Source: Patescibacteria group bacterium
Lineage (GTDB): Bacteria > Patescibacteriota > Minisyncoccia > Moranbacterales > UBA2206
Reading direction: 5' to 3'
DNA length: 48,598 bases
Assembly: GCA_038063775.1 (NCBI GenBank)
Contig: JBBTUK010000008.1
Coordinates: 1 to 48,598 of the forward strand
Below, piece by piece: positions 1 through 48,598 of this stretch. Each line of letters begins with the position of its first letter. Position 1 is the first letter of the stretch. The notes below the pieces were generated by a model that saw nothing but the letters and a program-made list of their open reading frames with translations, was not told the DNA's origin and made no database searches. Made by a program: the position numbers and the translations under genes.

Positions 1-345
1 GATAGCGAGGTATCAATCGCGTTTGCTTATAAAACTTTGGACAATGACGAAAAACTAGTGGACAATCTGAGAAAAATAATTCAGGAACGCGAAGTAAACC
101 AAATAATATTAGGAAAATTAGGAATGCCGGGAGGGCAAAAAGAATCTTTTGACGCGCAAGAAATCGGCGCCGAGATGGAAAAAGAATTGGGTGTGGAAGT
201 TAGATACCAGGAAGAAATGTTTTCAACCAAAATGGCGCAAGATTCTCTCAAGAAAAGAGGCGCGAAAAAAATAAAAGAACTGGACAACCAGGAAGCGGCG
301 AGGATAATCTTGCAATCCTGGCTGGATAAGAAATATAAAATATGA
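1..345 (+). CDS. ruvX: Holliday-junction resolvase-like protein RuvX/YqgF, 5'-truncated by the window edge
   Basis: Frame 1 is open from base 1. The C-terminal half follows the YqgF pattern (IILG...G, GVEV..QEE.FST..A, D..AARIILQSWL). The TGA stop overlaps the next ATG. Confidence 0.7.
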   Translation, partial: DSEVSIAFAYKTLDNDEKLVDNLRKIIQEREVNQIILGKLGMPGGQKESFDAQEIGAEMEKELGVEVRYQEEMFSTKMAQDSLKKRGAKKIKELDNQEAARIILQSWLDKKYKI

Positions 346-1724
346 GTTTTGAATATAAAGGCGTTCCTCCGAAGAATAATGATGCGCCAAAAAAGAAGCA
401 GACATCAAGAAGCAAGGAGGAACCAAAAAGCGGAGAAGGGGTTACGCGGCGAGGTTTTTTAAAGGTAGGCAGTGCTTTTATAACAGCCTTGGTTGCTGGC
501 CGAGCGGTGGATGATTTTTTGACGGAAAATAAAGAAGCTGGAGGAGAGAGCGGAGAAATAAATGGCTCAGAAAAGATAATCGATGAGATGGAAAAGGTGG
601 AGGCAGAAAGAGAGCAGTTCGAATACGAAAAGGGAGAAACGGAATATAAAACTGAATCAATAAAATCACTAGGCGATCTGCTGGATTTTGATAAAGTAGG
701 CCCGATAAGATTTGATCCGGAAAAAATGGAGGGAGCTAAGAGTTATTGGAAGGAAGCTTACGCGGGAAAAAATCCTAAACTTCACAAGAGCCTTCTGGAT
801 GGATATCGTGAATGGGGTTATTGGCGGATATATACGGAACAAAGGTTTAAGTCGGTCGGAATTCCGATTGAGTATGCTCTGTTAGCTCTTCCTGAATCTC
901 ACTGGAAAGTGAACGCTCGGTCCAAATCTGGAGCAGTCGGGCCATATCAATTTATGCCAAAGACTGCTGCTAGCCTAAAACTAATAATGAACCGAGTTAT
1001 TGATGAAAGAAGGGATCCCGTAAAAAGTGCCGAGGCCTGCGCGTTGGTTTTGAAAGAATTGCACGCCGCTTCTGGCGACTGGAATGTGACTCTTTCGGGA
1101 TATAACGGTGGTGATGCGTGGAGATTTATCAAGGAAGCAAAAAGTAAGGGTCAGCCTACAAACTACGGAAACTTTCTGAAATATCTGGAAGAAAAATTAA
1201 ACAAAATAAAAGATCATTTGCGCACGAACAAAAAATTTGGCAGTCTTTCTCATGAGGCTAAAAGAGAAATATTTGCGCGCAAAATACAGGGTCTTTCTGA
1301 AAACTTAAATTACCCGCCAAAATTTCACGCGATTGAAGAATTGATAAGAGAAGGAAAAATCCGTGAACAGCAAGCGCCAATTAGATTTAAAGAAGAAAAA
1401 ATAATTCAGACAGAGACCGCGCCAGGCCGAATCGAACATATAGTTGCGAAAGGGGAAACTCTTTTCAAGATAGCGCGAAAACTAAATATTCCTCCACAAG
1501 AACTTTATAAATACAACAGAAGATTTTCTGGCATAAAAAAACTGCAACCTGGGGACAAGATAGAAATACCTCCGGCGAAGAAAAAGGCTAAAAGATATTT
1601 TTCCGGAAGCCTTACGGCGGAGGCCTTGAAAAAAGGAAAATCTATTCAGGAAATGAGGTTTTTAAACCCGCACATTTTGGACGCCCAAGCGCCTTTGCCC
1701 CACGGCACATTCATCCGAGTTTAG
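342..1724 (+). CDS. Membrane-anchored or secreted lytic transglycosylase (SLT domain) with C-terminal LysM domain
   Basis: SLT catalytic-region motif ESHWKVNARSKSGAVGPYQFMPKTA. LysM-like HIVAKGETLFKIARKLNIPPQELYKYN...GDKIEIP. N-terminal TRRGFLKVGSAFITALVAG hydrophobic segment. Confidence 0.8.
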   Translation: MSFEYKGVPPKNNDAPKKKQTSRSKEEPKSGEGVTRRGFLKVGSAFITALVAGRAVDDFLTENKEAGGESGEINGSEKIIDEMEKVEAEREQFEYEKGETEYKTESIKSLGDLLDFDKVGPIRFDPEKMEGAKSYWKEAYAGKNPKLHKSLLDGYREWGYWRIYTEQRFKSVGIPIEYALLALPESHWKVNARSKSGAVGPYQFMPKTAASLKLIMNRVIDERRDPVKSAEACALVLKELHAASGDWNVTLSGYNGGDAWRFIKEAKSKGQPTNYGNFLKYLEEKLNKIKDHLRTNKKFGSLSHEAKREIFARKIQGLSENLNYPPKFHAIEELIREGKIREQQAPIRFKEEKIIQTETAPGRIEHIVAKGETLFKIARKLNIPPQELYKYNRRFSGIKKLQPGDKIEIPPAKKKAKRYFSGSLTAEALKKGKSIQEMRFLNPHILDAQAPLPHGTFIRV

Positions 1725-1744
1725 TGTTAATTTTGGGCTAATTA

Positions 1745-1753
1745 TGCTATAAT
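1745..1753 (+). promoter_or_regulatory. Possible extended -10 promoter element (TGcTATAAT)
   Basis: TGCTATAAT lies in the spacer upstream of the GT2 gene. No good -35 was seen. Confidence 0.35.
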
Positions 1754-1803
1754 AAAAGCAAGTTTTTTGGGAGTAATAATTTAAATTTTTATTGAAAATA
1801 ACC

Positions 1804-2553
1804 ATGAGTGATGAAAGACCGTACCTGTCCGTAATCATTCCATCTTATCGGGAAGCGGACCGAATCGGCAAAAATCTTTTGGAAATCGAAAGCTTTTTGA
1901 GCTCCAAAAAATATACCTACGAAATTTTAGTCGTGACGGACGGATCGCCGGATTCAACGCCGGAAGTGGCCAGGAGCTTCGCGGACAAAGTGAAACATTT
2001 GCGGGTGATCGAAAACAGGGAAAATCACGGAAAGGGCTATGTGGTGCGGCAGGGACTCCTGGAGGCCAAAGGAGACTACCGCGTGTTTTTGGATGCGGAC
2101 GGATCAACTTCCATTACCCATCTGGACTCTTTCCTGCCGGAATTTGAAAAAGGTTTTGAGGTGGTGATCGGATCCAGAAAAATCAAAGGTGCCTTTGTGC
2201 AGATTCATCAGCCTAAATACCGGGAAATTATGGGCGAGATGGGCAACTGGCTGATTAGAATCGTTTTGGGATTATGGAGCTATCCCGATACGCAATGCGG
2301 TTTCAAAATGATGACAGCTCGGGCGGCGGAAGCGGTGGGAACGCGCATGGTGGTTGACCGATTCGGCTTTGATTTTGAATGGATAATTTTGGCGAAAAAG
2401 ATGGGCTTCAAGGTAGAACAGATGCCGGTCAGGTGGCTCAATGAAGAAGGTTCGTCAGTGAGCCTCACCGGACCAAACGGATTCATCCAAGTTTTGATTG
2501 ACTTGTTCAAGACTCGGTGGAGGCTTTGGACCGGAAAATACAATATAAAATAA
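1804..2553 (+). CDS. Family 2 glycosyltransferase (dolichyl/polyprenyl-phosphate hexosyltransferase-like)
   Basis: LSVIIPSYREADRI, VVTDGSPDST and FLDADGS motifs are typical of GT2. ATG 1804 is preferred over the TTG 1792 in the ORF track. Confidence 0.8.
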   Translation: MSDERPYLSVIIPSYREADRIGKNLLEIESFLSSKKYTYEILVVTDGSPDSTPEVARSFADKVKHLRVIENRENHGKGYVVRQGLLEAKGDYRVFLDADGSTSITHLDSFLPEFEKGFEVVIGSRKIKGAFVQIHQPKYREIMGEMGNWLIRIVLGLWSYPDTQCGFKMMTARAAEAVGTRMVVDRFGFDFEWIILAKKMGFKVEQMPVRWLNEEGSSVSLTGPNGFIQVLIDLFKTRWRLWTGKYNIK

Positions 2554-2608
2554 AAATTCAAAAGTAAAAATGAAAAATTTTGGTGTCGCTCTGCGATGAC
2601 ATTAATAA

Positions 2609-3625
2609 ATGGAAAATAATATAAAAAATAAAACTCAAATATCGGAACTGCGGCAGGACTTGGTGACAGGAGATTGGGTCGTGATTGCTGATGGCCGGTC
2701 CAAGCGGCCGGAAGAATTTGCCGCGCATAAGCGGGAAGCCGTTGCGGAGGATCCAAACAAGGCATGTTTTTTTTGTCATCCGGAAGAAACCCGTCAGGAA
2801 AAGGATGTTTTGATATATCAAGATGAAAATAACGAGTGGAGCCTGCGGGTTTTTCCCAACAAATACCCGGCTTTTAGTCGAGGCAAAGTGATTAGGCATT
2901 TTGAAGAGGGACCGTATTTCGGTATGGATGGAGTCGGTTATCATGAAGTTATAGTCACGCGCGATCATGAAAAGCAAATAGCCCAATTGGATGTTTTTAG
3001 GGTAGCGGAGATAGTGGATGCTTATCAGGAACGCTACATCGATTTGATGAATAAAAAAAGCGTTAACTATATTGAAATTTTTCATAATCACGGAAAAGAA
3101 GCCGGTGCCTCTATCGGACATCCTCATTCCCAGCTGATGGCTATTCCGGTAATTTCTCCCTATGTCACTTTAGAATTGGATGGAGCGGAGTTGTATTATA
3201 AAGCCAACAAAAAATGCGTGTATTGCACGATAATTGAGTGGGAAATGGAGCATAAAAAAAGAATAATTTTTGAAGACAGCGATTTTTTAGCCTTTTGCCC
3301 TTTTGCCTCCCGCGCGAGTTTTGAAGTCTGGGTGATTCCAAAAAGACACAAGCCTTATTTTGAAAGGATATCCGCGGAAGAAAAAATGCATTTAGCCGAA
3401 GCCTTGCAAGCATCCATTAGCAAGATCTTCAAAGCCTTGAGAGATCCCGCTTACAATTTTTATGTTCACACCGGACCCTGTGACGGAAAGGATTACGCGC
3501 ATTTTCACTGGCATATCGAAATTCTGCCGCGGACTTCTGTTTGGGCCGGATTTGAACTTTCAACCGGCATAGAAATTTCCACTATCCAGCCGGAAACCGC
3601 CGCGGAATATTTAAGAAAAATCTAA
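2609..3625 (+). CDS. galT: Galactose-1-phosphate uridylyltransferase-type HIT-family nucleotidyltransferase
   Basis: CFFCHPEE zinc-knuckle region, NKYPAF, and the GHPHSQLMA active-site His-x-His-x-Gln. Confidence 0.8.
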   Translation: MENNIKNKTQISELRQDLVTGDWVVIADGRSKRPEEFAAHKREAVAEDPNKACFFCHPEETRQEKDVLIYQDENNEWSLRVFPNKYPAFSRGKVIRHFEEGPYFGMDGVGYHEVIVTRDHEKQIAQLDVFRVAEIVDAYQERYIDLMNKKSVNYIEIFHNHGKEAGASIGHPHSQLMAIPVISPYVTLELDGAELYYKANKKCVYCTIIEWEMEHKKRIIFEDSDFLAFCPFASRASFEVWVIPKRHKPYFERISAEEKMHLAEALQASISKIFKALRDPAYNFYVHTGPCDGKDYAHFHWHIEILPRTSVWAGFELSTGIEISTIQPETAAEYLRKI

Positions 3626-3631
3626 ATTATG

Positions 3632-3767
3632 CCCGGTAGTGAAATTTCGATGGGCCGCAAGCGGCCACAAAACCGAGCATTTGTTAATTAAGCTAAAAAT
3701 ATAATTAAAGAATTTCAGCGTCGAAATAAGACAGAATTAATTTTGATATCGAAATTCTACTACCGGG
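3632..3767. mobile_element. MITE-like element with 20-nt terminal inverted repeats, flanked by a TATG duplication
   Basis: CCCGGTAGTGAAATTTCGAT (3632-3651) against ATCGAAATTCTACTACCGGG (3748-3767): 18 Watson-Crick pairs, 1 G-U and 1 mismatch. TATG at 3628-3631 and 3768-3771. Internal GGCCG-CAAG-CGGCC hairpin. Confidence 0.65.
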
Positions 3768-3768
3768 T

Positions 3769-4248
3769 ATGCACGATCTGATAATTTCCTGGTTTTCCAA
3801 TTTTCCTAAAGAGCTGGCCACGTTTCTAATAGCAATTATTCCGGTGACGGAACTCCGAGCCGCTCTGCCGCTGGCGTATAAGGTTTATGGCTTAAGCGCT
3901 TTTTGGTCTTGGTTCTACTCGGTAATGGGCACATTTTTTGCGATGGTTCTGATAGTGTTGCTTCTGGATCCGGTAGCGGAGTTTTTGTCCAATCACATCG
4001 GTTTTTTTAAAAGATTTTTTGACTGGCTTTTCGAACATACGAGAAAGCGCGCCAACGGCAAGATGGAAAAATACGGATCTTGGGCTATTTTCATCTTGGC
4101 CGCCACGCCCATACCGTTTCTCGGCGGCATGACCGGGGCGGTGGCGGCGTTCGTGTTCGGAGTGCCATTGAAAAAATCAATACCTTTACTGCTTTTTGGA
4201 ACTATGGTGTCAGGAGTAATAGTTTTAGCAATAACAATTTATTTATGA
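3769..4248 (+). CDS. Small integral membrane protein (putative small multidrug export protein family)
   Basis: Four predicted hydrophobic helices. The N-terminal VTELRAALPLAY motif recalls the COG2426/Sm_multidrug_ex family. Confidence 0.55.
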   Translation: MHDLIISWFSNFPKELATFLIAIIPVTELRAALPLAYKVYGLSAFWSWFYSVMGTFFAMVLIVLLLDPVAEFLSNHIGFFKRFFDWLFEHTRKRANGKMEKYGSWAIFILAATPIPFLGGMTGAVAAFVFGVPLKKSIPLLLFGTMVSGVIVLAITIYL

Positions 4249-5009
4249 AGAAGCTTGTAATCGGCAATTTAAAAATGAACCTTGTTAATCTCCAAGAACG
4301 AGAGCGCTACTTTAAATTATTTGAAAAAGAGCTGGCAGGAAAAAATTTTCCAAATGTCGAAATTGTTCTATGCCCGCCGTTCGTTCATCTGGAATCATTC
4401 AAAAAATGGAAAGACAAGAGGATAAAATTGGGGGCGCAAAACATGTTTCCGGAAGCCAGAGGCTCATATACCGGTGAAATTTCTCCCTCAATGATCAAGA
4501 GCCTTGATTGCGAATATGTGATTCTGGGACACAGCGAAAGGCGCAGGTATTTTTCGGAAAAGAATGAAGAGATAAATTTAAAAGTAATTGCGGCTCTGAA
4601 GAATGGCTTAATTCCGGTAATTTGTGTCGGAGAAACCAAAGTTCAAAGAGAAGAACATAAAGTTTTGGAAGTCATAACGGAGCAAGTGACGCGGACGCTT
4701 GCAAAAATCAGTCGCACAAAAGCTGGTCAAATCATCATAGCCTATGAGCCGGTTTGGTCAGTCGGTAGCGATCTGACCCCGACCGCTCATGAAATAATGG
4801 AAGCTAAAGTCCTTATTCGAAAAATTTTAACCGGTCTTTTTGGGAAAAAATATGCTGAAGAAGTGATAATTCTCTACGGAGGATCCGTTAAAGTTGCAAC
4901 AACTAAGGAGGTATGTATTGATCCCGGAATGGACGGCGTGTTGGTGGGCAGAGAAAGCCTTGTGCCGCATGATTTTTTGAAAATTGCCCAGATAATTGAT
5001 AAAAACTAA
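4245..5009 (+). CDS. tpiA: Triosephosphate isomerase
   Basis: MKKLVIGNLKMN start, ILGHSERR and YEPVWSVG motifs. ATG 4245 forms an ATGA overlap with the upstream stop. The longer track ORF from 4080 overlaps the previous gene. Confidence 0.9.
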   Translation: MKKLVIGNLKMNLVNLQERERYFKLFEKELAGKNFPNVEIVLCPPFVHLESFKKWKDKRIKLGAQNMFPEARGSYTGEISPSMIKSLDCEYVILGHSERRRYFSEKNEEINLKVIAALKNGLIPVICVGETKVQREEHKVLEVITEQVTRTLAKISRTKAGQIIIAYEPVWSVGSDLTPTAHEIMEAKVLIRKILTGLFGKKYAEEVIILYGGSVKVATTKEVCIDPGMDGVLVGRESLVPHDFLKIAQIIDKN

Positions 5010-5023
5010 AATTTAAAAATTTT

Positions 5024-5887
5024 ATGATTACATCTGTTAAGGAAATTTTACAAAAAGCCAAAGGAGGCAGCTATGCGGTCGGGGCCTTCAATACGGTTAA
5101 TTTGGAGACGACTCGGGCAATCATAGAGGCCGCCAAAGAAATGCGTTCTCCGGTCATCGTTCAGATAACTGAAAAAACCATAGATTATGCCGGCGGGAGA
5201 GCCATATTTAACTTGATAAAAAATTGCGCCGAGTTTTATGCGCAAGAAGTTCCGATTGGAATCCATCTGGATCACGGAAAAAGTTTTGAAATTGTCCAAC
5301 GCGCCGTGGGAATCGGATTTGGATCAGTGATGTATGACGGATCAAGGAAGGACTACGAAGACAATCTTGTCGTAACTAAAAAAGTTGTTGAATTTTGCCA
5401 CGGTAAAGGAGTTGATGTTCAGGCGGAACTCGGGAATGTTCCATATATCGGTGAAGGGGAGATCGGTGAAATTAATTGGGAAAAATACATGACGGATCCC
5501 GGTCAGGCCAAAAGTTTTGTTGAAGAAACAGGGGTGGACGCCTTGGCCGTGGCCATCGGCAACGCCCACGGATTTTTCAAGGAAAGAAGCACTCCGGATT
5601 ATGCGCGGCTAGAGATGATTCACAAAAATGTTGAGACACCTTTGATTTTGCACGGCGCTTCCGACTGGGAAAATGGCCGGGTGGCGGAAGTCATCAAGCG
5701 CGGGATTGTCTGTTTCAATGTGGATACGGCGACGAGAATCTCTTTTGTCAACAGCCTGATGAAGGCGGCCAAAGACCAAAATGACATTTCGTTCGATGTG
5801 CGGAAAATATTGGGAGACGCGAGAGAAGCGGTCAAGCAAACGGTCAAGGAAAAAATAAAAATTTTTGGGAGCGACGGGAAAGCGTAA
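5024..5887 (+). CDS. fba: Class II fructose/ketose-bisphosphate aldolase
   Basis: GAFN, HLDHG, GNAHG and LHGASD motifs of class II aldolases. Confidence 0.85.
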   Translation: MITSVKEILQKAKGGSYAVGAFNTVNLETTRAIIEAAKEMRSPVIVQITEKTIDYAGGRAIFNLIKNCAEFYAQEVPIGIHLDHGKSFEIVQRAVGIGFGSVMYDGSRKDYEDNLVVTKKVVEFCHGKGVDVQAELGNVPYIGEGEIGEINWEKYMTDPGQAKSFVEETGVDALAVAIGNAHGFFKERSTPDYARLEMIHKNVETPLILHGASDWENGRVAEVIKRGIVCFNVDTATRISFVNSLMKAAKDQNDISFDVRKILGDAREAVKQTVKEKIKIFGSDGKA

Positions 5888-5891
5888 GATT

Positions 5892-6098
5892 ATGTGTTTG
5901 GCATTTCCGGGAAAAATTATTTCTATTGTCGGACAACACGCCGATGTTGATTTTGACGGTGTCAAAAAAAAAGTAAACATTTCTCTTGTTCAAGCGAAAA
6001 AAGGCGATTATGTGATCGTGCACGCGGGTTTTGCCATTCAACTTCTTACGAAGGAAGACGCCTGGGAGGTGCTTAAGGAATTTGAAAAAAATTTATGA
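5892..6098 (+). CDS. hypC: [NiFe]-hydrogenase maturation chaperone HypC
   Basis: The hallmark N-terminus MCLAFPGKI requires a start at ATG 5892. 68 aa. ATGA overlap with hypD. Confidence 0.9.
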   Translation: MCLAFPGKIISIVGQHADVDFDGVKKKVNISLVQAKKGDYVIVHAGFAIQLLTKEDAWEVLKEFEKNL

Positions 6099-7138
6099 AA
6101 AATATCCAGGAACTGATAGAAAAAATTAACTCTGTTGCCGCCGGAATTAAAAATAATATAAATATAATGGAGGTCTGCGGTACCCATACGCAGGCAATTA
6201 GCCGCTACGGAATTCGCGAACTTTTGCCTAAAAATATCCGTTTGATAAGCGGTCCGGGATGTCCGATTTGTGTAACCGCGCAAGCTGACATTGATGCTAT
6301 TGTCAACTTGGCGCTCGCGGGAATTCCCGTAGCTACCTATGGCGATGCGATAAGGGTTCCTGGGTATTTCGGCAGTCTGGAAAAAGCGCGGAGCTTGGGA
6401 GCAAAAGTTTTTCCGGTGTATTCGGTGGAAGAAGCGCTGGAACTGAAAGTAAAATATCCGGATATGGTCTTTTTTGGGATTGGTTTTGACACGACGGCGC
6501 CCATGACGGCGATGGCATTGAAAAAAGGATTGACCGTCTATTCCACGCACAAGCTTTTTCTGCCGGCGATGGACGCGCTTTTGGCGATGGGAGAACTAAA
6601 AATAGACGGCTTCCTAAGCCCCGGGCATGTTTCAACGATTGTTGGCCTGAAGCCTTACGAGCATATGAAAGTCGCGCAAGTGATAACCGGCTTTGAAGCG
6701 GAAGACGTCCTGGTTGGCTTGCTAATGCTTCTTCATCAGATCAAAAAAGGCAAGAGTATAGTGGAAAATGAATATGCCAGGTCAGTGCGGAAACTTGGAA
6801 ATCCGAAAGCGCGCAAGATCATTTTTGAGGAATTCAAAATCTCGGACGGCAACTGGCGGGGATTTGGAATAATACCCAGTTCGGGCTTGGAGGTAAAAAA
6901 CCCAAAACTTAACGCTAAAATTAAATACAAAGATATTTTATCCAAAATTGATTTTTCGCTCTCCAGAAAGCCGACTGGTTGCCTGTGCGGAGAAGTCATC
7001 CGGGGACTCATTACTCCAGTAGAGTGTCCTATGTTCGGGCGTGCCTGCACGCCGGAAAATCCCTATGGCCCTTGCATGGTTCCCGCGGAGGGGAGCTGCA
7101 ACGTTAAATATCGATATAACAAAACTAAGAGGAAATAA
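6095..7138 (+). CDS. hypD: [NiFe]-hydrogenase maturation protein HypD
   Basis: CGTHT, GPGCPICV, GFDTTAP and PGHVS motifs, with C-terminal Cys clusters. Confidence 0.92.
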   Translation: MKNIQELIEKINSVAAGIKNNINIMEVCGTHTQAISRYGIRELLPKNIRLISGPGCPICVTAQADIDAIVNLALAGIPVATYGDAIRVPGYFGSLEKARSLGAKVFPVYSVEEALELKVKYPDMVFFGIGFDTTAPMTAMALKKGLTVYSTHKLFLPAMDALLAMGELKIDGFLSPGHVSTIVGLKPYEHMKVAQVITGFEAEDVLVGLLMLLHQIKKGKSIVENEYARSVRKLGNPKARKIIFEEFKISDGNWRGFGIIPSSGLEVKNPKLNAKIKYKDILSKIDFSLSRKPTGCLCGEVIRGLITPVECPMFGRACTPENPYGPCMVPAEGSCNVKYRYNKTKRK

Positions 7139-7185
7139 ATTGTTTTTTTGGCTACCACAGCCAATCTTGTGGCATAATTAACAAA

Positions 7186-8202
7186 ATGGCAAAAGAAACG
7201 GAAACAATTGAACTAGAAGCCGGAGCGGGTGGTGAAAAATCAAGCGAGCTGATTGAAAAAATCAGAAACAATTTTTCTTTACGCGGCAAATGGAAAAATA
7301 CCGGCGACGACGGAGCAGTTTTGGATTTGGGTCTCTCGACTTCGCTCGGGACAAATTTTTTAGGAAAAAATTTGGTTTTTACAACCGATGCTTTCATAGT
7401 GGATCCCATATTTTTTCCGGGAGGGAATATCGGAAAGATTTCCATGTGCGGGACGATCAATGATCTGGCTGTTATGGGCGCGCGGCCCATGGGCATCGCG
7501 CTGAGCCTGGTCATTGAAGAAGGCTTTCCACTAAGCGATCTTATGAAAATCACGAAGTCTATCGAAATCGTGTCGCGGCAGGCGGGCGTGCCTGTCGTAA
7601 CTGGCGATACGAAAGTCATGGAAAGAGGCAAGCTTGATAAAATAGAAATTACCACTTCCGGCGTGGGATTGGCGGATAAAGTAATTGAAAATAACGGTGC
7701 CGATCCGGGCGATCGGATAATCTCATCTGGTGATTTGGGAGAGCACACTGTCGCGCTTCTGGGCGTCCGGTTCAACTACAAAACTAAAATAAAAAGCGAT
7801 TCCCAAACGCTTCATAGAGAAATAGAAGCAGCCGGAAAATATCTGAAAGCGGCCAAAGATCCGACCCGGGGCGGACTGGCGGCCAATATCATTGAAATAG
7901 CCGAAAAATCAAGAGTAAAAATTATACTGGAAGATAATCTACTTCCCTTTAAGAAAGAAACTCGCGCTATCGCGGAGCTTTTAGGAATTGATGTTCTTTC
8001 TTTTGCTTCGGAAGGAAGGTTTATTGCCGCGGTTTCTTTTAAAAACACTCAAAAAGTTTTAAATATCCTAAAAAAATTCAATAAAGAAGCCAAAATAATC
8101 GGCCGGGTGAAAAAGGGCAAGGGGGTTTATTTGAAAACTAAAATCGGTACCGAAAGACCGATTGAATCGCCGCGGGGAAAGCTAGTCCCCAGAATCTGCT
8201 AG
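7186..8202 (+). CDS. hypE: [NiFe]-hydrogenase maturation protein HypE (carbamoyl dehydratase)
   Basis: PurM-like fold motifs and the invariant C-terminal PRIC. Confidence 0.92.
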   Translation: MAKETETIELEAGAGGEKSSELIEKIRNNFSLRGKWKNTGDDGAVLDLGLSTSLGTNFLGKNLVFTTDAFIVDPIFFPGGNIGKISMCGTINDLAVMGARPMGIALSLVIEEGFPLSDLMKITKSIEIVSRQAGVPVVTGDTKVMERGKLDKIEITTSGVGLADKVIENNGADPGDRIISSGDLGEHTVALLGVRFNYKTKIKSDSQTLHREIEAAGKYLKAAKDPTRGGLAANIIEIAEKSRVKIILEDNLLPFKKETRAIAELLGIDVLSFASEGRFIAAVSFKNTQKVLNILKKFNKEAKIIGRVKKGKGVYLKTKIGTERPIESPRGKLVPRIC

Positions 8203-9333
8203 GAGATAATAAACTATCTGCCCGAAAGAAACTCCGGCGTCCCCACGCGATATTTTTTTACTCGAGTAAACTCCTTTGCGTTCGAGATAGGAAGCAATTA
8301 TTTTATTATTGGCGATTCCGCCGGCAAAGAAACCAGCTTTTAGCTTAGAGCTTTTGGCTTCCAGCTTTAAAACTTTATATAAACCTTGGGCGATATAAAG
8401 CTGAGCGGTGGCGGCGAGGCGACGCTTGTCCCTGTTGATATTTTTAACTAGATATTCAAAAAGAGGAGTGGTCATTATCCCGTAACCCGTAACCCATAAC
8501 CCGTAACCCGTAATTCTTTTGATCTCTGGTTCTAGATCTTTGTAAGGTCTAGTGGAGTTTTTTTCGAGCAAGATCGCGGGGCTATGCTTATATTTCCTAA
8601 CATTACCTGAAAAGCCAAGCAGGACGGAAACCGCGTCCAAAATTCTTCCGGTGCTGGAAGTTTCCTGGCAGTTGAAATTTTGTTGAAGCTGATTATATAA
8701 TAGCTCGAATTGATTACGAGAGTAATATTTTTTAACAAGTCGATACAATTTATCTTTGGACATAAATTTGTCGAGGATGCTGATTAGCATGCGAGCCGGC
8801 TCGTTTACGGCCAAATCACCACCTATCAAAATTTGATTTTCCAAATGTCCGATTCTTTCAATACTTTTTACTTTTTCCTTCTTACTTTTTATTTTGAATA
8901 ATTCTCCACCCCAGATTTTTCTATCCAATCCGTAGCCGGTGCCGTCGCAGGCGATCCCGTAACCCGTAACCTGTAACCCGTAACCCGGTTCTTGGACAAT
9001 CTTATCTCCGATGGCAGAAAATACATGCGCTATATGATGTTGCACCTTTATATGGTTGGCTTTGTATTTTTTGCTCAAACTCTCTCCCAAAATAGTCGTC
9101 CTATAAAGAGGATGAAGATCGGTTAAAATTATGTTCGGCTTGGCTCGATTATTTTTCAAAAATTTTGCCACTGTCTGAATGAGTTTTTGAAAATTTTCTT
9201 CGCTTAATAAATCACCGAAAGATTCCGACCTATAAATCACTCCTTTGTAAAAAACTGAAAAATTACCGTCGGATTCCGGTCCCAAAGCCAGCAGGCAGTT
9301 ATGGGTATTTGCGGAGAAATTTATTGATTCCAT
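8182..9333 (-). CDS. hypF: HypF-like protein consisting only of the C-terminal Kae1-like domain
   Basis: Aligns by eye to E. coli HypF residues ~380-750: LALGPESDGNF, TDLHPLY, VQHHIAHV, ACDGTGYG...IWGGE, GGDLA, SSTGRILDAV, FAGGIANN, RGDAGVSFGQ. No acylphosphatase, Zn-finger or YrdC-like part. The 3' end overlaps hypE by 21 bp. Confidence 0.8.
   Translation of the reverse strand: MESINFSANTHNCLLALGPESDGNFSVFYKGVIYRSESFGDLLSEENFQKLIQTVAKFLKNNRAKPNIILTDLHPLYRTTILGESLSKKYKANHIKVQHHIAHVFSAIGDKIVQEPGYGLQVTGYGIACDGTGYGLDRKIWGGELFKIKSKKEKVKSIERIGHLENQILIGGDLAVNEPARMLISILDKFMSKDKLYRLVKKYYSRNQFELLYNQLQQNFNCQETSSTGRILDAVSVLLGFSGNVRKYKHSPAILLEKNSTRPYKDLEPEIKRITGYGLWVTGYGIMTTPLFEYLVKNINRDKRRLAATAQLYIAQGLYKVLKLEAKSSKLKAGFFAGGIANNKIIASYLERKGVYSSKKISRGDAGVSFGQIVYYLLADSGD
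8479..8513 (-). repeat. Heptanucleotide tandem array (GGGTTAC)n, five units, in frame inside the hypF-like gene
   Basis: Plus strand reads cccgtaa cccgtaa cccataa cccgtaa cccgtaa. It encodes ITGYGLWVTGYGI. Confidence 0.95.
8956..8986 (-). repeat. Second heptanucleotide array (GGGTTAC)n, about 4.5 units, in frame inside the hypF-like gene
   Basis: Plus strand reads cccgtaa cccgtaa cctgtaa cccgtaa cccg. It encodes PGYGLQVTGYGI. The 34-nt block matches 8477-8510 at 32/34 positions. Confidence 0.95.
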
Positions 9334-9373
9334 CAGATTTATTATAGCATTTACACGTCAAATATGTTAAAAT

Positions 9374-10156
9374 ATGCCTATGAAAGCCAAGAGGGATTTT
9401 ACCATAAAAACAAAGCCTCGGATTGCGATAGTTAGCCTGACATCCTGCGAGGGATGCCAATTTGCTTTGCTTGATTTGGGAAAACTTTTTTTTGATCTTA
9501 TTAATCAGGTGGAAATGGTAGATTTTCGTTTGCTGGAAGACGAGGATGATACGGGAGTCAAGCTCGATCTGGTTTTGGTTGAGGGAAACCCCATAACGGA
9601 AGAAAATGTCAGGTTTCTTAAAAGATTAAGAAAAAGGAGTAAAATTTTGGCGGCTCTGGGAAACTGTGCGGCCATGGGGGGAATTCCGGAAATAAAAAAT
9701 TACCAAAAAGGCGTTAATACCATTAAGCATGTTTATAAATACGTACAGGGCATAACCAATCCGAAAATAAGAGAAATTGATAATTTCGTGAAAGTTGACT
9801 TTGTTTTTCCGGGTTGTCCGATAACGGGTGAAGAATTTTTAAAATATTTTCCGGAACTTTTAGCTGGCCGTATTCCCCAAATTCCTGACCGACCAGTTTG
9901 TGTTGAGTGCCGAAAAAAGGGAAATCGCTGTTTGCTTCTAGATAAAAAACCATGTTTTGGTCCGATGATTTTGGGCGGCTGCGACGCGGTTTGTCCGACG
10001 GCCCGGATGATGTGCCAGGGCTGCCGAGGACTGCGACCGGCCGGAAACGTGAAAGCCATGCGCCAAACTCTCAAAACTATGATGACGGACGAGCAATTCG
10101 AAAATACGGCGGAAATTTATGGCCTCCGCGATGATATTGAAGCGCGGGGAAATTAG
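9374..10156 (+). CDS. Cytoplasmic (group 3-type) [NiFe]-hydrogenase small subunit
   Basis: No Tat signal. IAIVSLTSCEGCQ, LVEGN, GNCAAMGGIP and GCP motifs, plus a C-terminal CxxC/CxxxC ferredoxin-like cluster region. Confidence 0.85.
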   Translation: MPMKAKRDFTIKTKPRIAIVSLTSCEGCQFALLDLGKLFFDLINQVEMVDFRLLEDEDDTGVKLDLVLVEGNPITEENVRFLKRLRKRSKILAALGNCAAMGGIPEIKNYQKGVNTIKHVYKYVQGITNPKIREIDNFVKVDFVFPGCPITGEEFLKYFPELLAGRIPQIPDRPVCVECRKKGNRCLLLDKKPCFGPMILGGCDAVCPTARMMCQGCRGLRPAGNVKAMRQTLKTMMTDEQFENTAEIYGLRDDIEARGN

Positions 10157-10169
10157 TCAAGCCAAAAAA

Positions 10170-11102
10170 ATGGCCTTTTTAAAAAAATCATTATCGCTTA
10201 TTTTTGTCGTGATTGCAGTGGCCGCCGCCGGATTTGTGGTTTTTAAAAAGGGCCAGCCGGAATTGAGAAATTATATTCCAATTACCAAGCCCTGTTCATC
10301 GCCGCTTGCCTATGCCATTGGTAATGTTGATTCTCGATTTAACATAAGCAAGGACGGCGCGGCTGTGCTGGCTCAAAAGGCGGAGAATGTTTGGGAATCA
10401 CAGACGGGACTAGATTTGTTCCAATATGATCCGAACGCGCAACTGAAAATAAATTTTATATTTGACGCGCGGCAGCAGCAAGCGATTGAGGCCGTGGAAC
10501 TGGAACAAAAACTCGGAAAATTGAAAATTTCGGACAACAGCCTAAAAGTGCAATACAACAATCTGTATGCCGAGTATTCCAAAGAAATTGACAATTACAA
10601 CTCGTTGGCAAAAAAATACGAGAAGGAAATAAGTTCATATAACAAAGAAGTGAATCGCTGGAATAAAGTTGGGGGTGCGCCGCCGGATGAATATGAAAAG
10701 CTCAACAAAGAACAGGACGCTCTGGAAGCGATGCGAAAAAAACTGGAAAAAGAAAGAAAGAGCATCAACGATTTGATTAATCAGATGAATTCTCTGGCCA
10801 GCCGCGAAAAGCAGGTGATCAGCAGTTACAACGAATCATTGAACACTTTCCGGAACAAATACGGCGGAACGCGGGAATTTGAAAAAGGTATTTTCAATGG
10901 CCAAGAAGTTAACATTTACCAGTTTAATGAAGATTCAGATTTGGAATTAACAATCACTCACGAATTGGGCCATGCGCTCGGCATAGGGCATGTGGAAAAT
11001 ACCCAGTCAATCATGTATTATTTAATGGGAGAGCAGGACTTGGATCAGCCGACTCTTACAAGCGAGGATTTATCAGCGTTTAAAAGTGTTTGTCAATTAT
11101 GA
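10170..11102 (+). CDS. Membrane-anchored matrixin-like zinc metalloprotease with a long coiled-coil insert
   Basis: N-terminal TM helix (LSLIFVVIAVAAAGFVVF). HELGHALGIGH followed by SIMYY (Met-turn). About 150 aa of heptad-like K/E/N-rich sequence sits between the N-terminal and catalytic parts. Start taken at ATG 10170. Confidence 0.75.
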   Translation: MAFLKKSLSLIFVVIAVAAAGFVVFKKGQPELRNYIPITKPCSSPLAYAIGNVDSRFNISKDGAAVLAQKAENVWESQTGLDLFQYDPNAQLKINFIFDARQQQAIEAVELEQKLGKLKISDNSLKVQYNNLYAEYSKEIDNYNSLAKKYEKEISSYNKEVNRWNKVGGAPPDEYEKLNKEQDALEAMRKKLEKERKSINDLINQMNSLASREKQVISSYNESLNTFRNKYGGTREFEKGIFNGQEVNIYQFNEDSDLELTITHELGHALGIGHVENTQSIMYYLMGEQDLDQPTLTSEDLSAFKSVCQL

Positions 11103-11103
11103 A

Positions 11104-11206
11104 CCCCGTTAGAATTTTCAATTTATATATTGCGGGGCACTAAAAGTAATTAGTTTAATAATTTTCGCTGTTGACTTATAGCAATAGGTGTAAAATTATA
11201 ACGGGG
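11104..11206. mobile_element. MITE-like element (CCCCGTTAGAATTTT terminal inverted repeats) with TGAA duplication
   Basis: CCCCGTTAGAATTTTC (11104-11119) against the reverse complement of 11191-11206, CCCCGTTATAATTTTA: 14/16 (15/15 minus one mismatch over the first 15). TGAA at 11100-11103 and 11207-11210. Confidence 0.7.
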
Positions 11207-12465
11207 TGAACATAAAAATCAACCACATCGCGAAAATGGAAGGTCACGCGGGATTCATGGCCAGCGTTCTTCAGGGCGACGTGAAGTCGGCCAAGCTGGA
11301 AATCCAGGAAGGAATCCGTCTGATTGAAGGCGTGCTGATTGGCCGGGAATATAAAGATATGCCGATCGTGGCGCAACGGATTTGTGGAATTTGTCCGGTA
11401 GTACACAATTTAACCTCCATCAAAGCTTTGGAAAACGCTTTTGGGGTTGAGGTATCAAAAGAAACGAAAAAACTCAGGGAAGTTATGGAACTGGCGCAAA
11501 TTATCCATTCCCACGGATTGCATCTTTTCTTTTTATCGCTGGCCGATTTTTTGGATATGGAAAACGATTTGAATTTAATGCAAAAATATCCGGACGAGAC
11601 CAGAAAAGCCATTAGAATCCGGGAATATGGAATGGATATAGTTCGGGTTATCGGAGGCCGAGTAGTTCATCCACTGACCAATGAAGTGGGGGGATTCAAG
11701 AAAATTCCGGATAAAGAAGCGCTGAAAAAGATAGTTTCAGATTCCAAGGAAATATTGGGGCTAGCCATTGAATTGGGCGAGCTTTTTAAAAAAATAAAAA
11801 CTCCTGAATTTTACCGAAAAACCGAATATGTTTGTCTTGGAAAAAAAGGAGAATATGCCATTTATGATGGCGATATCGTTTCTTCCGAGGGCTTGCACAT
11901 ACCAGTGGCCAAGTTTGAAGCTAATTTTAACGAACTGCAAAAGCAGAAAGAAGTGATCAAAAAAGTCGAGCATGATGGAGAAAGTTATATGGTCGGCGCC
12001 ATTGCCAGAATCAATGTAAATCGGGAAAAACTTTCCTTGCAAGCAGAAAAATATTTGGAAAGTTTGAAGTGGAAATTTCCAGACTTCAATCCTTTCCATA
12101 ATATCTTGGCGCAAGTAACGGAAGTTATTCACGCCATTGAAAAATCAGCCGAACTTTTGCAGGAACTTATCAATTCTGATTTAAGGCAAGTTTTGACCAA
12201 GGAATATCAAATTAAAGAAGGTAGCGGAACGGCGGCCGTGGAAGCTCCGCGAGGGACTTTGTATTATCATGTGGAAGTGGATGGCAAAGGTTATATAAAG
12301 AATGTGAATATTATCACTCCCACCGCCCAATTCCTGGCGAATTTGGAAGATGATATAGCCAAATATATTCCGGAAATTCTGGATTTAGACGATAAAGAAA
12401 AAGAAAAAAAATTGCGAGCCTTTATCCGGGCTTATGATCCGTGCATCAGTTGCGCGGTGCATTAA
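11206..12465 (+). CDS. Cytoplasmic (group 3-type) [NiFe]-hydrogenase large subunit
   Basis: N-terminal RICGICPVVH and C-terminal DPCISCAVH Ni-binding motifs. The IAKMEGH N-terminus needs the GTG 11206 start, and an in-frame TAA lies at 11191. Confidence 0.9.
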   Translation: MNIKINHIAKMEGHAGFMASVLQGDVKSAKLEIQEGIRLIEGVLIGREYKDMPIVAQRICGICPVVHNLTSIKALENAFGVEVSKETKKLREVMELAQIIHSHGLHLFFLSLADFLDMENDLNLMQKYPDETRKAIRIREYGMDIVRVIGGRVVHPLTNEVGGFKKIPDKEALKKIVSDSKEILGLAIELGELFKKIKTPEFYRKTEYVCLGKKGEYAIYDGDIVSSEGLHIPVAKFEANFNELQKQKEVIKKVEHDGESYMVGAIARINVNREKLSLQAEKYLESLKWKFPDFNPFHNILAQVTEVIHAIEKSAELLQELINSDLRQVLTKEYQIKEGSGTAAVEAPRGTLYYHVEVDGKGYIKNVNIITPTAQFLANLEDDIAKYIPEILDLDDKEKEKKLRAFIRAYDPCISCAVH

Positions 12466-12541
12466 CTCATTTAACATACAACATAAAACATGTAACGCGA
12501 AATTTTTTGTTTCATGTTATACGCTTCATGTTTCATAGCTT

Positions 12542-12817
12542 ATGCATGATTTCTTATTAGCCAAAGAAATAATAAGAAAGCTGGAAAAGATAATCCAAAA
12601 AAAAGGCTTAAATAAGCCAAAAATTGTTAGTTTAGAAATTGGAAGCATCATTCTTTCTCACGATGGTATGCCGGAGCATGCGGAAGATATCAGTTTGGAA
12701 AATCTTGAATTTGGGCTTGAATCCATTGCCAAAAATACATCTCTTGAGGGAGCTAAGTTTAATATAAAAAAAGTAACGGGCGAAAATTGGAAAATTATCG
12801 ATATTGAGGTAAACTAG
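12542..12817 (+). CDS. hypA: HypA-like nickel metallochaperone lacking the zinc-finger domain
   Basis: Starts with MHD (compare the MHE Ni-binding N-terminus of HypA). Collinear with the E. coli HypA N-domain and final strand. It has no Cys at all (no CxxC...CxxC). 91 aa. Confidence 0.6.
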   Translation: MHDFLLAKEIIRKLEKIIQKKGLNKPKIVSLEIGSIILSHDGMPEHAEDISLENLEFGLESIAKNTSLEGAKFNIKKVTGENWKIIDIEVN

Positions 12818-12853
12818 AGATAACCTAAACTAAAAAATATAATCTAAAGTATT

Positions 12854-13855
12854 ATGACAAAAATTGCAATTAACGGCTTTGGCCGGATCGGACGGCCATC
12901 CTTTAAGATCGCTTTCGAAAAAGAAGAACTGGAAATAGTGGCTATCAATGATCTGACTGACATAAACACTGCCGCCCATCTTTTGCAATACGATTCTTCC
13001 TATGGACGCTACGGCAAGGAAGTCACAATCGACTCGGAAAAATCCGAGCTGATTGTCGATGGAACAAGGATAAAATACTTGAGTGAACCTGATCCGCTGA
13101 AATTGCCCTGGGGAGAACTGGGCGTGGATATCGTTTTGGAATGCACGGGAGTTTTTGAAGACAAAGAGTCGGCCGGAAAACATCTCGAGGCCGGAGCTAA
13201 GAGGGTTATTTTGTCAGCGCCTCCCAAAGGCGATATACCAGTTTATCTTCTGGGTATCAACGAACATGAATATGACCCAGCGCGTGATCAGATAATTTCC
13301 AACGGATCATGCACGACCAATTGCTTGGCGCCAATGGTGAAAGTTTTGGATGATAATTTTAACGTGGAAAGGGGATTTATGACCACTACTCATTCCTATA
13401 CCAGCGATCAGCGTCTTCAGGATCTTCCCCATCGGGATCTGCGTCGGGCCCGGGCCGCGGCGCTGAACATAATTCCAACCACCACCGGAGCGGCTAAAAC
13501 CATCGGGAAAGTTCTGAAAAATCTGGATGGGAAACTGGATGGGATATCGCTGCGCGTTCCGACCCCGGTCGTTTCAATCGTGGATTTTATTTGTACGGTC
13601 AAGAAATCTCCAAGCATAGAAGAAATCAATGATGCTTTCAGGGACGCGGCTCAAAATGGCCTTCGGAAGATCATGAATGTGGAAGAAGCGCCGCTGGTAT
13701 CGATGGATTTCAAGGGCGATGCCCATTCCGCTATCATTGACCTACCGCTTACCATGGCCAATGGAAATCTGGTCAAGGTTGTCGGCTGGTATGACAATGA
13801 ATGGGGATATTCCAACCGGCTGGTGGAAATGGCGGAATATATCAGCAAAAAATAA
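12854..13855 (+). CDS. gap: Glyceraldehyde-3-phosphate dehydrogenase
   Basis: INGFGRIGR and SCTTNCLAP active site, WYDNEWGYS. Confidence 0.95.
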   Translation: MTKIAINGFGRIGRPSFKIAFEKEELEIVAINDLTDINTAAHLLQYDSSYGRYGKEVTIDSEKSELIVDGTRIKYLSEPDPLKLPWGELGVDIVLECTGVFEDKESAGKHLEAGAKRVILSAPPKGDIPVYLLGINEHEYDPARDQIISNGSCTTNCLAPMVKVLDDNFNVERGFMTTTHSYTSDQRLQDLPHRDLRRARAAALNIIPTTTGAAKTIGKVLKNLDGKLDGISLRVPTPVVSIVDFICTVKKSPSIEEINDAFRDAAQNGLRKIMNVEEAPLVSMDFKGDAHSAIIDLPLTMANGNLVKVVGWYDNEWGYSNRLVEMAEYISKK

Positions 13856-13862
13856 ATAAAAA

Positions 13863-15434
13863 ATGTTCAAAATAATAATAAAAAACGGAACAATCATTGA
13901 TGGCAGCGGACAGCCGATGTATAAAGCGGACATTGGCATCAAGGAAGACCGGATTGCGGCTATCGGAGAGCTCCATAATGAAAAGTGTGAAATCGAAATT
14001 GACGCAGCCGAACTCCTGGTTTGTCCCGGAATAATTGATGTCAACAATCATAGCGATACATATTGGCAGATATTTGCTAATCCGAATTTGGAAAGTCTTG
14101 TTTATCAAGGAGTTACCACGATTATCGGAGGAAATTGCGGATCATCGCTCGCGCCGCTGGCTGATGCCGAAGCCATTGAATCTATCCAAAAATGGGTCAA
14201 TATAAAACGGGTCAATTTAAATTGGTTGAGCGTTGAAGAGCTTTTTGAAACTATTGAGCAAATAGGCCTGTCAGTGAATTTTGTGACGCTTATCGGTCAC
14301 GGAACTCTGCGCCGCGGAATCATAAAAAACGAAATGCGGAATTTGACGCCCAAAGAACTCGGCTATGTGGAAAAAATGTTAGACAGTTCCTTGCGGGATG
14401 GAGGTATCGGAATGTCAACCGGACTTATTTATACACATGCGCGCTTGGCCTCCACTGAAGAATTGATAGCGTTGGCCAAAATAGTTAGAAAATTTAACGG
14501 CATTTATACAACTCATATCAGAAATGAGCGGGAAAAATTCCTGGAGGCGGTTGAAGAGGCGCTGAAAATTGCGGAAGAATCCGGTGTCAAACTTCACATA
14601 TCACATCTCAAAGTAATGGAAAAGGAGAATTGGAGTTTGTTTGAAGCCGCGCTAACGGCAATTGAAAAAGCATATGAGCGGGGTGTAGATGTAACTTTTG
14701 ATGTTTTTCCTTATACTAACACCGGAACCGTTTTGTATACTCTTCTGCCTGAATGGGTATCGGCCGGGGGCAAAAAAATGCTAATTAATCGGCTAAAAGA
14801 TTCTTCCATCAGGGCTAAAGTTATTTCCGAGATGAAAGAATCCGGTTTTGATTATTCCAAAATTGAAATTGCTATATCGTCTCTCAATAGGATATTGAGC
14901 AAGAGAAGGATTTTGGATATAGCCAAATCACAGGAAAAATCAGTGGAAGATGCGATAGTAGACGTGTTGATAGCTTCCGAAGGCAGGGTCATCACTTCCA
15001 TTGAAAGCTTGAGCGAGGAAAATATTGAAAAAGCGGTGGCTCATCCATTATCCATAATTTCCACTAATGGAGCGGGTTACAGTATCGAACATTCAAAAAC
15101 CGGAGAAGTTGTCCATCCCAGAAGCTTCGGAACTTTTCCGAGAATCATATCCCAGTATGTTCTCGGAAAAAGAATTATCAGCTGGGAAGCGGCTATTCGG
15201 AAAATGACGGGTATTCCAGCCCAAAAATTCGGCATCAAAAAAAGAGGAGAAATAAAAGAAAAAAACTTTGCCGATATTATGATCATTAACCGGGATAAAT
15301 TAGCGGATTTAGCCACGGCGGAAAATCCATATCAATACAGCAAGGGAGTTGAATTTGTCTTAGTTAACGGTGAAATTATCTTAAGCGAAGGCGTTTATGG
15401 AGGAGGAAAGGGCGGAAGAATATTAATCCGATGA
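13863..15434 (+). CDS. D-aminoacylase (N-acyl-D-amino-acid deacylase) family amidohydrolase
   Basis: PGIIDVNNHSD, GGNCG, HIRNE and HISHLK motifs in D-aminoacylase order. Confidence 0.7.
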   Translation: MFKIIIKNGTIIDGSGQPMYKADIGIKEDRIAAIGELHNEKCEIEIDAAELLVCPGIIDVNNHSDTYWQIFANPNLESLVYQGVTTIIGGNCGSSLAPLADAEAIESIQKWVNIKRVNLNWLSVEELFETIEQIGLSVNFVTLIGHGTLRRGIIKNEMRNLTPKELGYVEKMLDSSLRDGGIGMSTGLIYTHARLASTEELIALAKIVRKFNGIYTTHIRNEREKFLEAVEEALKIAEESGVKLHISHLKVMEKENWSLFEAALTAIEKAYERGVDVTFDVFPYTNTGTVLYTLLPEWVSAGGKKMLINRLKDSSIRAKVISEMKESGFDYSKIEIAISSLNRILSKRRILDIAKSQEKSVEDAIVDVLIASEGRVITSIESLSEENIEKAVAHPLSIISTNGAGYSIEHSKTGEVVHPRSFGTFPRIISQYVLGKRIISWEAAIRKMTGIPAQKFGIKKRGEIKEKNFADIMIINRDKLADLATAENPYQYSKGVEFVLVNGEIILSEGVYGGGKGGRILIR

Positions 15435-15435
15435 A

Positions 15436-15497
15436 CCCCGTTAGATATGCGGGGAAATGCTGCGGGTAATAATGTAATGATAAATTATCTAACGGAG
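15436..15497. mobile_element. MITE-like element (CCCCGTTAGATA terminal inverted repeats) with TGAA duplication
   Basis: CCCCGTTAGATA (15436-15447) against the reverse complement of 15486-15497, CTCCGTTAGATA: 11/12. TGAA at 15432-15435 and 15498-15501. Confidence 0.7.
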
Positions 15498-16897
15498 TGA
15501 AGCTTGAAGATTTAAAAGGAAAAAAAATTACGGTCATGGGACTGGGGTTGCATGGTGGCGGTGTTGGCACGGTCCACTTTTTGCATTTAGCCGGAGCGCA
15601 AATAACGGTTACGGATCTCAAGTCCAAAGAAGAACTTGCGCCCTCGCTGGAAAAATTGAAAGAATTGAAAGGCATCAAGTATGTTTTAGGCCAACATCGT
15701 CCAGAGGACTTCACGGGGGCTGAAATGGTGATCAAAACACCTCCAGCGCCATGGAGCAATAAATATATAAAGTTAGCGCTGGATAAAAATATCCCGGTAG
15801 AAATAGATGCCAGTCTTTTTTTTAAACTTTGTAAAAATCCGATTATCGGCGTTACTGGTACCAAGGGAAAAACGACTACCGCAACCTTGTTATGCGAAAT
15901 TCTGAAAACCGCCGGAAAAAATCCTTTGAAAGCCGGAATCGGTCAGGTGTCCGTTTTGGATAAGCTAAAAGAACTTAAATCCGACAGCTTGGTGGTTTTT
16001 GAGCTTTCTAGCTGGCGCTTAAGCGCTCTCGGCCGATGTAACTTGAGTCCCAAAATTGCGATCTTAACCAATCTTTATCCGGATCACTTGAATTATTATA
16101 AAACATTTGAGCTGTATTTAAGGGATAAAAAATACATATTCTTAAACCAAAAGCCTGGTGATCTTTGCGTGGTTAACTGGGACGATGAAATTTTAAATAA
16201 ATTGGAACCAGAAATTAAATCTCAGCTAATTAAATTTTCAAAGCAAAAAATTTCCAAAGGCAAGTCAGTCTTTATAAGCGAGGGGGCGATTTATCTGAAT
16301 AACGGCATTGACGAAAAAAAAGTCTTAGAAGTTTCGGAAGTTAAGTTGAAAGGCGAGCATAATTTGTGGAATATTTTGGCCGGTATCGGAGCGGCCTACG
16401 CTCTCGGAATAGATCTGTCTGTTATTCGCAAAACCATCCTCAATTTTAAAAATATTCCCCATCGTCTGGAAATAGTGAGGGAATTAGACGGAATAAAATA
16501 TTATAATGATACGGCAGCTACTATGCCAGAAAGCGCAATTTCCGGGATTAATTCTTTTGAAGAGCCTGTAATCTTAATTTGTGGCGGAGCGGATAAAAAT
16601 TTAGACATGTCTCTTTTGGCGAAGACTATCCGGAAAAAAGTCAAGGGCGTAATATTTTTAAAAGGCATGGCGACAGACAAAATAATGGCGGAAATTAAAA
16701 AAATTATTCCCACGGAAGAAAAGGGCAAAGACTTCACGGTTGTGGAAACTATGGACAAAGCAGTTGAATTGGCGAGAGTTGTCGCCGAAGCGGGAGATGT
16801 GGTTCTGCTTTCGCCCGGCGCGGCGAGCTTCGGCCTTTTCGCTAATGAGTTTGATCGGGGCAATAAGTTCAGGGAGGCAGTAAATAAATTGGTTTAA
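15497..16897 (+). CDS. murD: UDP-N-acetylmuramoylalanine--D-glutamate ligase
   Basis: KKITVMGLGLHGGG and GVTGTKGKTTT P-loop, with Mur ligase middle and C-terminal motifs. GTG is the only in-frame start after the TAA at 15470. Confidence 0.88.
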   Translation: MKLEDLKGKKITVMGLGLHGGGVGTVHFLHLAGAQITVTDLKSKEELAPSLEKLKELKGIKYVLGQHRPEDFTGAEMVIKTPPAPWSNKYIKLALDKNIPVEIDASLFFKLCKNPIIGVTGTKGKTTTATLLCEILKTAGKNPLKAGIGQVSVLDKLKELKSDSLVVFELSSWRLSALGRCNLSPKIAILTNLYPDHLNYYKTFELYLRDKKYIFLNQKPGDLCVVNWDDEILNKLEPEIKSQLIKFSKQKISKGKSVFISEGAIYLNNGIDEKKVLEVSEVKLKGEHNLWNILAGIGAAYALGIDLSVIRKTILNFKNIPHRLEIVRELDGIKYYNDTAATMPESAISGINSFEEPVILICGGADKNLDMSLLAKTIRKKVKGVIFLKGMATDKIMAEIKKIIPTEEKGKDFTVVETMDKAVELARVVAEAGDVVLLSPGAASFGLFANEFDRGNKFREAVNKLV

Positions 16898-16980
16898 TCT
16901 GAGTTTCTTCTTAAATCTCTTCAAAAGCCACTAAGCTACTTCCTTGATTTTTAATCACTAAAATTTGAATCAGACAAAAA

Positions 16981-18672
<1,692 letters not shown>

Positions 18673-18687
18673 TTAAAGATTAAAATT

Positions 18688-18963
18688 TTATTTAACAATC
18701 GCCAAAATATCTTCGTTTTTCAGAATGACATATTTTTTGTCGCTGACTTTGATGTCAGTTCCGCCATAGCGTTTGTAAATAACCGTTTGGCCTTTTTTTA
18801 CTTTGATTTCCAAGTTGTCTCCGGTCGCAATCACTTTGCCTTCTTGGGGAGTTTCGCCGGAGGCGGCGTCCGGCAGATAAATGCCTTGCGCGGTCTTCTT
18901 TTTAGCTTCTTGCGGTTCAATCAGCACATTATCATCCAGTGGCTCGATGCTTGTCTTTCCCAT
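18688..18963 (-). CDS. groS: Co-chaperonin GroES (Cpn10)
   Basis: 91 aa. The pattern L.DNVLIEP...KTAQGIYLPD...G.V.A.G is typical of GroES. It lies directly upstream of groEL. Confidence 0.95.
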   Translation of the reverse strand: MGKTSIEPLDDNVLIEPQEAKKKTAQGIYLPDAASGETPQEGKVIATGDNLEIKVKKGQTVIYKRYGGTDIKVSDKKYVILKNEDILAIVK

Positions 18964-19124
18964 ATGTTTGTGAAGAAAAATAATTAATAATTAGCGAAGG
19001 TAATTTTTGCTCAAGGACGGCTAAAGCGATAAATAAAGGAAAATATTACTACGCCGGAAAAAAAGGCGGAGATTTCCGTAAATTGCCGAAGAAAAAATCG
19101 GAAAAATTTCGGAAATTTTTATTC

Positions 19125-19201
19125 TGGTGGGCATATCTGGATTCGAACCAGAGACCTCGTCATTATCAGTGACGCGCTCTAACCAACTGAGCTATATGCC
19201 C
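19125..19201 (-). tRNA. tRNA-Ile (anticodon GAT), CCA encoded
   Basis: The reverse complement, GGGCATATAGCTCAGTTGGTTAGAGCGCGTCACTGATAATGACGAGGTCTCTGGTTCGAATCCAGATATGCCCACCA, folds into a perfect cloverleaf. Confidence 0.95.
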
Positions 19202-19212
19202 GTATGGACTTG

Positions 19213-19285
19213 TGGACCCTAGGGGATTCGAACTCCTGACCTCCTCGGTGCAAACGAGGCGCTCTACCAACTAAGCTAAGGGCCC
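19213..19285 (-). tRNA. tRNA-Ala (anticodon TGC), CCA not encoded
   Basis: The reverse complement, GGGCCCTTAGCTTAGTTGGTAGAGCGCCTCGTTTGCACCGAGGAGGTCAGGAGTTCGAATCCCCTAGGGTCCA, has the G3:U70 identity pair and one A-C mismatch in the T stem. Confidence 0.88.
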
Positions 19286-19327
19286 TCTTTTGACGACTAG
19301 AGCCCAGTATACAGGAAAAAAAATAAC

Positions 19328-19356
19328 TTGACAAGATTCTCAGCACTATATACTAT
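19328..19356 (+). promoter_or_regulatory. Sigma70-like promoter for secE-nusG (TTGACA-N17-TACTAT)
   Basis: TTGACA at 19328-19333 and TACTAT at 19351-19356. A small AAAGCC/GGCTTT hairpin follows at ~19367-19386. Confidence 0.5.
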
Positions 19357-19400
19357 TAGTATATATAAAAGCCCCAAAGGCTTTTTAAAAAACCCTCATT

Positions 19401-19586
19401 ATGGATAAAATCACTCAATTTTTAAAAGAAGCCAAAGCGGAGCTCTTGAAAGTAAATTGGCCGTCAAAAAACCAAACAATAAATTACACATTGATAGTAA
19501 TTGGCATCAGTATCGCTGTCGCCATTTTTCTCGGCGGATTAGATTATTTTTTTGAATACTTATTAAAAACATTTATAATAAAATAA
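19401..19586 (+). CDS. secE: Preprotein translocase subunit SecE
   Basis: 61 aa with ELLKVNWPS followed by a single TM helix. Conserved position upstream of nusG. Confidence 0.85.
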   Translation: MDKITQFLKEAKAELLKVNWPSKNQTINYTLIVIGISIAVAIFLGGLDYFFEYLLKTFIIK

Positions 19587-19587
19587 A

Positions 19588-20133
19588 ATGGCAAAGCAAA
19601 CACAACATCACGGACGCGCTTGGTATGTGATTCACACCTATTCAGGCTATGAAGACAATGTTGCTCGGAATTTGAAACAAAGGATTGAATCGATGGATAT
19701 GCAAAATGCGATTTTTGACGTGATGGTTCCGGTAGAAAAAAAAATAAAAATCAAAGCCGGCAAAAGAAATGTCGTTGAAGAAAAAATATATCCCGGATAC
19801 GTCTTGGTGGAGATGATAGTGACGGACGCTTCCTGGTACGTAGTCCGAAACACGCCCAATGTCACGGGATTTATCGGACTCGGAACTACCCCGACCCCGG
19901 TTGATCCAGCGGAAATCGAAGCGCTCAAAAAAAGAATGGGCATGGCAGAACCCAAATACAAGATTGACGTAAGGCCAGGCGATTCGGTCAAGATAATCGA
20001 CGGACCGTTTAAGGATTTTGACGGGAAGGTGGATGATGTTGATGAAGAAAAGGGCAAGATAAAAGTGCTGGTTTCCATATTCGGGCGGGAAACTCCCGTA
20101 GAATTAGACTTTTTGCAGATTAACAAGATATAA
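19588..20133 (+). CDS. nusG: Transcription termination/antitermination factor NusG
   Basis: WYVIHTYSGYE start, an NGN domain and a C-terminal KOW (GDSVKIIDGPFKDFDGKV). Confidence 0.95.
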   Translation: MAKQTQHHGRAWYVIHTYSGYEDNVARNLKQRIESMDMQNAIFDVMVPVEKKIKIKAGKRNVVEEKIYPGYVLVEMIVTDASWYVVRNTPNVTGFIGLGTTPTPVDPAEIEALKKRMGMAEPKYKIDVRPGDSVKIIDGPFKDFDGKVDDVDEEKGKIKVLVSIFGRETPVELDFLQINKI

Positions 20134-20142
20134 TTTAATTCA

Positions 20143-20267
20143 AAAATCAAAAATCAAAAGTCAAAATTTTGGTGTTCGCTTCGCTCGCGATTATTTTATA
20201 AAAAGTCATGGCGAAGTCATTCCTTAATTTTGTATTTTGAGATTTGCATTTTGATTTTAGCGAAGCG
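20143..20267 (+). promoter_or_regulatory. Structured AT-rich leader upstream of rplK (possible L11-operon regulatory RNA or dispersed repeat)
   Basis: CGCTTCGCT (20177-20185) is the exact complement of AGCGAAGCG (20259-20267), 4 nt before the rplK ATG. AT-rich arms at 20143-20167 and 20228-20258 are partly complementary. Confidence 0.3.
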
Positions 20268-20270
20268 CAT

Positions 20271-20693
20271 ATGGCAAAGAAAATCAAGACAGTTATAAAA
20301 TTACAAATCCAAGCCGGAAAGGCTACTCCCACTCCTCCGGTTGGGCCGGCTTTAGGCCAGCACGGAGTGAATATTCAAGAATTTTGTGTGAAATTCAACG
20401 AAGCGACCAAGGATAAAATGGGAGACATCATTCCGGCCGAAATTACCGTTTATGAGGACAGAACTTTTATTTTTATCCTAAAAACTCCTCCTGCGTCGGA
20501 TTTGCTTAGAAAAGCAGCTGGCATTGAAAAAGGAGCAGCTAATGCCCTCAAAGACAAGGCTGGAAAAATTACTAAAGCCCAGCTCAAAGAAATCGCGGAG
20601 AAGAAAATGCCGGATCTCAATGCAAATGACGTGGAAGCGGCGATGAAAATAATCGCCGGTACAGCAAGGAGTATGGGGATTAAGATAGAGTAA
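20271..20693 (+). CDS. rplK: 50S ribosomal protein L11
   Basis: [34 protein letters not shown] is canonical L11. Confidence 0.97.
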
Positions 20694-20746
20694 TAATTTA
20701 TTTGTGGGAGTCCCGAGCACTCGGGACGCTATAACCACGAAAATAT

Positions 20747-21418
20747 ATGAAACACGGAAAAAAATACCGGTCGGCAATTGAAAAAGTCAACCGGAATAAA
20801 GCCTACCTAATCGAAGAGGCTGTCAAATTCATAAAAGAGAACAAATCCACCAAATTTGACGAGTCGGTAGAAATCCACATCAAGACCAATATTGATTCAA
20901 AGAAGAGCGACCAATCTGTGAGAGGCACAGTAGTTTTGCCTTATGGGACGGGAAAAGCCAAGAAAATCGCGGTTATAACTTCCACTAGCGTCGCGGAAGC
21001 CAAAGAGGCAGGAGCTGATATCGTGGGCGGGGAAGAGTTGATCGACAAGATAAGTAAAAAAATAAATTTTGATGTTTTGGTGGCTACTCCGGAAATGATG
21101 CCAAAATTGGCAAAAGTAGCCAAGATTCTGGGACCCAAAGGGCTGATGCCTAATCCGAAAACGGAAACGGTTACAATGAAAATAAGAGAAACTGTTGAGG
21201 CTCTGAAAAAAGGAAAAGCCGCTTTCAAAAACGATGATACTGGAAACATTCATCAGATTATCGGGAAAGTTTCGTTTGAGGAAAATAAATTGTCCGAAAA
21301 TATCAAGACTTTTTTGGAGAGCGTCAGTAAAGTTAAGCCAGCCGGACTCAAGGGGAAGCTCGTCTCCAGCGCCACTATTTGTTCAACGATGGGTCCCGGA
21401 ATAAAGATCAGTGTATAG
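20747..21418 (+). CDS. rplA: 50S ribosomal protein L1
   Basis: KHGKKYR start, DQSVRGTVVLPYGTGK and LGPKGLMPNPK motifs. Confidence 0.97.
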   Translation: MKHGKKYRSAIEKVNRNKAYLIEEAVKFIKENKSTKFDESVEIHIKTNIDSKKSDQSVRGTVVLPYGTGKAKKIAVITSTSVAEAKEAGADIVGGEELIDKISKKINFDVLVATPEMMPKLAKVAKILGPKGLMPNPKTETVTMKIRETVEALKKGKAAFKNDDTGNIHQIIGKVSFEENKLSENIKTFLESVSKVKPAGLKGKLVSSATICSTMGPGIKISV

Positions 21419-21438
21419 TGTATAAAGAAAACTGCCGA

Positions 21439-21467
21439 CCCCTCCCTTCGCGAAGGGAGGGGTTTTT
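21439..21467 (+). terminator. Rho-independent terminator after rplA
   Basis: CCCCTCCCTT-CGCG-AAGGGAGGGG followed by TTTTT. Confidence 0.88.
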
Positions 21468-21540
21468 GACGCCTAATTTAAAAAATAGTAGAATTGAATA
21501 ACCAGGCAATTATTAATTATTGATATAAAAAAAGAAACAT

Positions 21541-22050
21541 ATGGAATCCGAAAAATGTAAAAGGCCATCCTGGGATCAGTATTTTATTAATATACTTGAG
21601 GTTGTTGGAACAAGAAGCACTTGCGATCGTGGGAAAAGTGGATGCGTCATCACCAAAGATAAGCGTATTCTCGCAACAGGTTATATTGGATCGCCAGTGG
21701 GAACAGTTCATTGTGATGACGCTGGTCACGAGATGCACACAGTGGTTCACGCTGACAATCATGAGTCAAGGCATTGTATTAGGACGGCTCATGCTGAACA
21801 GAACGCTATCGTTTCGGCTGCCAGATTTGGCATTGCGCTTGAAGGGGCGAGTCTTTATTGTCACATGACACCCTGTTATGCTTGTGCAAAAATGATTATT
21901 AATGCGGGAATAAAAAGAGTTGTGTGTAATATGGATTATCATGCGGGAGAAAGAAGCAAGGAGATTTTCAAAGAAGCCGGAACACAATACGAATTAGTAA
22001 ATGACGTAATGACGGAATACGCGGATATGGGCGGTAAAAATAAAAAATAG
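21541..22050 (+). CDS. dCMP (deoxycytidylate) deaminase
   Basis: HAEQNAI and PCYACAKMI zinc-binding motifs of the ComEB/dCMP deaminase family. Confidence 0.88.
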   Translation: MESEKCKRPSWDQYFINILEVVGTRSTCDRGKSGCVITKDKRILATGYIGSPVGTVHCDDAGHEMHTVVHADNHESRHCIRTAHAEQNAIVSAARFGIALEGASLYCHMTPCYACAKMIINAGIKRVVCNMDYHAGERSKEIFKEAGTQYELVNDVMTEYADMGGKNKK

Positions 22051-22065
22051 TTTAAAAATATTAAT

Positions 22066-22617
22066 ATGCAAAGAAAAATCATAGCAATACTTGGCTTACC
22101 AGGTTCCGGAAAAACCGAAGTTATAAATTATTTAATGGAAAAATTTAAGTGGCCTAAAGTTTATTTTGGGGATGTTGTTTTTGATGAACTGAAAATAAGG
22201 GGACTGGATATAAATGAAAAAAATGAAAGAATAGTGCGCGAAGATTTACGAAACAAATTCGGAAGATTGCACTTCGCAGGTAAAATAATTGAAAAAATAG
22301 GAAACATTAGGGACGATGCGAATATTTTAGTTGAAAGTTTATATGATTGGCAGGAATATCTGTTTTTTAAAGAAAAGTTTAGAGAAGACTTTATAGCTAT
22401 AGCAGTTTATGCTTCCCCAAAAACTAGATATGAAAGGCTTGGAAAGCGAAAAATAAGGCCACTAACTCTAGGAGAGGCGCAGGGCAGGGACCATGCGCAA
22501 ATAGAAAATATTTTTCAAGCTGGACCTATAGCGATGGCAAACTATACTGTGGACAATGAGGAAACTTTTGAATATCTATACAAACAAATTGACGAAATTA
22601 TCAACAAAATAAAGTAA
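22066..22617 (+). CDS. P-loop nucleoside/nucleotide kinase-like protein
   Basis: Walker A ILGLPGSGKT at the N-terminus. ~180 aa, the size of small (d)NMP / dephospho-CoA-type kinases. Specificity is not inferable. Confidence 0.55.
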   Translation: MQRKIIAILGLPGSGKTEVINYLMEKFKWPKVYFGDVVFDELKIRGLDINEKNERIVREDLRNKFGRLHFAGKIIEKIGNIRDDANILVESLYDWQEYLFFKEKFREDFIAIAVYASPKTRYERLGKRKIRPLTLGEAQGRDHAQIENIFQAGPIAMANYTVDNEETFEYLYKQIDEIINKIK

Positions 22618-22622
22618 AATTT

Positions 22623-23915
22623 ATGGCAAAAATTTTTGTCTATGACGAATTCGGTCCTCAAGATGTGGCTATGATGCAAGCCCTTTATTCCAGAAGCCCG
22701 GAAAGCGTCGAGGTGCATGCGGAAAAAGTCAAGCAGTCCGGATCAGGCAAATTTATGGAAAAGTTTTATGTCGGCTACGGGCATATGAGTATTGCTGACT
22801 GCGGCAGCACGACCCTTTTCATCGAAGGCATAAGCATTCTAGCCGACAAGGCCATCCAGGACTGGCCGCTTTATTCGGGTCAGGAAACCAGCACTCGTTA
22901 CATCGATATGTCTAAGCAGGCGATTATCGACCCCGTGGGTACACCTGAATCCAAAGCTATTCTCAACCGCTGGATGGAGTTCTATACTGGTAATCGTGAA
23001 CGAATGGAGATGTATTTAAAAGAAAAATATCCCAAGAAACCGGACGAGGATGAAGCGGTTTATGGCAAAGCCATAAAGGCGCGGGCTTTTGACAGCCTCA
23101 GAGGATTCTTGCCGGCTGGCATCACGACGCAGCTTAGTTGGCACACCAATCTACGCCAAGCCTGGGATAAGTTATCCTATCTTCGCCACAATCCGGCAAA
23201 AGAAGTGAGAGAAATAGCCGAAGAAATGCTTTTGAAACTCAAAGAAAAATATGCCCATAGTTTCAGTCATGTGCTTATCCCGGAGCAGGAAAATTACCGC
23301 GAATATGCCTCAAAAAATTATTATTATTTCAATCCGGAAGCGTCGTTGGATTTTTCCTTCGAGACTAATATTGAAAGAAAAGAGCTGGAACAATACCAGG
23401 ACATTATCAACAATCGTCCGGAAAAAACCGGGTTGCCGCATTTTTTAACGGAGTTGGGAAATGCCAAATTTGATTTTCTTTTGGATTTCGGATCGTTTCG
23501 CGATATCCAGCGTCACAGGAACGGTGTTTGCCGGATGCCCCTGCTTACGACTAAGCGCGGATTTAATTCTTGGTACCTGGAACAGCTGCCTGACGACTTG
23601 CGAGAAGCCGCTAAAAAATTAATTAAGGAACAAGCCGAATCCATAGGAAGGCTTGCGACAAATGAAATTGAAAGACAGTATTACATCGCGCTAGGCTTTA
23701 ATGTGGCTTGTCGGGTTTCTTATGGCCTTCCAGCCACAGTTTATGTTACTGAACTGCGCTCAGGGCGACCCGTCCATCCGACTCTCAGAAAAATTGCCTT
23801 AAGAATGCACGATGCACTTCGGGAAAAATTTCCGAATCTAAAATTAAATTGCGATCTTAATCCGGACGACTGGGACATCCGCCGGGGGCTTCAGGACATA
23901 ACCGAGAAAAAATAA
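22623..23915 (+). CDS. Long two-module ThyX-like (FAD-dependent thymidylate synthase family) protein
   Basis: The first module has ThyX-like ...SGQETSTRYI and ARAFDSLRGFLPAGITTQLSWHTNLRQ...EVREIAEEM, but DWPL where RHR is expected. The second module carries FRDIQRHRNG. Confidence 0.55.
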   Translation: MAKIFVYDEFGPQDVAMMQALYSRSPESVEVHAEKVKQSGSGKFMEKFYVGYGHMSIADCGSTTLFIEGISILADKAIQDWPLYSGQETSTRYIDMSKQAIIDPVGTPESKAILNRWMEFYTGNRERMEMYLKEKYPKKPDEDEAVYGKAIKARAFDSLRGFLPAGITTQLSWHTNLRQAWDKLSYLRHNPAKEVREIAEEMLLKLKEKYAHSFSHVLIPEQENYREYASKNYYYFNPEASLDFSFETNIERKELEQYQDIINNRPEKTGLPHFLTELGNAKFDFLLDFGSFRDIQRHRNGVCRMPLLTTKRGFNSWYLEQLPDDLREAAKKLIKEQAESIGRLATNEIERQYYIALGFNVACRVSYGLPATVYVTELRSGRPVHPTLRKIALRMHDALREKFPNLKLNCDLNPDDWDIRRGLQDITEKK

Positions 23916-23924
23916 TTAAACCAA

Positions 23925-24614
23925 ATGAAAAAAGGCAAGTTCATCGTTATTGACGGAACAGACGGCAGCGGGAAAGCGACGCAGACAAAATTGCTGGTGG
24001 ATAAACTTAAGAAAAACGACCATAAGGTCAAAACTGTTGATTTCCCCCAGTATGAAAATAATTTTTTCGGTAAAATTGTCGGCCGGTATCTGGCCGGGGA
24101 ATTCGGCGGTGCTTCATCGGTGAGTCCGTATCTGGCTTCGGTTCTATACGCCGCCGATAGATTTGAAACTAAAGAAAAAATTGAAAAGTGGCTGAAAAAC
24201 GGAAATGTTGTTATTGCTGATCGATATGCCAGCTCAAATCAAATTCATCAGGGCGGCAAAATCAGGGACCCTAAAAAAAGAAAGGAATTTCTGAATTGGC
24301 TGGAAGAAATGGAATACAAAGTATTTAAAATTCCGCGGCCGGATGTCAGCATCTATTTAGATGTTCCGATAGAATTCAGTCTCAAGCTTCTTAAGAATAA
24401 ATCAGCGCAAGAACGCAAAAAATATCTGAAAGGCAAAAAAGATATCCATGAAAGTGACCGAAAACATCTGCAAGACGCAAAAAACAGCGCCATAAAGCTG
24501 GTTGAGAGGAATAATAACTGGATAAAAATAGATTGCGTTAAAAAAGGGAAACTTCTGGCAATTGCTGATATAAGCCAAATTATCTGGTCAAAAATAGGAA
24601 AAGTTCTGTCTTGA
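23925..24614 (+). CDS. tmk: Thymidylate kinase
   Basis: FIVIDGTDGSGKATQ P-loop, DRY-type motif (ADRYASS) and a lid region. Confidence 0.9.
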   Translation: MKKGKFIVIDGTDGSGKATQTKLLVDKLKKNDHKVKTVDFPQYENNFFGKIVGRYLAGEFGGASSVSPYLASVLYAADRFETKEKIEKWLKNGNVVIADRYASSNQIHQGGKIRDPKKRKEFLNWLEEMEYKVFKIPRPDVSIYLDVPIEFSLKLLKNKSAQERKKYLKGKKDIHESDRKHLQDAKNSAIKLVERNNNWIKIDCVKKGKLLAIADISQIIWSKIGKVLS

Positions 24615-24639
24615 CTTAGTTTTTAACAAGTAGTATAAT
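24611..24639 (+). promoter_or_regulatory. Near-consensus sigma70 promoter (TTGACT-N17-TATAAT) at the left edge of the metal island
   Basis: TTGACT at 24611-24616 overlaps the tmk stop. TATAAT at 24634-24639. The spacer is exactly 17 nt. Confidence 0.6.
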
Positions 24640-24663
24640 TCAGTCCAGATTAGGGTTCTGCCT

Positions 24664-25035
24664 ATGGAAAAGTCATCTTTAAATAAAATTTCGAAAATAA
24701 TACTTTTGTTTTTAGCCGTGACCCTCATCGGCAGTTTTTGTTTTCAGATCGCTTCAGCCAGTCATAACCATGGCGCGGTGATGCAAAATTTTTCCACGTC
24801 CGGCGGCTCTGCTAAAAATATGATGCCTTGCTGCGAAGAGAATACTAACCACCTGGCGCTTTCCGATCTGCCATCGACAAAAAACCCCTTGCAGTTCATG
24901 AGTCTAATTCTTTTAGTTTTTGCATCAGTAGGCCTAGTTCTGTCTCCAAACATATTTTCCAATTTCGCGTATTCTTTTTCTTCTTTGGCCCCTCCCGGGC
25001 CGGATCTTCTGTTGACGGTTGTCAAAAAAGAGTAA
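24664..25035 (+). CDS. Small two-TM membrane protein with a His/Met/Cys-rich loop (SHNHGAVM...NMMPCCEENTNH)
   Basis: ORF with an N-terminal and a C-terminal hydrophobic helix. It has its own promoter and terminator. No family recognised. Confidence 0.55.
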   Translation: MEKSSLNKISKIILLFLAVTLIGSFCFQIASASHNHGAVMQNFSTSGGSAKNMMPCCEENTNHLALSDLPSTKNPLQFMSLILLVFASVGLVLSPNIFSNFAYSFSSLAPPGPDLLLTVVKKE

Positions 25036-25045
25036 ATTTTTCCTA

Positions 25046-25078
25046 AATCCTCAGCAATCGGATGAGTGAGGATTTTTT
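25046..25078 (+). terminator. Rho-independent terminator
   Basis: AATCCTCA (25046-25053) pairs with TGAGGATT (25067-25074), followed by a T run. Confidence 0.7.
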
Positions 25079-25116
25079 AGTTTACTCCTTAACCAACATT
25101 CAACTGAAATCCATTC

Positions 25117-26856
25117 ATGAGTCAAAAAAATAAAATAATCGTCCCCATCGCGGGAATGCATTGCCGCTCGTGTGAAATGCTTGTTGAAGACAAACTTTCG
25201 GAAATCCCGGAAGTGGAGCAGAGCATTGTCAGCTACAAAAAAGGGACGGCGGAAATTCATTATACGAAGCAAAAACCGAATACGGACGAGATTGAAGAAG
25301 CCATCCGGTCGGCTGGCTATGCCATCGGCGTTTCTTCAGTAAAAAAGCCATTTTTCAGCCGCAACGCCAGCGACTACAAGGATCTGGGAATCTCCCTGCT
25401 GTTTTTGCTGGGCATCTATATAGCCCTAAAAACCCTGGGAATAAACAACATCAAGATTGGCGGGGGATCCAGTCCGACGAGTTTGCCCGTGGTATTTTTG
25501 GTCGGTATAACCGCCGGACTTTCCACTTGCATGGCACTGGTTGGCGGGCTTATCTTGGGAATGTCTGCGCGCCATTCAGAAAAACATCCCGAAGCTACAC
25601 CACTGCAAAAATTTCGACCTCACCTGATTTTCAATTTAGGGCGCGTTTTGTCTTATGCTGTTTTGGGAGGTGTGTTGGGGTCGGCCGGAGCCATTTTCCG
25701 GTTTTCTGGAACAACCTTGGGAGTGATGACAATTCTTGTAGGCGCTGCTATGCTGATGCTGGGATTCAAACTGGTGGGAATTTTTCCCCGCTTGGATCAG
25801 GCCGGCCTTACATTGCCCAAAGGAATCAGCCGTATACTGGGGATAAAGCCCGCCAAAGGCGGACACGAAAAGGAATACAGCCACAGAGGGTCGTTCGCTA
25901 TGGGAGCATTGACCTTTTTTCTTCCGTGCGGATTTACCCAGGTCATGCAATTGTATGCGGTCAGCACCGGAAGCTTTTTACGCGGTGCTCTGATTATGGG
26001 CGTATTCGCCTTAGGCACCGTGCCAGGACTTTTGGGAATTGGAGGGCTTACTTCGGTTGTGCGCGGAATTTTTGCCAAACGCTTCTTCAAGTTCGCCGGA
26101 GTCGTAGTGATTTTTCTCTCTTTTGTAAACATTTCCAATGGCTATACTCTGATGGGGTGGCAATGGGGATCGGCCTTGAGTGCCGAGCAAGATAGCCCGT
26201 CCGAAACGCTCGATGCCAATGTTACTGTCGAAAACGGAGTACAGATAGTGCGAATGAATGAAGTTTCCCGCGGCTATTCTCCGAACAAGTTCACGATCAA
26301 AAAAGATATGCCGGTGCGCTGGATAATCAACGCGACCGATCCTTTTTCCTGCGCTGCGAGCATTATGATCCCAAGTCTTGATATCCGTAAAAATTTAAGG
26401 TCCGGAGAAAATATCATTGAATTTACGCCGCGCGATGCCGGAAGATTGGTTTTTTCCTGCGGAATGGGCATGTATGTCGGAGTGTTCAATGTAAAAGATA
26501 CTCCCGGACTCGATGGTTCTACTGCTGAAAAAGCTTCTCCTCCCGTCGATTCTTCTCCGGCTAACAGCGTACAAGTAATTAAAGCAGTCTTTACCTATTC
26601 CGAGACTACCAATGAAGACATAACGCCCAACGTCTTTAGGGTAAAAGCCGGAATGCCTGTGCGATTTGAAGTGGATGCGCGAGACGATGGACAAGGGTGC
26701 ATGAGCACGATTATGGTTCCAGGTCTCTATAATACTCCGCAAATTCTGGATAAAGGAAGCAAGATTGTGATGGAATTCACTCCCAGGAAACCCGGCTCAT
26801 ACAATATTACCTGTGCCATGGGATTGCCACGAGGCGTGATTACTGTTACAAGATAG
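25117..26856 (+). CDS. Fusion protein: HMA metal-binding domain, multi-pass permease (TauE/SafE or DsbD_2-like), and two tandem cupredoxin-like domains
   Basis: N-terminal IAGMHCRSCE. About 8 hydrophobic helices with FFLPCGFTQ. Two C-terminal repeats end in EFTPRDAGRLVFSCGMGMYVGVFNV and EFTPRKPGSYNITCAMGLPRGVITV. Confidence 0.7.
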   Translation: MSQKNKIIVPIAGMHCRSCEMLVEDKLSEIPEVEQSIVSYKKGTAEIHYTKQKPNTDEIEEAIRSAGYAIGVSSVKKPFFSRNASDYKDLGISLLFLLGIYIALKTLGINNIKIGGGSSPTSLPVVFLVGITAGLSTCMALVGGLILGMSARHSEKHPEATPLQKFRPHLIFNLGRVLSYAVLGGVLGSAGAIFRFSGTTLGVMTILVGAAMLMLGFKLVGIFPRLDQAGLTLPKGISRILGIKPAKGGHEKEYSHRGSFAMGALTFFLPCGFTQVMQLYAVSTGSFLRGALIMGVFALGTVPGLLGIGGLTSVVRGIFAKRFFKFAGVVVIFLSFVNISNGYTLMGWQWGSALSAEQDSPSETLDANVTVENGVQIVRMNEVSRGYSPNKFTIKKDMPVRWIINATDPFSCAASIMIPSLDIRKNLRSGENIIEFTPRDAGRLVFSCGMGMYVGVFNVKDTPGLDGSTAEKASPPVDSSPANSVQVIKAVFTYSETTNEDITPNVFRVKAGMPVRFEVDARDDGQGCMSTIMVPGLYNTPQILDKGSKIVMEFTPRKPGSYNITCAMGLPRGVITVTR

Positions 26857-26896
26857 CGAAGCAACAATAAGTTATTAATTATTAAAAAGTTCAATT

Positions 26897-26911
26897 TTAG
26901 GAAATTCCTAA
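26897..26911. promoter_or_regulatory. Perfect 15-bp palindrome TTAGGAAATTCCTAA upstream of copZ-copA (candidate operator)
   Basis: Read directly from the sequence, 21 nt upstream of the copZ ATG. Confidence 0.4.
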
Positions 26912-26931
26912 GGCGGAACTTTAAAAAACAT

Positions 26932-27141
26932 ATGAACGAATTAAGATTCAAGCTAGAAGGCCTGCACTGTCAGTCCTGCGTCAAAATATCCCAGATGAAT
27001 ATCGGGGATATCTCTGGCGTAAAAAATGTTGAAATTGATTTAACTACAGGTGACGGTAGATTGGAAGCTGAGAGAGAGGTAAGGTTTGATGAAGTTGTAG
27101 AAGCCCTTAAAAATACCAATTACACTGTCACAAAAGAATAA
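26932..27141 (+). CDS. copZ: CopZ-like HMA-domain metallochaperone
   Basis: 69 aa with the LEGLHCQSC metal-binding loop and a ferredoxin-like HMA pattern. Confidence 0.8.
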   Translation: MNELRFKLEGLHCQSCVKISQMNIGDISGVKNVEIDLTTGDGRLEAEREVRFDEVVEALKNTNYTVTKE

Positions 27142-27144
27142 TTA

Positions 27145-29544
27145 ATGAATAGCGCAAAGAAAAATAAAAACGAGCGGGTAAATCTTTCTATTTTCGGAAT
27201 GCACTGCGCATCCTGCGCTTCTCTTATTGAGCGCTCGCTCAAAAAAACACCGGGTGTAACCCAGGCCAATGTTAATTTTGCCGCGGAAAAAGCGTCGGTC
27301 GTTTTTGATGCGCGGGTGTCGAACATAAAAGCTTTAGTCAACGCAGTAACCGAAGCTGGATATCGGGCGGAAACAGTGGATGCAAAAGATATGGAATATG
27401 AAGCGAAAAAGCGGGAAAAAGAAATTTCCGATTATTTTAACAAATTCATATTCAGTTTCTTCTTAAGTCTGCCAATGCTGTATTTTATGCTTTTTGAATT
27501 TTTTAAAGGCATTCCAGGATCCATTCGTTGGGCTCCATATATTGGAGTTTTCTCGCTACTACTGACTATTCCGGTACAATTTATTATCGGCGCGGGATTT
27601 TATAGGGGCGGGTGGTCAGCGCTCAAAATGAAGACATTCAATATGGATAGCCTGATCGCTATCGGAACTTCTACCGCTTTTTTCTACAGTTTGATCAACC
27701 TCACTGCTTATGCAGTGAAAAATAATTCCCTCATCGGGCTTGGAGGAGAAAAAATTCCCGACTTGTATTTTGAAACGGCGGCCTTCCTCATAACTTTCGT
27801 AATTCTGGGAAAATGGCTGGAAATCAGAACCAAGGGAAAAACTTCCGATGCCATCAAAAAACTAATGGGACTCCAAGCCAAGACGGCGCGGGTGATACGC
27901 TTGGGAGCCACAGATGATATTCCCATTGATGAAGTGATCCACGGAGACATCGTCATTGTTCGTCCAGGAGAGAAAATTCCGGTGGACGGAAAAATCATCA
28001 AAGGCTCATCCGCGGTGGACGAATCCATGATCACTGGAGAAAGTTTGCCGGTGGAAAAACAGGTCGGGGACATGGTAGTCGGCGGAACGGTCAATAAAAC
28101 CGGTAGCTTTGAGTTTGAAGCGACGCGCGTCGGATCTGAAACTGCCTTGGCGCAAATCATAAGGCTGATTGAGGAAGCCCAAGGCTCCAAAGCGCCTATC
28201 CAGAATTTCGCCGATAAAATTTCCGCTTGGTTCGTGCCGGCCGTTATCGGCATCGCGGCTCTGACTTTTGTAATATGGTTCTTGGTGCTGGGCGAAAGCC
28301 TTACGTTTTCCCTTATGGCTTTTACGGCGGTCATCGTGATTGCTTGTCCTTGCGCTCTGGGATTGGCTACCCCCACTTCGCTTATGGTTGGAACCGGCAA
28401 GGGAGCTGAATACGGAATATTGATCAAGGGCGGGGAACCGCTGGAAGCGGCCTGTTACATAAACACGGTAATTTTTGATAAAACCGGAACTCTGACCCAC
28501 GGAAAGCCCAAGGTTACAGATGTGGTGGAATTCGGCGCGACAAACAAGGTTGAAATTTTGGCGATAGCCTCGAGCCTCGAAAAACTTTCTGAACATCCGC
28601 TGGCTGAAGCTATCTACACTTATGCCCAGGAGCAATCCGTAGTTTTCAAAGAGGTGCGTGATTTCAAGGCTGTACCCGGACATGGCGTGCAGGGGCGTCT
28701 TGGCGAGGTTGAATATTTTTTGGGAAACCGTAAACTAATCACCAATGTTTTAGGAATGTCCGTGGACAAAATTGATTCCGAAATAACCCGGCTGGAAGAG
28801 CAGGGGAAAACAGCTATGATTCTGGCAACAAAGACAGGTATTCTGGGCGCGGTAGCAGTGGCGGATACGGTCAAAGAGACTTCCCGCGAGGCGGTTGAAA
28901 AATTAAAGCGCCGGGGAATCGAAGTTTATATGATTACCGGTGATAACGCGCGAACCGCCAATGCGATTGCCAAGCAAGTCGGCATTGAGAATGTTTTGGC
29001 GGAAGTTTTGCCGGAAGACAAAGCCAATGAAGTAAAAAAGCTTCAGGATCTTGGTAAAAAAGTAGCGATGGTCGGGGACGGGATCAATGATGCTCCCGCT
29101 TTGGCGCAATCGGACTTGGGAATCGCCATGGGCTCCGGAACGGACGTAGCGATGGAAGCGGGGGATATCGTCATTATTAAGGATGATCTGCGGGACGTGG
29201 TGACGGCCTTTCAATTATCCAAAGAAACAATGGCGAAAATAAAGCAGAATATGTTTTTTGCCTTGTTTTATAACATTATCGGAATTCCCATTGCGGCGAG
29301 AATTTTCATGGGTCTTGGGCTGGTTCTCAAGCCGGAATTGGCGGGTTTGGCTATGGCTTTGAGCTCCATATCAGTGGTAAGCAATTCTTTGCTGCTGCGC
29401 CTATTCCGGCCTAATCGGAAAAACTATGTTTCCATGATCGCTCCGGCAGTAATGGTGATAATTTTTACTTTTATGTTTTTCGAATTTGCGCGCTTCAGTT
29501 CTGGAATGGAAAAAAATGAATCTAATCTTGTTTCCCCCCGGTAA
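27145..29544 (+). CDS. copA: Copper(I)-translocating P1B-type ATPase
   Basis: [44 protein letters not shown] and MALSS transmembrane signatures. Confidence 0.92.
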
Positions 29545-29589
29545 TTATCAGGTTAAATAAGTATTAATTTAATTCAAATACATAGATCT

Positions 29590-30591
29590 ATGGAAAAAAG
29601 CGAACAAGAGGCAGAGCTAGAGCCAAAAGAAATAACCGAGCCAATAGAAAAAAAGAGAGACTCGAACAACCAAGCCATAGTCGCTATGTTGGTGATTCTT
29701 ATCGCCGTAGTGGGAACTTGGAAGTACTTGGGAAAGGGGAGCATTGTTCAAAGGCTCAAGGAAAAATATTTTACCGAGGGTAACAAGAAAAGTTTAGCCA
29801 GTAGCAGTGAGACAGCGAGTGAGGACACATCTTCGCTGGTGAAAGAAGTTTTGCCGGCTGAAGGAGTAGTTTTGCCGGTAACTTGGAACGATCTTGGAAA
29901 GCAGCTGGTGGACAAGGGAGTGATTGACGCGCAGAAATTTGAAGCAATCTACGCAAAAAGAGGCGGGTTAAGCGAAAGCGATAAGAAATTGCTTAACGGA
30001 ACAGACAACGATAAAATAAAAATTACCCAAGAGAATGCCGGAACGCTGCTTAACTTGCTTTGGGCCTTCGGCCTTGGGAATAAAAATACCATTTTAGAAA
30101 AAGGCCCCATGACTGATCCGCAATATGGAGGCGCCGGAAAGTTTGCTTCGACGGGTGGCTGGACAATAGCCACGGGCAATGCCATGGATCATTACAGCAA
30201 GCATAAATTCGTGACGCTGACTTCCGATCAGCAAGCTATGGTTGAAAGGGTGAGCAAAGGAATCTTTCGCCCTTGCTGCGGAAATTCCACTTATTTTCCC
30301 GATTGCAATCATGGTATGGCCATGCTCGGACTTCTGGAAATTATGGCTAGTCAAGGCGTATCGGAAGCGAACATGTACAAAGCGGCTCTGGCGGTTAATT
30401 CCTACTGGTTTCCGGACACCTACCTAACTTTGGCTAGTTATTTCGAGAAGCAGAAGAATATTGTTTGGGACAAGGTCGACCCCAAAGAAGTTCTAGGCGC
30501 GAATTATTCCAGCTCTTCCGGGTACAGAAATATTCTGCAAAGCGTTGATCCTGTGTCGCTTCAGCAAAAGGGCGGCAGTTGCGGAGTGTAA
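29590..30591 (+). CDS. Uncharacterised membrane-anchored protein with PCCGNSTYFPDCNHG motif and C-terminal GGSCGV
   Basis: One N-terminal TM helix (AIVAMLVILIAVVGTW), a Ser-rich linker and a ~250-aa domain with four clustered Cys. No family recognised. Confidence 0.6.
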   Translation: MEKSEQEAELEPKEITEPIEKKRDSNNQAIVAMLVILIAVVGTWKYLGKGSIVQRLKEKYFTEGNKKSLASSSETASEDTSSLVKEVLPAEGVVLPVTWNDLGKQLVDKGVIDAQKFEAIYAKRGGLSESDKKLLNGTDNDKIKITQENAGTLLNLLWAFGLGNKNTILEKGPMTDPQYGGAGKFASTGGWTIATGNAMDHYSKHKFVTLTSDQQAMVERVSKGIFRPCCGNSTYFPDCNHGMAMLGLLEIMASQGVSEANMYKAALAVNSYWFPDTYLTLASYFEKQKNIVWDKVDPKEVLGANYSSSSGYRNILQSVDPVSLQQKGGSCGV

Positions 30592-30609
30592 GCATTAATT
30601 GAAATCATC

Positions 30610-31482
30610 ATGGACGTATTAATTGTCGCTTCACTCATAACCGCTTTTATCGCCGGCATGGCGGCGCTTTTCGCGCCGTGCTGCATCTCGGTTCTGTTGC
30701 CTTCATATCTCGGCTCTATTTTTCGGGAAAAATACAAGGTGGTGATAATGACCGCTATATTTTTTCTGGGGATACTAACGGTATTTTTACCGATCGGGCT
30801 GGGATTTTCCGCTCTGGCGCAATTCTTTAAGCAATATCACAATGTTGTTTTTCTGCTGGGCGGAGGATTTTTATTAGCGTTAGGAATAATAATCCTGACT
30901 AAAAACACTTTTTCCCTGCCATGGTCTTTTCATCCGACGCTCCAAAAGCACAACGCTGGATCAATCTATGTTTTGGGCATTTTTTCCGGCGTGGCAACGA
31001 CTTGTTGCGCGCCGGTGCTGGCTGGAGTTATGGCGCTGGCTGTTCTTCCGGGATCGATTTTTTGGGGAGCTATTTATACCCTCATGTATGTTCTGGGCAT
31101 GGTAGCCCCGCTATTTCTAATCGCTTTATTTTTAGACAAAACTAACATTACGAAAAAAATGATGACTTTCCGTAAATCAGTAAATTTCAATTTCGGAAAA
31201 AAAATCATTAGCCTCACAGTCTCGGAAATTGTTTCCGGACTGATGTTTCTTGTGATGGGTCTGGTGATAATTTATTACGCTTTCATGAATAGATTAACAG
31301 TCCATGCTGATTACCAAGTCACCATCAATATTTACTTTGCGAAATTGCAAAAAGCCATAATGTCTGTCCTCGCTCCTGTGCCATCATTTGTCTGGGCGAT
31401 TTTGCTTGCAATTTTATTTTTCTATATCGCCAAGATAATCATTAAGCTAATTAATTATTTTAAAAAATATGAAAAAAAATAA
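30610..31482 (+). CDS. CcdA/DsbD-core-like thiol:disulfide electron-transfer membrane protein
   Basis: Polytopic. FAPCCISVLLP sits in the first helix and TTCCAPVLAG in a later helix, at the positions where CcdA carries its two redox Cys. Confidence 0.65.
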   Translation: MDVLIVASLITAFIAGMAALFAPCCISVLLPSYLGSIFREKYKVVIMTAIFFLGILTVFLPIGLGFSALAQFFKQYHNVVFLLGGGFLLALGIIILTKNTFSLPWSFHPTLQKHNAGSIYVLGIFSGVATTCCAPVLAGVMALAVLPGSIFWGAIYTLMYVLGMVAPLFLIALFLDKTNITKKMMTFRKSVNFNFGKKIISLTVSEIVSGLMFLVMGLVIIYYAFMNRLTVHADYQVTINIYFAKLQKAIMSVLAPVPSFVWAILLAILFFYIAKIIIKLINYFKKYEKK

Positions 31483-32107
31483 TTACAAAGGAAATGTGAG
31501 CGTTCCAACGGTAATTATAATCGTGCTCCTGACGATCATAATTGTCGGCTTTGCCATGGAAAAATTTGGCAAGCCAAGCGAAGGAGGAGCAAGTCCTGGC
31601 GATGGTGCCAAAACCGGAAACACCGCGGGTGACTCTTCTAAATCTTTAGTGGGTAAGTCTGCGCCAACCTTTTCGCTGGCCGACCGTGATGGCAATGTGT
31701 ATACCAACGATAGTCTAAAAGGCAAAAGAGTGGTGCTTTTTTTCAATGAGGGTTTGATGTGCTATCCGGCCTGCTGGAACCAGATGATGGAATTTCCCAA
31801 AGACAAGCGGTTTGATCAAAGCGACGTGGCGGTTTTTTCAGTCGTAACGGATACTAAAGAAGCCTGGCAAAAAGCCATCGAAAAACTGCCGGAAATGGGA
31901 ACAGTCAAGGCTTTGTATGACACTAGCGGAATCGTATCCAAGGATTTTCAAATGATGAGCGTACCTTCTTCTATGCACGCCGGTTCAATGGCGGGCCACA
32001 CCTATGTCGTTATGGATAAAGACGGTGTTGTGCGCTATGTACTGGATGATCCAAAAATGGCCATAAACAACGGAACTATTTATTCGGAGATTGAAAAGCT
32101 CAAGTAA
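31469..32107 (+). CDS. Membrane-anchored thioredoxin-fold protein (TlpA/ResA/AhpC-TSA-like)
   Basis: N-terminal TM helix. GKSAPTFSLADRDG...KGKRVVLFF...CYPAC (CxxC). Confidence 0.7.
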   Translation: MKKNNYKGNVSVPTVIIIVLLTIIIVGFAMEKFGKPSEGGASPGDGAKTGNTAGDSSKSLVGKSAPTFSLADRDGNVYTNDSLKGKRVVLFFNEGLMCYPACWNQMMEFPKDKRFDQSDVAVFSVVTDTKEAWQKAIEKLPEMGTVKALYDTSGIVSKDFQMMSVPSSMHAGSMAGHTYVVMDKDGVVRYVLDDPKMAINNGTIYSEIEKLK

Positions 32108-32161
32108 TATTTTCGCGACATGGCTGTATTAGTTGTATGCTAACACAATAAATTAACAAAT

Positions 32162-32431
32162 ATGATGTATAATTGGGGAAATATGATGGGCGGGGGCTAT
32201 GGATCTGGTTTTGGCTTGTTTGGGATGCTTTTCGGATGGTTTTTCACGATCTTGTTTGTGGGGTTGTTTATCTGGGGAATCATCACCCTTGTTAGGTGGA
32301 TGTCAGAACAAGGGTCAGGAAAGGATGCGAAGAAAGAGAACTCGGCGATTGCGATTCTCAAAGAACGCTACGCCAAAGGTGAGATTTCCAAGGAAGAGTT
32401 TGAAGAAAAGAAAAAAGACATTGTCTTATGA
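32162..32431 (+). CDS. Small membrane protein with C-terminal SHOCT domain
   Basis: Gly/Met-rich N-terminus, one TM helix, then ILKERYAKGEISKEEFEEKKKDI. Confidence 0.75.
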   Translation: MMYNWGNMMGGGYGSGFGLFGMLFGWFFTILFVGLFIWGIITLVRWMSEQGSGKDAKKENSAIAILKERYAKGEISKEEFEEKKKDIVL

Positions 32432-32471
32432 TTAGCAAAAGCAAATAAGCAGATTATTTTAATCAAAATTT

Positions 32472-32855
32472 ATGGAATTCGATTACACCACAGCCACAGC
32501 TAAGATCTTTGATTCGGCGGTCCAAGACGTGCAGGATGAAATCGCCAAAGCCGGCATGCGCGTTTTGTATGTTCACGATGTGCAGAAAACTTTAGGCGAG
32601 AAAGGATTTGAAAGAGAACCTTTTAAGATTATTGAATTTTGCAGCGCAAAATTTGCCAGTGATTTTTTGGATATTGACATCAAGATCGGACTTTGTCTGC
32701 CTTGCAAGATAAATGTGTATGCAAAAAGCGGGCAAACTTTCATTTCCGGCATGCGGCCGATCATCCTGCCGCATTTTTTCCCGCAAGCGGATTTGGGCGA
32801 GAAGCCGAAAGAAATTGACCAAATCATCCAAAACATTATTAATAACGCAAAATAA
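32472..32855 (+). CDS. DUF302-family protein
   Basis: ~127 aa. The pattern ...FKIIEFCSAKFA...GLCLPCKINVY...G.T.IS..RP matches my recollection of the DUF302 consensus. Confidence 0.6.
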   Translation: MEFDYTTATAKIFDSAVQDVQDEIAKAGMRVLYVHDVQKTLGEKGFEREPFKIIEFCSAKFASDFLDIDIKIGLCLPCKINVYAKSGQTFISGMRPIILPHFFPQADLGEKPKEIDQIIQNIINNAK

Positions 32856-32865
32856 CCTATAGCCT

Positions 32866-33603
32866 ATGAAAAAGTTACTTTTTATCACAACTATTTTTAT
32901 TTTAGGTCTTACTTTTCCGACTTTTTCTTTTGCTCAAGGAATGATGGGTTTTCCGAGCTTATCTCTCAATGACGCTGCTATACAAAGCCAGCAACAAGAG
33001 GAACAAGAAGGCAAGAAGCTTCTTGACGACTTAAGCAACAAAACAGCTGATTGTTCCCAACTCAAAGATACAGACTTTGAGAAAATTGGTGAATATTTTA
33101 TGGGTCAATCCATTGGAGATACCTCCAGGCACATCCTCATGAATGAAATGATGAAAAGAATGATGGGTGAGAAAGGCGAAGAGCAAATGCACGCAGTCAT
33201 GGGCAAGCGGTTGAGCGGTTGCGACACTTCAGCCGCGTTTCCATCGCAGGATGTTGGCTTTATGCCAATGATGAATATGTTTGCCCAATATGGAGCCCCA
33301 GGTTCTCGTACGGGGATGATGGGAGGATGGTCGTCTCCCCTTGGGTCTAATCAGACAAATAATTCTATGATGAATTTTGGACTTTCATCTCTTGGCGGAT
33401 TTGGCTGGATTTTCATGATTCTTTGGTGGATTTTGATCATCGTAGGGGTCATCATGCTTATCAAACGGCTCACAGCGCAATCTCACGGCTCAAATAACCT
33501 GCATGATAAAAAAAAGTCCCCGCTTGAAATTCTGAAAGAACGCTACGCCAAAGGCGAGATTGATAAAAAAGAATTCGAGGAGAGAAAGAAAGATTTAATT
33601 TAA
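32866..33603 (+). CDS. Secreted or membrane Met-rich protein with C-terminal SHOCT domain
   Basis: Signal peptide and multiple M-x-M / MMG runs (MNEMMKRMMGEKGEEQMHAVMG, FMPMMNMF, GMMGGW). A TM helix, then ILKERYAKGEIDKKEFEERKKDLI. Confidence 0.7.
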   Translation: MKKLLFITTIFILGLTFPTFSFAQGMMGFPSLSLNDAAIQSQQQEEQEGKKLLDDLSNKTADCSQLKDTDFEKIGEYFMGQSIGDTSRHILMNEMMKRMMGEKGEEQMHAVMGKRLSGCDTSAAFPSQDVGFMPMMNMFAQYGAPGSRTGMMGGWSSPLGSNQTNNSMMNFGLSSLGGFGWIFMILWWILIIVGVIMLIKRLTAQSHGSNNLHDKKKSPLEILKERYAKGEIDKKEFEERKKDLI

Positions 33604-33605
33604 AG

Positions 33606-34052
33606 GTGAAAATTTTTTCCATCATAATCAGGTCGTTTCTATATGGACTTTTGGCAGTTTTTCTGATGCTGCTGTTTTATTTTTCCTTGATTTCTCTGAT
33701 TTCCGGATGGGGATTTGCCCAGTCGCAATTCAGGGAATTTTGGTATTTCGTCATCGCTCTATCGGTTGGATTTGGAATTCAGATCGGACTTTATACTTAT
33801 CTCAAAAATTCAATCCATAAAGTTTCCGGAAAAGTCGTGGCGGTTTCGGGAGGAACTTCCACTTTCGCGATGGTTTCCTGCTGCGCGCACTATTTGGCCA
33901 ATGTGCTACCCGTTTTGGGAGTAACGGGCGTTTTGACGGTGATCGGCCAATATCAAACGCAACTTTTTTGGGTTGGGATAGTTTCTAATTTATTGGGGAT
34001 CACCTATGTAACATCTAAAGTAATTAAGTATAAAAAGTATGCCAAAAGTTAA
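33606..34052 (+). CDS. Four-helix membrane protein with an intramembrane vicinal Cys pair (AMVSCCAHYL)
   Basis: GTG start. Hydrophobic profile read by eye. No family recognised. Confidence 0.55.
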   Translation: MKIFSIIIRSFLYGLLAVFLMLLFYFSLISLISGWGFAQSQFREFWYFVIALSVGFGIQIGLYTYLKNSIHKVSGKVVAVSGGTSTFAMVSCCAHYLANVLPVLGVTGVLTVIGQYQTQLFWVGIVSNLLGITYVTSKVIKYKKYAKS

Positions 34053-34515
34053 AATTGCAATCATTGCCGTATTGGCGGCAATTGTTATTATTCAAGCTGC
34101 GAATTACATAAAAAATTATTCCAGGAAGACAAATTCAACCGGATCAAATAAATCAGTTCCACAATCCGAAAACCAAAACCCATCTTCTGGACTTGAAGCG
34201 CAAACCAACGGCGAAGGGCCGGTTTCCGTCCAAGTCACTCCTGCGGATCTGGCTCAAGACAAATGGAAATTTGAAATCGTTTTAAATACTCATTCCGTTG
34301 AACTGGATTACGACCTGACCCAACTCGTGGTCCTGGTTGATTCTTCCGGCAATCAATACAAACCGGCGGCTTGGGAAGGGGATCCTCCAGGCGGCCATCA
34401 TCGGGAAGGAGTCTTGATTTTTGAAGCGCCCAATCCTAAACCGTTATCTATAATTCTCCAAATAAATAATATCGGAAGCATTGAAAGAAGAGCTTTTTTT
34501 TGGAATATAAAATAA
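34039..34515 (+). CDS. Membrane-anchored extracytoplasmic protein with a GDPPGGHHREG motif
   Basis: N-terminal TM helix, low-complexity linker and a ~90-aa beta-rich domain. Overlaps the previous gene by 14 nt. Confidence 0.55.
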   Translation: MPKVKIAIIAVLAAIVIIQAANYIKNYSRKTNSTGSNKSVPQSENQNPSSGLEAQTNGEGPVSVQVTPADLAQDKWKFEIVLNTHSVELDYDLTQLVVLVDSSGNQYKPAAWEGDPPGGHHREGVLIFEAPNPKPLSIILQINNIGSIERRAFFWNIK

Positions 34516-34566
34516 AAAAGCTTATTTTTTAGCTTGTGGCCCAATCGAAAGAACTGAATTAAAAAA

Positions 34567-34595
34567 ATGACTTATTTTGCCAACCGGACTATAAT
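34567..34595 (+). promoter_or_regulatory. Sigma70-like promoter (ATGACT-N17-TATAAT) for the second ATPase
   Basis: ATGACT at 34567-34572 and TATAAT at 34590-34595. Confidence 0.45.
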
Positions 34596-34622
34596 AATAG
34601 CAAAAGCAATTTAAATAAAAAT

Positions 34623-36983
34623 ATGGATAAAAAAGAAAATAAATCCGGTTGCGACTGCGGAAAAGCCTGCCATTGCTGCGAGGCGGAAAAGCTGACCGTA
34701 ACTTCCGGAAGCGAAATGGAAGCTAAGCAATATGAATATAATTTGCAGGGAAAACTTTCTCATAATGCGCACATCTCGCATGAGATGGCGCCTTCTGCGA
34801 GTGAAATGATTTATACTTGCATAATGCATTCCGAGGTCAGGCAAAAACAGCCCGGGAAATGCCCCAAATGCGGTATGGAACTAGTATTGGCTTCCGCTGA
34901 AACTAATAAGGCGGGCGAGGCTGGAAAAAAAGGAGAAGAACACGCGCCCCATGATATGAAAAAGATGAGCCATATGGATCATGAGGCGGCGATGACCAAT
35001 CCAGTTATGGCCAAGGCAATGGAAGCGGACATGCGTCGCCGGTTTTGGATTTCCTTGATTTTATCCGTTCCAATTTTTCTTTATTCTCCGGTAGGAGTAA
35101 ATTTTTTTAAATTGAATTTGCCGGCGCCTATTCCCATAAACTGGATTCTTTTTATTCTTACCACGCCGATTGTTTTCTGGGCTGGTTCGATTTTTATAAC
35201 CGGTACTTACTATTCTCTCCGGAGCCGGAAACTTAATATGTCTGTTTTGATCACAACGGGCGTTTTGGCCGCTTATTTATTCAGCGTCTTTTTGACGCTC
35301 TCGGGCGGAGAAGAAACTTTTTACGAAGCTGCGGCTCTGCTTGTGACATTTGTGCTTTTTGGCCATTGGATGGAAATGAAATCAAGAAGGGGAACATCAG
35401 ACGCGCTCCGTGCTCTTTTTGATCTGGTTCCTCCGCAGGCTAAAGTCATCCGCGAGGGCAAAGAAATAACGCTTCCGAGCTCTGAAATAGTCAACGGCGA
35501 TATTGTAATTCTCCGGCCGGGCGATAAGGTTCCGGTAGACGGGGATATTACAGATGGAGAAACAAATGTGGATGAATCACTGATTACGGGAGAGTCCTTA
35601 CCTGTGACAAAGAAAGTCGGAGATAAAGTCATCGGAGGGTCGGTCAACCAGACTGGCGCTGTCAAATTCAAAGCCACGCAAGTGGGCTCTGAAACAGTTC
35701 TGGCTCAAATCATAAAACTTGTGGAAACCGCTCAGAATTCCAAGGCGCCCGGTCAGCGCATTGCGGATAAAGCCGCGGCCTGGCTGGTAGTGCTGGCTAT
35801 CGGATCGGGCATATTGACCTTTTTGGGCTGGTATTTTGTGGCCGGGTCTTTATTTATAACTGCTCTGACTTTTGCCGTTTCCACGATTGTCATAGCTTGT
35901 CCTGACGCGCTCGGGTTGGCGACCCCGACCGCTGTGGCCGTTGGAACGGGGATTGGAGCCAAAAATAACATTCTCATCAAAGACGCTATGACCTTGGAAG
36001 GGGCTTCTAAAATACATGCCATTGTTTTGGATAAAACTGGAACTCTAACCAAAGGCAAGCCGAAAGTAACAGATGTAATTGTTGCCAATGAATTTTCCAA
36101 GGAAGAAGTTTTGCGGTTGCAGGCTTCCGTAGAATCCGGTTCCAATCATCCAATCGCCAAATCCATAATTGAAGAAGCTACAAAGCTTAAATTAAGTCTG
36201 GCAACTTTAAAATCTTTTGAATCAATTGCGGGATATGGCCTTAAGGCTCAGGTGGAGGGAAAGAATGTTTTGGTCGGAACGGAAAAATTGCTCAAAGACA
36301 ACGGCGTTCCTATTGGCCAGGAAATTCAACAAATTTTGGAACGCTTGGGAAACGAAGGAAAAACAGTGAGCCTTCTTTCAATCGACAGAGCATATGCCGG
36401 CGTTGTGGCGGTGGCCGATACGATCAAGCCAAGCGCTAAAAAAACTATCGCAGCTCTTTCCGAGCTTGGCATTGAAGTGGCAATGATAACCGGCGACAAC
36501 AAAAGAGTGGCGGAGGCAGTAGGAAGGCAGCTGGGAATAGAGCGCATATTTTCCGAAGTCTTGCCCCGAGAAAAAGCTAACTATGTAAAAAAACTTCAAG
36601 ATGAGGGGAAATTCGTGGCCATGGTGGGCGACGGCATAAACGACGCGCCGGCTTTGGCGCAATCCGATATCGGAATTGCCATCGGAGCCGGGACCGATGT
36701 CGCCATTGAAACTGCCAACATTGTTTTAATGAAGTCTGATCCCTATGACATTGTCGCTGCCATAAGATTAAGCAAAGCCACGGTCAGAAAAATGAAGCAA
36801 AATCTTTTTTGGGCAGCTATTTACAATATTTTGGCCATTCCTGTGGCGGCCGGAGTATTTTATAAATCCTTCGGCCTGTCGCTTCGGCCGGAAATGTCTG
36901 CGCTTCTCATGTCTGCGTCATCAATCATTGTCGCGACCAACGCCGTTCTTCTGAAAGGAGTATCCTCGCAGTTAAAAAAATAA
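34623..36983 (+). CDS. CopB-like P1B-type heavy-metal ATPase with a CPD (not CPC/CPH) transmembrane motif
   Basis: N-terminal [35 protein letters not shown] zinc-ribbon-like metal-binding domain. His/Met-rich stretch, [16 protein letters not shown] (TGT CCT GAC at 35898-35906), [22 protein letters not shown]. Confidence 0.85.
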
Positions 36984-37006
36984 TGATAAAAAAAGGAGGT
37001 GAAAAG

Positions 37007-37261
37007 ATGATTAATACAAAACACTTGCTCAAAGTAGCTTCCATTTGGATAAGCGCGGTTTATGTCGTCTGCTATCTTGGAGTGGCTCTTTTTCCGGCAT
37101 CTCGCCAATTGTATATGCGATATGCTCTTCATGCTGATGTCGCACTCCGGTCTGATTATTTCGGCTTCGGATACTTTATTTCCGGCCTGGTTATATGGAA
37201 TGTTGTAGCCCTGCTCAACGCCGGTTTTTTTGCTTATTTATTCAATACAATTAAAAAATAG
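37007..37261 (+). CDS. Small two-TM membrane protein
   Basis: A strong SD (GGAGG, 36995-36999) lies 7 nt before ATG 37007, so this start is preferred over the track start at 36983. Confidence 0.6.
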   Translation: MINTKHLLKVASIWISAVYVVCYLGVALFPASRQLYMRYALHADVALRSDYFGFGYFISGLVIWNVVALLNAGFFAYLFNTIKK

Positions 37262-37384
37262 CGGCCTAAGTAAAGTTTACGGTTTTGGGTTTTCTCGCGA
37301 TAAAGCTCCCGAAATAAAAGGATTCTTCCAACTTTCAAAGAGCTGTGTTAGAATTAAATTGATTCAATAATAATCAAGCGTTTT

Positions 37385-37714
37385 ATGGATTTTGAAGATT
37401 ACCAGAAGAAATCAAGAAAAACCGCCTTATATCCTGATGTTGGAAAAAATTATGTTTATCCAACTATTGGGCTGGCTGGGGAAACAGGGGAAGTTTCGGA
37501 AAAAATAAAAAAAGTTATCCGGGACAAAGGCGGCAAAATTGACGATGAAACCAGGAAAATGATAAAAAAAGAGCTTGGAGACGTCTTGTGGTATGTTTCG
37601 CAATTAGCCAGCGAGTTGGGCTTGTCATTGGACGAAATCGCGGAAAAAAACATAGAAAAACTTTATAGCCGCTTGGAGCGGGGCAAATTGCAGGGAAGCG
37701 GGGATAATCGGTAG
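37385..37714 (+). CDS. MazG-like nucleoside triphosphate pyrophosphohydrolase (single domain)
   Basis: GLAGETGEV...K..IRD and ELGDVLWYV motifs of the all-alpha NTP-PPase family. Confidence 0.8.
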   Translation: MDFEDYQKKSRKTALYPDVGKNYVYPTIGLAGETGEVSEKIKKVIRDKGGKIDDETRKMIKKELGDVLWYVSQLASELGLSLDEIAEKNIEKLYSRLERGKLQGSGDNR

Positions 37715-37727
37715 AAAAAATATCAAT

Positions 37728-37808
37728 ATGTCTAAATATATTCCAGTTATCGGAATGGAGATTCACCCCGTAAAATCCCGAGGCGGGATCACGGGGCAAG
37801 CGTCTTAA
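37728..37808 (+). pseudogene. Ghost gatB 5' fragment: 13 GatB-like codons (MSKYIPVIGMEIH) running into a hairpin. 26-codon upstream ORF.
   Basis: 10 of 13 residues match the real GatB N-terminus (MSKYKPTIGLEIH). The stop TAA (37806-37808) lies 3 nt before the real ATG. Confidence 0.7.
37766..37796 (+). repeat. 31-nt palindromic element CCCCGTAAAATCCCG-AGG-CGGGATCACGGGG
   Basis: CCCCGT/ACGGGG and ATCCCG/CGGGAT stems. Followed by CAAG + 11 nt + ATG, the same layout as at miaB. Confidence 0.85.
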
Positions 37809-37811
37809 ATT

Positions 37812-39281
37812 ATGAGTAAATATAAACCAACAATTGGCTTAGAGATTCATGTTGAGCTGAAGACCGAATCTAAGATGTTTTGTGACAGCAAAAACGGTTT
37901 AGGGCTGGAAAAGGAACCCAATGTGAACATTTGTCCGGTTTGCACGGGACAACCCGGAACTCTGCCGGTGCCGAATCAAAAAGCGATTGAATTCGTGCAA
38001 AAAGCCGGCTTGGCTTTAAATTGCCAATTGCGGGAAGTTTCCAAATTCGACCGAAAAAACTATTTTTACCCCGATCTCCCGAAAGGTTATCAGATTTCCC
38101 AATATGACCAGCCGCTCTGCGAAAAAGGAAAAATAGAAATTGGTGGAAAAGAAATCGGTATAACCCGGATTCATTTGGAAGAAGATACTGGAAAACTTAT
38201 TCACCCCAAAGGTGGAAAGTATTCACTTTTTGATTATAACCGAGCTGGTGTGCCGCTTATGGAACTTGTGACCGAGCCGGAGATTGAAAGCGGGAAAGAG
38301 GCTCGGATTTTTTGCCAGAAACTTCAGCAAATTTTCCGGTATCTCGAAATTTCCGAAGCGGATATGGAAAAAGGCCACATGCGCTGCGAAGTGAACATTT
38401 CGCTTTACAAAAATAGTGAAGATAAATTGAGCGGAACGAAAGTGGAAATTAAAAACCTAAATTCTTTCCGGGTGGTTGAAAAATCAATCGATTTCGAGAT
38501 TGAGCGCCAAAAAGCGGCCCTAGAGAGCGGAGAAAAAATTATTCAGGAAACGAGGGGCTGGGGTGAAAATAAGGGAGAAACCGTAACTCAGCGAGAAAAA
38601 GAATCAGCTCATGAATATCGATACTTTCCTGAACCGGATATTCCCACTTTGCGATTTACTCAAGAATACATAGAAAATTTAAGAAAAAAATTGCCGGAAC
38701 TTCCTGATGCCAAAGAAAAAAGATTCATCGAAGAATACAATTTATCCCCGGAAAATGTGGGTGTTATAGTAGGCGACAAAAATTTGGCTGATTATTTCGA
38801 GCATGTCGTCTCAGAAATAAGGGAAAAGATGGACTGTGGAGAACTTGATGTGGAAGAAAAAAAGTGCGTAAAATTAGCTGCCAATTATATGGTGAGCGAA
38901 TTACAGAAGCACTTGATCGAGAATAAAGAAACTATAGAGAACGTTAAGATAACACCGGAAAATTATGCAGAGCTGGTCGGATTTGTGGCGAACGGAAAAA
39001 TTAGCTCCAGCGGAGTTCAGGTTGTCTTGGAAGAAATGTATAAGAAAGGCGGAGATCCCTCCCAGATTATTGAAGAAAAAAATTTGCTTCAATTAAACGA
39101 TGAAAAGCATTTGGAAGAGATTGTTGATAAAGTTTTGAAAGAACACCAGCAATCTGCAGCGGATTATAAAAGTGGAAAAGAAAATGCTCTGCAATTTTTA
39201 GTGGGTCAAGTTATGAAAGAATCAAAAGGGAAGGCTAACCCGCAAATCGTGCAAGAATTACTAGGAAAGAAGCTGAAATAG
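37812..39281 (+). CDS. gatB: Aspartyl/glutamyl-tRNA amidotransferase subunit B
   Basis: IGLEIHVELKT and CPVCTGQPGTLP motifs, with a YqeY-like C-terminal tail. Confidence 0.95.
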   Translation: MSKYKPTIGLEIHVELKTESKMFCDSKNGLGLEKEPNVNICPVCTGQPGTLPVPNQKAIEFVQKAGLALNCQLREVSKFDRKNYFYPDLPKGYQISQYDQPLCEKGKIEIGGKEIGITRIHLEEDTGKLIHPKGGKYSLFDYNRAGVPLMELVTEPEIESGKEARIFCQKLQQIFRYLEISEADMEKGHMRCEVNISLYKNSEDKLSGTKVEIKNLNSFRVVEKSIDFEIERQKAALESGEKIIQETRGWGENKGETVTQREKESAHEYRYFPEPDIPTLRFTQEYIENLRKKLPELPDAKEKRFIEEYNLSPENVGVIVGDKNLADYFEHVVSEIREKMDCGELDVEEKKCVKLAANYMVSELQKHLIENKETIENVKITPENYAELVGFVANGKISSSGVQVVLEEMYKKGGDPSQIIEEKNLLQLNDEKHLEEIVDKVLKEHQQSAADYKSGKENALQFLVGQVMKESKGKANPQIVQELLGKKLK

Positions 39282-39352
39282 TAATAATATCGGGTGTGCA
39301 TAAGTCGTATTGCTTGAAATATCACAAGATGTTAGAATGGACAAAACATGAA

Positions 39353-39450
39353 TCCCGTTACAAAATTCACTTAAGACTTGAAATAACGGGATTTTCGCAA
39401 CAGTTTTTGTTTTTAATGCCATTAAATCGTATATCAAATTCGTAACGGGA
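39353..39450. mobile_element. MITE-like element (TCCCGTTAC... terminal inverted repeats) with TGAA duplication and an extra internal arm
   Basis: TCCCGTTACAAAATTC (39353-39368) against the reverse complement of 39435-39450, TCCCGTTACGAATTTG: 13/16. TGAA at 39349-39352 and 39451-39454. An internal TAACGGGATT (39384-39393) pairs with 39351-39360. Confidence 0.6.
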
Positions 39451-39572
39451 TGAAAAAGCTGAAATGGCCGAGCGCAATTAAATGGTTCTGCAAAGTGACA
39501 GGAAGGTCGCCCATAAAGGCGATTTTTTTTATGATATTTTTGGTTTTCAATAGTAATAAAAAACATTCGTGA
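39450..39572 (+). CDS. Candidate 40-aa hydrophobic peptide (MKKLKWPSAIKWFCKVTGRSPIKAIFFMIFLVFNSNKKHS)
   Basis: Open frame whose ATG is rebuilt by the MITE end, as at two verified genes. No SD and no homology recognised. Confidence 0.3.
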   Translation: MKKLKWPSAIKWFCKVTGRSPIKAIFFMIFLVFNSNKKHS

Positions 39573-39590
39573 TCCGAAAGGAGGGGCCAT

Positions 39591-39815
39591 ATGATAGGTG
39601 ACGGAATTCCGAAAAGGAGAAAAGGAGGATTGACAGAGACTAAGGTTGAGCAGGTGCCGTGTCCGATGCTGAAAGGAGCAACATGCAGTGCACCCAAAAC
39701 GAGGGCGAAACTTTCAGATCCATCAGCGTGTTTCGTCGACAATTCATGCGTTCCTGGGCAACGATTTCCCAAGGAATTCACCGAAGAAGCTCAGAAAGTA
39801 GTATGTCATAGGTAA
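39591..39815 (+). CDS. Candidate 74-aa basic, Cys-containing small protein
   Basis: Very strong SD (AAGGAGG, 39578-39584) 6 nt before the ATG, followed by a strong hairpin. The region looks GC-richer than its flanks by eye. No homology recognised, and it could instead be a structured RNA. Confidence 0.4.
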   Translation: MIGDGIPKRRKGGLTETKVEQVPCPMLKGATCSAPKTRAKLSDPSACFVDNSCVPGQRFPKEFTEEAQKVVCHR

Positions 39816-39837
39816 GACATGACTACGCGAAACAAAA

Positions 39838-39868
39838 GTCCCGGCGAGAGGAGCACCTCCGCCGGGAC
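39838..39868. terminator. Strong hairpin between the convergent small ORF and miaA. Terminator for miaA (T-rich on the minus side).
   Basis: GTCCCGGCG-A-GAGG-AGCA-CCTC-CGCCGGGAC. On the minus strand it is followed by TTTTGTTT. Confidence 0.7.
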
Positions 39869-39883
39869 GATATTATTTATGGG

Positions 39884-40783
39884 TTAATTTAGGAATTTTT
39901 TCACCTCCCTTTCAATTTCTTTATACCTTTTCAACCATACAATGCGTTTGTCTTTTCTGAACCAAGTCATTTGGCGCTTGGCATAATCCTTTTCGGCTAA
40001 ATAAACCCGTTTTTCCAGTTCGTACATAGATATTTTCCCTTCAAGATATAAAGGTACCCAGAAATAGCACAAGCCGAAACTCTGGATTTTTTTCCAGCTT
40101 AGCCCGTTTTTTCTTAAAGTTTTTACTTCTTCTATCAAGCCGGCCTGGAATCTTTTTTTCAGGCGTTTTTTTATTTTATCGTGGAGGAGCTCTCGGGGAA
40201 CATCCATTCCAATTTGCAGGAATCTATAATCAGTAGCCCGAAATCCGAAGATTATGCCTTGAGGAACTTTCCCGAGTTTTTGGCATATTTCGATGGCTCT
40301 TATAATCCGCACCTTGTTCTTTGAGTCAATATTTTTGGCTCGTTCCGGATCTACTTCTTTTAACATTGAGAATAATTTCCTCGCGTTTAACTTTCCTAAT
40401 GTTTCTCGGAGTTTCCAATCAGGCTTGACTTCGGGAAAATTTACGTCATCAACGACAGACTTTATCCAAAAGCCCGTTCCGCCACAGATGATAGGGACTT
40501 TTTTTCTTCCAAAAATATCCGAGATTATTTTTTCCGCCTCCCTCTTGAAAAGAGCGACGCTATAATTTTCCTTGGGGCTAACGATGTCCAACATCCAATG
40601 GCGGGCCATTTTCTGCTCCGATTTTGTAACTTTTCCGGTCCCCAGATCCATCTTGCGATATATCTGCCGGCTGTCAGCGGAGATTATTTCACCATTAAAT
40701 TTTTTAGCCAACTTAATCGCCACAGACGACTTCCCGGAAGAAGTCGGGCCGAGAATAACAATAATTTTTTTAGAAGTATTCAT
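39884..40783 (-). CDS. miaA: tRNA dimethylallyltransferase
   Basis: ILGPTSSGKS P-loop, ISADSRQIY and GGTGFW motifs. Confidence 0.93.
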   Translation of the reverse strand: MNTSKKIIVILGPTSSGKSSVAIKLAKKFNGEIISADSRQIYRKMDLGTGKVTKSEQKMARHWMLDIVSPKENYSVALFKREAEKIISDIFGRKKVPIICGGTGFWIKSVVDDVNFPEVKPDWKLRETLGKLNARKLFSMLKEVDPERAKNIDSKNKVRIIRAIEICQKLGKVPQGIIFGFRATDYRFLQIGMDVPRELLHDKIKKRLKKRFQAGLIEEVKTLRKNGLSWKKIQSFGLCYFWVPLYLEGKISMYELEKRVYLAEKDYAKRQMTWFRKDKRIVWLKRYKEIEREVKKFLN

Positions 40784-40823
40784 TTCTTTTGTTATCCCAA
40801 ACTCAATTCAGGCTATAAGTTAG

Positions 40824-40921
40824 TTGTCATTCCCGCCCCCGCTTTCGCGAGGATAAACTCCGGCGGGAATCCAGTATCAAAGCTTTTATGACTAGATTCC
40901 GGATCAAGTCCGGAATGACAA
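40824..40921. repeat. 98-bp compound palindromic element between miaB and miaA
   Basis: Outer TTGTCATT/AATGACAA. Inner ATTCCCGCC(N24)GGCGGGAAT and ATTCCGGA-TCAAG-TCCGGAAT hairpins. Confidence 0.8.
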
Positions 40922-40922
40922 T

Positions 40923-42317
40923 TTAAGTATTGCCTAATTTACCTTCGAGATTCCATATATTGGCTTTGGTTATTTTAACTTTCACAAATTGTCCCACCAA
41001 ACCTTTTTTATTTGAAATAATCTTAACATTTTTCATTGTGCGTGTTTTTCCGAAGTAGAAATCGCCCTTTTTGCTATCAATTAGCACTTCCAGTGTTTTT
41101 CCAATATATTTTTTGTTGTTGGTAAAAACGGTTTTCTTCAGAATTTCGTTAAGATATTTTTCTCGCCTGGCTTTTTCCTTTTTGGATACGTTATCCTTCA
41201 TCTTCCAAGCAACCGTGCCCGGGCGGGGAGAGTATTGTCCGAAATATACCATATCATACATTGCTCTTTTCATCATTTCGGCCGAGGCAAGAAAATTCCT
41301 TTTTGTTTCACCAGGAAAGCCGACAATTATATCCGAAGTTATGGAAAATAATTTTTGTGGCTTATATCTTTTGAAAGCTACTTTTATTTTTTTGATCAAA
41401 GTCAGATATTGATGGCTGGTATATCGGCGGTTCATTTTCCGTATAATTGCATCATTGCCTGACTGAATTGGTAAATGAAAACACTCGCAAATCTTGGGAA
41501 GCTTGGCAACTGTTTCAATCATTTCATCCGTGACGTCTTTGGGGTGGTTGCTGATAAAACTGATCCAAAAATGCCCGGGGATGGCATTGATCGTCCTAAG
41601 TAGTTTTGAAAAAGTAATGACTTTATCCTCCTTCGCTGATGCTTCGGCGGATGAATTCTTATCGATAAATCGATAAGAATTCACATTCTGTCCCAGCAAA
41701 ACAATTTCTTTGTACCTATTTTTAACTAAATTTTTAACTTCTTTTATTATTTCCTCCGCTGGCCGTGAAACTTCGCGTCCTCTGGCATACGGCACTACAC
41801 AATAAGAGCAAAAATTATTACAGCCGGTCATGATCGGAATGTAGGCCTGGAATTTATTGGCATGCTTAGGTTTAATGGATAGATAGGCAATGCTTTCTTT
41901 GTTTGGAGTATTATTACTTTGTGTAATTTTCAATTTTAAATTTTCAATTTTCAATGAATTTTTAATGATAAAATTTTCAAATGTTTTAAAATCGTTTATG
42001 GTAAAAAACAAATTCACCTTATTTTTCAAACGCCTTTGCACATCTTTCCTGTTTGCCAAGCATCCTGTGAGAACAATTTTCACTTTTTTGCTGCTTTTTC
42101 TCAAATTATGGATTTGTCCATAAGCCCGGTCTTCAGCCATCTGCCGCACGCCGCAAGTGTTGAAAACAACCAAATCCGCCTTCGCTAAAGCTTCGGCGGA
42201 CAAGTCCGCTCCTGGTAAAGGCGAAAAACCACAACTTTCTAGACAAGCGGCAATTCGCTCCGAGTCCGAATGGTTCATCTGACAACCAAGAGTCTTGATA
42301 TAATATTTTTTAGTCAT
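40923..42317 (-). CDS. miaB: tRNA-2-methylthio-N6-dimethylallyladenosine synthase (radical SAM methylthiotransferase)
   Basis: IKTLGCQMNHSDSE UPF0004 N-domain, the CNNFCSYCVVP radical-SAM cluster and a C-terminal TRAM domain. Confidence 0.93.
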   Translation of the reverse strand: MTKKYYIKTLGCQMNHSDSERIAACLESCGFSPLPGADLSAEALAKADLVVFNTCGVRQMAEDRAYGQIHNLRKSSKKVKIVLTGCLANRKDVQRRLKNKVNLFFTINDFKTFENFIIKNSLKIENLKLKITQSNNTPNKESIAYLSIKPKHANKFQAYIPIMTGCNNFCSYCVVPYARGREVSRPAEEIIKEVKNLVKNRYKEIVLLGQNVNSYRFIDKNSSAEASAKEDKVITFSKLLRTINAIPGHFWISFISNHPKDVTDEMIETVAKLPKICECFHLPIQSGNDAIIRKMNRRYTSHQYLTLIKKIKVAFKRYKPQKLFSITSDIIVGFPGETKRNFLASAEMMKRAMYDMVYFGQYSPRPGTVAWKMKDNVSKKEKARREKYLNEILKKTVFTNNKKYIGKTLEVLIDSKKGDFYFGKTRTMKNVKIISNKKGLVGQFVKVKITKANIWNLEGKLGNT

Positions 42318-42323
42318 AGTGAT

Positions 42324-42398
42324 TCATTCTTGCCCCGTACCAAGCCCTGCTTTGGTACTGGGGTGACAACCGAAAGTTTTAATAAGATATTTTTTCAT
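42324..42398 (-). pseudogene. Ghost miaB 5' fragment: MKKYLIKTFGC then hairpin-encoded residues. 24-codon upstream ORF.
   Basis: Compare the real MiaB MTKKYYIKTLGCQMN. The frame leaves MiaB homology exactly at TGT CA|C CCC. The stop TGA lies 6 nt before the real ATG. Confidence 0.7.
42333..42363 (-). repeat. 31-nt palindromic element (minus strand CCCCAGTACCAAAGC-AGG-GCTTGGTACGGGG)
   Basis: Same length, same central AGG, same CCCC/GGGG ends and the same 3' ACGGGGCAAG as the gatB element. Confidence 0.85.
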
Positions 42399-42445
42399 AA
42401 CAAAAGTATTTATCAGGATAACTTAAAATAGGAAAATTATCAAGT

Positions 42446-42467
42446 AAAAAACCCTGCTTGCGCAGGG
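42446..42467 (-). terminator. Rho-independent terminator of thrS
   Basis: On the minus strand: CCCTGC-GCAA-GCAGGG followed by TTTTTT. Confidence 0.85.
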
Positions 42468-42490
42468 GGTTTCAAAAGTCATATTCAAGG

Positions 42491-44227
42491 CTATTTTTTA
42501 CCCCCGATTTCTTTTTTCAGCTTTTCAATAAAATCTTCTAATTTTATCATTCCTTCATCACCCTTATCGCGATGTCGGACTGCCACCGATTCGGCCTGCA
42601 TTTCCTTTTCTCCGACTATGAGCATATAAGGAATTTTTTGCTTTTCCCCATTGTGGATTCTTTTACCTAGAGATTCATTGGTAGCGTCTATTTCGGCACG
42701 AATTCCAGCAATATTTAATTTTTCCAAAACCTTTTTCGCGTATTTTCCAAATTTTTCTTCTGAAACCGGAATGACAAGTGCTTGAACAGGGGAAAGCCAT
42801 ATCGGGAAAGCTCCGGCGTAATGTTCAATGATAATGCCGATGAATCTTTCAAAGGCGCCGAAGATCGCGGCGTGGATCATAACGGGCGTCTTCTTTTTTC
42901 CGTCTGAATCAATATATTCCAATTCAAATCTTTGAGGCAATTGGAAATCCAGCTGAATCGTCGCCAGTTGCCAGGGTCGTCCCAAAGCGTCCTTTATATC
43001 AATGTCAATTTTTGGTCCGTAAAACGCGCCGTCTTTTTCTTTAATTTCGTATTTCACTTTTTCTTTTTTGAGCGCGCCCTCTAAATCTTTTTCCGCTTCG
43101 TTCCAATCTTTTATTTCTCCCATAAAATTTTCCGGCCGGGTAGAAAGATAGAATTCCGGTTCAAGTTCAAAGGCCTGATAGTATTCCTTAGCCATCTTAA
43201 CTAGGGCCGCGATTTCCTCCTTAACCTGCTCCTTTGTCAAGAAAATATGCGAATCGTCCTGGGTAATGTGCCGGACGCGGAGAAGGCCATTGAGTTCGCC
43301 GGACTTCTCGTTGCGCAAAACCCGGCCGATTTCCGTGTAACGAATCGGTAAGTCCTTATAGGACCTTTGTTTGGTTTGGTAAATTTTGATGTTGAAGGGG
43401 CAATCCATCGGCTTGATGCAGTATGTTTCACCGTTGACATCAAAATAAAACATATCCTTTTTGTAATGGTCCCAGTGTCCGGAAGTTTGCCAAAGAGAAT
43501 TTTTGGCTAAAATCGGAGTTTGAATTTCAAGATAGCCAAACTTTTTGCGGATACTTTTTCCGAATTTTTCTAGCTCATTCCAAATAATCATTCCTTTTGG
43601 ATGCCAAAAAGCTGAGCCTGGCGCTTCGGGATGAAAGGAAAATAAATCCAATTCGCGTCCCAGCTTTTTATGATCCCTCTTCTCCGCTTCTTCCAACATA
43701 CTCAAGTATTGTTCTAATTCTTTTTTTGATTCAAACACCACGCCGTAGATCCGCTGCATCTGCTTCTTATTCTCATCACCTTTCCAATAAGCGCCGGAAA
43801 TTTTGGTTAATTTGAAGGCCTCCGGATTAATATCTTTTGTGGAGGCGACATGAGGACCGGCGCAAAGATCGACAAACGGACCGGCTTTATAAATGCAGAT
43901 CTGTTCATTTTCTTTTTCCAAATCTTCAATAAGTTCCAGCTTGTAAGTCTGGCCTAATTTTTTAAAATCAGTTTTAGCGGTCGAAGCGGAAATTTTTGCT
44001 TCTTCAAATTTATGGCCGGCTTTAATAATGGCGCGCATCTTTTCTTCCAAAAGCGGCAGGTCTTCCGGAATGAGCGTCCGCGGCAGGTCAAAATCATAAT
44101 AAAAGCCGTTTTCAATGGCCGGTCCGGTTCCGAATTTGGCTTCCGGGAACATTTCCAAAACGGCAGCCGCCAGAACATGGGCCGTGGAATGTCTCAAAGT
44201 TTCCTCAACATTCTTCTTTTTTGTCAT
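42491..44227 (-). CDS. thrS: Threonyl-tRNA synthetase lacking the N-terminal TGS domain
   Basis: Starts at the editing/second-additional domain (HSTAHVLA). Class II motifs and an anticodon-binding domain are present. 578 aa. Confidence 0.93.
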   Translation of the reverse strand: MTKKKNVEETLRHSTAHVLAAAVLEMFPEAKFGTGPAIENGFYYDFDLPRTLIPEDLPLLEEKMRAIIKAGHKFEEAKISASTAKTDFKKLGQTYKLELIEDLEKENEQICIYKAGPFVDLCAGPHVASTKDINPEAFKLTKISGAYWKGDENKKQMQRIYGVVFESKKELEQYLSMLEEAEKRDHKKLGRELDLFSFHPEAPGSAFWHPKGMIIWNELEKFGKSIRKKFGYLEIQTPILAKNSLWQTSGHWDHYKKDMFYFDVNGETYCIKPMDCPFNIKIYQTKQRSYKDLPIRYTEIGRVLRNEKSGELNGLLRVRHITQDDSHIFLTKEQVKEEIAALVKMAKEYYQAFELEPEFYLSTRPENFMGEIKDWNEAEKDLEGALKKEKVKYEIKEKDGAFYGPKIDIDIKDALGRPWQLATIQLDFQLPQRFELEYIDSDGKKKTPVMIHAAIFGAFERFIGIIIEHYAGAFPIWLSPVQALVIPVSEEKFGKYAKKVLEKLNIAGIRAEIDATNESLGKRIHNGEKQKIPYMLIVGEKEMQAESVAVRHRDKGDEGMIKLEDFIEKLKKEIGGKK

Positions 44228-44233
44228 ACACCT

Positions 44234-44262
44234 ATTTTAATTATAAACTATAAAGGCGTCAA
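44234..44262 (-). promoter_or_regulatory. Sigma70-like promoter for thrS (TTGACG-N17-TAAAAT on the minus strand)
   Basis: Reverse complements cgtcaa at 44257-44262 and atttta at 44234-44239. SD AGGTG before the ATG. Confidence 0.45.
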
Positions 44263-44340
44263 TTCCAAGTCTCTTTTTTGAAATTTTTTGCTTGCAAGAT
44301 TGATATTACCTAAAGATGGTAAGCAGCCTCTTTTAATGGT

Positions 44341-44781
44341 ATGCTCAAAAAAATTTCAAAATCAGAGGACGAATGGAAGGAAGCCCTAACTCCTGAACAG
44401 TTTCGGATAATGCGCCTCAAAAAAACCGAACCTCCCTTTTCCGGGGAGTATTTGAATGTAGATGAAGAAGGCGCTTATCGCTGTGCGGCTTGCGGAAACA
44501 GACTATTCAGTTCAAAGGCCAAATACGATTCCGGAACGGGCTGGCCGAGTTTTTATGAAGCATTCAACGAAGGGCACATTGAGCTCGGAATTTATTCTCC
44601 ACATGGGACAGAAGTGATTTGCGGCCAATGCGAAGCGCATTTGGGGCATGTTTTCGAAGACGGTCCGGAGCCGACTGGGAAAAGATACTGCATAAACTCC
44701 GAGGCCCTGAAGCTAGACCAATCTGTGAGAGAGTATGCCAAAAAGGCGAGTAAGGAAGATTACTACGGAACACCTGCGTGA
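44341..44781 (+). CDS. msrB: Peptide-methionine (R)-S-oxide reductase
   Basis: CAACGNRLF, GWPSF, HLGHVF and RYCINS motifs. Confidence 0.92.
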   Translation: MLKKISKSEDEWKEALTPEQFRIMRLKKTEPPFSGEYLNVDEEGAYRCAACGNRLFSSKAKYDSGTGWPSFYEAFNEGHIELGIYSPHGTEVICGQCEAHLGHVFEDGPEPTGKRYCINSEALKLDQSVREYAKKASKEDYYGTPA

Positions 44782-44836
44782 TAAAAATTGGAAGAAAATA
44801 TAATGAAAGAAATAATGCTGAAAGGAGGTGGGAAGC

Positions 44837-45058
44837 GTGAAAAAAATTAACGGACTTGATTGGGCGGCCATGATACTTACAATTGTTGGAGCTGTGAATT
44901 GGGGATTAGTCGGTGCTTTTAATTTTAATTTGGCAGATGTTATTTTTGGCAGTTGGCCGTCTATTGTGCGGATCACGTATGTTATTATCGGACTATCCGG
45001 ACTTTATGTTCTGGCCAACATTTCGAAAATAGGCGGCGAGCAAGAGCAACAGAAATAA
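44837..45058 (+). CDS. DUF378-family small membrane protein
   Basis: LDWAAMILTIVGAVNWGLVGAFNFNL pattern. GTG 44837 lies 8 nt after AGGAGG (44823-44828). Confidence 0.7.
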   Translation: MKKINGLDWAAMILTIVGAVNWGLVGAFNFNLADVIFGSWPSIVRITYVIIGLSGLYVLANISKIGGEQEQQK

Positions 45059-45177
45059 TATTTTTTTAAATCCGGTTGCTGGGTAAAAAGGGGAAGTAAG
45101 TGCCAAAGGCCTTTTTTAGGTGATTTTTTTAGGTGTCCCCAATATAGCTTTTGTTGATAAGAATCCTCGCAATTTTT

Positions 45178-45206
45178 TTGACCGGTGTAGATTTTTAGCG
45201 TAAAAT
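45178..45206 (+). promoter_or_regulatory. Sigma70-like promoter (TTGACC-N17-TAAAAT)
   Basis: TTGACC at 45178-45183 and TAAAAT at 45201-45206, upstream of the 45222 ORF. Confidence 0.5.
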
Positions 45207-45221
45207 GTAATTATAACGCAT

Positions 45222-45527
45222 ATGGCCCAGGAATTTTTTTTGGATAATATCATAGCCCTTGTCAGGGGCATTAACCTAACTCCGATCATAGCTTTATATT
45301 GTGTATTGGGATTTGTTCTGTTTCTGACTATTTATCATTGGAGCGGAGCGGCGGAAGGAATTGAAAATTTGTCCACGGGCAAAAAACTACTCGTTTTTAT
45401 TTTGCTCGCAGCCGCGTTTGCGACTATTTATTACATTTTTTACAAAGCCGGAAAATTCGAAGCGATTTTAAACAACTCTCTGATAAAAGATACGGTCACC
45501 TTAATTAAGTCAAAATTTTTTAAATAA
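45222..45527 (+). CDS. Hypothetical membrane protein (two TM helices)
   Basis: ORF with its own promoter. Two hydrophobic helices. No family recognised. Confidence 0.5.
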   Translation: MAQEFFLDNIIALVRGINLTPIIALYCVLGFVLFLTIYHWSGAAEGIENLSTGKKLLVFILLAAAFATIYYIFYKAGKFEAILNNSLIKDTVTLIKSKFFK

Positions 45528-45535
45528 TTATATCT

Positions 45536-45694
45536 ATGAAGAAAAAAATCCGAAAAATAATGAAAAATCCCAGAAACAATTATTACGTGAATATTCCCAA
45601 GGAAGTGGTGCGAAAACTAAAATGGCGGGAAAACCAAAAAGTGGTGGTGGAAAATGAAGGAGAGGTAATTATAATTAGGGATTGGAATAAGTAA
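45536..45694 (+). CDS. 52-aa AbrB/SpoVT-like (swapped-hairpin) small DNA-binding protein candidate
   Basis: Not in the ORF track because it is under 60 aa. YYVNIPKEVVRKLKWRENQKVVVENEGEVIIIRDW resembles the AbrB/MazE-type pattern. Confidence 0.4.
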   Translation: MKKKIRKIMKNPRNNYYVNIPKEVVRKLKWRENQKVVVENEGEVIIIRDWNK

Positions 45695-45778
45695 GCCTGT
45701 TTTTAGCCTAAAATAGAACTAACAACAGGATAGATTTTATCCGTTTCGGATGGAAAGCGCAAAACAAAACTATCCCAA

Positions 45779-45997
45779 ATGAAACAAGCGAAACTTAAAG
45801 CGGAAAAAAGGCCTGCCCGCAAGGCAACTCTTAATAAGGCTGGGCGGAAATCTTTGATTGAAATGGATTCTGATGAAATACTAGAAAAGTACGAGAAAAG
45901 CGTTGCAGGCGGGGAAAAGAAAAAAAGGCCAAGAATGCGGGTTTCTGGCAAAAGCGTTTTCAAGATCCGGGATGTCATAGCAAAAAAATCCAAATAA
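45779..45997 (+). CDS. Hypothetical highly basic 72-aa protein
   Basis: Open frame only. Lys/Arg-rich. No family recognised. Confidence 0.35.
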   Translation: MKQAKLKAEKRPARKATLNKAGRKSLIEMDSDEILEKYEKSVAGGEKKKRPRMRVSGKSVFKIRDVIAKKSK

Positions 45998-46054
45998 AGG
46001 CCAGCAAAGTTAAAGTGACTGCCAGGCCGTGCTTAGTCGCAAGAAAATAAGAAA

Positions 46055-46501
46055 ATGCCAAAAAAAGCTTCAAATAGTTTTGAAATTTGTGCGCGTGGAA
46101 TAATTATCCGCGGCGGTAAAATTTTGCTCTGCAAGTTAAAAATCAAAAGGAACTATTTCTTTCCCGGTGGGCATGTGGAATTTAGAGAGAGAGCCGATTC
46201 GGCTCTCAAACGCGAACTTAAGGAAGAAATCGGCGTAAGCGTAAAAAAATCGCAATTCATCGGAACGAACGAAAATTTATACCGACAGCGGAGAAAAATT
46301 CTGCATGAGATAAACATTGTTTTTAAAGTGACTTTGAGTAAGGAAAATCTCGAAGTCCATGAAGACCATTTGGAGTTCAAATGGGTTGATATAAAGGACC
46401 TGGCTAAAACAGAAGTTTATCCGACGGCCATAAGGAATGCCGTTTTAAAATGGCTTAATGACAAAAAACCGTTCTGGATCAGCCAGGGATTTAAGAAATA
46501 A
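46055..46501 (+). CDS. NUDIX hydrolase
   Basis: Nudix box GGHVEFRERADSALKRELKEEIGV (GX5EX7REUXEEXGU). Confidence 0.88.
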   Translation: MPKKASNSFEICARGIIIRGGKILLCKLKIKRNYFFPGGHVEFRERADSALKRELKEEIGVSVKKSQFIGTNENLYRQRRKILHEINIVFKVTLSKENLEVHEDHLEFKWVDIKDLAKTEVYPTAIRNAVLKWLNDKKPFWISQGFKK

Positions 46502-46510
46502 AATAACTTT

Positions 46511-47137
46511 ATGCCTGAAAAACCGCCCAAGGATAATATAGTTTATGCTGATTTTCTAAATAAAAAAGTCCTTCCCGGTCCGCCGGAAAATCAGCAAATT
46601 ATACCGCCGGAAATATCGGAAGAAGAGGCTAAAAAAATAGAGCAGGATATATTTGATAATTTTGAACCGAAAGTTTGGCATTTGCGAGGATTAGCGCAAA
46701 AGTCCCGGGAAAAATTCAACGCTTACGAACATCTGATCTCTTCCAATCAATACAGAGAGGGGCATTATAGGATCTACGTCAGCCAACAGCAACCCCATCG
46801 CCTGGGAAGCAAACTGGGAAAGGAAAAGAAAATCCCTCAAATTTTCAGCGAAGATGAAAAGCGGTTTTATGGCAAAATATACGAATATGAAAGGGAATTT
46901 AAAGAATATATGGAAAATTTTTTGCTGGAAAGGGAGGGTCTGGAAAACAAATTATACAACGCTCATTCACATTTAAAAAATTTCAAAGGCGCGGAAGCTG
47001 TGAAAGAAAGGCTGGAAAGATATCTAGAAAAAACAGACTTTGATTTTACCAGTTTTGTTTTTATCAGGGATGATTTTGAGGGCTACCGGAAAAAGATTGA
47101 AACCATTGAGGAATTTGTCAAAAAGCTAATCAATTAA
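46511..47137 (+). CDS. Hypothetical protein (charged, helical)
   Basis: Long open frame, 9 nt after the NUDIX gene. No family recognised. Confidence 0.5.
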   Translation: MPEKPPKDNIVYADFLNKKVLPGPPENQQIIPPEISEEEAKKIEQDIFDNFEPKVWHLRGLAQKSREKFNAYEHLISSNQYREGHYRIYVSQQQPHRLGSKLGKEKKIPQIFSEDEKRFYGKIYEYEREFKEYMENFLLEREGLENKLYNAHSHLKNFKGAEAVKERLERYLEKTDFDFTSFVFIRDDFEGYRKKIETIEEFVKKLIN

Positions 47138-47470
47138 GAAATGGAGACTTTTGCAATTTTTTGAGCGACATGTAAATTACACTGTAGATAAAATAAGATA
47201 AAAAACTACGCTAAAACTGGAGGCAAAGTTGGAAAGCCGGCCTATCGTACGCCGTCCAGTTTTCTGGCGAAGAAAATTTTTGAAAAAATCAAGTTCCAAA
47301 GCCAAAAAATTCAAAAATTTTTGTTCAAAAGTAAGAAATGGAATCAAGAAAAGACGAAAAAACCGCCTATTGCCGTAACAGAAGAAAAAAGATAGGATTG
47401 AGAAGAAATCCTAATCGCGCCATTTAAGGGCGGAGACTGGAGGGCGTTTCTTTCAGGAAAAGAAAAAAAT

Positions 47471-48598
47471 ATGTCACACAGCAGCAATTATTGGTTACTT
47501 GCGATATTTTTAGTAGTAGCGATATCAGTGGTTTTTGGAAGCCATTTTTTTGTGTATTATTCCGTCGTTAATTTCTTCAAAATTGTCAGCTATAAATCAA
47601 AACTGATCCTGGCGCTTATTCTGACTTTGCTTCCGATGTTCTTCTTTGCCGCCTCGATTGTGGCGCATCTCCGAGAGACTCTGTTCACCAGAATATTTTA
47701 TTTTTCCGCTAGTTTATGGTTTGGAATACTTACGGAATTAGTTGTTGGGTTTGCCCTGGGATGGCTGATAATTGGCGTAACAAGGTTTGCCGGGTATAGT
47801 GCCAATACCAAGATCTTGGGATTGTCTGTCATTGCTCTGGTGCTGATTTACGTCAGTTATGGAATTTTCAGCGTGTTCAATCCCCAGGTAAAATATATTG
47901 ACGTTAAGATAAAAAACCTTCCTGATGCCTGGGAGGGGAAAACTGCGGTTCAGATTTCGGATGTGCATCTGGGACACATTTTAACGGCCGATTTTTTGCA
48001 CGGCATAGTCGGCAGGATAAATGAACTTAATCCGGAAATAGTTTTTATAACCGGTGATCTTTTTGACGGAATGGATGGCGATCTGACGGGCGTCGCAAAG
48101 CCTCTGGAAAATATAAAAGCCCCGTGGGGGATGTTCTACGTCACCGGCAATCATGAAACCTATCTAGGCGTAGAAAAAGCTTTCGCCGCCATCAAGGATA
48201 CTGGAATCAAAATTTTGAATGATGAGGAAGCGGGCGTCGAAGGAATGCAAATTGTCGGAGTGAGCTACCCGGAGAGAGGAGCTTCCAAAAATATCGGCGA
48301 GGCGATAAAAGCTATTAACGGTTATAATCCCGACCTGCCTTCAATTCTTCTTTACCACAGTCCGGTTCAAATAGAACAAATTAAGGAAGCGGGAATAGAT
48401 TTCGAGCTTTCCGGTCATACTCACAAAGGCCAAATTTTCCCCCTGAGATTTGTCACATGGCTGATTTACAAGGGCTACGATTATGGCCTGCATACGGAAG
48501 GAGATTTCTCAATTTATACTTCGAGCGGTGTGGGAGTCTGGGGACCGACCATGCGGACAGCCGCCACGCCGGAAATTGTGGTTATCAAATTTGAATAA
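47471..48598 (+). CDS. Membrane-anchored calcineurin-like metallophosphoesterase
   Basis: Four N-terminal TM helices, then SDVHLGH, GDLFDG, GNHE and GHTH motifs. The stop TAA falls at the window end. Confidence 0.85.
   Translation: MSHSSNYWLLAIFLVVAISVVFGSHFFVYYSVVNFFKIVSYKSKLILALILTLLPMFFFAASIVAHLRETLFTRIFYFSASLWFGILTELVVGFALGWLIIGVTRFAGYSANTKILGLSVIALVLIYVSYGIFSVFNPQVKYIDVKIKNLPDAWEGKTAVQISDVHLGHILTADFLHGIVGRINELNPEIVFITGDLFDGMDGDLTGVAKPLENIKAPWGMFYVTGNHETYLGVEKAFAAIKDTGIKILNDEEAGVEGMQIVGVSYPERGASKNIGEAIKAINGYNPDLPSILLYHSPVQIEQIKEAGIDFELSGHTHKGQIFPLRFVTWLIYKGYDYGLHTEGDFSIYTSSGVGVWGPTMRTAATPEIVVIKFE

Follow-up and report, generated by a model that had tools for sequence, protein, structure and literature searches.

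In tRNA/tmRNA 3′-end islands and dusA 5′-end islands, a new copy of the displaced end keeps the target gene functional, and the old end persists in the form of a diverged direct repeat. Integron attC sites and the attP site of CTX phage conserve a structure on variable stem sequences, with one active strand and with unpaired bases at conserved places in the stem. Homology-facilitated illegitimate recombination, which combines one homologous crossover with one non-homologous joint, leads to short duplications of resident sequence, and the Rickettsia palindromic elements and mycobacterial MIRUs are small palindromic or repeat inserts that are tolerated in or between genes, MIRUs keeping the reading frames coupled. 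IS91 requires a CTTG tetranucleotide directly next to a subterminal palindrome, and its substrate is the bottom strand (PMC13181058); in IS91, ISCR and Helitron elements, failure of termination (one-ended transposition, Helitron read-through) co-mobilizes fragments of neighboring genes (PMC13181058, PMC4778049). REP/REPIN sequences are non-autonomous imperfect palindromes that carry a GTAG or CGTC tag and are mobilized by RAYT (PMC3733652).

The DNA analyzed here, referred to as the window, is a 48,598-nucleotide stretch of contig JBBTUK010000008.1 from a groundwater Patescibacteria group bacterium; loci of other genomes and contigs are designated by L numbers. At miaB, a sequence-only reading of the window had described a "ghost" copy of the gene start, a hairpin, a decamer, and then the real ATG. 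Re-reading of the minus strand confirmed this layout, and both spacings to the real ATG were correct, being 11 nt when counted after CAAG and 15 nt when counted after the last G of the stem. The observation is sound and is not a chance match. The features at this locus are as follows:

42452..42467, minus strand: intrinsic terminator of thrS, which places the ghost in its native intergenic setting
42415..42443, minus strand: native promoter-like site TTGATA-17-TATCCT, upstream of the ghost and conserved in L022
42364..42398, minus strand: miaB ghost, the original resident first 11–12 codons (MKKYLIKTFGC + CA), ATG at 42398
42324..42398, minus strand: ghost open reading frame (ORF) MKKYLIKTFGCHPSTKAGLGTGQE*, 24 codons and TGA, reading through the hairpin
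42333..42363, minus strand: imperfect hairpin of 31 nt, CCCC...AGG...GGGG, sequence CCCCAGTACCAAAGCAGGGCTTGGTACGGGG, with AGG as the loop
42329..42338, minus strand: decamer ACGGGGCAAG, made up of the 3′ stem arm and the CAAG tag; CTTGCCCCGT on the opposite strand
42318..42328, minus strand: A/T-rich leader of 11 nt after CAAG, AATGAATCACT, which arrived with the insert
40923..42317, minus strand: functional miaB, 464 aa, starting MTKKYYIKTLGCQMN, with the real ATG at 42317–42315

The ghost reads ATG AAA AAA TAT CTT ATT AAA ACT TTC GGT TGT CA on the minus strand and ends at 42364, and the hairpin that follows reads 5′-CTTG-CCCCGTACCAAGC-CCT-GCTTTGGTACTGGGG-TGA on the complementary strand. CAAG together with the 11-nt leader resembles the native miaB leaders of relatives, for example CAAGAACTTTA-ATG in L019. 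The ghost ORF stops 6 nt ahead of the real ATG and in the same frame, and the TTGATA-17-TATCCT site is the sole candidate promoter for the real gene. A protein identical to the MiaB of the window is present in the protein collection.

The same cassette had also been reported at gatB, on the opposite strand, and there again the ghost, the 31-nt hairpin, CAAG, the 11 nt and the real ATG were all located. This twin occupies 37728–37814 as a whole and consists of the following features:

37728..37765, plus strand: gatB ghost, encoding MSKYIPVIGMEIH, 84% identical to the native gatB start of L022
37766..37800, plus strand: hairpin of 31 nt (37766–37796) and CAAG (37797–37800)
37801..39281, plus strand: 11-nt leader and functional gatB, real ATG at 37812, the first ~60–120 nt foreign

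For the pattern CCCC-N15-35-GGGGCAAG, the window has two occurrences against an expectation of 0.05, and none of 100 shuffles gave as many; exact matches to the decamer ACGGGGCAAG in the window are confined to the two cassettes. The cassette hairpins are the second and third most stable 31-nt hairpins of the window, with fold z-scores of −3.3 and −3.8 (−16.8 kcal/mol and z = −3.3 for the miaB hairpin). A scan of all gene ends in the window detected ghost copies at miaB and gatB only, and each of these ghosts has a hairpin. The same sequence is present, identical, in the independent Hainich groundwater contigs L011, L012, L016, and L020, and homologous cassettes were identified in JGI, Logan, and NCBI assemblies.

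Among relatives, the module was found in nine combinations of lineage and locus, a census that is incomplete because the strict-motif scans of the collections miss the known variants L021, L025, L027, and L028. Five of the nine are at gatB (the window, L019/L024, L025/L026, L027, and L028) and two at miaB (the window and L021); of the others, one lies at the 5′-end of uvrA in L014 and the other, in mirror orientation, just past the stop codon of rnj (the RNase J gene) in L013, at the 3′-end. The proposal that tRNA and translation genes carry the cassette holds for miaB and gatB, but uvrA and rnj show that there is no such specificity. In all cases the module is oriented with CAAG/CTTG toward the functional gene and CCCC toward the ghost, a ghost accompanies every retrieved copy, and the duplicated stretch measures 41–61 nt throughout; no ghost-less "donor" copy and no circular or free form was seen in the collection scans with the strict motif. 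Presence is patchy: for gatB and miaB, L019 has the gatB cassette only, L021 the miaB cassette only, and L022 neither. Because of the distribution in L019 and L021, and because there is no break in composition, a single 4.6-kb element with the inverted window cassettes as its ends and gatB-miaA-miaB inside was rejected. A single match in the genome collection (Blastocatellia, L001) and L017 were rejected as chance, and six matches obtained in viral contigs with a relaxed motif were all chance or ordinary terminators.

The gatB hairpin is identical at 31/31 positions in L025 and at 30/31 in L019, in flanking gene sequence of ~78% identity. In a structural alignment of eight distinct copies, 97% of the cells pair and 7/14 stem pairs show compensatory double changes, a level of pairing and covariation reached by 0/500 shuffles, although the alignment was fitted by hand to the structure and these statistics are therefore inflated. 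The earlier suggestion that the stems vary in sequence while keeping their shape is borne out by this covariation. The decamer, identical in both cassettes of the window as had been stated, is not invariant elsewhere, since the gatB copy of L025/L026, which lies outside the eight-copy alignment, has CAGG on the mRNA strand (CCTG on the other) and the stems end in CCCT...AGGG in L021 and L028. Within the alignment, CTTGCCC(C/T)GT is invariant in 8/8 copies, and hairpin length among copies ranges from 29 to 33 nt. Eight cells form G.U pairs on the CTTG strand, which is antisense to miaB and gatB, and none do so on the mRNA strand, whose version of the hairpin has A.C mismatches at these places. 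As judged from these alignments, the hairpin is under selection that acts on the 5′-CTTG-hairpin strand, antisense to miaB. The restriction of G.U pairs to the antisense strand argues against a simple mRNA hairpin; the asymmetry in itself does not distinguish single-stranded DNA from antisense RNA.

The origin of the two gene starts was traced with L022, the sister genome, which in gatB nt 420–1400 is 90% identical to the window, compared with 78% for all other relatives, L025 among them. In L022, gatB and miaB are uninterrupted, so to speak with "empty" sites at both, and the native starts, leader, and promoter align with the window ghosts as orthologues. The miaB ghost and the native miaB start of the cassette-free L022 share 89% identity, and the promoter and leader upstream of this ghost are likewise orthologous (78–88%). 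The functional starts have other affinities. The first 60 nt of gatB are 93% identical to L025 and 75% to the sister L022. In miaB, nt 0–60 share a haplotype with the cassette-bearing L021 (83%, vs. 72% to L022), nt 60–480 are 57% identical to L022 vs. 69–72% to others, and from nt 480 to the end identity is 76% to L022 vs. 67–70% to others; thus, the first ~450 nt are non-orthologous to the sister genome and the 3′ two-thirds are closest to it, a comparison weakened by the 5′ third of the L022 gene itself, which is unusually divergent from every genome (59–66%). The gatB leader is mosaic, the window matching L019 at 15/15 positions and L025 at 73% although its hairpin and first 60 nt match L025 best, and to account for this, a number of small exchanges would be needed, or else a local hot spot of mutation.

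These comparisons indicate that the cassette is an insertion relative to L022, that the ghost is the resident copy, and that the functional end is xenologous. The insert follows straight after codon 11–13 of the resident gene at a junction ...CA/CCCC, so the resident promoter, leader, and first codons are left behind as the ghost. The homology of the ghost to the N-terminus of the gene had been recognized from the window itself; the empty sites of L022 correct its polarity, the ghost being the resident start and the real start the incoming foreign copy. An alternative geometry, suggested by the miaB leader in comparison with L019 and L004, in which ghost and hairpin together were placed before a native CAAG, was rejected because L021 has a full native leader before its ghost and L022 shows the ghost side to be resident. 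An identical 8-bp core (GAGATTCA / GGTTGTCA) was considered as a crossover or target site and was also rejected, since the other copies share CA only. The module has been exchanged between lineages along with ~60 nt of adjoining gene, and its distribution is patchy.

The explanation that we propose, and to which we give an even chance, is that the DNA separating the ghost from the body of miaB constitutes an insertion allele of a non-autonomous, horizontally spreading "gene-end replacement module," whose hairpin would probably be the site of a trans-acting enzyme of single-stranded DNA. The module would comprise the 31-nt hairpin with its conserved foot (antisense strand 5′-CTTGCCCCGT...GGGG-TG), a short A/T-rich leader, and the first 12–13 codons of the same gene, copied from another lineage. 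The hairpin may be recognized or cleaved by a single-strand-specific enzyme acting in trans, most likely of the HUH/rolling-circle type as in IS91. This enzyme would create the non-homologous joint at the foot of the hairpin, while homologous recombination inside the gene would resolve the incoming DNA on its other side. Once formed, the allele would spread by recombination among related genomes, and it would be hard to lose because the housekeeping gene stays intact only after precise deletion. A Pfam search of the ~45 window ORFs detected no transposase or recombinase encoded in the 48.6-kb window, which fits a non-autonomous element, and for the small ORFs beside the L019 and L021 cassettes a Pfam scan returned either housekeeping genes or nothing, with no enzyme candidate.

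The same geometry might arise without a dedicated enzyme or any mobility, as the scar of natural transformation in which homeologous DNA of a relative enters by one homologous crossover and one illegitimate joint (homology-facilitated illegitimate recombination). A stable hairpin that the donor leader already had would merely guard the end of the incoming strand against exonuclease attack or removal as a flap, and the joint would for this reason fall at the hairpin foot. The topology is exactly that of one illegitimate joint plus a homologous tract, and the neighborhood is strongly mosaic between close relatives, protein identity between the window and L019 being 61–67% for ThrS, MiaB, and MiaA and 86–91% for GatB, MazG, and MsrB. 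In L013, a second ghost of the rnj C-terminus at 7547–7610, separated from the cassette by a LytR_C gene, has no hairpin, indicating that ghost-forming insertions also occur without one. However, random donor hairpins would not bring the same conserved foot and length to four different genes or keep the duplicated stretch so constant, and the lack of a retrieved ghost-less copy also speaks against this origin. Decay would be expected of a scar, whereas the hairpin is more conserved than the coding sequence and carries compensatory changes. We regard such a passive origin as unlikely.

Expression of the cassette genes bears on a second alternative, in which the ghost is a leader ORF of a cis-regulatory RNA, its translation unwinding the hairpin and ending by the real AUG so that translation of miaB and gatB is coupled or gated. 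No Shine-Dalgarno sequence is present at the miaB leader or at any gene of the window, short A/T-rich leaders being used instead, and real miaB and gatB have no promoter of their own, the promoter of the ghost lying upstream. Translation of the working protein would begin at the second ATG, on a transcript initiated at this native promoter. Both window ghost ORFs share the frame of the real ATG and end 3–6 nt before it, and, like the absence of Shine-Dalgarno sequences, the shared promoter, and the conserved hairpin, this arrangement suits a regulatory leader. Nevertheless, among relatives the ghost start codon has been lost in two lineages (ATG to AGG in L025, ATG to ATA in L028), which goes part of the way toward the interrupted ghost frame that the sequence-only reading had named as counting against its view, and the cassette and gene persist in both. 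The ghost ORF stops within the hairpin at uvrA and in L028, and at uvrA it is out of frame. The loss of the ATG implies that ghost translation is dispensable and argues against a leader-peptide regulator; together with the frame at uvrA, it makes the ghost ORF probably incidental. A regulatory leader would also have to accommodate the same module past the rnj stop codon in opposite orientation, the pairing of the mRNA version with A.C mismatches where the antisense strand has G.U, and a sister genome without the device at both genes, and it leaves the different lineage origin of the two gene ends unexplained. Regulation of this kind is quite improbable.

If, instead, a small palindromic transposable element had duplicated ~40–60 bp of its target and the two copies had diverged in place, the repeat-insert-repeat geometry and the constant insert length (46 nt in both window copies, miaB and gatB) would follow. 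The codons of the copies are difficult to reconcile with this history: across four independent loci, ghost and real copies differ by 19 synonymous and nine non-synonymous codons, the synonymous changes numbering 19 against 4.6 expected under random mutation (P<5e-5) and including a TCT/AGT serine switch. In the rnj pair, none of the seven differing codons, stop codon included, alters the peptide. Ghost and real copies have thus diverged as coding sequences, which also speaks for the module reading. The ghost groups with the native start of the sister genome while the real copy groups with other lineages, and the leaders ahead of the two copies are unrelated, so that duplication in situ is very doubtful.

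Recoding, with the ghost as the true start followed by ribosome bypass as in T4 gene 60 or by splicing, and assembly artefact were together dismissed as highly improbable: a match of take-off and landing codons is conceivable (CAC/CAT His at gatB and uvrA, TGT/TGT at miaB) and a hairpin follows the putative take-off site, but the gap holds a complete second start with its own ATG, so that no bypass is needed, L025 and L028 have lost the ghost start codon, the offset at uvrA is 92 nt, no ribozyme or intron family was matched, and the cassette occurs in at least six independent assemblies from different projects, which excludes an artefact.

The preferred reading, that of a gene-end replacement module, was compared with the described systems, of which IS91 and REP elements come nearest, and no described family matches it. 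The analogy with HUH elements and IS91 would draw on just three points, namely the CTTG tag, the adjacent palindrome, and the strand asymmetry. In the IS91 family, the target tetranucleotide that abuts the origin end is CTTG or GTTC. The likeness is one of layout: an imperfect palindrome of 29–33 nt lies beside CTTG, which stands directly at the hairpin foot in 8/8 aligned copies, with L025/L026 (CCTG) as the exception, there is no true target duplication, and the signal is strand-specific, on a "bottom strand." On the other side, neither the 48.6-kb window nor the loci read contain a Y2/HUH transposase; the cassette has a single hairpin in place of the two distinct ends (ori and ter) of IS91; relative to the palindrome, its foreign tract is on the same side as CTTG, whereas IS91 mobilizes DNA away from CTTG; it consists of 46–54 nt of non-coding DNA plus a gene fragment; and it lands in the homologous gene, unlike IS91, which lands at any CTTG.

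With REP sequences, the cassette shares an imperfect palindrome of ~30 nt, one end of which bears a conserved 4-nt tag, as well as G.T pairs on one strand only, a position near or overlapping gene ends, and a non-autonomous nature. It differs in the tag, which is CTTG instead of GTAG or CGTC, and in abundance, since REPs number hundreds per genome and often form inverted pairs, whereas the 48.6 kb contain two copies with differing stems and no pairs; this very low copy number counts against a typical REP or MITE family. No RAYT was seen in the window in Pfam scans. Each cassette is, moreover, flanked by a duplicated xenologous gene end, and the word "duplication" is absent from the text of the REP survey (PMC3733652).

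Islands at tRNA, tmRNA, and dusA ends extend over kilobases, encode an integrase, and hold the two ends apart by their whole length, whereas the "island" of the cassette is ~46 nt without coding capacity. As in attC and attP, the stem sequence varies on a conserved structure, one strand is favored, and unpaired bases occupy conserved places in the stem, but direct reading of the 31-nt hairpin, short beside the ~57–141 nt of attC, revealed no RYYYAAC/GTTRRRY core sites, and the cassette has no array or integrase and is tied to duplicated gene ends. Unlike the scars of homology-facilitated illegitimate recombination, the joints always lie at the foot of one conserved hairpin under selection, and unlike Rickettsia palindromic elements and MIRUs, which are translated in frame or intergenic, the cassette brings a second copy of a gene end. 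In Rfam 15, at gathering and permissive thresholds, only two window tRNAs reached threshold and the cassette regions gave nothing with E below 1. A literature search for the decamer returned unrelated primers only.

Several further candidates were tried and rejected. A TIGR-Tas guide unit (box C, spacer A, loop, spacer B, box D, in arrays near tas) does not correspond to a solitary continuous stem with a 3-nt loop, and no Nop-domain gene was found in the window; a diversity-generating retroelement was set aside because the differences between ghost and real copies are not adenine-specific and the window has no reverse transcriptase; and for CRISPR-like off-target spacer integration, a protelomerase site, and domain V of a group II intron, a defining feature is missing in each case.

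The ghosts also present a risk for annotation, as they could pass for leader peptides, and gene callers mis-start these genes: GatB has been called from codon 10 (P0127) and, in several public records (P0129–P0132), from codon 14, the first codon past the junction. About one-third of MiaB homologues start "MN.SDSER," which was read as a widespread interruption at GC/QMN; this reading was rejected, as the loci L002 and L004 have an intact MKYYIKTFGCQMN upstream and the starts are gene-caller errors.

More tentatively, and with less confidence than in the insertion allele itself, the cassettes may represent a previously undescribed class of non-autonomous micro-element of Candidate Phyla Radiation bacteria that homes to the extreme 5′- or 3′-ends of conserved housekeeping genes and is spread between species by a putative single-strand hairpin-specific enzyme and homologous recombination; insertion would be tolerated because the ~31-nt CTTG-tagged hairpin adjoins a recoded copy of the displaced codons. 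If so, the micro-element would be an equivalent of introns, inteins, and the islands that target gene ends, but one that works without splicing and without an integrase. Introns and inteins are removed by splicing, and integrative islands, which encode an integrase, rebuild the end of the gene; the module would supply, behind a hairpin, ~40 nt of coding sequence as a replacement, with the old start remaining as a fossil, and as a mobile or recombination-driven module it would have an unusual way of occupying an essential gene without killing it. It points to a candidate hairpin-specific DNA enzyme, and the cassette would serve as a visible marker of between-species exchange in the core genes of Patescibacteria, in which gene flow is otherwise hard to trace.

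The cassette at miaB and its twin at gatB have the same anatomy, in which a short resident copy of the gene extremity (the ghost) is followed by a hairpin, the tetranucleotide CAAG, a leader and the functional (real) gene end:

From 42398, minus strand: miaB ghost, ATG AAA AAA TAT CTT ATT AAA ACT TTC GGT TGT CA
42363-42333, minus strand: miaB hairpin, CCCCAGTACCAAAGCAGGGCTTGGTACGGGG
After the hairpin, minus strand: miaB leader, CAAG AATGAATCACT, then the real ATG
42317, minus strand: real miaB start, ATG ACT AAA AAA TAT TAT ATC AAG ACT CTT GGT TGT CAG ATG AAC...
37728-37765: ghost of the gatB twin
37766-37796: hairpin of the gatB twin, then CAAG plus 11 nt and the ATG at 37812

The second ATG at miaB (42317) opens the full-length protein of 464 aa. 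The motif CCCC-N15-35-GGGGCAAG occurs twice in the window against 0.05 occurrences expected, the miaB and gatB hairpins rank second and third in stability among the 31-nt hairpins of the window (fold z-scores of the two, -3.3 and -3.8), and a scan of all window gene ends found nearby peptide duplicates at miaB and gatB only. The two-cassette pattern exceeds chance expectation, and the order of ghost, hairpin, decamer and real ATG proposed in the sequence-only reading is borne out by the sequence. The most stable hairpin in the window (GTCCCGGCG...CGCCGGGAC; 39838-39868; -26 kcal/mol on whichever strand) separates the gatB downstream region from the miaA end and is probably a bidirectional terminator serving convergent genes. 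The window comes from a Hainich groundwater bacterium of Patescibacteria/Moranbacteria-like type, which reads TGA as a stop codon. Its tRNA-Ile(GAT) and tRNA-Ala(TGC) genes are neighbors at 19125-19285 on the minus strand; the usual place of this pair is the rRNA operon spacer, and no rRNA was detected across the whole window.

A strict-motif metagenome scan, together with the fetching of homologous loci, recovered both window cassettes again in independent assemblies alongside new ones, giving at least the following copies (L numbers denote loci or contigs of relatives or metagenomes):

gatB cassette: window, L019/L024, L025/L026, L027, L028
miaB cassette: window, L021
uvrA cassette: L014, ghost MQNIIRIRGARQH, real MTNKIVIRGARQHNLKN
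rnj (RNase J) cassette: L013, module 3' of the stop codon, gene on the other strand

The module is thus found at miaB and gatB, as originally noted, and is not confined to these two genes. In all copies, the functional gene is on the CAAG/CTTG side of the hairpin and the short duplicate of its extremity on the CCCC side; the junction ...CA|CCC is constant, and a ghost is present at every copy retrieved among the matches listed. The order at rnj is ...ILPVVIEV*, 8 nt, CTTG, the hairpin, TGA and a second ILPVVIEV*; since this module lies behind a stop codon, the rule is geometric and not tied to gene starts. The minus strand of L013 has, at 7547-7610, another and longer RNase J C-terminal ghost (FYLHQKTQRRLLILLVVIEV*), ~1 kb from the cassette and without a hairpin, with a LytR_C-domain gene (7684-8496) between the two ghosts, so that this gene end looks like the site of serial insertions. 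The uvrA coding sequence of L014 also contains a perfect palindrome with a 12-bp stem (CCCCTCTCTTTCCGAAAGAAAGGGAGGGG; 2229-2257, minus strand) encoding RPSLSERKGGV, possibly the in-frame insertion of a palindrome like the Rickettsia RPEs.

Comparison with the closest relative, the sister genome L022 (90% identical to the window over gatB nt 420-1400, versus ~78% for L019, L025 and L027), identifies the cassette as an insertion and the ghost as the resident copy. Both gatB and miaB are uninterrupted in L022, and its native starts, short leader, miaB promoter and thrS terminator align with the window ghosts and the sequence upstream of them (identity of 84% for the gatB ghost, 89% for the miaB ghost and 78-88% for the intergenic region). 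The functional 5' ends, judged by identity, are not orthologous to those of L022: nt 0-60 of window gatB are 75% identical to L022 versus 93% to L025, and nt 0-60 of miaB match those of L021, whose miaB likewise carries the cassette, at 83%. Identity of miaB to L022 is just 57% over nt 60-480, and the 3' two-thirds are nearest L022; the boundaries of the replaced tracts are estimates from short windows. Across four independent loci, 19 of the codon differences between ghost and real copies are synonymous (the TCT/AGT serine switch is counted among the differences) and 9 are non-synonymous, where random mutation would yield ~4.6 synonymous (P<5e-5); at rnj, 7/7 differing codons, the stop included, are peptide-neutral. 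In-place duplication followed by decay is ruled out by this mainly synonymous pattern. The differences resemble those between orthologues: one gene end was imported from another lineage.

The presence of only the gatB cassette in L019 and only the miaB cassette in L021 refutes the idea that the window cassettes are the two ends of one element. The gatB hairpin of the window matches that of L025 at 31/31 positions and that of L019 at 30/31 against a background of 78%, and the first 60 nt of gatB are 93% identical to L025, whereas the ghost is only 74% identical; the hairpin and the new gene start therefore travel together and have crossed lineages after the lineages split, which shows horizontal exchange of the module. 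In a set of 120 GatB homologues, the ghost-type N-terminus KY[IT]PVIGME predominates and the real-type KYK.TIG is in the minority. Among the real-type loci read as DNA, the cassette is present in those of L019/L024, L025, L027, L028 and the window; in L029, the real-type N-terminus is native and no cassette accompanies it, which makes L029 a plausible donor type. Relative to L019, protein identity is 61-67% for ThrS, MiaB and MiaA (window 39884-44227) and 86-91% for the flanking GatB, MazG and MsrB, and thrS is merely 62-83% identical to L022 at the nucleotide level; this mosaicism implies that homeologous segments are often replaced while the order of genes is conserved. The gatB-miaA interval (window 39282-39883), which contains nothing but short ORFs without a family match, is unalignable with L022 7492-7928 (0-50% identity, long gaps) and is another segment that has been replaced or is evolving fast. 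In some relatives, the thrS-miaB interval harbors a ~1.1-kb insertion (L019 5900-7050; L024 10560-10960; L021 5950-6900) with two or three small ORFs that have no Pfam match. In L019, 25 nt (CCTCCCTTGATTTCCGCCGAATTTT) recur exactly, in direct orientation, at 6731 and 7023; the other strand of this repeat carries a Shine-Dalgarno-like GGGAGG site, and because host genes are without such sites, the insertion is probably foreign.

A hand-made alignment of eight distinct copies on the 5'-CTTG-hairpin strand, fitted to the structure, shows pairing in 97% of cells and two-sided changes in 7/14 pairs (21 cells), so that the compensatory conservation of the stems suspected earlier is upheld, subject to that fitting. 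None of 500 shuffles matched this pairing, and slid controls drop to 35-57% paired. All G.U cells (8/8) lie on the CTTG strand, and 0/3 mismatches would be G.U on the opposite strand (two-sided sign test, ~0.008); in 8/8 copies the CTTG strand is no less stable than its opposite. At miaB, gatB and uvrA this is the antisense strand, at rnj the sense strand. The pairing and G.U patterns indicate that selection for structure, acting on the CTTG strand, keeps the hairpin. The decamer that had been called identical (42329-42338, minus strand) is, on the opposite strand, CTTGCCC(C/T)GT, which is kept across the eight copies with one position varying between C and T.

Both window ghost ORFs run in frame through the hairpin and stop 3-6 nt ahead of the real ATG. 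No Shine-Dalgarno sequence was found at any of the 40 window gene starts listed (e.g., 8182-9333, 19588-20133, 42491-44227) and no promoter was found within the cassette, which makes translational coupling of the ghost ORF to the real ATG conceivable. Window leaders are short and A/T-rich, often with TATAAT-like boxes 9-15 nt from the ATG, suggesting mRNAs that are leaderless or have very short leaders. Against coupling, the ghost ORF terminates within the hairpin at uvrA (offset 92 nt) and in L028, and at rnj the module is located past a stop codon. The ATG of the ghost is replaced by AGG in L025 and by ATA in L028 with the module retained, which partly answers the interrupted-frame condition set in the sequence-only reading; the ghost is a remnant and not a leader peptide that the gene requires. 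Gene callers mis-start GatB at codon 10 (P0127) or at the codon directly past the junction (P0129-P0132), and the cassette is present for P0129 (L024), the one locus read among these protein records. In MiaB records, the start is often called at an internal MN even without a cassette (~35/120 homologues).

The copies compared each have a single non-homologous joint, placed exactly at the foot of the hairpin, and opposite it a homologous tract whose length varies. The hairpin is probably the site at which a putative trans-acting enzyme acts on folded single-stranded DNA and forms the joint at the foot, homologous recombination then resolving the other end of the incoming DNA. The main rival, a scar left passively by homology-facilitated illegitimate recombination in which the hairpin merely shields the donor strand end, is considered unlikely: the hairpin-less second rnj ghost in L013 shows that such events happen, but a scar leaves unexplained the conserved foot common to four genes, the lack of ghost-less copies among the matches listed and the lasting conservation of the hairpin.

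The nearest described logic for an enzyme-made joint is that of IS91 and its relatives, although the fit is incomplete. In IS91, an essential CTTG adjoins a subterminal palindrome, no target duplication is made, the substrate is a bottom-strand single-stranded circle and one-ended transposition carries neighboring DNA (PMC13181058); in Helitrons, gene fragments are captured when the 3' hairpin is bypassed (PMC4778049). The module likewise has CTTG next to a palindrome, but it has one hairpin only and carries its foreign DNA on the same side as CTTG. No transposase was found in the 48.6-kb window (one contig of the genome), Rfam contains nothing similar to the cassette, and the decamer in cassette context is absent from the searchable literature. 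REP elements share a tagged palindrome and a one-strand G.T bias but differ in tag, copy number and ghost; the module also lacks a defining feature of attC sites, of TIGR units, of diversity-generating retroelements and of translational bypass. With integrative islands at tRNA or dusA genes it shares the principle of restoring the gene end, but such islands span kilobases and code for an integrase. The module is real, recurrent and selected, is unaccounted for by described families, and the most apt description of it is a miniature, non-autonomous element that replaces gene ends.
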